Shown here: piece by piece, positions 1 through 32,000 of the stretch
Numbering within the stretch: position 1 is the stretch's first letter
Layout: each line of letters begins with the position of its first letter
Program-made: the position numbers and the translations under genes
Notes under the pieces: model-generated
Told to the model about the DNA's origin: nothing
Seen by the model: only the letters and a program-made list of their open reading frames with translations
The model's database searches: none
NCBI RefSeq assembly: GCF_000179635.2
Contig: NC_014833.1
Coordinates: forward strand, 240,001-272,000
From: Ruminococcus albus 7 = DSM 20455
GTDB taxonomy: Bacteria > Bacillota > Clostridia > Oscillospirales > Ruminococcaceae
DNA: 32,000 bases
Direction: 5' to 3'

Positions 1-401
1 TTCCAGCCGTCCTTTGCAAGATAATCATCAAGGGGAGCTGCAACGCCGGGCTTAACATAGTCGGTCAGCTGAGGTCCGGGGCTTACGATGAATACATCGG
101 GAGTCTCTTTTGCTGCAACTTTAGCATTGAGGTTGTTGTAGTATTCTTCGAGGTTTGTTGTTATAGGTGTTACGTGGTACTTACCCTTGTAATCATTGTT
201 GAATCTCTCGATAGTTTCCTTATAGCCGAGAGAGATCAGATCCTCGGTAGCGTTGAGGTCATCCCAGAACATCCATGTGATCTCCTGTGAGCCGTCAGCG
301 TTTTTCTTCTTTTTAGAACCGCTTGCGTCGCCGCAGCTTGCAAGCGTAGTTGCCAGCATTGCTGCTGATACTAGTGTTGCTAAGATCTTTCTTTTTTTCA
401 T
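1..401 (-). CDS. ABC transporter extracellular solute-binding lipoprotein (sugar type), N-terminal part; the gene continues past the window start
   Basis: The reverse strand from ATG at 401 (SD ccaggagg, 8-nt spacer) reads MKKRKILATLVSAAMLATTLASCGDASGSKKKKNADGSQEITWMFWDD...PDVFIVSPGPQL. This is a lipoprotein signal peptide with lipobox LASC followed by family-1 SBP-like sequence. It is absent from the ORF track because it runs off the window edge. Confidence 0.8.
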   Translation of the reverse strand, partial: MKKRKILATLVSAAMLATTLASCGDASGSKKKKNADGSQEITWMFWDDLNATEDLISLGYKETIERFNNDYKGKYHVTPITTNLEEYYNNLNAKVAAKETPDVFIVSPGPQLTDYVKPGVAAPLDDYLAKDGW

Positions 402-488
402 TGTTAATACCTCCTGGTCATATGCCGCACTACATAATTTATACGGTTTTACCGATTTTTGATACTCACCATATCGGTGACTTCGTAA

Positions 489-517
489 ATTTTACCATAA
501 TATTAACCCATTGTCAA
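489..517 (-). promoter_or_regulatory. sigma-A type promoter for the solute-binding protein gene
   Basis: The minus strand reads TTGACA (517-512), a 17-nt spacer, then TAAAAT (494-489), preceded by TGg (extended -10). Confidence 0.6.
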
Positions 518-624
518 TAGAATATAAGTAATAATGGCAAAAATAGATAAGGAACCCTAACAATTGTAGCAATAAATGGTTAGTTGATATTCCCTCTATC
601 AAAGCTTACAGATACTGGATGTTT

Positions 625-650
625 TTATCTCTAAATTAATGCCTGTGAAT
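625..650. repeat. 26-nt motif, copy 1 (ttatctctaaattaatgcctgtgaat)
   Basis: It matches the 831-856 copy at 20 of 26 positions without gaps. Both copies lie downstream of a shared aaagcttac[a/g]gat box (601-613 and 730-742). Confidence 0.4.
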
Positions 651-830
651 TATATAATATGCATCTATACAGAAGCGTTCAAAAGACCTGAGGTATAGAA
701 AGTGCACATGGTTTACTTGCTGTAGGTTGAAAGCTTACGGATGATCAGCAGATGCAGGATATGATTAATTAGTTGCTGATATAGCACTAATATCCGAATT
801 AATTTAATTGTACTAAAAAATATATATGAT

Positions 831-856
831 TTATCTTTAAACTAAACGCCGTGAAT
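831..856. repeat. 26-nt motif, copy 2 (ttatctttaaactaaacgccgtgaat)
   Basis: It matches the 625-650 copy at 20 of 26 positions. It sits inside a 12-bp-stem hairpin at 836-868 (tttaaactaaac / gtttagtttaaa) whose loop is the conserved gccgtgaat. Confidence 0.4.
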
Positions 857-996
857 GTTTAGTTTAAACAGACCCGAAGGGTATCTGATGTCCTAGTCTT
901 GTTATAAAAATAAGTCATGTTAAAGATAATATTTCGCCGTACTTTCCAAGCCGACAGACCACATTTTTCTTTTTTACACAGATGTATTTTCTGCCA

Positions 997-1044
997 GAAA
1001 AAAGCATATCATCACGATCATATCCGGTGTGGTTGTGATGATAT
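997..1044 (-). terminator. orphan intrinsic-terminator-like hairpin in an ORF-free region
   Basis: The minus strand has a 10-bp stem (atatcatcac ... gtgatgatat) followed by gcTTTTTTctgg. No annotated minus-strand gene lies upstream of it. Confidence 0.4.
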
Positions 1045-1490
1045 CTCTTAATTATTATTGCTATGGCATTTTACAGTTTACTCGAAATTACGTCTATTAT
1101 TTTAAGAATACATTACTGAACTGTAGATTAAAATTAATTGCATTATGTCTATACTTTGGTAAATTATTTACCGCGCGGGACTGTTAAGTTTTTATCTCAC
1201 AGAAGGATATTTTATCTGAGGGTAAATTTTAATATATATGGTATAAAGAGCTTCAGACTGAGATCCGCGGTGATCTACTTGCTTTTCTTCAAGAAAAACT
1301 TTCTCATATATATGGAACAGTCAGACTCTTCGTTATTTTAAACGATGCTTGTGTATTCTTTATGATCCTTTCGCTGATAAATAAGATCGGCAAACTTTGG
1401 TGAAAAAATTAAATTCCTATGCCGAATGAATAAACTTCCAATATCTGCGTAAACTATTCCCACAAAAAATCTATTTAACGGAGGAAACGG

Positions 1491-2030
1491 ATGAAAGCAA
1501 CAGGAATAGTAAGACGCATAGATGACCTTGGCAGGGTAGTCATACCGAAAGAAATACGCAGGACTATGAGGATTCGTGAAGGCGACCCCCTAGAGATCTA
1601 CACCAACCCCGACGGCGAAGTAATATTCAAAAAGTATTCCCCGATAAATGAGCTTTCCGATGGCGCTTTGCAGGCGGCGGAGGTCATATCAAAGCTGGGC
1701 GGTGCGCCTGCGGTGATCTTTGATAAGGATCATGTGGTGGCAGTGTCGGGTGTTCCGAAAAAGGAGTACTCGCAGCGCAGGCTGACCCAAGCGCTGGAAA
1801 ATATGATGGAGAACCGTTGCAGTTATGAGTACCGCAGCGGATCGGCGGAATTTCATCCCGTGGAGGGCATTGATACCCACGCACTGGCAGTTGCGCCGAT
1901 AATATCGGGGGGAGATATCACAGGCGCTGTGGCGTTTCTCGGTGGGGACGATGACCGCCATGTTACCGATGATCAGGCGATGCTTTGCAAGGCGGCGGCT
2001 ATGTTTCTCGGCAAACAGATCGAACAATGA
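1491..2030 (+). CDS. spoVT: stage V sporulation protein T (AbrB-family transcriptional regulator with C-terminal GAF-like domain)
   Basis: MKATGIVRRIDDLGRVVIPKEIRRTMRIREGDPLEIY is the SpoVT/AbrB swapped-hairpin DNA-binding domain. The 179-aa length fits SpoVT rather than the roughly 95-aa AbrB. SD ggagg lies 6 nt upstream of the ATG. Confidence 0.9.
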   Translation: MKATGIVRRIDDLGRVVIPKEIRRTMRIREGDPLEIYTNPDGEVIFKKYSPINELSDGALQAAEVISKLGGAPAVIFDKDHVVAVSGVPKKEYSQRRLTQALENMMENRCSYEYRSGSAEFHPVEGIDTHALAVAPIISGGDITGAVAFLGGDDDRHVTDDQAMLCKAAAMFLGKQIEQ

Positions 2031-2031
2031 C

Positions 2032-2064
2032 AAAAGGCAGCACTGCTTGGTGCTGCCTTTTGCT
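2032..2064. terminator. bidirectional intrinsic terminator between convergent spoVT and trmO
   Basis: The stem aaaaggcagcac / gtgctgcctttt has loop tgcttg and is flanked by an A-run and a T-run. Confidence 0.8.
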
Positions 2065-2076
2065 GTGTATGGAATA

Positions 2077-2748
2077 TCACGTTTCTTCGACTTCGATCAC
2101 TTCAAGCCTGTCACCCGATACCCTAAACCGAACATCGAGTCCCGCATACCCGAAACCGTATACCCTCTCCGGGTCGTTCTGATAAGCGGGGCGAGGGTCC
2201 TGAGCCAGAAGTGCTTTCAACGCTGTCCGCTTGCTTTCGGGTACTTTCTCCAAAAGTTCGGCAGGGAAGTCTACTTTTACCGAATAACCAGCCTTTTCCG
2301 CCGCAAAACCGCCTGTAGCTTCGGGGCGGCAGTCAGCAAGGGGGAGATATGGCTTGATATCCAGTATCGGCGTGCCGTCCATCAGATCGGCTCCGCCTAC
2401 CCTCAGGGCAAGCCCTTGATCTGCTGTTTTTTCAACTCCGAGAAGTTTCACGCATGAAAGTCCGATGGGGTTCGGGCGGAAAGGTGATCGTGTAGCAAAT
2501 ACGCCCATTCGCTTGTTTCCCCCCAATCTCGGCGGACGTACCGTAGGCGACCAGCTGTCACGCTTTGCCTCGGAAAATTCCCATATCAGCCACAGGTGCG
2601 AGAATCCCTCTATCCCCCGAAGTGCTTCGGGTTCTCGGTATTTCGGCTCAAATACCACCAGACCTTCCAGTTCCTCAACCAGTCCGCTCTGCCGCGGCAA
2701 CCCGAATTTTGTGGGCAGGTCGGTGTGTATCCTTGCGATTATCTCCAT
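2077..2748 (-). CDS. trmO: tRNA (N6-threonylcarbamoyladenosine(37)-N6)-methyltransferase TrmO/TsaA family
   Basis: MEIIARIHTDLPTKFGLPRQSGL...GFSHLWLIWEFS...VRPPRLGGNKRMGVFATRSPFRPNPIGLS matches the YaeB/TrmO signature. The start is set at ATG 2748 (SD aggagg upstream) rather than the ORF-track start at 2802. Confidence 0.85.
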   Translation of the reverse strand: MEIIARIHTDLPTKFGLPRQSGLVEELEGLVVFEPKYREPEALRGIEGFSHLWLIWEFSEAKRDSWSPTVRPPRLGGNKRMGVFATRSPFRPNPIGLSCVKLLGVEKTADQGLALRVGGADLMDGTPILDIKPYLPLADCRPEATGGFAAEKAGYSVKVDFPAELLEKVPESKRTALKALLAQDPRPAYQNDPERVYGFGYAGLDVRFRVSGDRLEVIEVEET

Positions 2749-2823
2749 GTGAAGCCCTCCTGTAGCATTAGTTGGTAGTTTAACACCATCACTTCGCAAC
2801 AATATTTTTTGAAAACAAAAAGA

Positions 2824-3183
2824 TCAACTGTTATCGCCTAATAAATCTATTTCACTCTCATTCAATTCCTTAACCATTTTGATAAAATCGTTATATTCAT
2901 CACCATTTAAATAATTAAAGGATTGATTGGATTGAATTATCTTATTTGTAAGACTTTTTATTCTATCTATGGCATATGTCGGCAGTCCTCCCGCCTTTTT
3001 CCACATCGCATGATAAAAAATTATTTCTGCAATAATCAGTTGTTCAGTATCTGCAACTCCTAAAACTTCTTCCGAGTACATTCTTGCAATATTAGCTTTA
3101 TCTATAGGGTATCTTGTAAAATAATGTTCAATTGAATCAATCGTAGTTTGTTTTTCTTCAAAATAGTTGTTATCTATGTACAT
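2824..3183 (-). CDS. hypothetical small acidic protein (119 aa), AT-rich orphan gene
   Basis: It is an intact ORF with a weak SD (taggga) and its own consensus promoter. By eye its GC content is far below the flanking genes. I recognise no family; it is helical and acidic, resembling small immunity-type proteins only in general character. Confidence 0.6.
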   Translation of the reverse strand: MYIDNNYFEEKQTTIDSIEHYFTRYPIDKANIARMYSEEVLGVADTEQLIIAEIIFYHAMWKKAGGLPTYAIDRIKSLTNKIIQSNQSFNYLNGDEYNDFIKMVKELNESEIDLLGDNS

Positions 3184-3282
3184 ATTAATCCCTAACTTCG
3201 TAATTCGTATATTATTATTATGAATTATTTCAATGTTTGGGTGACGTTCAACGAATTGTGCTTAGCTGAACCTATCAATTTG

Positions 3283-3311
3283 ATTATACCACAACGCGGA
3301 GCTTTCGTCAA
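3283..3311 (-). promoter_or_regulatory. near-consensus sigma-A promoter for the 119-aa orphan gene
   Basis: The minus strand reads TTGACG (3311-3306, overlapping the aroF stop codon), a 17-nt spacer, then TATAAT (3288-3283), preceded by TGg. Confidence 0.65.
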
Positions 3312-4327
3312 TCAGCGTCAACAGGTCTTCCGCAGAATTCAGCCATAGCGCGTATTTTATTCATTACCGCCTTGAATTTTTCGGGGGTCAGGGACTGTGC
3401 GCCATCGCTCCATGCGTGTTCGGGGTCGATGTGTACCTCTATTTCCAGTGCGTGACAGCCCATTGCCACCGCGCCGAGAGAACAGGGCTCTACCAGTGAA
3501 GCGATACCTGTCGCATGGCTGGGGTCAACGGTAACAGGCAGATGTGTCTTCTGTTTCAGCAGAGGTACACTTGCAAGGTCGAGGGTGTTGCGGGTGGCGG
3601 TCTCATAGGTGCGTATGCCGCGCTCGCAGAGTATCACCTGACTGTTGCCCTCGCTCATGATGTACTCAGCCGACATCAGCAGTTCCTGCAAAGTACCGGA
3701 AAGACCACGTTTCAGCAGTATAGGCTTGTTCAGCCTGCCGAGGGCTTTCAGCAGGGTGAAGTTCTGTGAATTTCTCGCACCCACCTGAATGATATCAACA
3801 TCGTCGAAAAGGTCGATATCGCTGACGTCCATTATCTCGGTGACAATGGGCAGACCTGTCTCAGCTCTTGCTTTTTTCAGGATATCAATGCCCTCCTTGC
3901 CAAGACCCTGGAAAGCGTAAGGCGAAGTTCTCGGCTTGAATGCGCCGCCGCGAAGCATTGTGGCACCTGCTTCCTTGACGGCAATAGCGGTCTTGATAGT
4001 CTGTTCCTCGGTCTCAACCGAGCAGGGACCCGCAATTACCTGCAAGCGGTCGCCGCCCAGCTTTCTGCCGCGGACATCTATCACAGTGTCCAGCGGGTGG
4101 AAACGTCTGTTGGCGTTTTTGTAGGGTTCCTGCACACGCTTGACAGTGTCAACTATCTCCCTGGCCTGCACCGATTCGATATCCACCGCTGTTGTATCAC
4201 CGATAAGACCGATTATCTTCGAGTGTACGCCCTCTACAAGATTTGATTTCACATCGAACCTTGTGAGCCATTCCATAAGTTCCTCGATCTGCTTTTTGTT
4301 GGCGCTGTCTTTTAATACGATAACCAT
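3308..4327 (-). CDS. aroF: 3-deoxy-7-phosphoheptulonate (DAHP) synthase, type I-beta with an N-terminal ferredoxin-like regulatory domain
   Basis: ...[15 protein letters not shown]...[18 protein letters not shown]...[11 protein letters not shown]...KRG...DPSHATG is the KDO8PS-like DAHPS core. It is preceded by a domain of about 70 aa, as in Thermotoga-type enzymes. The start is set at ATG 4327 (SD aggagg, 7-nt spacer). The ORF-track extension to 4468 runs through a terminator hairpin. Confidence 0.9.
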
Positions 4328-4386
4328 AATGATTCCTCCTGTAAATAAATAGAAATAATTAGAATATATTGTCAGAAAATCTGCAT

Positions 4387-4422
4387 CAAAAAAACCGTGC
4401 TCTCGTAATACGAAAGCACGGT
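4387..4422 (-). terminator. intrinsic terminator inside the aroF leader (candidate attenuator)
   Basis: The minus strand has a 13-bp stem (accgtgctttcgt att acgagagcacggt) followed by TTTTTTT, about 60 nt upstream of the aroF ATG. Confidence 0.75.
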
Positions 4423-4445
4423 CTGTGACCTGAATGGATATATTG

Positions 4446-4571
4446 TCAGCCCATATCCGGCTGTACACCCGTCCGCATAGCTTTCATACCACGACAAATA
4501 AGCTTGTAGCCAAAAAATCGGCTAAAGCTAAAGAAGTATGTAAAGACAGCGAATACGGTGATAAGCTTCAT
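4446..4571 (-). CDS. candidate leader peptide, 41 aa, Phe/Tyr-rich (MKLITVFAVFTYFFSFSRFFGYKLICRGMKAMRTGVQPDMG)
   Basis: I translated this by hand from the minus strand. ATG is at 4571, TGA at 4448-4446, and SD agaaagg lies 10 nt upstream. Residues 7-22 contain 7 Phe and 2 Tyr. It lies between a consensus promoter and the terminator that precedes DAHP synthase. It is too short for the supplied ORF track. Confidence 0.5.
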   Translation of the reverse strand: MKLITVFAVFTYFFSFSRFFGYKLICRGMKAMRTGVQPDMG

Positions 4572-4613
4572 TACGGGTCAACCTTTCTGTTTACTGATCA
4601 AGATTATAGAAAC

Positions 4614-4642
4614 ATTATACTTCATCAAATTAGGAATGTCAA
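4614..4642 (-). promoter_or_regulatory. consensus sigma-A promoter of the aroF leader
   Basis: The minus strand reads TTGACA (4642-4637), a 17-nt spacer, then TATAAT (4619-4614). Confidence 0.7.
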
Positions 4643-4675
4643 GGATAAAGAAAGCTTGTTTACACAAAATTAATA

Positions 4676-5191
4676 TTATTGCCTGTCAAAGTAAGCCTTT
4701 CCTTTATCGGGCTTGAAATAAGTTCGCAGATATCCGTCCTTGGAAACTATTACAAATTCGTTTGTTTCCTCGAGGTAATAGGCATCGTCGCCGTCCTCTT
4801 TTTCGGTTTTGTGCAGGGCGGAAGGGTCATTGACAACGTCCGAAGCCGCCTTGCGGTAGTCATCGGCGCTTGCAAATCCCATTTCTATCCCATGTTTTTC
4901 GTAGTGCTGGTCACGAAGTTTTTTTGTCCTGAACCAATACTCTGTGTATTCATCGTCCTCGGGATCCTCGCTGTCGGCAGGGATATCACTCTGAGGTTCG
5001 CTTGATATTTCAGATGAACTATCCTCTGCAGTTATTGGGTCTGCTGATGTATTATCAGTTGATGCTGAACTGCTATCCTCGATTATCAGATCATAGAGAG
5101 AATCACTGCTTTTATTTTTCTGACCGCTGCAGCCCGTCAGTGTGAAAAGCACTGCTATAATAGTAAGCAGGCTGAATATCTTTAGTTTCAT
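4676..5191 (-). CDS. secreted lipoprotein of unknown function (171 aa)
   Basis: MKLKIFSLLTIIAVLFTLTGCSGQ is a signal peptide with lipobox LTGC. A Ser/Asp/Glu-rich linker and a C-terminal globular domain of about 95 aa follow. The start is set at ATG 5191 (SD gggagg). The ORF-track extension to 5257 overlaps a promoter and a terminator. Confidence 0.75.
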   Translation of the reverse strand: MKLKIFSLLTIIAVLFTLTGCSGQKNKSSDSLYDLIIEDSSSASTDNTSADPITAEDSSSEISSEPQSDIPADSEDPEDDEYTEYWFRTKKLRDQHYEKHGIEMGFASADDYRKAASDVVNDPSALHKTEKEDGDDAYYLEETNEFVIVSKDGYLRTYFKPDKGKAYFDRQ

Positions 5192-5210
5192 AGCTGCACC
5201 TCCCAATAAG

Positions 5211-5239
5211 ATTATACAACAACTTGTCAATAAAGTCAA
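5211..5239 (-). promoter_or_regulatory. sigma-A promoter of the lipoprotein gene
   Basis: The minus strand reads TTGACT (5239-5234), a 17-nt spacer, then TATAAT (5216-5211). Confidence 0.6.
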
Positions 5240-5240
5240 C

Positions 5241-5270
5241 AAAAACGGCAGAGTCAAATGACTCTGCCGT
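5241..5270 (-). terminator. intrinsic terminator of the surface-protein gene
   Basis: The minus strand has an 11-bp stem (acggcagagtc attt gactctgccgt) followed by TTTTT. Confidence 0.8.
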
Positions 5271-5306
5271 AATAAGCGTTATTTAATTGACTTATCGTCG
5301 TTTAAA

Positions 5307-6164
5307 TTACTTTCTCTTCTTGGAGATAACTACCAGAGCAGCAGCAGAAGCAGCCAGAGCTACAGCAGCTGTAGTAGCAGCACCAGTGTTGGTGTTGGAA
5401 GTAGTGCCGTTTGTGTTGCTCTTAGAAGAAGTGTTAGTAGTAGCCTTAGAAGAAGAAGACTCGCTTGTAGATGTGCTCTCGGAAGAAGACTCGCTTGTAG
5501 ATGTGCTCTCGGAAGAAGACTCGGACTCAGACTCAGACTCGGACTCAGACTCGGAAGCATCAGCAGAAACAGTTACAGAAGCAGGAACTGTTGTCCAATC
5601 AGCGTACCCGTCTACGTCATAGTTAGCGATACCACCAGCAGTGATCTTAGCAGTAGAAGTAGAGATGTTGATAGCAGTACCATCCTCAGCATCGTCAGCA
5701 GCCTTAACTGTCAGAGTACCGATAACCAGCTTGTTAGGAACAATACCATCAGCGTCCTCGAAGGTCTGATCGTAAGCCATTACCTGATATTCCTCGTTAT
5801 CAACGAACTGCTCCTTCTCTGCATCGGTCATCTTGCCCTTGTAGCCCCAGTAATCGAAAGCCAGACCAGCGGTAGTGCTCTTCAGGTTGTCCTCGTTGAA
5901 AACGAAGTTAACGATCTCACCGTTCTCAGCAGTAAAAGCGAACTGCTGAGTGCAGAGCTTAACGTCAGCAGAGACAGCTACATCGAAAGTAACTTCCTTG
6001 CCTGCAGCTACCTTCTCAGCAGAAGGTATAAACTCCAGAGTAGCAGTAGCGCCTGCAGGATTATTGTTGTTTTCGTTGTTCTCGTTGTTCTCAGCGAATA
6101 CAGAAGGTGCAACAGCTGCCATCATTGCAGCGGATGTGAGAAGTGCAAATAACTTCTTGTTCAT
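5307..6164 (-). CDS. cell-surface protein: signal peptide, single cohesin-like beta-sandwich domain, Ser/Thr/Glu repeat linker and C-terminal wall-sorting-type signal (ScaE-like architecture)
   Basis: MNKKLFALLTSAAMMAAVAPSVFA is a signal peptide. ATLEFIPSAEKVAAGKEVTFDVAVSADVKLCTQQFAFT... has a cohesin-like strand pattern. SESESE and SSESTSTSE repeats follow. The C-terminus is NTNTG-AATTAAVALAASAAALVVIS-KKRK: a motif, a hydrophobic stretch and a basic tail. SD gggagg lies upstream. Confidence 0.6.
   Translation of the reverse strand: MNKKLFALLTSAAMMAAVAPSVFAENNENNENNNNPAGATATLEFIPSAEKVAAGKEVTFDVAVSADVKLCTQQFAFTAENGEIVNFVFNEDNLKSTTAGLAFDYWGYKGKMTDAEKEQFVDNEEYQVMAYDQTFEDADGIVPNKLVIGTLTVKAADDAEDGTAINISTSTAKITAGGIANYDVDGYADWTTVPASVTVSADASESESESESESESSSESTSTSESSSESTSTSESSSSKATTNTSSKSNTNGTTSNTNTGAATTAAVALAASAAALVVISKKRK
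5454..5556. repeat. in-frame coding tandem repeats (2 x 30 bp, then about 7 x 6 bp)
   Basis: gaagaagactcgcttgtagatgtgctctcg occurs twice in tandem and is followed by gactc[ag] hexamer repeats. These encode the SSESTSTSE and SE repeats of the surface-protein linker. Confidence 0.9.
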
Positions 6165-6444
6165 AAAAAATTCCTCCCAAAATTATTATTTTGAATTTCT
6201 ATTGTTTAATCATACCCATTTCTCCGCAAACACCGCACAGATAAAGCTTGTCCCATGAGAGCAAAGTATGGCTATATAATTAACTCGGTATATTAAATTA
6301 TAATACAAATATAGATACCATTGTTGAATATTTTGTTAACATTATATTAACTTTTATTCGTACAGATTTTTTCAGCAGCTGCTTCAATGGTATTTACAGC
6401 GTATTATATCCCGAACAAGACGTCTCATGTTCGGATTTGTCCAC

Positions 6445-6473
6445 ATTATATCACACTTTAGATTATATGTCAA
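6445..6473 (-). promoter_or_regulatory. consensus sigma-A promoter about 270 nt upstream of the surface-protein gene
   Basis: The minus strand reads TTGACA (6473-6468), a 17-nt spacer, then TATAAT (6450-6445), preceded by TGa. Confidence 0.5.
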
Positions 6474-6631
6474 TAGCAATTTACCAATAATATTTACCAT
6501 TGAAGAATTCATTTTTTAGTATAATCACTATATTTTTAATGATTTTTTGGTCAATACATCTTATTTATTTGTAAATGCTTCTTCAAACGGTACCCATGAA
6601 GATTGATAGTGTGATCTGTTATCGGGGTGTG

Positions 6632-6663
6632 AAAAATCCCTTGCTCATTTCTGAACAAGGGAT
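6632..6663 (-). terminator. intrinsic terminator of the tRNA-Gln pair
   Basis: The minus strand has the stem atcccttg ... caagggat followed by TTTTT. Confidence 0.75.
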
Positions 6664-6668
6664 GATTA

Positions 6669-6741
6669 TTGGGGCGGAAGGATTCGAACCTTCGGAGTGA
6701 CGGAGTCAGAGTCCGTTGCCTTACCGCTTGGCGACGCCCCA
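6669..6741 (-). tRNA. tRNA-Gln (anticodon CTG)
   Basis: The minus strand reads tggggcgtcgccaagcggtaaggcaacggaCTCTGACtccgtcactccgaaggttcgaatccttccgcccca+a. The acceptor, D, anticodon (loop ctCTGac) and T arms fold by hand. There is no encoded CCA. The variable region appears 1 nt longer than in its neighbour. Confidence 0.85.
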
Positions 6742-6744
6742 GTA

Positions 6745-6819
6745 TGGTTGGGATAGATGGATTCGAACCATCGAATGACGGAGTCAAAGTCCGTTGCCTT
6801 ACCGCTTGGCTATACCCCA
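6745..6819 (-). tRNA. tRNA-Gln (anticodon TTG), CCA encoded
   Basis: The minus strand reads tggggtatagccaagcggtaaggcaacggaCTTTGACtccgtcattcgatggttcgaatccatctatcccaacca. It forms a canonical cloverleaf with an encoded 3' CCA. Confidence 0.9.
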
Positions 6820-6868
6820 GCTTTTCGACATTCGAGCATCTCACTGTCTTGTCCCTGACAGCTTAATT

Positions 6869-6897
6869 ATTATAGCACAGCTTTTCAGAAAATGCAA
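6869..6897 (-). promoter_or_regulatory. sigma-A promoter of the tRNA-Gln operon
   Basis: The minus strand reads TTGCAT (6897-6892), a 17-nt spacer, then TATAAT (6874-6869), preceded by TGc (extended -10). Confidence 0.65.
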
Positions 6898-7036
6898 GTG
6901 GTTTCATAAAACGTTTACAAAACAGTTTCAAAACCGAAATATGCATACTATTTTAAAGAGAACATTAATTTTGGTGCTGCTATGCTATATTCCGCAAAAA
7001 TATTTGAAAAAATAAGATTTTTTACCTTTTTTTGAC

Positions 7037-7065
7037 TTGACTTCATGACTTTGATGTGCTATTAT
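7037..7065 (+). promoter_or_regulatory. sigma-A promoter of mscL
   Basis: TTGACT (7037-7042), a 17-nt spacer, then TATTAT (7060-7065), preceded by TGc. An overlapping TATAAT lies at 7064-7069. Confidence 0.5.
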
Positions 7066-7103
7066 AATATCAGATAAAAATTTCCGAAAGGTCGTGCAGA
7101 AGT

Positions 7104-7595
7104 ATGTTTAAGAAGTTTATGACAGAATTCAAGGCATTCGCACTCAAGGGCAACGTTATGGATATGGCGATCGGTGTTATCATCGGTGGCGCTTTCAGCG
7201 CTATCGTTACTGCACTCACCAGCTGCTTTATCAACCCCCTTATCGCTGTTATCACAGGCGGTGTGAAGTATGATGAGGAAGGCAATCCTCAGATTGTCGG
7301 CGGTTCTTTCAAGATCCGCGGTGTATCCTTTGATTACGGCGCATTCATTTCCGCGATACTCAATTTCCTTATCATCGCACTTGTTCTTTTCCTGCTTCTC
7401 AAAGCTATAAATGGCGCAGTTTCAAAGGCTGCGGCTCTTGCTAAGAAGAAAGAGGAAGAAGAGGAAGCTGTTGCTGAGCCTTCTGCTGAAGAAAAGCTCC
7501 TCACCGAGATCCGTGATCTGCTGACAGCAGGCGCTACTCCCGAGGCACTGGCAAAGATCGAAGCTGCTAAGGCTGATAACGAAGCTGCAAAGTAA
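7104..7595 (+). CDS. mscL: large-conductance mechanosensitive channel MscL with an acidic/Ala-rich C-terminal extension
   Basis: MFKKFMTEFKAFALKGNVMDMAIGVIIGGAFSAIVTALTSCFINPL is the MscL N-terminal and TM1 signature. Confidence 0.9.
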   Translation: MFKKFMTEFKAFALKGNVMDMAIGVIIGGAFSAIVTALTSCFINPLIAVITGGVKYDEEGNPQIVGGSFKIRGVSFDYGAFISAILNFLIIALVLFLLLKAINGAVSKAAALAKKKEEEEEAVAEPSAEEKLLTEIRDLLTAGATPEALAKIEAAKADNEAAK

Positions 7596-7610
7596 TAGCA
7601 AATGTTTTCG

Positions 7611-7637
7611 GAAGCTGTCCTTCGGGACAGCTTTTTT
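7611..7637 (+). terminator. intrinsic terminator of mscL
   Basis: gaagctgtcc ttcg ggacagctt followed by TTTTT. Confidence 0.85.
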
Positions 7638-7699
7638 GTTGACAAAATTTCATTAAGGGAGTATAATCATAATATCAATCTATAAAGGAAGTCTTGTAC

Positions 7700-8821
7700 A
7701 TGAATTTTTTAAGACGCTGCTGGGCGGAGATCGACCTTTCAGCTGTTGATTACAATGTTTGTGAATATAAAAAGCTGCTGCCGCAGGATACCGAGCTTAT
7801 GTGTGTAGTAAAAGCCTCCTGCTACGGGCACAGTGATGAGTTGATCGTACCGCGGCTGCAGCAGGTACACGGTGTAAGGTATTTTGCGGTATCAAATATA
7901 CTCGAGGGTATAAGGCTTCGTGAAATTGGTATAAACGGGGATATACTCATACTTGGTTATACTCCGCCCGAATGCGCGGCTGAGCTTGTTAAATACGATA
8001 TTATACAGGCTTGTACCGAACTGTGCTATGCTCAGGAACTCAGTGCGAATGCAAACGGTACTGTGCGACTGCATGGCGCCGTAGATACCGGTATGACTCG
8101 TATAGGCGTTCATGGGACCGCTGAAGAACAGGCTGATGAACTTGCGAAGGTATCGGCTTTGCCGAATATCTCCCTTGAAGGCATATTCACGCACTTCTCA
8201 TCTGCCGACGGTATTGATGATGCTGATGAAAAGTATACACAGATGCAGTCTGAAAGATTTTTCCGTGTAAGGGATCTTCTGAAAGAAAAAGGTATCAGAC
8301 TTAAACACGCCCACATAAAGAATTCAGCAGGCGGAGCATACGGGTATGGTGACGAAAGCACGCTGGCACGTCTTGGCATAATACTTTACGGTCTTTACCC
8401 CGACCCTGCCAAGTCCCTGCCTTTTGTGCCCAAGCCTGTTATGACCCTCAAAGCTGTCGTTTCTCAGGTGAAGTGGATCGATGAGGGTACAGCAGTCAGC
8501 TACGGCAGAACTTTTGTAAGCGACAGGAGGATGAAGCTTGCGACTGTCACTGCGGGATATGCCGACGGTTATCCGAGGGCGCTCTCAAACAAGGGCGAGG
8601 TCATTATCCGCGGAAAAAAATGCCGTATCTGCGGCAGAGTATGCATGGATCAGTTTATGTGCGATGTTACCGACATACCGGATGCGGCACCCGGCGATGA
8701 AGTTATACTGATGAATGCTGAGATAAATGCAGATGTTATAGCTGCACTGACAGGCACTATAGGATATGAGATCACCTGCGATATAACCTCGCGTGTGCCC
8801 CGTGTACCTGTAAACTCATGA
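7700..8821 (+). CDS. alr: alanine racemase
   Basis: ...RCWAEIDLSAVDYNV...MCVVKASCYGHS (PLP lysine context)...TRIG...VSYGRTF...AGYADGYPR...MDQFMCDV. The start is set at ATG 7700 (SD aaggaag, 8-nt spacer) rather than TTG 7694. Confidence 0.9.
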   Translation: MNFLRRCWAEIDLSAVDYNVCEYKKLLPQDTELMCVVKASCYGHSDELIVPRLQQVHGVRYFAVSNILEGIRLREIGINGDILILGYTPPECAAELVKYDIIQACTELCYAQELSANANGTVRLHGAVDTGMTRIGVHGTAEEQADELAKVSALPNISLEGIFTHFSSADGIDDADEKYTQMQSERFFRVRDLLKEKGIRLKHAHIKNSAGGAYGYGDESTLARLGIILYGLYPDPAKSLPFVPKPVMTLKAVVSQVKWIDEGTAVSYGRTFVSDRRMKLATVTAGYADGYPRALSNKGEVIIRGKKCRICGRVCMDQFMCDVTDIPDAAPGDEVILMNAEINADVIAALTGTIGYEITCDITSRVPRVPVNS

Positions 8822-8831
8822 TAAAAAACCA

Positions 8832-8863
8832 AGCCATAGAGGATGACCATATCCCCTATGGCT
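8832..8863. terminator. hairpin shared by convergent alr and the GGDEF gene
   Basis: The stem agccatag ... ctatggct has an inner ggat/atcc pairing and is followed by cattttatttt. Confidence 0.6.
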
Positions 8864-8867
8864 CATT

Positions 8868-9956
8868 TTATTTTACGGTTTTGTTTTTGCCTGAGTTTTT
8901 ACCCTGATGCATAAGCTTGTCAGCGTGAGAAATGATCTTTTCTATATCGTCACCGGGTTCGCCGCGGCATACGCCTATGGTCATGGTCACGCGGAAATTC
9001 CCGTTGTCTGATCTGAAGCTCTTTTTATAGATATCTTCGCGTATCTTATCAGCAAGTTCTGTACCGCTGGAAACATCGGCATTCGGTACTATAAACAGGA
9101 ATTCTTCACCGCCCCATCTGGCGGCGTAACCCTCGGCAGGAACTGTGCGAGCTATAACATCGGCGGTCTGCCTGAGTACTTCATCGCCTGTGAAATGGCC
9201 GTGTTTATCGTTGATCTTTTTGAGATCATCCAGATCACCGATACAGACAACATAGCCCTTGTCGGAACGAATGCTGTTATGCTGTATCAGCTTCAGGTAT
9301 TCGTTCATGGCGCGGCGGTTGAAAAGCTGTGTCAGCGGATCAATGGTAGCCAGCTTTATAAGGCTCTCATTCTTAGTCACCAGTTTGAACTGCATAAGTT
9401 CACGGCTGAACATATATATTGATGATACATAAAGCAGTATCAGCGCCGCAAAGGATATGTTCATGAAATAAACGATATTGTTTATAACACGGTCATTGAA
9501 GGTGTAGATATTACCTGATCCGCCGCCTGAACGTATATATGCCGCTATAGCAACATACAGCGCGAAGGGTACAAGTGAGAAAAGGTAAGGCGTTATCATC
9601 CGCCGCAGAGGAAGATAGAAGGGTATCGGTATGAGAAACAGCAGCATCGTACCGAAACCCATATCCCAGCCCATGGAAAAGCACCCAAGGCAGGAGTGTA
9701 CCATTACTTCGACCAGCGATATCAGTACCAGCCGCTTTCTGTAAGGGCGCTTGTAAAGCAGCACCAGCATTGAAAAGTAAAATGTGACACTGAATATATT
9801 GTAATAAATCATGGGCTTTACACCCAGTATCGAGAAAATGCACAGATAAGCGATATGTGATACCAACAGTGATATACCGCCTATGGAATACACAGTGCGT
9901 TCGTTAAGATCATCGAAACGCATTATATTAAAACCGGACTTTTTTCTTTTTTTCAA
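8868..9956 (-). CDS. membrane-anchored diguanylate cyclase (multi-TM N-terminal domain plus GGDEF domain)
   Basis: The N-terminal half is hydrophobic. The C-terminal half reads DPLTQLFNRRAMNEYL...GDLDDLKKINDKHGHFTGDEVL...ARWGGEEFLFIV, with a GGEEF active-site motif. Confidence 0.85.
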   Translation of the reverse strand: MKKRKKSGFNIMRFDDLNERTVYSIGGISLLVSHIAYLCIFSILGVKPMIYYNIFSVTFYFSMLVLLYKRPYRKRLVLISLVEVMVHSCLGCFSMGWDMGFGTMLLFLIPIPFYLPLRRMITPYLFSLVPFALYVAIAAYIRSGGGSGNIYTFNDRVINNIVYFMNISFAALILLYVSSIYMFSRELMQFKLVTKNESLIKLATIDPLTQLFNRRAMNEYLKLIQHNSIRSDKGYVVCIGDLDDLKKINDKHGHFTGDEVLRQTADVIARTVPAEGYAARWGGEEFLFIVPNADVSSGTELADKIREDIYKKSFRSDNGNFRVTMTIGVCRGEPGDDIEKIISHADKLMHQGKNSGKNKTVK

Positions 9957-10316
9957 TATATGCGCCCCCTTTCGTATTTCTGTATCAGTAAGTCTCTATC
10001 ATTTTTATGCTCATCCATTTGATACACCACGCTAAACAGCTATCTGACAGGCTGTAACAATAGTTGATATGTACTTAGTTATAATGTGATGCCGGGTTAT
10101 GTGCATAAGGGATAGCTATAATTATTTATACATTAATTATAAATTATTAAGAAACTATTTTCAAGACTATATATGCACAAATTTATATACTTTTTTTAGT
10201 GAAATAAGCATATAGATATCTGTGCGTTGTGATCGGCGGCTGTGATGACCGAATAATATCCCATTATTTTCCTGATTGTGAAGTTTATGCGTATAAAATT
10301 GAAAAATATGTGAAAA

Positions 10317-10343
10317 TTAGCACTCTCCACTTGACAGTGCTAA
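10317..10343. promoter_or_regulatory. CIRCE element (HrcA operator)
   Basis: TTAGCACTC-tccacttga-cAGTGCTAA matches the consensus TTAGCACTC-N9-GAGTGCTAA at 17 of 18 positions. It overlaps the -35 box of the hsp20 promoter. Confidence 0.8.
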
Positions 10344-10358
10344 AATTTGTGCTATAAT
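10331..10358 (+). promoter_or_regulatory. sigma-A promoter of hsp20
   Basis: TTGACA (10331-10336), a 16-nt spacer, then TATAAT (10353-10358), preceded by TGc. The 5' UTR is about 120 nt. Confidence 0.7.
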
Positions 10359-10483
10359 ATAATCAGAACAAAGGAACAGAACAGACCGCCGCGGAGGTCT
10401 GAACTATCCGTCCCGTTGCTCATGGTATAAACATTCGGCAAAAGGTCATAATATGTTTGTATGATGAAAAGGAGGACTGACCT

Positions 10484-10933
10484 ATGTTACTGCCTAGTAT
10501 TTTTGGAAATGATATGTTCGATGATATGATGGGTTTTCCGAGGTTTGATGACTTCGGGGATATTGACCGCAAGCTTTACGGCAAGCACGCTGACAGAGTA
10601 ATGAAGACGGATGTCAGTGAACATGATGACCACTTCGAGGTGGATATAGATCTGCCGGGCTTCAAAAAGGATGAGATAGAGATCGAACTCAGTTCGGGTT
10701 ATCTCTCTATCAGGGCATCAAAGGGGCTCGATAAGGACGAAACTACTCCAAAGGGCAAGCTGATAAGGCAGGAACGCTATGCAGGCGCTATGCAGAGAAG
10801 CTACTATGTAGGCAAGGATATCACCGAGGAGGATATCAAGGCGAAGTTCGATAACGGTGTATTGAGTCTGCAGATACCAAAGAAAGAGCCGCAGAAGGCT
10901 TTGCCCGAAACAAAGCGGATAGCCATTGAATAA
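10484..10933 (+). CDS. Hsp20/alpha-crystallin family small heat-shock protein
   Basis: ...MKTDVSEHDDHFEVDIDLPGFKKDEIEIELSSGYLSIRA...RSYYVGKDITEEDIKAKFDNGVLSLQIPK is the alpha-crystallin domain pattern. SD aaggagg lies upstream. Confidence 0.9.
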   Translation: MLLPSIFGNDMFDDMMGFPRFDDFGDIDRKLYGKHADRVMKTDVSEHDDHFEVDIDLPGFKKDEIEIELSSGYLSIRASKGLDKDETTPKGKLIRQERYAGAMQRSYYVGKDITEEDIKAKFDNGVLSLQIPKKEPQKALPETKRIAIE

Positions 10934-10939
10934 TATATC

Positions 10940-10975
10940 AGACACTTCTGCTGAAACGGCAGAAGTGTCTTTTTA
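10940..10975. terminator. bidirectional intrinsic terminator between hsp20 and gpr
   Basis: A 12-bp stem (agacacttctgc tgaaacg gcagaagtgtct) followed by TTTTT. Confidence 0.85.
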
Positions 10976-10989
10976 TTGTAAGGGAATAT

Positions 10990-11859
10990 CTATATAAGGC
11001 TTCTGAGTTCTTCGGCTGTCAGACTTTTCTGGAAAGCGAGATTTATACCTTCGGATATATATGCGGCGGCAGAAGCCGCAAGTTTGTCGATGCTTCCCGG
11101 AGTGACGGTCATGCGGTCGCATCCCTCGGGTGCGGCGGCACCGAATATCATCTCGGCGGCTGATGTGAGGTCAACTACCATGGGTACGCCTATAGCAACG
11201 CAGGTGACGCCGAGGGTCGCACGGGAAAGCTCTTTTCGGGAGTTTTCAACACCGCTTCCCGGGGATATGCCTGTATCACATATCTGTATCGTCCGCCCGA
11301 GATGCTCCAGATCCCAGCAGGCAAGGGCATCAACAGCTATGACAAGGTCGGGCTGAACTGCTTCACACAGGGCTTTGATATGCTCGGTGGATTCTATGCC
11401 CGTTTGACCCAGCACACCTGTTTCGATAGCTGATACTTCCGTCAGCTCGTCTGTTTCTGTTTCGTGTGCCAGATGTTTGATGTGTCTTGTAGCGAATATC
11501 TTATCCACCGTCAGAGGACCAAGTGCATCGGCGGTAAGCTGTCGGTTGCCAAGCCCTGCCACAAGTATGCGCTCGCATCCGTCTGCAAGTCTTCGCAGAG
11601 TCTCGGCAATTGTTCGTATACGTGCATCGCGGCAGGTACAGAAGTCATCAAAGGTACCGTCAAGAGCTTTAAGGGTGATATACCGCCCCTTGGGACGGCA
11701 CAGCTCAAGAGCTGCAGAGGAACTCTCAATGGTGATATCTGCGATCTCAAGCTGTGAGTCAGACAGTATATCTATCCTGCGGCTTACGCCTTCGAGGTCA
11801 CGGCTGAGGGAGAGCTTCCTGGCGGCTTCCACAGCAAGATCGGTTCGCGGGTCTTTCAT
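10990..11859 (-). CDS. gpr: germination protease (spore SASP endopeptidase GPR)
   Basis: The N-terminal RTDLAVEA, plus VAGLGNRQLTADALGP...ATRHI...VIAVDALA...IQICDTGISPGSGVENSRKELS...IGVPMVVD, matches GPR signatures. It is divergent from rpsT, as in Bacillus. Confidence 0.85.
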   Translation of the reverse strand: MKDPRTDLAVEAARKLSLSRDLEGVSRRIDILSDSQLEIADITIESSSAALELCRPKGRYITLKALDGTFDDFCTCRDARIRTIAETLRRLADGCERILVAGLGNRQLTADALGPLTVDKIFATRHIKHLAHETETDELTEVSAIETGVLGQTGIESTEHIKALCEAVQPDLVIAVDALACWDLEHLGRTIQICDTGISPGSGVENSRKELSRATLGVTCVAIGVPMVVDLTSAAEMIFGAAAPEGCDRMTVTPGSIDKLAASAAAYISEGINLAFQKSLTAEELRSLI

Positions 11860-11951
11860 TTACATACCTTCTTTCCCGGAATTATATTGTATTTTAAACA
11901 ATATGTACAAATAAAGTTCCGAAATTTTGCGGAATTTTTTTTGAAAACCCC

Positions 11952-11980
11952 TTGCAATTGGAGCAAAAATGTGTTACACT
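11952..11980 (+). promoter_or_regulatory. sigma-A promoter of rpsT
   Basis: TTGCAA (11952-11957), a 17-nt spacer, then TACACT (11975-11980), preceded by TGt. A leader of about 95 nt follows with hairpins tatccgca...tgcggata and gcttatc ctg ataagc. Confidence 0.55.
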
Positions 11981-12081
11981 ATTTTAGTAAGCTTGCCAAA
12001 TCTGTTATCCGCATTTCCTCTCAGTCTGCGGATAGCTTATCCTGATAAGCGAGATTTTATTCATTGAGGGAGGTGTCCATA

Positions 12082-12333
12082 ATGCCTAACATTAAGTCTG
12101 CAAAGAAGAGAGTTAAGGTCATCGAGAAGAAGACCCTGAGAAACAAGGCTATCAAGTCCGATCTTAAGACTGCTCTGAAGAAGGCTGATGCTGCTGTTGC
12201 TAACAATGCTGCTGATAAGGAGCAGGTAGTTAGAACCGCTATCAAGAAGGTCGATATGGCTTGCACAAAGGGTATTCTGCACAAGAATAACGCTGCAAGA
12301 AAGAAGTCTCAGCTTGCTAAGAAGCTCGGCTAA
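12082..12333 (+). CDS. rpsT: 30S ribosomal protein S20
   Basis: The sequence begins [36 protein letters not shown] gagggagg lies 8 nt upstream of ATG 12082. Confidence 0.95.
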
Positions 12334-12354
12334 GATCGTTATTATAACGGATAT

Positions 12355-12387
12355 GACCCGATACCTTAAAGGTGTCGGGTCTTTTTG
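12355..12387 (+). terminator. intrinsic terminator of rpsT
   Basis: gacccgatacc ttaaa ggtgtcgggtc followed by TTTTT. Confidence 0.85.
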
Positions 12388-12555
12388 TGCCATGCGCGTT
12401 TTTCTGAATATGGAAGGGACTATCGGTTTAGTTATGCGCGTTTTGCATGAAAATAGTTTGTTCATAAAATAGCTGTATAAATAATGATAAAAAAGCATTA
12501 TAATTAAATAGCAGACTGATAGTTAGTAAGCTAATTATAAGGGGGCGAATAATTT

Positions 12556-13011
12556 GTGAGAAAAGAAATACAGAAAGAAGTTATCATAGCTTCCAAGTAT
12601 GTTCATCAGAAGATAGGATGTATAATAAATTCTGAGCTTGCCCACAACGATATAACTGCGGCGCAGAGCCATGTGCTGATGTTTATAATGTGTCATGAGC
12701 CTCCTGTTTATCCGTCGGATATACAGCGGGAGATGCATATTTCAGGGGCAACGGTATCGGGACTTGTGAAAAAGCTCAGGGCAAAAGGATACCTGACGCT
12801 GGAGGGCTGCGACACCGATGAACGCAGGCGAGGTCTGATAGCCACCGAAAAGGCTGCTATGCACAAAGCCGAGATAGAAAACTGCATGAGCAGTATTGAA
12901 GACAAAGCTTTCAAGGGATTTGAGGAAGATGAACTTGAAACTCTGAATAAATTGCTGTCGCGGATGGCAGAAAATTTAAAAGACGCTGAAAAGGAGGGTC
13001 AGGATAAATGA
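12556..13011 (+). CDS. MarR-family transcriptional regulator
   Basis: It has a 151-aa winged-helix pattern (...TAAQSHVLMFI...PSDIQREMHISGATVSGLVKKLRAKGYL...D.RR...). The start is GTG with SD aaggggg. Its stop overlaps the start of the downstream ABC gene (ATGA). Confidence 0.8.
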   Translation: MRKEIQKEVIIASKYVHQKIGCIINSELAHNDITAAQSHVLMFIMCHEPPVYPSDIQREMHISGATVSGLVKKLRAKGYLTLEGCDTDERRRGLIATEKAAMHKAEIENCMSSIEDKAFKGFEEDELETLNKLLSRMAENLKDAEKEGQDK

Positions 13012-14789
13012 AGAAGATCCTAGCTCAGATAAAGCAGTATAAAAAGGATACTATCCTCACGCCTATTTATGCGATGCTGGAAGTCGTTATGGAGGTACTG
13101 CTGCCATACATAATGGCGATGATAATCGACAAGGGAATTGAAAAAAACGATATGAAAGCAGTGTGGCTCTACGGCGGACTTATGGCGGGTGCGGCAATGG
13201 TCAGCCTGTTTTCGGGCATCATGTCGGGCGTACACGGTGCGAGGGCATCTACAGGTTTTGCCTGCAACCTGCGAGAGGAGATATACCGTAAGATACAGAC
13301 ATTCTCTTTTGGCAACATCGACAAGTTTTCAACTGCAGGTCTGGTAACGCGAATGACTACTGATGTCACCAATATACAGAACGCTTTCCAGATGTGCATA
13401 CGCATAGCAGTTCGTGCACCTTTTATGCTGATAAGCAGTATGGTGATGAGTTTCGTGGTAAGCCCGCGAATGAGCGGTATGTTCCTTGTGGCACTGCTGA
13501 TATTGGCTGTGGCGCTGGGTCTGGTGGTAAGGTTTGCTATGAAGACATTCAGCGCGGCTTTTCAGAAATACGATGAGCTCAATTCCAGCGTACAGGAAAA
13601 TGTATCGGCTATAAGAGTTGTAAAGGCGTATGTGCGTGAGGACTACGAAAAGCGGAAGTTCCGCAAAGCATCGGGCAACCTTTACAATATGTTCGTCAAG
13701 GCAGAGAGCATTGTGGCACTGAACAACCCTGTAATGATGTTTGTCAGCTATACGGCTATCATCGCTATAAGCTGGCTGGGTGCACACATGATAGTGGGCG
13801 GCACACTCACCACAGGTGAACTGACCAGCCTGTTCTCCTACATTTTCAGCGCGTTCATCTCGCTGATGATGCTTTCGTTCATATTTGTTATGATATCAAT
13901 GTCCACTGCCAGCATCAAGCGTATCAGCGAGGTGCTTGACGAAGAACCCGATCTCTCCGACAAGGCTGACACAATAAAGGAAATGAAGGACGGTTCCATC
14001 GACTTTGAGCACGTTGATTTTGCATACTTCAAGGGCGAGAACAAGGACGTGCTCCACGATATAGACCTGCATATTAAATCGGGTGAAACTATCGGTATAA
14101 TAGGACCTACAGGTTCAGGCAAGACCTCTCTTGTCAACCTTATAAGCAGACTTTACGATGTTACATCGGGGTCAGTTAAGGTCGGCGGAGTAGATGTAAG
14201 AGATTACGATATGGAGTTCCTCAGAAACAATGTATCTGTGGTATTGCAGAAGAACGTGCTGTTCTCGGGTACTATCATCGATAACCTGCGCTGGGGCAAC
14301 GAGAAAGCCACCGAAGAGGAATGTATAGAAGCCTGCAAGTCGGCTTGTGCAGATGAATTCATCGAGCGTATGCCTGATAAGTATAATTCACATATCGAGC
14401 GCGGCGGCGCTAACGTATCTGGCGGACAGAAGCAGAGACTCTGTATAGCAAGAGCGCTGATGAAGAGCCCCAAGGTGCTTATCCTTGATGATTCCACCAG
14501 TGCGGTGGATACCGCTACCGATGCGAAGATAAAGCAGGCATTTGCAGAGAGGATACCGGGCACTACAAAGATAATAATCGCACAGCGTATATCCAGTGTT
14601 GAAAAGGCTGACAGGATACTCGTTATAGAAGAAGGCAGGATAACAGGCATCGGTACTCACGAAGAACTGCTGAAAACCAGCGAGACCTACGCTGATATAT
14701 ATAACTCTCAGGCAGGCGGCGGAGGAGACTTTGACCGTCCCGAGAATGCCGACGGAAAAGCAGTAAGCGTAAGAAAGGAGGGAGTATAA
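13008..14789 (+). CDS. ABC exporter permease/ATPase half-transporter, subunit with a degenerate catalytic site
   Basis: A six-TM domain is followed by an NBD. Walker A is GPTGSGKTS, the signature is VSGGQKQR, and Walker B is VLILDDSTS (Ser in place of the catalytic Glu). Confidence 0.9.
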   Translation: MKKILAQIKQYKKDTILTPIYAMLEVVMEVLLPYIMAMIIDKGIEKNDMKAVWLYGGLMAGAAMVSLFSGIMSGVHGARASTGFACNLREEIYRKIQTFSFGNIDKFSTAGLVTRMTTDVTNIQNAFQMCIRIAVRAPFMLISSMVMSFVVSPRMSGMFLVALLILAVALGLVVRFAMKTFSAAFQKYDELNSSVQENVSAIRVVKAYVREDYEKRKFRKASGNLYNMFVKAESIVALNNPVMMFVSYTAIIAISWLGAHMIVGGTLTTGELTSLFSYIFSAFISLMMLSFIFVMISMSTASIKRISEVLDEEPDLSDKADTIKEMKDGSIDFEHVDFAYFKGENKDVLHDIDLHIKSGETIGIIGPTGSGKTSLVNLISRLYDVTSGSVKVGGVDVRDYDMEFLRNNVSVVLQKNVLFSGTIIDNLRWGNEKATEEECIEACKSACADEFIERMPDKYNSHIERGGANVSGGQKQRLCIARALMKSPKVLILDDSTSAVDTATDAKIKQAFAERIPGTTKIIIAQRISSVEKADRILVIEEGRITGIGTHEELLKTSETYADIYNSQAGGGGDFDRPENADGKAVSVRKEGV

Positions 14790-16712
14790 ATGCCAAGACC
14801 TGATAGAACAGCACCACGTCCGCAAATGAGCAAGGACACTTTCAAAGTGCTTGGGCGTGTGCTTAAATTTATGTTCAAGGACTATAAGATGCATTTCGGT
14901 ATAGTGGTTGTCTGCATCATCATACAGGCTGTTACGACCCTTGTGGGCATGGTGTTCATACAATCCCTCGTTGATGACTATGTTGTGCCTATGCTCGAAG
15001 AAAAGAAGGAGCTCGGCGATGCGTTTGTCGCTGACTATAAGCCGCTGGCTATGGCGCTGGTAAGGCTTGCGGTGATATATGTACTGGGACTCACCTCGGC
15101 TTATGCCTATAACCGTATCATGGTAAACGTAGGTCAGGGTACTTTGCGCAATTTCAGGAATGCGCTGTTCGATAACATGGAAAGTCTGCCGATAAAGTAT
15201 TTTGACACCCACGCACACGGTGATATAATGTCGGTATACACCAACGATGTTGATACCCTCAGACAGTTCATCGCACAGAGCATACCTCAGCTCATAAACT
15301 CCACCGTGACACTGGTGGTAACGCTTATATCCATGTTCACCAGAAACATACCCCTTTCACTGCTCTCGATATTCATGGCGGCTGTTATGATGTTCGTGAC
15401 AGCGAAGATATCGGGTAATTCAGGTAAGTATTTTGCGGCACAGCAGAAGGATCTGGGTGAGGTAAACGGCTTCATCGAAGAGATGCTGGACGGTCAGAAG
15501 GTTGTCAAGGTGTTCTGCCATGAGGAAAATGCGCAGGCAGATTTCAGGGAGCTTAATGACAAACTGCGCGACAGTGCCAACAACGCAAACAAGTTTGCGA
15601 ACATACTGATGCCAATAAACGGCAACATCGGAAATATCAGCTATGTGCTGTGTGCAGTCTTCGGTGCGATACTGCTGATAAATAATGTAGGCAGTATAAC
15701 CCTTGGCAGACTTGTTGCTTTCCTTACGCTGAACCGTAACTTCACCATGCCTATCACCCAGATAAGCCAGCAGATGACCTTTGTTATAATGGCTTCCGCA
15801 GGTGCAGGCAGAGTTATGGATCTGCTGGATCAGACTCCCGAGACCGACGAGGGCTATGTTGAATTCGTAAATGCAAAATTCGATAATGATGGCGAACTGA
15901 AAGAATGTGCAGAACGTACAGGCACATGGGCTTGGAAACACCCCCACAAGGAGGACGGCACTGTTACCTACACCCAGATGAAGGGTGAGATAGTATTCGA
16001 CGGAGTGGATTTCGGCTACAACGATGACAAGATAGTTCTTCACGATGTTCAGCTGTTCGCTAAACCCGGTCAGAAGATAGCCTTTGTAGGTTCAACAGGT
16101 GCAGGCAAGACCACTATCACCAATCTGATAAACCGTTTCTACGATATACAGGACGGCAAGATAAGGTATGACGGCATAAATATCACCAAGATCAAAAAGC
16201 CGGCACTGAGAAAGACTCTCGGCATAGTTTTGCAGGATACACACCTGTTCACGGGTACGGTAATGGATAATATCCGCTACGGAAACCTTGATGCTACCGA
16301 TGAGGAATGTATCGCGGCGGCTAAGCTTGCGAATGCTTCGGGCTTTATTGAAAAGCTTGAACACGGCTATGATACTGTACTGAAAGGCGACGGCGGAAAC
16401 CTCAGCCAGGGACAGAGACAGCTTCTTGCAATAGCGAGAGCGGCAGTCGGAGACCCGCCTGTGCTGATACTCGATGAAGCGACTTCCTCCATTGATACCC
16501 GCACAGAAAAGCTGGTTCAGGCAGGTATGGATGCTCTTATGAGCGGCAGAACGACTTTCGTTATAGCACACAGACTTTCAACAGTAAAGAATTCAGACTG
16601 CATAATGGTACTTGAACAGGGCAGGATAATCGAGCGCGGTACACATGATGAACTGCTTGAAAAGAAAGGCAAGTACTTCCAGCTATATACGGGCAGCTTT
16701 GCAGAAAACTGA
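14790..16712 (+). CDS. ABC exporter permease/ATPase half-transporter, consensus-site subunit
   Basis: Walker A is GSTGAGKTT, the signature is LSQGQRQ, and Walker B is VLILDEATSSID. The start directly abuts the previous stop. An extra segment of about 45 aa (GYVEFVNAKFDNDGELKECAERTGTWAWKHPHKEDGTVTY) lies between the TMD and the NBD. Confidence 0.9.
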   Translation: MPRPDRTAPRPQMSKDTFKVLGRVLKFMFKDYKMHFGIVVVCIIIQAVTTLVGMVFIQSLVDDYVVPMLEEKKELGDAFVADYKPLAMALVRLAVIYVLGLTSAYAYNRIMVNVGQGTLRNFRNALFDNMESLPIKYFDTHAHGDIMSVYTNDVDTLRQFIAQSIPQLINSTVTLVVTLISMFTRNIPLSLLSIFMAAVMMFVTAKISGNSGKYFAAQQKDLGEVNGFIEEMLDGQKVVKVFCHEENAQADFRELNDKLRDSANNANKFANILMPINGNIGNISYVLCAVFGAILLINNVGSITLGRLVAFLTLNRNFTMPITQISQQMTFVIMASAGAGRVMDLLDQTPETDEGYVEFVNAKFDNDGELKECAERTGTWAWKHPHKEDGTVTYTQMKGEIVFDGVDFGYNDDKIVLHDVQLFAKPGQKIAFVGSTGAGKTTITNLINRFYDIQDGKIRYDGINITKIKKPALRKTLGIVLQDTHLFTGTVMDNIRYGNLDATDEECIAAAKLANASGFIEKLEHGYDTVLKGDGGNLSQGQRQLLAIARAAVGDPPVLILDEATSSIDTRTEKLVQAGMDALMSGRTTFVIAHRLSTVKNSDCIMVLEQGRIIERGTHDELLEKKGKYFQLYTGSFAEN

Positions 16713-16740
16713 TAAAGGGTCATAAATAAGCTGAAAAACG

Positions 16741-16779
16741 GAGCGTATGCAAAAATGTGAATGCATACGCTCTTTGTTT
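16741..16779 (+). terminator. intrinsic terminator of the marR-ABC operon
   Basis: gagcgtatgca ... tgcatacgctc followed by TTTGTTT. Confidence 0.8.
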
Positions 16780-16822
16780 GTATGTAGATCATTGTACACA
16801 GTACAGGCGGGTGCCGCAGAAT

Positions 16823-16848
16823 ACAAATGTTCCACGTGGAACATTTGT
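16823..16848. repeat. perfect 26-bp palindrome (acaaatgttccac|gtggaacatttgt)
   Basis: It is an exact inverted repeat centred on CACGTG, 20 nt downstream of the thrB stop. It probably forms a terminator hairpin but lacks a clean U-tract on either strand. Confidence 0.6.
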
Positions 16849-16867
16849 TCTATATTAAGCGCGGCTG

Positions 16868-17758
16868 TTATGGATTGAAAACTGTACCTTCGTTATCAAT
16901 GGCAAGTTCCTTGACCTGCCAGCCGCCAAGCCCTGCGTTATCAAGTGAAAACCTCATTTTGCCTGCGAAGAACTTGTTATCAACATCGACTATTGACATG
17001 ACAGTAGGACCTGCGCCGCTTATGTAGCTTGCATACGCGCCGTGGGTATAGGCTATATCGAAGACTTCTCTGCAGCCGGGGATAAGCTCCATACGGTATG
17101 GCTGATGAAGTTTATCGTGTACCGCAGTACGCAGGTTTTCAAACTTGCCTGTCAGGAGAGATGCTGAAAACAGAGCCGCTCTTGACAGATTGTATACTGC
17201 ATCCTTGTGGGATACCTGCTTGGGCAGGCAGGCGCGTGCTTCTTCCGTCTTTAACTCAAAATCAGGTATCATCGCCACGAATTTCAGTTTGGTGTATACT
17301 TCCTGCTTGACCCAGTGCACCTTTCTGCCATCGAATACAGCCGTAACTATACCGCCTAAAAGTGCAGGTGCAGTGTTATCGGGGTGACCCTCTATCTGTG
17401 CGGCAAGATCAACAAGATCGTCCTTTGTCAGGGGATCACCGAGCATCCTGTTTGCGCCTACAAGTCCTGCGATTATGCAGGCTGAGGATGAACCCAGACC
17501 CCTTGCCATGGGTATATTGTTGGTCTGACGCAGCTTCAGACCTGTCAGCTTTTTGCCGCATACTGCATACAGATCCTTTGCGGAAACGTATATCAGATTT
17601 TTTTCATCACAGGGAACGTCAATACCGTCTGATGATGCTATGTCGATAATGTCGCTTTCTTCCATTTCGACATAGTTGTAGTAGTTGAGCGCAAGTCCCA
17701 GCGCATCGAAGCCCGCGCCGAGATTTGCCGAGGTGGCAGGTATTTTAATATTTATCAT
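16868..17758 (-). CDS. thrB: homoserine kinase
   Basis: MINIKIPATSANLGAGFDALGLAL...MARGLGSSSA (GHMP kinase motif). Confidence 0.9.
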   Translation of the reverse strand: MINIKIPATSANLGAGFDALGLALNYYNYVEMEESDIIDIASSDGIDVPCDEKNLIYVSAKDLYAVCGKKLTGLKLRQTNNIPMARGLGSSSACIIAGLVGANRMLGDPLTKDDLVDLAAQIEGHPDNTAPALLGGIVTAVFDGRKVHWVKQEVYTKLKFVAMIPDFELKTEEARACLPKQVSHKDAVYNLSRAALFSASLLTGKFENLRTAVHDKLHQPYRMELIPGCREVFDIAYTHGAYASYISGAGPTVMSIVDVDNKFFAGKMRFSLDNAGLGGWQVKELAIDNEGTVFNP

Positions 17759-17788
17759 TTTACTTCCTCATTTCCAAAGGGTCATTGA

Positions 17789-18406
17789 TCAGGATTCAAG
17801 CGGACGGACTCTCAGCTTGACTCCGATACTGTCAGCCACTGCCTGTGACTTTGCTATTTCCTCTTCACCTATAACATCAACTACGGTGAGTATTACATTC
17901 GGGACATACTGCTTTACATTTTCTGCAAATGAAAGCAGAGCGGCAAAGCAATCCTTATCTTTCCACTTAGGACGGGTGATCGCCATATAAGCTTCGCTGT
18001 CGGATGCGTTAAGGCTGATAGAAACGGTATCTATAAGACCTTTGAGATCCTGCTCGATGTTCCTTTCGTGTATAAGGTCAGCAAGACCGTTAGTGTTAAG
18101 GCGTATGGGGGTATCACAGACAGAACGTATATACTTTGCGGTGCCGAGAAGTATATCAAGTTCGCTTGTGGGCTCGCCGTAACCGCAGAATATTATTTCC
18201 TTGTAGGATGAGAGATCGCGGGTCTTGAGATTTTCGATGACCTCATCAAGGCTCGGCTGATGTTCAAGCCACAGTGGGTCTGAGCCGTATGCGCCGTCAT
18301 CGTTCTGCCTGAGGCAGAATGTACAGGCGCAGGGGCATTTGTTTGTGATATTCAGATAAAGCTTTTCCCAAAGTTCATAAGATATGGTCATAGCTGTTTT
18401 TTTCAT
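17789..18406 (-). CDS. small radical SAM protein (resembles the TatD-associated radical SAM family)
   Basis: NITNKCPCACTFCLRQ contains a CX3CX2C motif. The protein is 205 aa, has GYGEP, and sits in an operon-like arrangement with thrB. The sub-family assignment is from memory only. Confidence 0.65.
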   Translation of the reverse strand: MKKTAMTISYELWEKLYLNITNKCPCACTFCLRQNDDGAYGSDPLWLEHQPSLDEVIENLKTRDLSSYKEIIFCGYGEPTSELDILLGTAKYIRSVCDTPIRLNTNGLADLIHERNIEQDLKGLIDTVSISLNASDSEAYMAITRPKWKDKDCFAALLSFAENVKQYVPNVILTVVDVIGEEEIAKSQAVADSIGVKLRVRPLES

Positions 18407-18559
18407 ATTTATCCCTCCGAAAGATCATTTGATAATATTATAACATACTGCTTGCAAAAATAAAAGAATAATTTTATACAAATGCTTTAATAAACGTAAT
18501 ACAATTTTTCACTTAGGAGATCTTTTGACATGGAACAGAGTGAAGAAGTGATGTAATGA

Positions 18560-18592
18560 TAAAACAGCGGATAGCACGATACTATCCGCTGT
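18560..18592 (-). terminator. intrinsic terminator of glgA
   Basis: The minus strand has the stem acagcggatag ... ctatccgctgt followed by TTTTA. Confidence 0.7.
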
Positions 18593-18599
18593 TGAATAT

Positions 18600-20009
18600 T
18601 CAGATATCTTCGTAAAGGCGAATATATTCCTTTGCGGAGCGTTCCCAGCTGAAATCCTGCTTGAATGCGGTGGATACCAGTCGTCCCCATCGCATCTTGT
18701 CGTCATAGTACGCTCTTGCACGTACAGTTGCGTTCAGCATATCCTGGGCGTTGTAACTCTTGAAAGTGAAGCCGTTGCCGTTTTCTCCGCCTGCATCGCG
18801 TATGGTATCACGCAGACCGCCTGTTTCGCGGACTATGGGGATAGTGCCGTATCTCAGTGCTATCATCTGGGCAAGACCGCAGGGCTCGCTCTGGGACGGC
18901 ATGAGGAACATATCTGCACCTGCATAGATGCGTCTTGAAAGTTCGGGTACAAAGCCTAAACGCAGACCTACTCTGTCGGGATAACGGTAATGCATCTCGG
19001 TGAAGAAGTCCTCGTATATCTTTTCGCCTGAACCCAGTATTGCAAATTTATAGCCCAGGCGTATCATATCTTCAAAAACATACTTTATAAGGTCAAGACC
19101 CTTGTGTGAAACGAATCTTGTAACTATGCCGATGATGGGTTCCTTGCCCGTAGCTATGCCGAGTTCGTCGCACAGTGCTTTTTTACAGACAAGTTTGCCG
19201 AGCCTGTCGTTAAGACTGTAATTTTTTGCCAGATTCTTGTCGGTGGCGGGGTCGTATATCGTCTGGGATATGCCGTTTAAAATACCGCTGAGTTTATACT
19301 GGTGGTGGACAAGTTCTCTGTCGAGAGAGTGGGAATACCAGGGGTCGAGTATCTCCCATGCATAGCTTGGTGATACTGTGGTGACCCTGTCACTGACCTC
19401 TATTGCGGCTTTCATGAAATTCACGTCGCCGTCATAGCTCAGCATATCTGTATGATAGAGGGGTATGCCCATGAGGTCGTTTATAAGTTCAAGACCGTAC
19501 TGACCCTGATACTGGATATTGTGTATGGTAAATACTGTCTTGATATCCTCATATCCCGGCTGATAGCGGTAGAAGATATCATAGTAAACGGGCACGAGTG
19601 CGGTCTGCCAGTCATTGGCATTTATCACATCGGGTTTGAAGTCGATGAATTTAATCAGCTCAAGAACTGCGCGGGAGAAGAATATATATCTTTCTGCATC
19701 ATCGTAGAAGCCGTACATACCGTTTCTGGCGAAGTAGTATTCGTTATCGAGCAGATAGTAGGTAACGCCGTTTTCAACACCTGTGAAAACTCCGCAGTAC
19801 TGGTTGCGCCATGCTACGGGCACGGTGAAGTTTGTAACGTAATTCAGTCTGTCTCTGAGTTCCTGACGGATACTGCCGTAAAGGGGCAGTACAACGCGGC
19901 AGTCCTGTCCGAGTGCGTTGAGTGCGGCGGGCAGGGAGCCTGCAACATCTGCGAGTCCTCCCGATGCGGAATAGGGAAGTCCCTCGCTGGCTGTATAGAG
20001 TATATTCAT
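18600..20009 (-). CDS. glgA: glycogen synthase (ADP-glucose type)
   Basis: The sequence begins MNILYTASEGLPYSASGGLADVAGSLPAAL and also contains ...PSQSEPCGLAQM.... The start is set at ATG 20009 (SD aaggaggg). Confidence 0.95.
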   Translation of the reverse strand: MNILYTASEGLPYSASGGLADVAGSLPAALNALGQDCRVVLPLYGSIRQELRDRLNYVTNFTVPVAWRNQYCGVFTGVENGVTYYLLDNEYYFARNGMYGFYDDAERYIFFSRAVLELIKFIDFKPDVINANDWQTALVPVYYDIFYRYQPGYEDIKTVFTIHNIQYQGQYGLELINDLMGIPLYHTDMLSYDGDVNFMKAAIEVSDRVTTVSPSYAWEILDPWYSHSLDRELVHHQYKLSGILNGISQTIYDPATDKNLAKNYSLNDRLGKLVCKKALCDELGIATGKEPIIGIVTRFVSHKGLDLIKYVFEDMIRLGYKFAILGSGEKIYEDFFTEMHYRYPDRVGLRLGFVPELSRRIYAGADMFLMPSQSEPCGLAQMIALRYGTIPIVRETGGLRDTIRDAGGENGNGFTFKSYNAQDMLNATVRARAYYDDKMRWGRLVSTAFKQDFSWERSAKEYIRLYEDI

Positions 20010-20075
20010 AGTATCACCCTCCTTTTGCGTAAGTGATAGGTCGGTCATAGTTGGTGGGGTCTGCCTGGGCAGCCG

Positions 20076-20594
20076 TTACAATTGATATTTCTTTGAAAAA
20101 TCATCAAACATATCTGAAAATTCAGCTTTCTTTTCTTCGGGCATATTATTATATGAATCAACGATAAGCTTTTGGAAAGCAGTGGGAAAGGAATTTGTCT
20201 GATAGTTATACATACTTAAAAGTATGGTTTCTATCAGGCTGTATTCCATTGTTGTTTTCCTTTGGTTCATCAGCGTGACCGTTTTGTTATCATCAAAGTC
20301 ATAGCAAGTGTTCCATACACAAGCCTGAAGAAAATGGTCACCTTTATCATTTATAAGGATATCCATGCCTGTATCAAAAGCTTTTGAAGATGACCGCTTC
20401 ATGAGTTCATTTAATGCATAAGGAACTTCATCGATATATACCATATCATCTATGATCTCAACAAGCTCATCATCAGATGATCGTTTAATAAGTTCTTTGA
20501 ATGCTTCGCCCATTTTTACGTGATCTTCAGTTCTTTCAATAATATCATATAGCTGATCGTTTGAATAATTCTTCAGTTCCGTATTTTCGCTCAT
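20076..20594 (-). CDS. hypothetical acidic protein (172 aa), AT-rich orphan gene inside the glg cluster
   Basis: It is an intact ORF with much lower GC than the flanking glg genes. It has an internal repeat (FKELIKRSSDDELVEIIDD vs LNELMKRSSSKAFDTGMD). I recognise no family. Confidence 0.55.
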   Translation of the reverse strand: MSENTELKNYSNDQLYDIIERTEDHVKMGEAFKELIKRSSDDELVEIIDDMVYIDEVPYALNELMKRSSSKAFDTGMDILINDKGDHFLQACVWNTCYDFDDNKTVTLMNQRKTTMEYSLIETILLSMYNYQTNSFPTAFQKLIVDSYNNMPEEKKAEFSDMFDDFSKKYQL

Positions 20595-20660
20595 TTGTAA
20601 AAGTTAGTATTTATGCCGTGAAACAGGTGCGGTTTCTCCCACAGACCATGTTTTATTATC

Positions 20661-20694
20661 GAAAACGCACGGCACCGACCGACGGCGCCGTGCG
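20661..20694 (-). terminator. GC-rich hairpin / intrinsic terminator after glgD
   Basis: The minus strand has the stem cgcacggcgcc gtcggtc ggtgccgtgcg (one mismatch) followed by TTTTC. Confidence 0.6.
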
Positions 20695-20705
20695 GCGAGT
20701 TTTTA

Positions 20706-21833
20706 TTATACGGTAGCGCCCTTGGATACGTACATCTGGTAATCCGCGGTGCTTGTCAGAACGTGCTTGGGAGCAACGGTAACGTCCTTATCGGTAATGA
20801 CGTAGTTCATCTGTGCGCCGTCGCCTACAACAGTACCCTGTCCGAGGATGCAGTTCTTGACCTTTGTGCCCTTTCCGATCTTTACACCCCTGAACAGCAC
20901 GCAGTTCTCAACTTCGCCCTCGATTATGCAGCCGTCTGCTACAAGAGAGTTCTTTACGATGCTGTCAAGATCGTACTTAGCAGGTGCGTTGTCGCTGACC
21001 TTTGTATATATGGATCTCTTGGGAACGAAGAGCTTTCTTGCGTTCTCGGGATCGAGGATATCCATATTAGCCTTGAAGTATGTATCGGTGGAATTGAGCT
21101 TGCTGAAATAGTACTTGTATTCATAAGCCATTATTTTCAGCTCATTGCATCTTTCCTGAAGGATATCTTTCTCGAACGAAACTTTGCCCCTTGCTATGGA
21201 GTCCCTTATCATATCAACTATGAATTCCATGCTCATTACGAACATATTCAGGCTGCAGGTGCAGGTGCCGCTGAGTTCGGGCTGAATAAGCACGCTGGTG
21301 ACCTGACCTTCGTCATTTGTGTTCAGGACGGTGGCGGTCTTCAGGTCTTCTGAGGTATAGGGGCCGGTGTGTGACACTACGGTTATATCGGCACCTGTCT
21401 CGATATGCTTTGCAACTATCGGTTTGTAGTCGATATTGGTTATAACATCGCAGTCGGTCAGTACAACATACTTTGCGGAGGAATGAGTGATAAAGTTCAT
21501 AGCGCCGTATATAGCCTCTATCCTGCCTCTGTAAAGAGTACTTTCAACGTTTCCGAAAGGAGGCAGGATATAAAGTCCGCCTTTCTTTCTTGCAAGATCC
21601 CATTCTCTTGCACTTCCCAGGTGATCCATCAGCGACTGATAGTTGCTCTTTGTAATAACACCTACCTCAGAGATGCCGCTGTTTACCATGTTTGAGAGAG
21701 GGAAATCTATCAGGCGGTATCTTCCGCCGAACATTACAGAACCCATAGTCCTGTTCTTTGTCATGTCGCCAAGAGTCGTGTCGTGCATATTTGCGAAAAC
21801 AAGACCCAGTACATTACCCATATTTATTTCCAT
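20706..21833 (-). CDS. glgD: glucose-1-phosphate adenylyltransferase, GlgD (regulatory) subunit
   Basis: ...LGLVFANMHDTTLGDMTKNRTMGSVMFGGRYRLIDFPLSNMVNSGI... lacks the GGxGxRL motif of GlgC and lies directly downstream of glgC, as in Firmicutes. Confidence 0.85.
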   Translation of the reverse strand: MEINMGNVLGLVFANMHDTTLGDMTKNRTMGSVMFGGRYRLIDFPLSNMVNSGISEVGVITKSNYQSLMDHLGSAREWDLARKKGGLYILPPFGNVESTLYRGRIEAIYGAMNFITHSSAKYVVLTDCDVITNIDYKPIVAKHIETGADITVVSHTGPYTSEDLKTATVLNTNDEGQVTSVLIQPELSGTCTCSLNMFVMSMEFIVDMIRDSIARGKVSFEKDILQERCNELKIMAYEYKYYFSKLNSTDTYFKANMDILDPENARKLFVPKRSIYTKVSDNAPAKYDLDSIVKNSLVADGCIIEGEVENCVLFRGVKIGKGTKVKNCILGQGTVVGDGAQMNYVITDKDVTVAPKHVLTSTADYQMYVSKGATV

Positions 21834-21851
21834 TTTACCCGGTCTCCTTCC

Positions 21852-23054
21852 TTACATATTTTCGTAGATTATTGCCTTTGGCACAACATTGGCTCCGTCG
21901 GAGATAGTCAGGTTATGACCTACTACCGCAACGCCCCAGCTGTCTTTGTCCTCGATAGTTTCGGGTCTTGCGCCTATCTGACAGTTCTCGCCGATGACTG
22001 AGTTTTCACCTACGATGGCATACTCTACCTTAGCGCCCTTCTTGACTACTGCGCCGGGCATGAGGATAGAGTCGTATATAACAGCGCCCTCTTCAACGAT
22101 AACGCCGTCGGATATCATGGAAAATTCAACGCTGCCGTCTATGACACAGCCCTCTGTAACCATACAGTTCTGTATCTGCGCATTCTTGCCGATACTCTGG
22201 GGGGGATATACGGGGTTTCTGGAATATATCTTCCAGTTGGGGTCATAGAGGTCGATGGGGATGTTGGGATTGATAAGATCCATATTTGCTTCCCAGAGGG
22301 ATTCAATTGTTCCAACGTCCTTCCAGTAGCCGTCAAAGCGGTAAGCTACCAGCTTTTCGCCTGCTTCTCTCATATCGGGTATGATATTTTTTCCGAAGTC
22401 CTTGGAAGCAGTTTCGTCTTTTTCATTGGCGATGAGGTAAGCCCTCAGCTTCTCCCATGTGAATATGTAGATACCCATTGAAGCCAGTGTGGATCTTGGG
22501 TTCTTGGGCTTTTCTTCAAAGTCGATGATATTGTCATCCTCGTCGGTTATCATTATTCCGAATCTGCTTGCTTCGTGCTTGGGAACATCGAGTACTGCGA
22601 TGGTAGCAGCTGCTTCTTTCTTCTTGTGGAACTGCAGCATTTTGTTATAGTCCATCTTATAGATGTGGTCACCTGAGAGGACAACAACGTACTCGGGGTC
22701 ATATCTGTCGATAAATCCGATGTTCTGGTAGATAGCGTTAGCTGTACCGGAATACCAGTCGGCACCTGTTGCCTTCTGGTAAGGCGGCAGTACATGGACA
22801 CCGCCGTGGATACGGTCAAGGTCCCAGGGCTGACCGTTGCCTATGTACTCGTTGAGTACGAGAGGCTGATACTGTGTAAGTACGCCCACTGTGTCTATAC
22901 CCGAATTTATGCAGTTAGACAAAGGGAAGTCAATGATACGATATTTTGCGCCGAATGGCACTGCGGGCTTTGCAACGTCCTGAGTCAGGGCATAAAGTCT
23001 GCTGCCCTGTCCGCCTGCGAGAAGCATAGCCACACATTCTTTTTTGTTGAACAT
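21852..23054 (-). CDS. glgC: glucose-1-phosphate adenylyltransferase, catalytic subunit
   Basis: The sequence begins [53 protein letters not shown]. The start is set at ATG 23054 rather than the upstream GTG at 23063. Confidence 0.95.
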
Positions 23055-23116
23055 AAATTTCACCCACCATATATTTTATACTATTGACAACGCTGTAAGC
23101 TGAAAAGTCAAGCAAC

Positions 23117-25090
23117 TTATTCTGCTTCTTTTGCGGTCTTTTTCTTGTCGGAATTCTTTTTGTGCTCTGCCTTTTTGATAGTAGCTTTTTTCTTTTCGCT
23201 GTCCTTTTTCACTTCAAAGTACATACAGGAGAAAGGCGGTATATCTATACATACCGACTGTTCAAAGCCGTGCATGGGCACATCCTGTGACTTTACAGTG
23301 CCGTTGGTCATAGGTGCGCCGTCAGGAGAAGCGGAGTTGAATACTTCGGTATACTTGCCTTTGTAAGGCACTCCGAAGCAGTAGCTCTTTCTCTCAACGG
23401 GGACAAAGTTGCAAAGCACTATGACCTCGTTCGCCTCCGCATCAAATCTGCGGAATATGATTATACTCTGTCTGAAATCGTCATTTGCTATCCAGCTGAA
23501 TCCCGACCAGTCGAAGTCTTTCTGCCAGAACTGAGGATGGTCGAGATAGAAGCGGTTCAGCCGTTTTGAGAACGCGTGGTAGTTGCGGTGGTTCTCGTAT
23601 TCTTCTACAAGGAACCATTCAAGACCGTTCTCGTAGTCCCACTCCCTGAACTGGGCGAACTCTGTGCCCATGAACATAAGCTTCTTGCCGGGGTGAGCCA
23701 TCATATATGCATTGAACAGCTTGCACTGCTCAAACTTTTTATCAACATCTCCGCCGTACATCTTGTTTACCAGCGAAGCTTTTCCGTGTACTACTTCATC
23801 ATGGGATATAGGCAGTACGAAATTCTCCGAAAATGCGTAGAAGAACGAGAAGGTCAGCATATCGTGATGGAATGCTCTGTCTATGGGGTCATAGCTCATA
23901 TATTTGAGCATATCGTTCATCCAGCCCATGTTCCACTTGAAGTTGAAGCCAAGACCGCCATCGCTGACCGGCTTTGTTACCATTGGCCATGCGGTGGATT
24001 CTTCGGCTATCATAAGCACTGTGGGGCATCTGGAGAATACGGCTGTATTCAGGTCACGAAGGAACTGTACAGCTTCGAGGTTCTCGTGACCGCCGTAGAT
24101 ATTTGGTGTCCATTCGCCGTCGCGTCTGTCATAATCGAGGTACAGCATGGAGGCTACTGCATCAACACGCAGACCGTCGATATGGTACTGTTCTATCCAG
24201 TACAGCGCGTTGGAGATAAGGAAGCTTTTTACTTCTCCTCTTCCATAGTCGAAAACTCTTGTGCCCCATGCGAGATGGTCACGCTTTTTAGGGTCGGCAT
24301 ACTCATAGCTTGCGCCGCCGTCAAATTCAAACAGACCTGCCTCGTCCCTTGGAAAATGTGCGGGTACCCAGTCGAGGATAACGGATATCCCTGCCTGATG
24401 GAACAGGTCTATCATCGCCATGAACTCGTGGGGAGTACCAAAACGTGAGGTCGGTGCATAGTAGCCTATGCCCTGATAACCCCAGGAACCGTCAAAGGGG
24501 AATTCTGCCAGGGGCATGAATTCGATGTGGGTATAGCCCATATCCTTGAGGTAAGGTATTATCGTATTTGCAAATTTGGTATACGAATAGTACACACCGT
24601 CATCGCAGGACTTCCACGAATTCAGGTGAACTTCGTATATATTCATTGGGCAGTTGTAAACGTCCTTGGTCTTGCGTTCCTTCTGCCACTTATCGTCTTT
24701 CCATTTATAGCCTTCGATATCGAATATCTTTGAGCCGGTCTGGGGCTTCAGCTCCATATGTGTACCATAGGGGTCAGCCTTGCAGCGGCGTTTGCCGTCG
24801 CAGCCGACTATGGAGAATTTATATGTATCAAATGTCTTCATGCCCGGGACGAATACTTCCCAGACTTCCGACTTTTCAAGCTGCTGCATAGGTGTGGCGT
24901 TATCATCCCAGTTGTTGAAATCGCCTACCAGTGATACTGCGCGTGCCTTGGCAGCCCATACTCTGAAATAATAACCGTCATTTCCGTCTTTTACGCCTTT
25001 ATGGCAGCCGAGAAAACGGTATGTTTCATAATTTGTTCCGTTGTGGAAAAGGTATAGAGGTATCTCATATTCCTGAGGCATCTTATCCAT
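23117..25090 (-). CDS. glgB: 1,4-alpha-glucan branching enzyme with a Lys-rich C-terminal tail
   Basis: GH13 motifs are present (...DWVPAHF...GLRVDAVASM...AEESTAWP...SHDEVVHGK...). The start is set at ATG 25090 (SD aaggagg). The last 30 or so residues are KKDSEKKKATIKKAEHKKNSDKKKTAKEAE. Confidence 0.95.
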   Translation of the reverse strand: MDKMPQEYEIPLYLFHNGTNYETYRFLGCHKGVKDGNDGYYFRVWAAKARAVSLVGDFNNWDDNATPMQQLEKSEVWEVFVPGMKTFDTYKFSIVGCDGKRRCKADPYGTHMELKPQTGSKIFDIEGYKWKDDKWQKERKTKDVYNCPMNIYEVHLNSWKSCDDGVYYSYTKFANTIIPYLKDMGYTHIEFMPLAEFPFDGSWGYQGIGYYAPTSRFGTPHEFMAMIDLFHQAGISVILDWVPAHFPRDEAGLFEFDGGASYEYADPKKRDHLAWGTRVFDYGRGEVKSFLISNALYWIEQYHIDGLRVDAVASMLYLDYDRRDGEWTPNIYGGHENLEAVQFLRDLNTAVFSRCPTVLMIAEESTAWPMVTKPVSDGGLGFNFKWNMGWMNDMLKYMSYDPIDRAFHHDMLTFSFFYAFSENFVLPISHDEVVHGKASLVNKMYGGDVDKKFEQCKLFNAYMMAHPGKKLMFMGTEFAQFREWDYENGLEWFLVEEYENHRNYHAFSKRLNRFYLDHPQFWQKDFDWSGFSWIANDDFRQSIIIFRRFDAEANEVIVLCNFVPVERKSYCFGVPYKGKYTEVFNSASPDGAPMTNGTVKSQDVPMHGFEQSVCIDIPPFSCMYFEVKKDSEKKKATIKKAEHKKNSDKKKTAKEAE

Positions 25091-25144
25091 GAAAACTCTT
25101 TCCTCCTTTGTTTGCAAGGCATAGCAATACCTTTTTATACATCT

Positions 25145-25173
25145 ATTTTAACTCTTATTTCATATTTTTTCAA
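25145..25173 (-). promoter_or_regulatory. sigma-A promoter of the glg operon
   Basis: The minus strand reads TTGAAA (25173-25168), a 17-nt spacer, then TAAAAT (25150-25145). Confidence 0.55.
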
Positions 25174-25303
25174 GGGGTTTTGTGATTTTTTTCAAGTTCT
25201 TACATATTTTAATCAGTTGTTTTGTGTAATTGGTATATCGCATTAATAAAAAATACACGCCAATATAGTAATATATTTACATTTATGAATTTTTATACAT
25301 AAT

Positions 25304-27613
25304 TCATTCTTTTTGTGTGCCGATGCGCACTGCCATGATAGTAATATCATCGCCTCTCATGCCTTTGCGGCGGTCGTTAACGAACTCTCCGAGCTGCTGT
25401 ACGAGCTCATTGATATCGCATCCGTCAGATGCTGCGGCAGTGTCTGCGATGAGCTGTGAGGATACATCATCGGCACCATCGGAAGTCATTATTATAAGAT
25501 CGCCGTCAAACAGTTTTATCTCACACTTGTCTGGCGGACAATCTGACAGTATCCCTGCGGGGAACGAGATCTCTCCCAGCGGCATAGCCGAACCGTCACG
25601 GCACAGCCAGCTGCTGACAGCGCCGGCTTTCAGTAAAGAAGCCCGTCCGCCGCACAGATCCAGTCTGAGGATATCCATTGTGGCAAAGCTTTCTTCCCAG
25701 CCTTTTACCCTCAGCATGGAGGATACCAGCCTGTGTACGGTGGTAAGCGAAAGCCCTGAGGTGATAAGCTTGCGGCTAAGGCTGACGGTGAATGATGAAT
25801 CGAGCCTTGCACGCTTGCCTGTGCCCATACCGTCGGAAAGCACGAGATATTTCTCGCAGCCGTCCACATCGAAGATATCATAACTGTCACCTGAATATTC
25901 ACCGCTTGCAGATGCAGAAAATACTGCGGTCTCTGCGGTAAATGCAGGGAGTTCGGCAAAGGATATCCTTGTAATGCCGTTGTCGCCTGTTATATCAGGC
26001 AGCCCCATATCACAATCCAGTATAGATGATACCGAGGCTGTAAGCATAGCGATATCTCCTGAAAAGCTGCCTTTTATAAAGGCATCGGCTCTGCAGCAGA
26101 GGTCATTGTCCACATAAACGCAGACTCTGGCTCCGCGGTATCCCATTACAGCCAGCTGTTCGCGGACGCTCTCTGATAGTCCCGTATCAATGGAATGCAC
26201 CTGTGATGAACGGTACGAGAGGTCGGAAAGGATATCCTCCATGGAGAGGAGCTGGTCTGTCAGCATGGTGCGAAGCTCCTTCATTCGGATATTTTCAGCC
26301 TTATCCTCAAGGATGTGCTTTTCAAGGTCATTGAAGGCTTCGCAAACCAGTGCGGGTCTGTCGCAGCAGCCAACGTTACTGCGAACCTGCTCGTCGGTTA
26401 TGCTGCCGCCACAGTCGAGGATCATCTGCAGTTTATCAAAAGCACCTGCTGTACTATCGTTTTTCTCGAAGCATAGTCTGTATGAAGGGCAGTCGGTACA
26501 AACACAGCGCCTTACCTCCGATGAAGCAGTTCGTGAAGCGGTATTTCTGTCCATAGTAACAGTTACCATATCGAGCTGCCTGCGTATTTCGCCAAGGGTC
26601 TGACCTGCCAGCATCAGCCGTGCGGCAGTAGTCTGCCCTATGAGTTCGGGAGTACTGCGGAAGCCTGATATACGCTTGCCCATGCGTTTTATCTTGTCCG
26701 AAGGTATCATCAGGAACATGAGAGAACCTGCAACGATATCCGCGAACATATGATATGTATCACCGTTGATGCCGACAGCTACAAGGCTTATGAGGGCAGT
26801 TACAAGAAAGCTCATGACCTCTGCCAGCCTGCCGAATTGTACGAATACTCCGCATATCAGCCCGGCTGTTGCGAGAAGAAGTGTGTTCCTTGCAAGACTC
26901 GGATCACATATCAGTACTCCGCAGGCTGTCAGTGCACCTGCCACTGCACCGCCGAAACTTCTGTATCTTCGTGCGGCTTGCAGAAGAATGAACGCACCGA
27001 TGGTCCTTCCGAGGTTCACGACGAATAAATTCACCGAGGCGGTAATACTCACGGCAATTATGCACAGCATACCTGCGAATACTCCGTTGATACCGGTAAG
27101 ATCGTATATACCGCTGCGCTTTGATGCGGTGCGGATCGTCATGGTGATGAATACCGTACAGCCTGCAAGAAGTGAATTTATCATCCTCATTGAAGCATGG
27201 TAGAAATCGCCGGGGATAGCTGCTGTTATAACGCATGAGAACAGCATAAGTACACCTGATACTACCAGTGAGCGGTAAACAGGCTCATCGCGTTTGTCAC
27301 CGAGGGGGTCGATGAAGTGGATGGCTGTTATTACCAGCACAGAGCATATCTGCACTATCCCTGCCTCGATACCGCGGTTCAGGATGAACGCAAGCAGCGT
27401 CCCGAGAAATACGGCGGGTGAATTATCACCTGCCAGAGATGCTGCCGCTGCGCACATGAAAGACGGAAATCCGAGTGTGACGGAAAGTCCTGTCAGGAGC
27501 CCGCATATGAATGCGCCTATACGATACTGCCATTTTTTTACTGCCGCCCTTTTGGAAGACCTCTGTTTTGCACCGGCTGATCCGGAGGGAGCTGTTTTTA
27601 CATTTTGAAACAT
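25304..27613 (-). CDS. spoIIE: stage II sporulation protein E (membrane PP2C phosphatase)
   Basis: A multi-TM N-terminal region is followed by a C-terminal PP2C domain (GEYSGDSYDIF...LVLSDGMGTGKRA...FATMDILRLDL...IIMTSDGA). The start is either ATG 27613 or the upstream GTG 27622. Confidence 0.9.
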   Translation of the reverse strand: MFQNVKTAPSGSAGAKQRSSKRAAVKKWQYRIGAFICGLLTGLSVTLGFPSFMCAAAASLAGDNSPAVFLGTLLAFILNRGIEAGIVQICSVLVITAIHFIDPLGDKRDEPVYRSLVVSGVLMLFSCVITAAIPGDFYHASMRMINSLLAGCTVFITMTIRTASKRSGIYDLTGINGVFAGMLCIIAVSITASVNLFVVNLGRTIGAFILLQAARRYRSFGGAVAGALTACGVLICDPSLARNTLLLATAGLICGVFVQFGRLAEVMSFLVTALISLVAVGINGDTYHMFADIVAGSLMFLMIPSDKIKRMGKRISGFRSTPELIGQTTAARLMLAGQTLGEIRRQLDMVTVTMDRNTASRTASSEVRRCVCTDCPSYRLCFEKNDSTAGAFDKLQMILDCGGSITDEQVRSNVGCCDRPALVCEAFNDLEKHILEDKAENIRMKELRTMLTDQLLSMEDILSDLSYRSSQVHSIDTGLSESVREQLAVMGYRGARVCVYVDNDLCCRADAFIKGSFSGDIAMLTASVSSILDCDMGLPDITGDNGITRISFAELPAFTAETAVFSASASGEYSGDSYDIFDVDGCEKYLVLSDGMGTGKRARLDSSFTVSLSRKLITSGLSLTTVHRLVSSMLRVKGWEESFATMDILRLDLCGGRASLLKAGAVSSWLCRDGSAMPLGEISFPAGILSDCPPDKCEIKLFDGDLIIMTSDGADDVSSQLIADTAAASDGCDINELVQQLGEFVNDRRKGMRGDDITIMAVRIGTQKE

Positions 27614-27682
27614 ATTTCTCACGTCCTACGAATAGAATAGTAAGTATATTCTATCATCAGGTATACGTGAAAAATGTCACAA

Positions 27683-28543
27683 TCACATGAGTTTTTTCAG
27701 TTCTTCCCCGAACCTCACGAACTCCTTCATAAGAAGCTGTTCGGGACGGACGTTTGCCTGAAGACCGCTGTTTTCCACTGCTGCGGCGACCGTCTGCTTA
27801 TCTGCGCCGAGTCCTGCGGACACGGAGTTCACCAGAGTTTTTCTGCGCTGAGAGAAAGCGGCTCTTACCATCTTGAAGAAGAATGCTTCGTCAGTTACGC
27901 CTTCCGGGGTGTTCTCCTTGATATCGAACCGTACGACACAGCTGTCAACATTCGGGGCAGGCATGAAACTGCCGCGTGAAACATTGAAAAGTATCTTAGG
28001 CTCTGAAAAGTAGTTCACTGCCACCGTGACAGCGCCCATATCCCTTGTGCCGAGGGGAGCGCATAGCCTTGTACCTGCTTCTTTCTGCACCATGACGGTC
28101 ACGGAGCGTATCCTCAGACGCTGTTCAAGCAGCATCATGAGTATTGGTGAGGTTATATAGTAGGGGAGGTTCGCACATACGGCTACCTCCATTCCGCTGA
28201 ATTCATCTTCGATGAGTTTATGCAGATCGACTTTCATTACATCTGCATTTATTACTTTGACATTATCATGCTCTGCAAGCGTTTCCTCAAGCACGGGGAT
28301 GAGGCGGTCATCTATCTCGATGGCTACGACCTTATCGGCACGCTTTGCAAGTTCATTGGTCAGCACGCCTACGCCTGTGCCTATCTCTATCACACCGTAG
28401 CCTGCCTTTGCGTTGCCCATTTCGGCTATGCGGGGGCATACCGATGGGTTTACAAGGAAATTCTGCCCCAGTGCTTTTGAGAATGTAAAACCGTGGCGCT
28501 GCATAACATCTTTAATAACGCCTATATTTGATAGATTGTCCAT
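27683..28543 (-). CDS. rsmA: 16S rRNA (adenine1518/1519-N6)-dimethyltransferase
   Basis: The sequence contains FTFSKALGQNFLVNPSV...VIEIGTGVGVLT...ANLPYYITSPI. Confidence 0.95.
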   Translation of the reverse strand: MDNLSNIGVIKDVMQRHGFTFSKALGQNFLVNPSVCPRIAEMGNAKAGYGVIEIGTGVGVLTNELAKRADKVVAIEIDDRLIPVLEETLAEHDNVKVINADVMKVDLHKLIEDEFSGMEVAVCANLPYYITSPILMMLLEQRLRIRSVTVMVQKEAGTRLCAPLGTRDMGAVTVAVNYFSEPKILFNVSRGSFMPAPNVDSCVVRFDIKENTPEGVTDEAFFFKMVRAAFSQRRKTLVNSVSAGLGADKQTVAAAVENSGLQANVRPEQLLMKEFVRFGEELKKLM

Positions 28544-29095
28544 TATCTTCTCCCCGTTTATCTCTTATTTGTCTGATGCATCGGACTTACAGATCTGTGT
28601 ACATCTGATGAAGTTTTCTGACGTTTTATTTTGTATTACGACAGTAAACAAAGTATTTTGTTATTTATGTTAATTTTCAGATATAAAACGATAATATAAT
28701 TTTAACATATAACCGCCTGTAAGTCAATAGGCAAGAGCATTATTTCACATATATTGGATATACTGATAAGGAAATATGTCAGCAGGCATCTGCTGATGAA
28801 AATGGAGGAACAAGTTGTGAATAATACAGGATATTATGCGGATATCGAGATGACCGCAAGGACATCCAGGATCACGGGACACAGAGGTTTTTCGGGGATA
28901 AATGCTGAGAACTATGGGGCGGTAAAACGGCTTTGCAAAGGTCGCAGCAGTGTGGAAACTGCATTGGGAATGTCTGCGGAGGCAGCCGCATACGGTGCTG
29001 ACTGCAGGCATTGATCCTATATAAAATAAGGTATGATTTGTTATTTTACACAAGAAATCTTTTTATTACCTTAACAAATTCTATATGGAAAACTG

Positions 29096-29124
29096 TTGAA
29101 ATTATCCCGAGAATATTGTACAAT
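29096..29124 (+). promoter_or_regulatory. sigma-A promoter of the pur operon leader
   Basis: TTGAAA (29096-29101), a 17-nt spacer, then TACAAT (29119-29124). Confidence 0.6.
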
Positions 29125-29130
29125 ATGTAT

Positions 29131-29351
29131 GTGATATCGGGAGGGCTGACCCTTCCGGAGCCGCATGGTCGGGATGGGAGTAGGTATGATGTATTCGGGG
29201 ATATCTAAAAGTTCAGAAACTTTATATTCCATGGGCGGAGCAACAGACGGCTGCCGTTCTGTATCATCACACTCTTATTACACCCTCATGTGTGCTGAAT
29301 GTAACAATTATGACCTAATTTGAACTGCAACGCAATAGTTGCAGTTTTTTT
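29131..29351 (+). promoter_or_regulatory. structured 5' leader of purE ending in an intrinsic terminator (candidate riboswitch or attenuator, class not recognised)
   Basis: It lies between the promoter and the purE SD. Hand-found helices are gatatc...gatatc enclosing 29133-29205, cgggaggg ctga cccttccg, aaagtt caga aacttt, and cagacgg ctg ccgt(t)ctg. The terminator is at 29323-29351. Confidence 0.5.
29323..29351 (+). terminator. intrinsic terminator immediately upstream of purE
   Basis: aactgcaac gcaata gttgcagtt followed by TTTTTTT. It ends 28 nt before the purE ATG. Confidence 0.8.
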
Positions 29352-29378
29352 GGTTTGATGAAGGAGTTAGATGCTGAT

Positions 29379-29876
29379 ATGAAGAAAGTAGCAGTTATCA
29401 TGGGTTCAGACAGCGATTTCCCTGTAGTATCCAAGGCTTGTGCTGAGCTGAAGGCTTATGGTGTTCCTTATGAATGTCATGTTATGAGCGCTCACAGAAC
29501 ACCTGCCCTTGCTGCTGATTTTGCAGACAAGGCTAAGGCTGAGGGCTTTGGTGTTATAATTTGCGCTGCGGGAATGGCTGCACATCTTGCAGGTGTTATC
29601 GCAGGACACACTACACTGCCTGTTATAGGCATCCCCTGCAAGTCGAGCAATCTTGACGGCCTTGATGCGCTGCTCGCTACAGTACAGATGCCCAGCGGCA
29701 TACCTGTTGCGACTGTTGCGATAGACGGTGCTAAGAATGCTGCTTTGCTGGCAATACAGATGCTGGCACTGTCGGACGAAGGTCTGGCTGAGAAGCTTGA
29801 AAAGGCAAAGGCAGATATGATAGACGGCGTCAAGGCTAAGGACGCTGCTCTTCAGGAAAAGCTGGCTGCGCTGTGA
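29379..29876 (+). CDS. purE: 5-(carboxyamino)imidazole ribonucleotide mutase (class I-like PurE)
   Basis: [16 protein letters not shown]...SAHRTP...[24 protein letters not shown].... The start is set at ATG 29379 (SD aaggag upstream) rather than the track start at 29355, which lies just after the terminator U-tract. Confidence 0.9.
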
Positions 29877-30526
29877 GCAGATACAAGGTATTGCTGTTCG
29901 ATCTGGACGGCACACTGCTGGATACTGCCCCGGGCATAATTCGCATAGTAAGATATACTATGGAGAAAATGGGACTGGAGGAGCCTGCTGAGATAAGGCG
30001 GTTCCTGGGTCCTCCGTTATTCAGGTCGATGAAGGATTTCTGCGGTCTGGATGATGAACGTGCATGGGAAGCGGTGAGGATATACCGTGAGAAATATCCT
30101 GTGGACGGACTGCTTGAATCGGAAAGATTCGACGGAGTTGAAGATCTGCTTGGAACACTGAAGGACATCGGATATGTTCTCGGAGTGGCTACAAGCAAAC
30201 CTGAGCCGTTTGCAAGAAATCTGCTGGAACACTTTGATATGGCAAAGTATTTCACGTTTATCGGAGGCTCCGGTGTGGATGGCGCAAGGGACACCAAGCG
30301 TGAGGTGATAGAGTATGTGCTGGAAGCACTGAATGTCACTGACAGGAGCAGGGTGCTGATGATAGGCGACAGACAGCATGATATCATAGGAGCGAATGAA
30401 TGCGGACTTGAAAGCCTGTACGTGCTCTGGGGATACGGCAGCAGAGAAGAAGCGAAGGAATGCGGTGCGCCCGCGATAGCGGAAACACCTGCGGACTGCC
30501 GCAAATATATAATGTCACAAATTTAA
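29873..30526 (+). CDS. HAD-superfamily hydrolase (phosphoglycolate phosphatase/PpaX-like)
   Basis: LLFDLDGTLLDT (motif I), ...VATSK... (motif II) and ...MIGDRQHDIIGA (motif IV). The GTG start overlaps the purE stop (GTGA). Confidence 0.8.
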   Translation: MSRYKVLLFDLDGTLLDTAPGIIRIVRYTMEKMGLEEPAEIRRFLGPPLFRSMKDFCGLDDERAWEAVRIYREKYPVDGLLESERFDGVEDLLGTLKDIGYVLGVATSKPEPFARNLLEHFDMAKYFTFIGGSGVDGARDTKREVIEYVLEALNVTDRSRVLMIGDRQHDIIGANECGLESLYVLWGYGSREEAKECGAPAIAETPADCRKYIMSQI

Positions 30527-30557
30527 GTTAAGATAAACATTTCAGGAGGTAATCGTT

Positions 30558-31277
30558 ATGGCAAATGTAGTAAAGGGAGAGCAGCTCTACGAGGGTAAGG
30601 CAAAGAAGGTATACGCTACCAATGATCCCGACCTGGTGATCGTTGATTACAAGGACGATGCTACCGCTTTCAATGGTGAGAAGAAGGGTACTATCGTAGG
30701 TAAGGGCGTTATCAACAACAGAATGACCAACTTCATGTTCAAGAAGCTTGAAGCAGCAGGCGTTCCCACCCACCTTGTAGAAGAGCTGAGCGACAGAGAG
30801 ACTCTGGTAAAGAAGGTTTCTATCGTTCCTCTGGAGGTAATAATCAGAAACGTTGCAGCAGGCAGCTTCTCCAAGAGAATGGGCGTTCCCGAGGGCAAGG
30901 AGCTCCTGACACCAATACTGGAATTCAGCTACAAGAACGATGATCTGGGCGATCCTTTCATAAATGATTACTATGCACTGGCACTGGGTCTGGCTACAAA
31001 GGAAGAACTGGATACCATCGCTAAGTATGCGTTTGCTGTTAACAGCTTCATGGTAGATTTCTTCAAGGGCGTAGGCGTTGATCTTATAGACTTCAAGATC
31101 GAGTTCGGTAAGACTTCTGACGGTACTATAATCCTCGCTGACGAGATCTCTCCCGATACCTGCCGTTTCTGGGACAGCAAGACCCACGAGAAGCTTGACA
31201 AGGATCGTTTCCGCAGAGATATGGGCGGCGTTGAGGACGCATATCAGGAAATGATGAAGAGAGTCCTGGGAGAATAA
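30558..31277 (+). CDS. purC: phosphoribosylaminoimidazole-succinocarboxamide (SAICAR) synthase
   Basis: The sequence contains [35 protein letters not shown]...LIDFKIEFG...[16 protein letters not shown] aggagg lies upstream. Confidence 0.95.
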
Positions 31278-31280
31278 TAT

Positions 31281-32000
31281 ATGGGCGGATTTTTCGGCGC
31301 AGTGTCGGCAAACGACTGTATACAGGACGTTTTCTTCGGCACAGACTATCATTCTCATCTCGGCACCAGAAGAGGCGGTATGACCGCTTATGCACCCGAG
31401 ATAGGATTTCAGAGAAATATTCACAGCATAGAAAACTCACCTTTCAGAACAAAGTTCGAGAAGGATGTTGAAGCTATGCGCGGCAAGGTCTGTATCGGCT
31501 GCATAAGCGATACTGATCCTCAGCCTATAATGGTACGTTCCAAGATGGGACTCTATGCTGTCTGTTCCATAGGCGTTATACATAACGCCAAGGAGCTGAC
31601 TCAGGAGCTTTTACAGAACGGCTGTGCGAATTTTGAAACCATGAGCAGCGGCGCTATCAACTCTGCGGGGCTGATAGGTGCACTGATAGCTCAGAAAGAC
31701 AATTTCGTTGACGGTATACGCTATGCTCAGGAGAAGATACAGGGTACCATGTCACTGGTGCTTATGACAGAGGATTCTATCATATGCGCAAGGGACAAGG
31801 CAGGCAAGCTGCCTATAATCATAGGACAGAGGTCTGACGGCTACTGCTTCTCATTTGAGGATTTTGCTTATCAGAAACTTGGCTACAAGACTTGCCATGA
31901 GCTGAAGGCAGGCGAGATACTGAAGCTTACCAAGGACGGCTTTGAGGTTCTGTCCGAGGGTACAGACGATATGAGTATATGTACGTTCCTGTGGACTTAC
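31281..32000 (+). CDS. purF: amidophosphoribosyltransferase homologue lacking the N-terminal Cys nucleophile (5' part; continues past the window end)
   Basis: My hand translation from ATG 31281 stays open to the window end: MGGFFGAVSANDCIQDVFFGTDYHSHLGTRRGGM...VCSIGVIHNAKELTQEL...MSLVLMTEDSIICARDKAGKLPIIIG...MSICTFLWTY. By eye it is colinear with the PurF glutaminase domain and sits in the canonical purF operon position. Confidence 0.7.
   Translation, partial: MGGFFGAVSANDCIQDVFFGTDYHSHLGTRRGGMTAYAPEIGFQRNIHSIENSPFRTKFEKDVEAMRGKVCIGCISDTDPQPIMVRSKMGLYAVCSIGVIHNAKELTQELLQNGCANFETMSSGAINSAGLIGALIAQKDNFVDGIRYAQEKIQGTMSLVLMTEDSIICARDKAGKLPIIIGQRSDGYCFSFEDFAYQKLGYKTCHELKAGEILKLTKDGFEVLSEGTDDMSICTFLWTY

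Follow-up and report, generated by a model that had tools for sequence, protein, structure and literature searches.

A putative Phe/Tyr-responsive transcription attenuator upstream of the DAHP synthase gene in Ruminococcus albus and related Clostridia

Described attenuators of amino-acid genes

In attenuators of the pheL type, the transcript begins with a short ORF that contains many codons for the end product of the pathway; 1:2, 2:3 and 3:4 helices that exclude one another and a terminator located before the regulated gene complete the system (PMC11802643). The leader considered here, located upstream of a DAHP synthase gene of Ruminococcus albus 7, follows a logic identical to that of the Escherichia coli pheA leader (pheL) and of the trp, his, leu, thr and ilv leaders of Proteobacteria; in combining two amino acids it resembles the multivalent thr and ilv leaders. 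In contrast to the proteobacterial leaders, it resides in Clostridia, has no sequence or covariance-model similarity to them (Rfam, E ≤ 10), is longer (41 codons here, with a median of 32 codons among its relatives) and carries a conserved hairpin nested in the 1:2 helix. The gene it would regulate is also different from pheA: it codes for DAHP synthase, whose expression in E. coli is repressed by TyrR and TrpR (PMC11802643).

Two described systems are found in front of the same gene. The uORFC-13-1 motif of Brewer et al. (2021) lies 5′ of aroF in Acholeplasma (Mollicutes; 24 sequences) and environmental samples, with a predicted uORF that has a promoter, RBS, start codon and a Phe-coding U-run with ‘at least one’ Phe codon and is adjoined by a terminator and aroF; Phe-dependent attenuation was proposed (PMC8632094). 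Judged by the published description, this architecture (Phe-codon uORF, terminator, aroF) matches that of the present leader; the leaders described here, however, span several families of Clostridia and contain Tyr codons in addition to Phe codons. In Corynebacterium glutamicum, a leader peptide, aroR, with an F-Y-F motif is situated 5′ of aroF, whose transcription goes up under Phe limitation (Neshat et al. 2014; PMC11802643, PMC4046766). The aroR leader shares with the present one the enzyme, the mechanism class and the Phe/Tyr sensing residues, and is experimentally supported by an increase of readthrough when Phe is limiting. It belongs to Actinobacteria and has only three regulatory codons, as compared with 7–9 of 12 here, and Tyr supply is reportedly without effect on it, whereas in the present leaders the Tyr codons almost equal the Phe codons in number.

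T-box leaders and TRAP are the classical regulators of aromatic amino-acid genes in Bacilli, and neither needs a leader ORF. They control the aromatic pathway by conditional intrinsic termination in the 5′ leader, as is proposed here; unlike them, the present leader carries an ORF, while it has no match to the T-box model and no (G/U)AG run. Bacillota do possess leader-peptide attenuators as well. One is the leu/phe leader of Lactococcus (Rfam); others are the his leader of the Bacillus cereus group (PMC2965389) and the ilv leader of Staphylococcus aureus with its Leu-rich attenuator peptide (PMC5794164). These three leaders have the phylum and the mechanism class in common with the present one, but serve other amino acids and genes, are unrelated to it in sequence and have a much narrower reported taxonomic spread. 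Their existence indicates that ribosome-mediated attenuation does occur in Firmicutes, and the claim of an earlier note on this DNA, that such an attenuator would be unusual in this phylum, was overstated, given the leader-peptide attenuators reported in Bacillus, in S. aureus and, for aroF, in Acholeplasma and in C. glutamicum.

In Clostridioides difficile, the aroF 5′ UTR was found to show premature termination with no known riboregulator (PMC8237595). A full-text literature search, covering mostly publications outside subscription journals, found no description of a Clostridia leader of this kind. The leader family is apparently new, while its mechanism would be a textbook one.

Leader elements in the window

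The window, i.e. the whole stretch of DNA analysed, comprises 32,000 nucleotides of R. albus 7 = DSM 20455 (NC_014833.1, positions 240,001 to 272,000); the features of the leader are listed in Table 1.

Table 1. Features of the DAHP synthase leader and gene, in coordinates of the window
Feature	Coordinates	Strand	Details
Promoter, sigma-A/sigma-70-type	4614..4642	-	TTGACA 4642-4637, 17-nt spacer, TATAAT 4619-4614; 12/12 consensus match
Leader-ORF Shine-Dalgarno (SD) AGAAAGG	4582..4588	-	10 nt 5′ of ATG 4571
Leader ORF	4446..4571	-	41 codons + stop, MKLITVFAVFTYFFSFSRFFGYKLICRGMKAMRTGVQPDMG; read from sequence
Regulatory codon run (putative), codons 7-22	4506..4553	-	7 Phe (TTC/TTT) and 2 Tyr (TAC)
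Region 1, anti-antiterminator 5′ strand (predicted), codons 5-12	4536..4558	-	MFE pairing with 4495-4473
Region 1 core GTCTTTACATAC, Val-Phe-Thr-Tyr	4547-4536	-	Nucleotide-invariant in closest family
In-ORF hairpin P1	4501..4529	-	AGCUUUAGCCGA-UUUU-UUGGCUA.AAGCU; MFE; nested within 1:2 helix
Region 2, switch strand (predicted)	4473..4495	-	UGUCGUGGUAUGAAAGCUAUGCGG; partner in constrained folds: region 1 or terminator 5′ arm + loop
Intrinsic terminator	4388..4424	-	Hairpin 4424-4392, 15 pairs, 3-nt loop, about -21.5 kcal/mol; T7 tract 4394-4388
Region 3 (terminator 5′ arm + loop)	about 4424-4407	-	Part of intrinsic terminator
Region 4 (terminator 3′ arm)	about 4406-4392	-	Part of intrinsic terminator
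DAHP synthase gene, 339 aa	3308..4340	-	SD AGGAGG 4340-4335, ATG 4327, stop 3308

The consensus promoter was found at the position given in the earlier note, and its description of the leader ORF (with SD, length and Phe/Tyr codon content) held in all details. Pairs similar to TTGACA/TATAAT are found 5′ of the leader ORF in the related loci inspected, and a promoter-proximal short ORF with SD and start codon is present both in the window and in the relatives; the leader transcript is expected to start ∼35–40 nt 5′ of the leader ATG. The codons clustered in this ORF are those of end products of the pathway (seven Phe and two Tyr codons in a stretch of 16), and the run could supply the sites at which ribosomes stall when Phe-tRNA or Tyr-tRNA is scarce. 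A near-identical strain (locus L081) has one extra Phe codon inserted in frame, along with synonymous changes. When the leader peptide was compared with 5.8 billion database protein sequences, a single similar protein was found, an unnamed one; thus, the leader ORF is practically unannotated.

Between the leader ORF and the gene there is a terminator with no intervening promoter. The claim that a hairpin with a U7 tract follows the leader stop was correct, while its dimensions were not: instead of a 13-bp stem located 24 nt after the stop we observed a stem of 14–15 pairs starting 21–22 nt past it. The only promoter-like site in the gap from the terminator to the ATG is weak (9/12) and overlaps the DAHP synthase start codon. 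That the gene for DAHP synthase follows about 60 nt after the terminator was also borne out (its ATG is 60 nt past the T tract), with the assignment of the product supported by the Pfam domains PF00793 DAHP_synth_1 (1e-74) and PF18152 DAHP_snth_FXD (1.5e-18). The N-terminus of the enzyme is a ferredoxin-like regulatory domain. In DAHP synthase of the Thermotoga type this domain mediates feedback inhibition by Tyr and Phe; given its presence in the enzyme, Phe and Tyr would act both transcriptionally and allosterically.

We saw no match to an RNA family, T-box and riboswitches included, in an Rfam scan of the leader (4250-4750) at E ≤ 10, in agreement with the earlier observation that a T-box core is missing. 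At the gathering score, the scan of the whole window detected no leader-peptide family (Phe, Leu/Phe, His, Leu, Thr, Trp), T-box or riboswitch, and the scan of 20 atypical related loci detected no leader, T-box or riboswitch family. A run of TRAP-type (G/U)AG triplets was not seen in the leader sequence.

The leader folds with an energy of -75.1 kcal/mol (z = -4.8), and none of 200 shuffles was equally stable. Three competing helices had been proposed for the minus strand from folding by hand; constrained folding, in which the transcript was cut 5′ of the terminator 3′ arm, yielded three attenuation states. Without a ribosome, region 2 was sequestered and the antiterminator was absent; an antiterminator of at least 12 bp was formed for every A-site position from codon 1 to codon 24; with the ribosome at codons 25–36 or at the stop codon, the antiterminator was again absent. 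The 2:3 pairing proposed earlier was reproduced and turned out to be longer than claimed: positions 4490-4473 pair with about 4423-4407 over 15 bp (-16.9 kcal/mol), reaching into the terminator loop. The 2:3 antiterminator and the terminator are mutually exclusive pairings. The 1:2 duplex has an energy of -11.0 kcal/mol and overlaps with the 2:3 duplex by 20 nt. Compared with shuffled arms, the antiterminator energy of the window leader was no better (p = 0.38).

The earlier choice of region 1 had to be revised. Pairing of 4530-4524 with 4484-4478 was neither favoured nor conserved, and region 2 is sequestered instead by 4558-4536, at the regulatory codons. We rejected 4530-4524 as region 1, its bases being the 5′ arm of the conserved hairpin P1 (4529-4501), itself possibly a pause or structural element. 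Region 2 of the window ends 26 nt short of the end of the stop codon; a ribosome terminating there would leave region 2 uncovered, so that termination of transcription would have to rely on re-forming of the 1:2 helix.

Conservation of the leader and its helices in Clostridia

Homologues of the DAHP synthase with 57–88% identity defined 155 loci for comparison (Acholeplasma was absent from the 160 loci retrieved). In 131 of the 155 loci, corresponding to 116 distinct leaders, an F/Y-rich ORF was found with a strong terminator located within 160 nt 3′ of it; the carrier loci span Oscillospiraceae, Christensenellaceae, Lachnospiraceae and Anaerovoracaceae. Among the carriers are organisms that can be cultivated, such as Hominimerdicola aceti, Oscillibacter valericigenes Sjm18-20, Marasmitruncus, Angelakisella and Neobittarella. 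Conservation of a short F/Y-enriched ORF in orthologous leaders, a check suggested in the earlier note, was therefore observed across several families of Clostridia. The terminators located 3′ of the leader ORF in the 131 loci have a median ΔG of -19.9 kcal/mol, and the leader stop is separated from the terminator by a median of 32 nt. From the terminator to the ATG of the gene the median is 40 nt, which in most loci is too short to hold a promoter of its own. In four loci with another gene between the leader and the DAHP synthase gene, the leader is situated at the 5′-end of that operon.

At least seven F/Y/W codons within 12 codons were present in 74% of the 116 leaders versus 0.7% of dinucleotide shuffles of the upstream regions; on the reverse strand of the same regions seven F/Y/W codons were reached in one case out of 116. 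The densest windows contained 452 F, 368 Y and 14 W codons, with at least two Phe plus at least two Tyr codons in 87% of leaders. Of the 116 leaders, 114 begin with ATG, and 101 have a sequence resembling an SD over 4 nt or more. Gaps in the alignment of leader ORFs were multiples of three, with the exception of a single-base column produced by one leader (L010), and like the conserved ATG and SD this suggests that the ORF is translated. Leader lengths varied from 13 to 63 aa (median 32 codons); F/Y richness was shared by the leaders while the peptide sequence was not. Relative to the leader stop, the median position of the end of region 2 across the leaders is -1 nt, so that a terminating ribosome would cover this region.

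We observed support for the helices of two kinds, covariation and partner specificity, both bearing on the helices proposed in the earlier note. For the terminator, changes on both sides were seen at eight of nine pairs in the relatives; hairpin P1, present in the RNAalifold consensus, showed compensatory changes at four of its 10 pairs, with pairing in 92% of the cells; for both structures together, compensatory changes occurred at 12 of 19 pairs. The terminator-state structure was 91% paired versus 36–49% in slid registers, and none of 500 shuffles reached 91%. Region 1, in its turn, is too conserved for this kind of signal. The GTCTTTACATAC core is the same in all 17 relatives aligned, even at synonymous sites, and because of this invariance the 1:2 helix shows one-sided changes only. 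In the relatives 89.5% of its cells are paired, in 20 of 23 leaders region 1 finds its best partner in the conserved region 2, and own strands pair at -15.4 kcal/mol versus -11.8 for cross pairs (z = -13.4; decoy -5.8). The CGTG..AAAG segment of region 2 is conserved in the relatives as well.

The 2:3 complementarity is also partner-specific. Region 2 pairs with the terminator arm of its own leader at -15.2 kcal/mol versus -11.8 with the arms of other leaders (z = -14.2; decoys: reversed-arm -4.7, upstream-segment +0.7). Clustering of representatives at a 55% threshold left seven of them, and the test was rerun at 62% and 70%; on 27 divergent representatives the signal was z = -6.7 versus -2.5 for the decoy. 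The 2:3 helix is 80% paired versus 46–57% in slid registers. Column-wise covariation of the 2:3 helix in the closest family was not significant (79.8% paired versus 78.1% in shuffles; 78 of 500 shuffles reach this value) in a MAFFT alignment with some rows, the row of the window among them, out of register; in this family the pairing rests on conserved GAAAGC/GCUUUC. Comparison with shuffled arms across leaders gave a mean z of -0.55, with p ≤ 0.05 in 14%, a weak signal since a GC-rich 15-mer too easily meets a chance partner; this test was superseded by the own-against-cross comparison with decoys. Three-state MFE folding over 68 loci was noisy.

Proposed mechanism, alternatives and implications

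The observed sequence elements are conserved, the helices either covary or are complementary specifically to their own partner strand, and the alternative structures are thermodynamically feasible. These results support the earlier reading of this leader: with high probability it is a ribosome-mediated transcription attenuator that tunes DAHP synthase to how much charged tRNA-Phe and tRNA-Tyr is available. That the leader is translated, that ribosomes stall on it and stay in step with the polymerase, and that the gene is regulated in this way is what we infer from these elements. Transcription would start at the consensus promoter, and a ribosome would load on the 41-codon leader ORF. With Phe and Tyr plentiful, the ribosome would pass the F/Y run and region 2 and reach the stop codon; region 2 would be covered or return to its pairing with region 1, the terminator hairpin with U7 would form and transcription would stop 5′ of the DAHP synthase gene. 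If Phe-tRNA or Tyr-tRNA becomes scarce, a ribosome stalled at codons 7–22 would mask region 1 and/or P1; region 2, thus free, could form 15 bp with the emerging terminator 5′ arm and loop, and with the terminator blocked by this antiterminator RNA polymerase would read into the DAHP synthase gene. In an untranslated leader the 1:2 helix would form, making termination the default.

A difficulty for this attenuation mechanism is that Bacillota are classed as a ‘runaway transcription’ phylum, with ribosomes lagging behind RNA polymerase (PMC13323073, PMC7858274), a lag that would hinder attenuation by ribosomes if the polymerase did not pause in the leader. The reported uncoupling of translation from transcription speaks in favour of another possibility: the terminator could be conditional and yet be run by a factor other than the ribosome, such as a divergent T-box, a small-molecule riboswitch or a protein of the TRAP/PyrR type, with the ORF being a by-product of U-richness. 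Indeed, T-box or protein-mediated attenuation is usual for amino-acid genes of Bacillota (PMC2965389), and the alternative helices by themselves are silent on what chooses between them. Still, T-box and riboswitch models had no match in the window and the 20 related loci, and apart from the nested 1:2/P1 hairpin the ∼150-nt leader lacks large conserved structures that resemble an aptamer. U-richness fails to explain Tyr codons that are frame-specific and number 368 against 452 for Phe, as well as the conserved ATG and SD, the in-frame indels and a stop codon fixed at the end of region 2. We consider control by such a factor unlikely.

The ORF could also matter for the peptide it encodes. A 41-aa hydrophobic peptide with its own promoter, SD and terminator might be a functional small membrane peptide or a type I toxin, adjacent to the DAHP synthase gene by chance, and the VFTYFF and RVKKA motifs are kept at the peptide level in the closest family. 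These ‘peptide motifs’, however, do not vary even at synonymous sites and fall on RNA strands 1 and 2, while over the 116 leaders, with their wide range of lengths, F/Y richness is the only common trait. No feature of an antisense RNA or antitoxin was seen, nor any Rfam match. Moreover, the element is always located directly 5′ of DAHP synthase or its operon, at the short median distance given above, and in the lack of a promoter between leader and gene DAHP synthase depends on readthrough. Given the variable length, the synonymous-site invariance and the constant position, we rejected the toxin or functional-peptide explanation as extremely improbable. Only slightly less improbable is a post-transcriptional role of the leader ORF, in mRNA stability or in translational coupling or re-initiation, with the hairpin being a leaky constitutive terminator or the 3′-end of an sRNA. 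The short terminated aroF 5′-UTR transcript of C. difficile could double as an sRNA (PMC8237595), and the terminator in the window outweighs the antiterminator (-21.5 versus -16.9 kcal/mol); a weaker antiterminator, though, is nothing unusual in a kinetic attenuator, where it is the first of the two to form. The SD of DAHP synthase, 50 nt past the T tract, is outside every predicted leader helix, and a post-transcriptional role leaves without function the partner-specific match of region 2 with the terminator 5′ arm.

If the leader is an attenuator as proposed, the advance is in scope rather than in principle, the mechanism itself being textbook. It is conceivable, at somewhat less than even chances, that the leaders found in Oscillospiraceae/Ruminococcus, Christensenellaceae, Lachnospiraceae and Anaerovoracaceae make up a very widespread, undescribed family of dual Phe/Tyr-sensing attenuators, and that it is mainly through them that gut and rumen Clostridia control entry into the shikimate pathway at the transcriptional level. 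Such a family, if real, might also explain the premature termination in the C. difficile aroF 5′ UTR. Annotation would gain a regulatory element and a small ORF nearly absent from databases, located before the committed step of aromatic biosynthesis in many abundant Clostridia, and the leader could possibly be used as a Phe/Tyr-responsive expression part for anaerobes. In organisms with ‘runaway transcription’, among which Bacillota are counted (PMC13323073), ribosome-dependent attenuation is expected to be rare. If the proposed mechanism is true, then in this phylum ribosomes would keep pace with the polymerase, or pausing would synchronise the two, over a leader of ∼150 nt; the leader would therefore be a simple, natural and conserved test case for functional transcription–translation coupling in Clostridia.

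Leader architecture in the window

The region upstream of the DAHP synthase gene is best read as a ribosome-mediated transcription attenuator that would sense charged tRNA-Phe and tRNA-Tyr, judging from sequence comparison and RNA modelling. Reading the minus strand of 3000-5000, we found all the elements that an earlier note, made from the sequence alone, had listed (see table of features). Seven Phe and two Tyr codons fall within leader codons 7-22 (4553-4506). Folding of the 228-nt leader gives -75.1 kcal/mol; relative to 200 dinucleotide shuffles this is z = -4.8. The leader gave no match to any Rfam family, the T-box and curated leader-peptide families included, whether the cutoff was the gathering score or E <= 10, in agreement with the earlier remark that a T-box core is missing. 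The downstream protein has a DAHP_synth_1 match (1e-74) as well as one to DAHP_snth_FXD (1.5e-18), the ferredoxin-like regulatory domain.

We detected no terminator past the DAHP synthase gene in the window, and no further aromatic-pathway genes lie within its 32 kb. The germination protease gene is consistent with a spore-forming Ruminococcus-like organism.

Features of the window and of related loci (handles L denote related DAHP synthase loci)
Feature	Coordinates	Strand	Evidence or remark
Promoter TTGACA-17-TATAAT	4642-4614	minus	12/12 matches, promoter scan
SD AGAAAGG	4588-4582	minus	10 nt 5' of ATG at 4571
Leader ORF, encodes MKLITVFAVFTYFFSFSRFFGYKLICRGMKAMRTGVQPDMG	4571-4446	minus	ORF reading
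Terminator hairpin, 15 pairs, 3-nt loop	4424-4392	minus	about -21.5 kcal/mol
T run, seven T, after hairpin	4394-4388	minus	sequence
DAHP synthase gene, AGGAGG and ATG	ATG at 4327	minus	339 aa; ATG 60 nt past T run
Promoter-like site, extended TG	3283-3311	minus	11/12; overlaps DAHP synthase stop codon
119-aa ORF	2824-3183	minus	no Pfam match; after the 11/12 site
TrmO-type tRNA methyltransferase gene	2080-2802		next after 119-aa ORF
Second consensus promoter, extended TG	6473-6445		12/12; downstream of tRNA-Gln genes
Two adjacent tRNA-Gln genes	6669-6819	minus	anticodons CTG, TTG
Germination protease gene	10993-11859
Glycogen cluster	18600-25117	minus	starch synthase, two glucose-1-phosphate adenylyltransferase-like genes, branching enzyme
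LRR genes	L019:1914-2936, L023:1811-2917, L024:1877-2962	+	Pfam
LRR genes	L022:1923-2945, L029:1747-2949, L100:37-1167	+	Pfam
UvrD/PcrA-type helicase gene	L012:1502-2926		gene end 74 nt before DAHP synthase
Tandem DAHP synthase genes	L109:116-1153 and 1201-2211		ferredoxin-like domain in both; upstream flank too short to show a leader
Clostridiales-1 RNA (Rfam RF01699)	L080:1689-1856		153 bits; ~1.1 kb upstream of leader/DAHP synthase locus

Conservation of the leader among related loci

With the DAHP synthase protein as a query we collected 80 genome and 80 metagenome loci (57-88% identity). For each gene we took 500 nt upstream, picked out the short ORF with the highest F/Y/W content and called a terminator if a hairpin with a T run lay <=160 nt from its stop; a locus was counted if it offered 200 nt or more of upstream sequence, which left 155 loci. 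Both F/Y ORF and terminator were present in 131/155 loci, giving 116 distinct leaders; thus the F/Y-rich short ORF is kept in orthologous leaders, a check that the earlier note had proposed. The carriers, all Clostridia by record title and NCBI lineage, are Ruminococcus and other Oscillospiraceae, Christensenellaceae, Lachnospiraceae and Anaerovoracaceae/Aminipila.

As for a coding signal versus mere U-richness, at least seven F/Y/W in 12 consecutive codons were observed in 74% of the 116 leaders, in 0.7% of 3,480 dinucleotide shuffles and in 1/116 reverse strands of the same regions. The densest windows of these leaders hold 452 Phe, 368 Tyr and 14 Trp codons; at least two Phe plus at least two Tyr occur in 87% of leaders, and the element appears bivalent for Phe and Tyr. 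The start codon is ATG in 114/116, and 101/116 have an SD-like stretch with 4 nt or more matching. A near-identical strain (L081) differs from the window by one extra in-frame Phe codon and synonymous changes, and when 17 sequences from the closest family are aligned, gaps within the ORF are multiples of three, except for a single-base column from L010. A conserved functional peptide is argued against by leader lengths of 13-63 codons with F/Y richness alone in common; a search of a 5.8-billion protein collection gave one match, unnamed.

The gap between terminator and ATG is <=60 nt in 79% of leaders, and in the window the single promoter-like site between them reaches 9/12 and overlaps the start codon; thus expression must pass through the terminator.

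Ten of the 155 loci had an F/Y ORF without a terminator by the criteria used, and 14 had no F/Y ORF directly upstream. In nine of these 14 a same-strand gene ends 33-83 nt upstream, so that at these loci DAHP synthase has another gene of its operon before it, and in 4/9 an F/Y leader with a hairpin lies upstream of the preceding gene. In L012, the sole close relative without a leader (73% identity), no F/Y ORF or terminator was found within 3 kb; apparently the attenuator was lost or the locus rearranged.

In a clade of DAHP synthases of about 64-67% identity, a leucine-rich-repeat (LRR) gene (341-401 aa; Pfam LRR_4, LRR_8) precedes DAHP synthase on the same strand, ending 33-83 nt before it. 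In L019, L023 and L024 the LRR gene is preceded by an F/Y leader with a hairpin, and the LRR protein appears to be under Phe/Tyr attenuator control; in L033 an F/Y leader lies upstream of a 360-aa same-strand ORF. At four other loci (L036, L052, L053, L056) gaps of 169-355 nt between attenuator terminator and ATG hold 1-3 tandem copies of a ~125-nt repeat (…TTCGCAATACTGCGTTACTGCTTAGTGTTT…CGCGAGCCTTGTCTTGCTTGCATTTGACAA…), each with a TTGACA-like hexamer; the inserted unit resembles a small mobile or repeat element. MAGs labelled Lentisphaerae/Oligosphaeraceae and 'uncultured Bacteroides' (L031, L040, L067, L068) also have F/Y leaders and terminators in front of DAHP synthase; either gene and leader were transferred horizontally together, or Clostridia contigs were mis-binned. 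The Clostridiales-1 RNA at L080 is probably unrelated.

Alternative helices

Constrained folds of the window leader were made with the transcript ended just 5' of the terminator 3' arm and a 30-nt ribosome footprint held single-stranded. With no ribosome, region 2 (4495-4473) pairs with 4558-4536 (region 1, codons 5-12), enclosing hairpin P1 (4529-4501), and the terminator 5' arm is not bound by region 2. With the A site at any of codons 1-24, which take in all Phe and Tyr codons of the leader, region 2 pairs with the terminator 5' arm (2:3, the antiterminator); with the ribosome at codons 25-36 or the stop the antiterminator is absent. The full 2:3 duplex joins 4490-4473 with about 4423-4407 (15 bp, -16.9 kcal/mol). 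The 2:3 helix and the terminator (3:4) proposed in the earlier note were therefore reproduced; the segment it took for region 1 (4530-4524), by contrast, forms the 5' arm of P1. The minimum free energy fold of the complete transcript always kept the terminator, as expected for a kinetic switch.

Across the 116 leaders we computed, free of alignment register, the best duplex that the segment past the F/Y run can form with the 5' arm and loop of the terminator, comparing each leader's own arm with every other leader's arm (cross). The reversed-arm decoy signal is a composition effect of about 1 kcal/mol.

Own versus cross pairing (kcal/mol)
Comparison	Own	Cross	z	Remark
2:3, true arms, 116 leaders	-15.2	-11.8	-14.2	0/5,000 permutations
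2:3, reversed-arm decoy	-12.24	-11.21	-4.7
2:3, equal-length segment from upstream of ORF	-9.28	-9.44	+0.7
2:3, 27 divergent representatives	-14.8	-11.52	-6.7	decoy z -2.5
2:3, 60 divergent representatives	-15.15	-11.8	-10.1	decoy z -3.9
1:2, F/Y-run segment vs region 2 core	-15.4	-11.8	-13.4	decoy z -5.8

Measured from the end of the leader stop codon, region 2 ends at -1 nt in the median leader (interquartile range -11 to +13), so that, in line with the classical model, a terminating ribosome would cover it. With -26 the window is an outlier, and there 1:2 re-pairing must replace ribosome cover.

The closest family comprised the window, L081, L001-L011, L013, L017, L018, L086 and L096; in it RNAalifold recovered P1 and the terminator, with two-sided changes in 12/19 pairs. 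The terminator-state structure (1:2, P1 and 3:4) has 91.1% paired cells against 36-49% in slid registers, values reached by 0/500 shuffles. The 1:2 helix by itself is 89.5% paired, with one-sided changes only (U-A to U-G) because region 1 is invariant. In fixed columns, with some rows of the MAFFT alignment out of register, 2:3 is 79.8% paired against 46-57% slid; this was no better than column shuffles in this family (78.1%; 78/500 reach the observed value), where the pairing rests on conserved GAAAGC/GCUUUC.

A 14-nt stretch, GTCTTTACATACTT (Val-Phe-Thr-Tyr-Phe; window 4536-4549, minus; alignment A2 columns 49-62), is invariant, third codon positions too, in 17 leaders; the DAHP synthases behind them diverge by as much as about 30%. 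Such conservation exceeds pairing needs, since G-U changes would be tolerated, and may reflect an extra constraint, e.g. a pause signal or codon-specific stalling context. Downstream lies a conserved segment, CGTG(T/G)..AAAG(C); in the wider family it is the best downstream partner of the motif in 20/23 leaders, and it overlaps the best terminator-arm-pairing strand by 6-20 nt.

Proposed control and known systems

The conservation and pairing tests thus support the attenuator interpretation of the earlier note, with region 1 corrected. We infer leader translation, stalling, timing and output as follows. A ribosome stalled in the F/Y run would leave region 2 free to form the antiterminator, and transcription would read through into the DAHP synthase gene; termination would follow if translation ran unimpeded or did not take place at all.

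Leader-peptide attenuation is textbook knowledge for trp, pheA and others. In C. glutamicum the aroR leader peptide (Phe-Tyr-Phe) precedes aroF, and Phe limitation increases readthrough (PMC11802643, PMC4046766); the enzyme controlled is the same, DAHP synthase. The uORFC-13-1 motif of Brewer et al. (24 sequences, Acholeplasma and environmental DNA) has a uORF with Phe codons, then a terminator, then aroF (PMC8632094). The first 'regular' leader peptides noted in Firmicutes were those of his in Bacillus (PMC2965389), and S. aureus has a Leu-rich ilv attenuator peptide (PMC5794164). In the full-text literature searched, with most subscription journals outside the search, we found no description of the element in Clostridia. 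Anaerovoracaceae, of the order Peptostreptococcales to which C. difficile also belongs, carry the Phe/Tyr leader (L034, L062). Premature termination has been mapped in the C. difficile aroF 5' UTR, its mechanism being unknown (PMC8237595); it may relate to a Phe/Tyr leader, which is a lead and not a test.

The element follows the logic of pheL and aroR, gave no match to curated RNA families and is widespread in Clostridia; its interest is that of a widespread yet unannotated element. It also couples an attenuator to an enzyme type, the DAHP synthase with a ferredoxin-like domain, that is allosterically regulated by Tyr/Phe. Finally, as the phylum Bacillota is placed among those with 'runaway' transcription, uncoupled from translation (PMC13323073, PMC7858274), the leader offers a ready test case for ribosome-polymerase synchrony.
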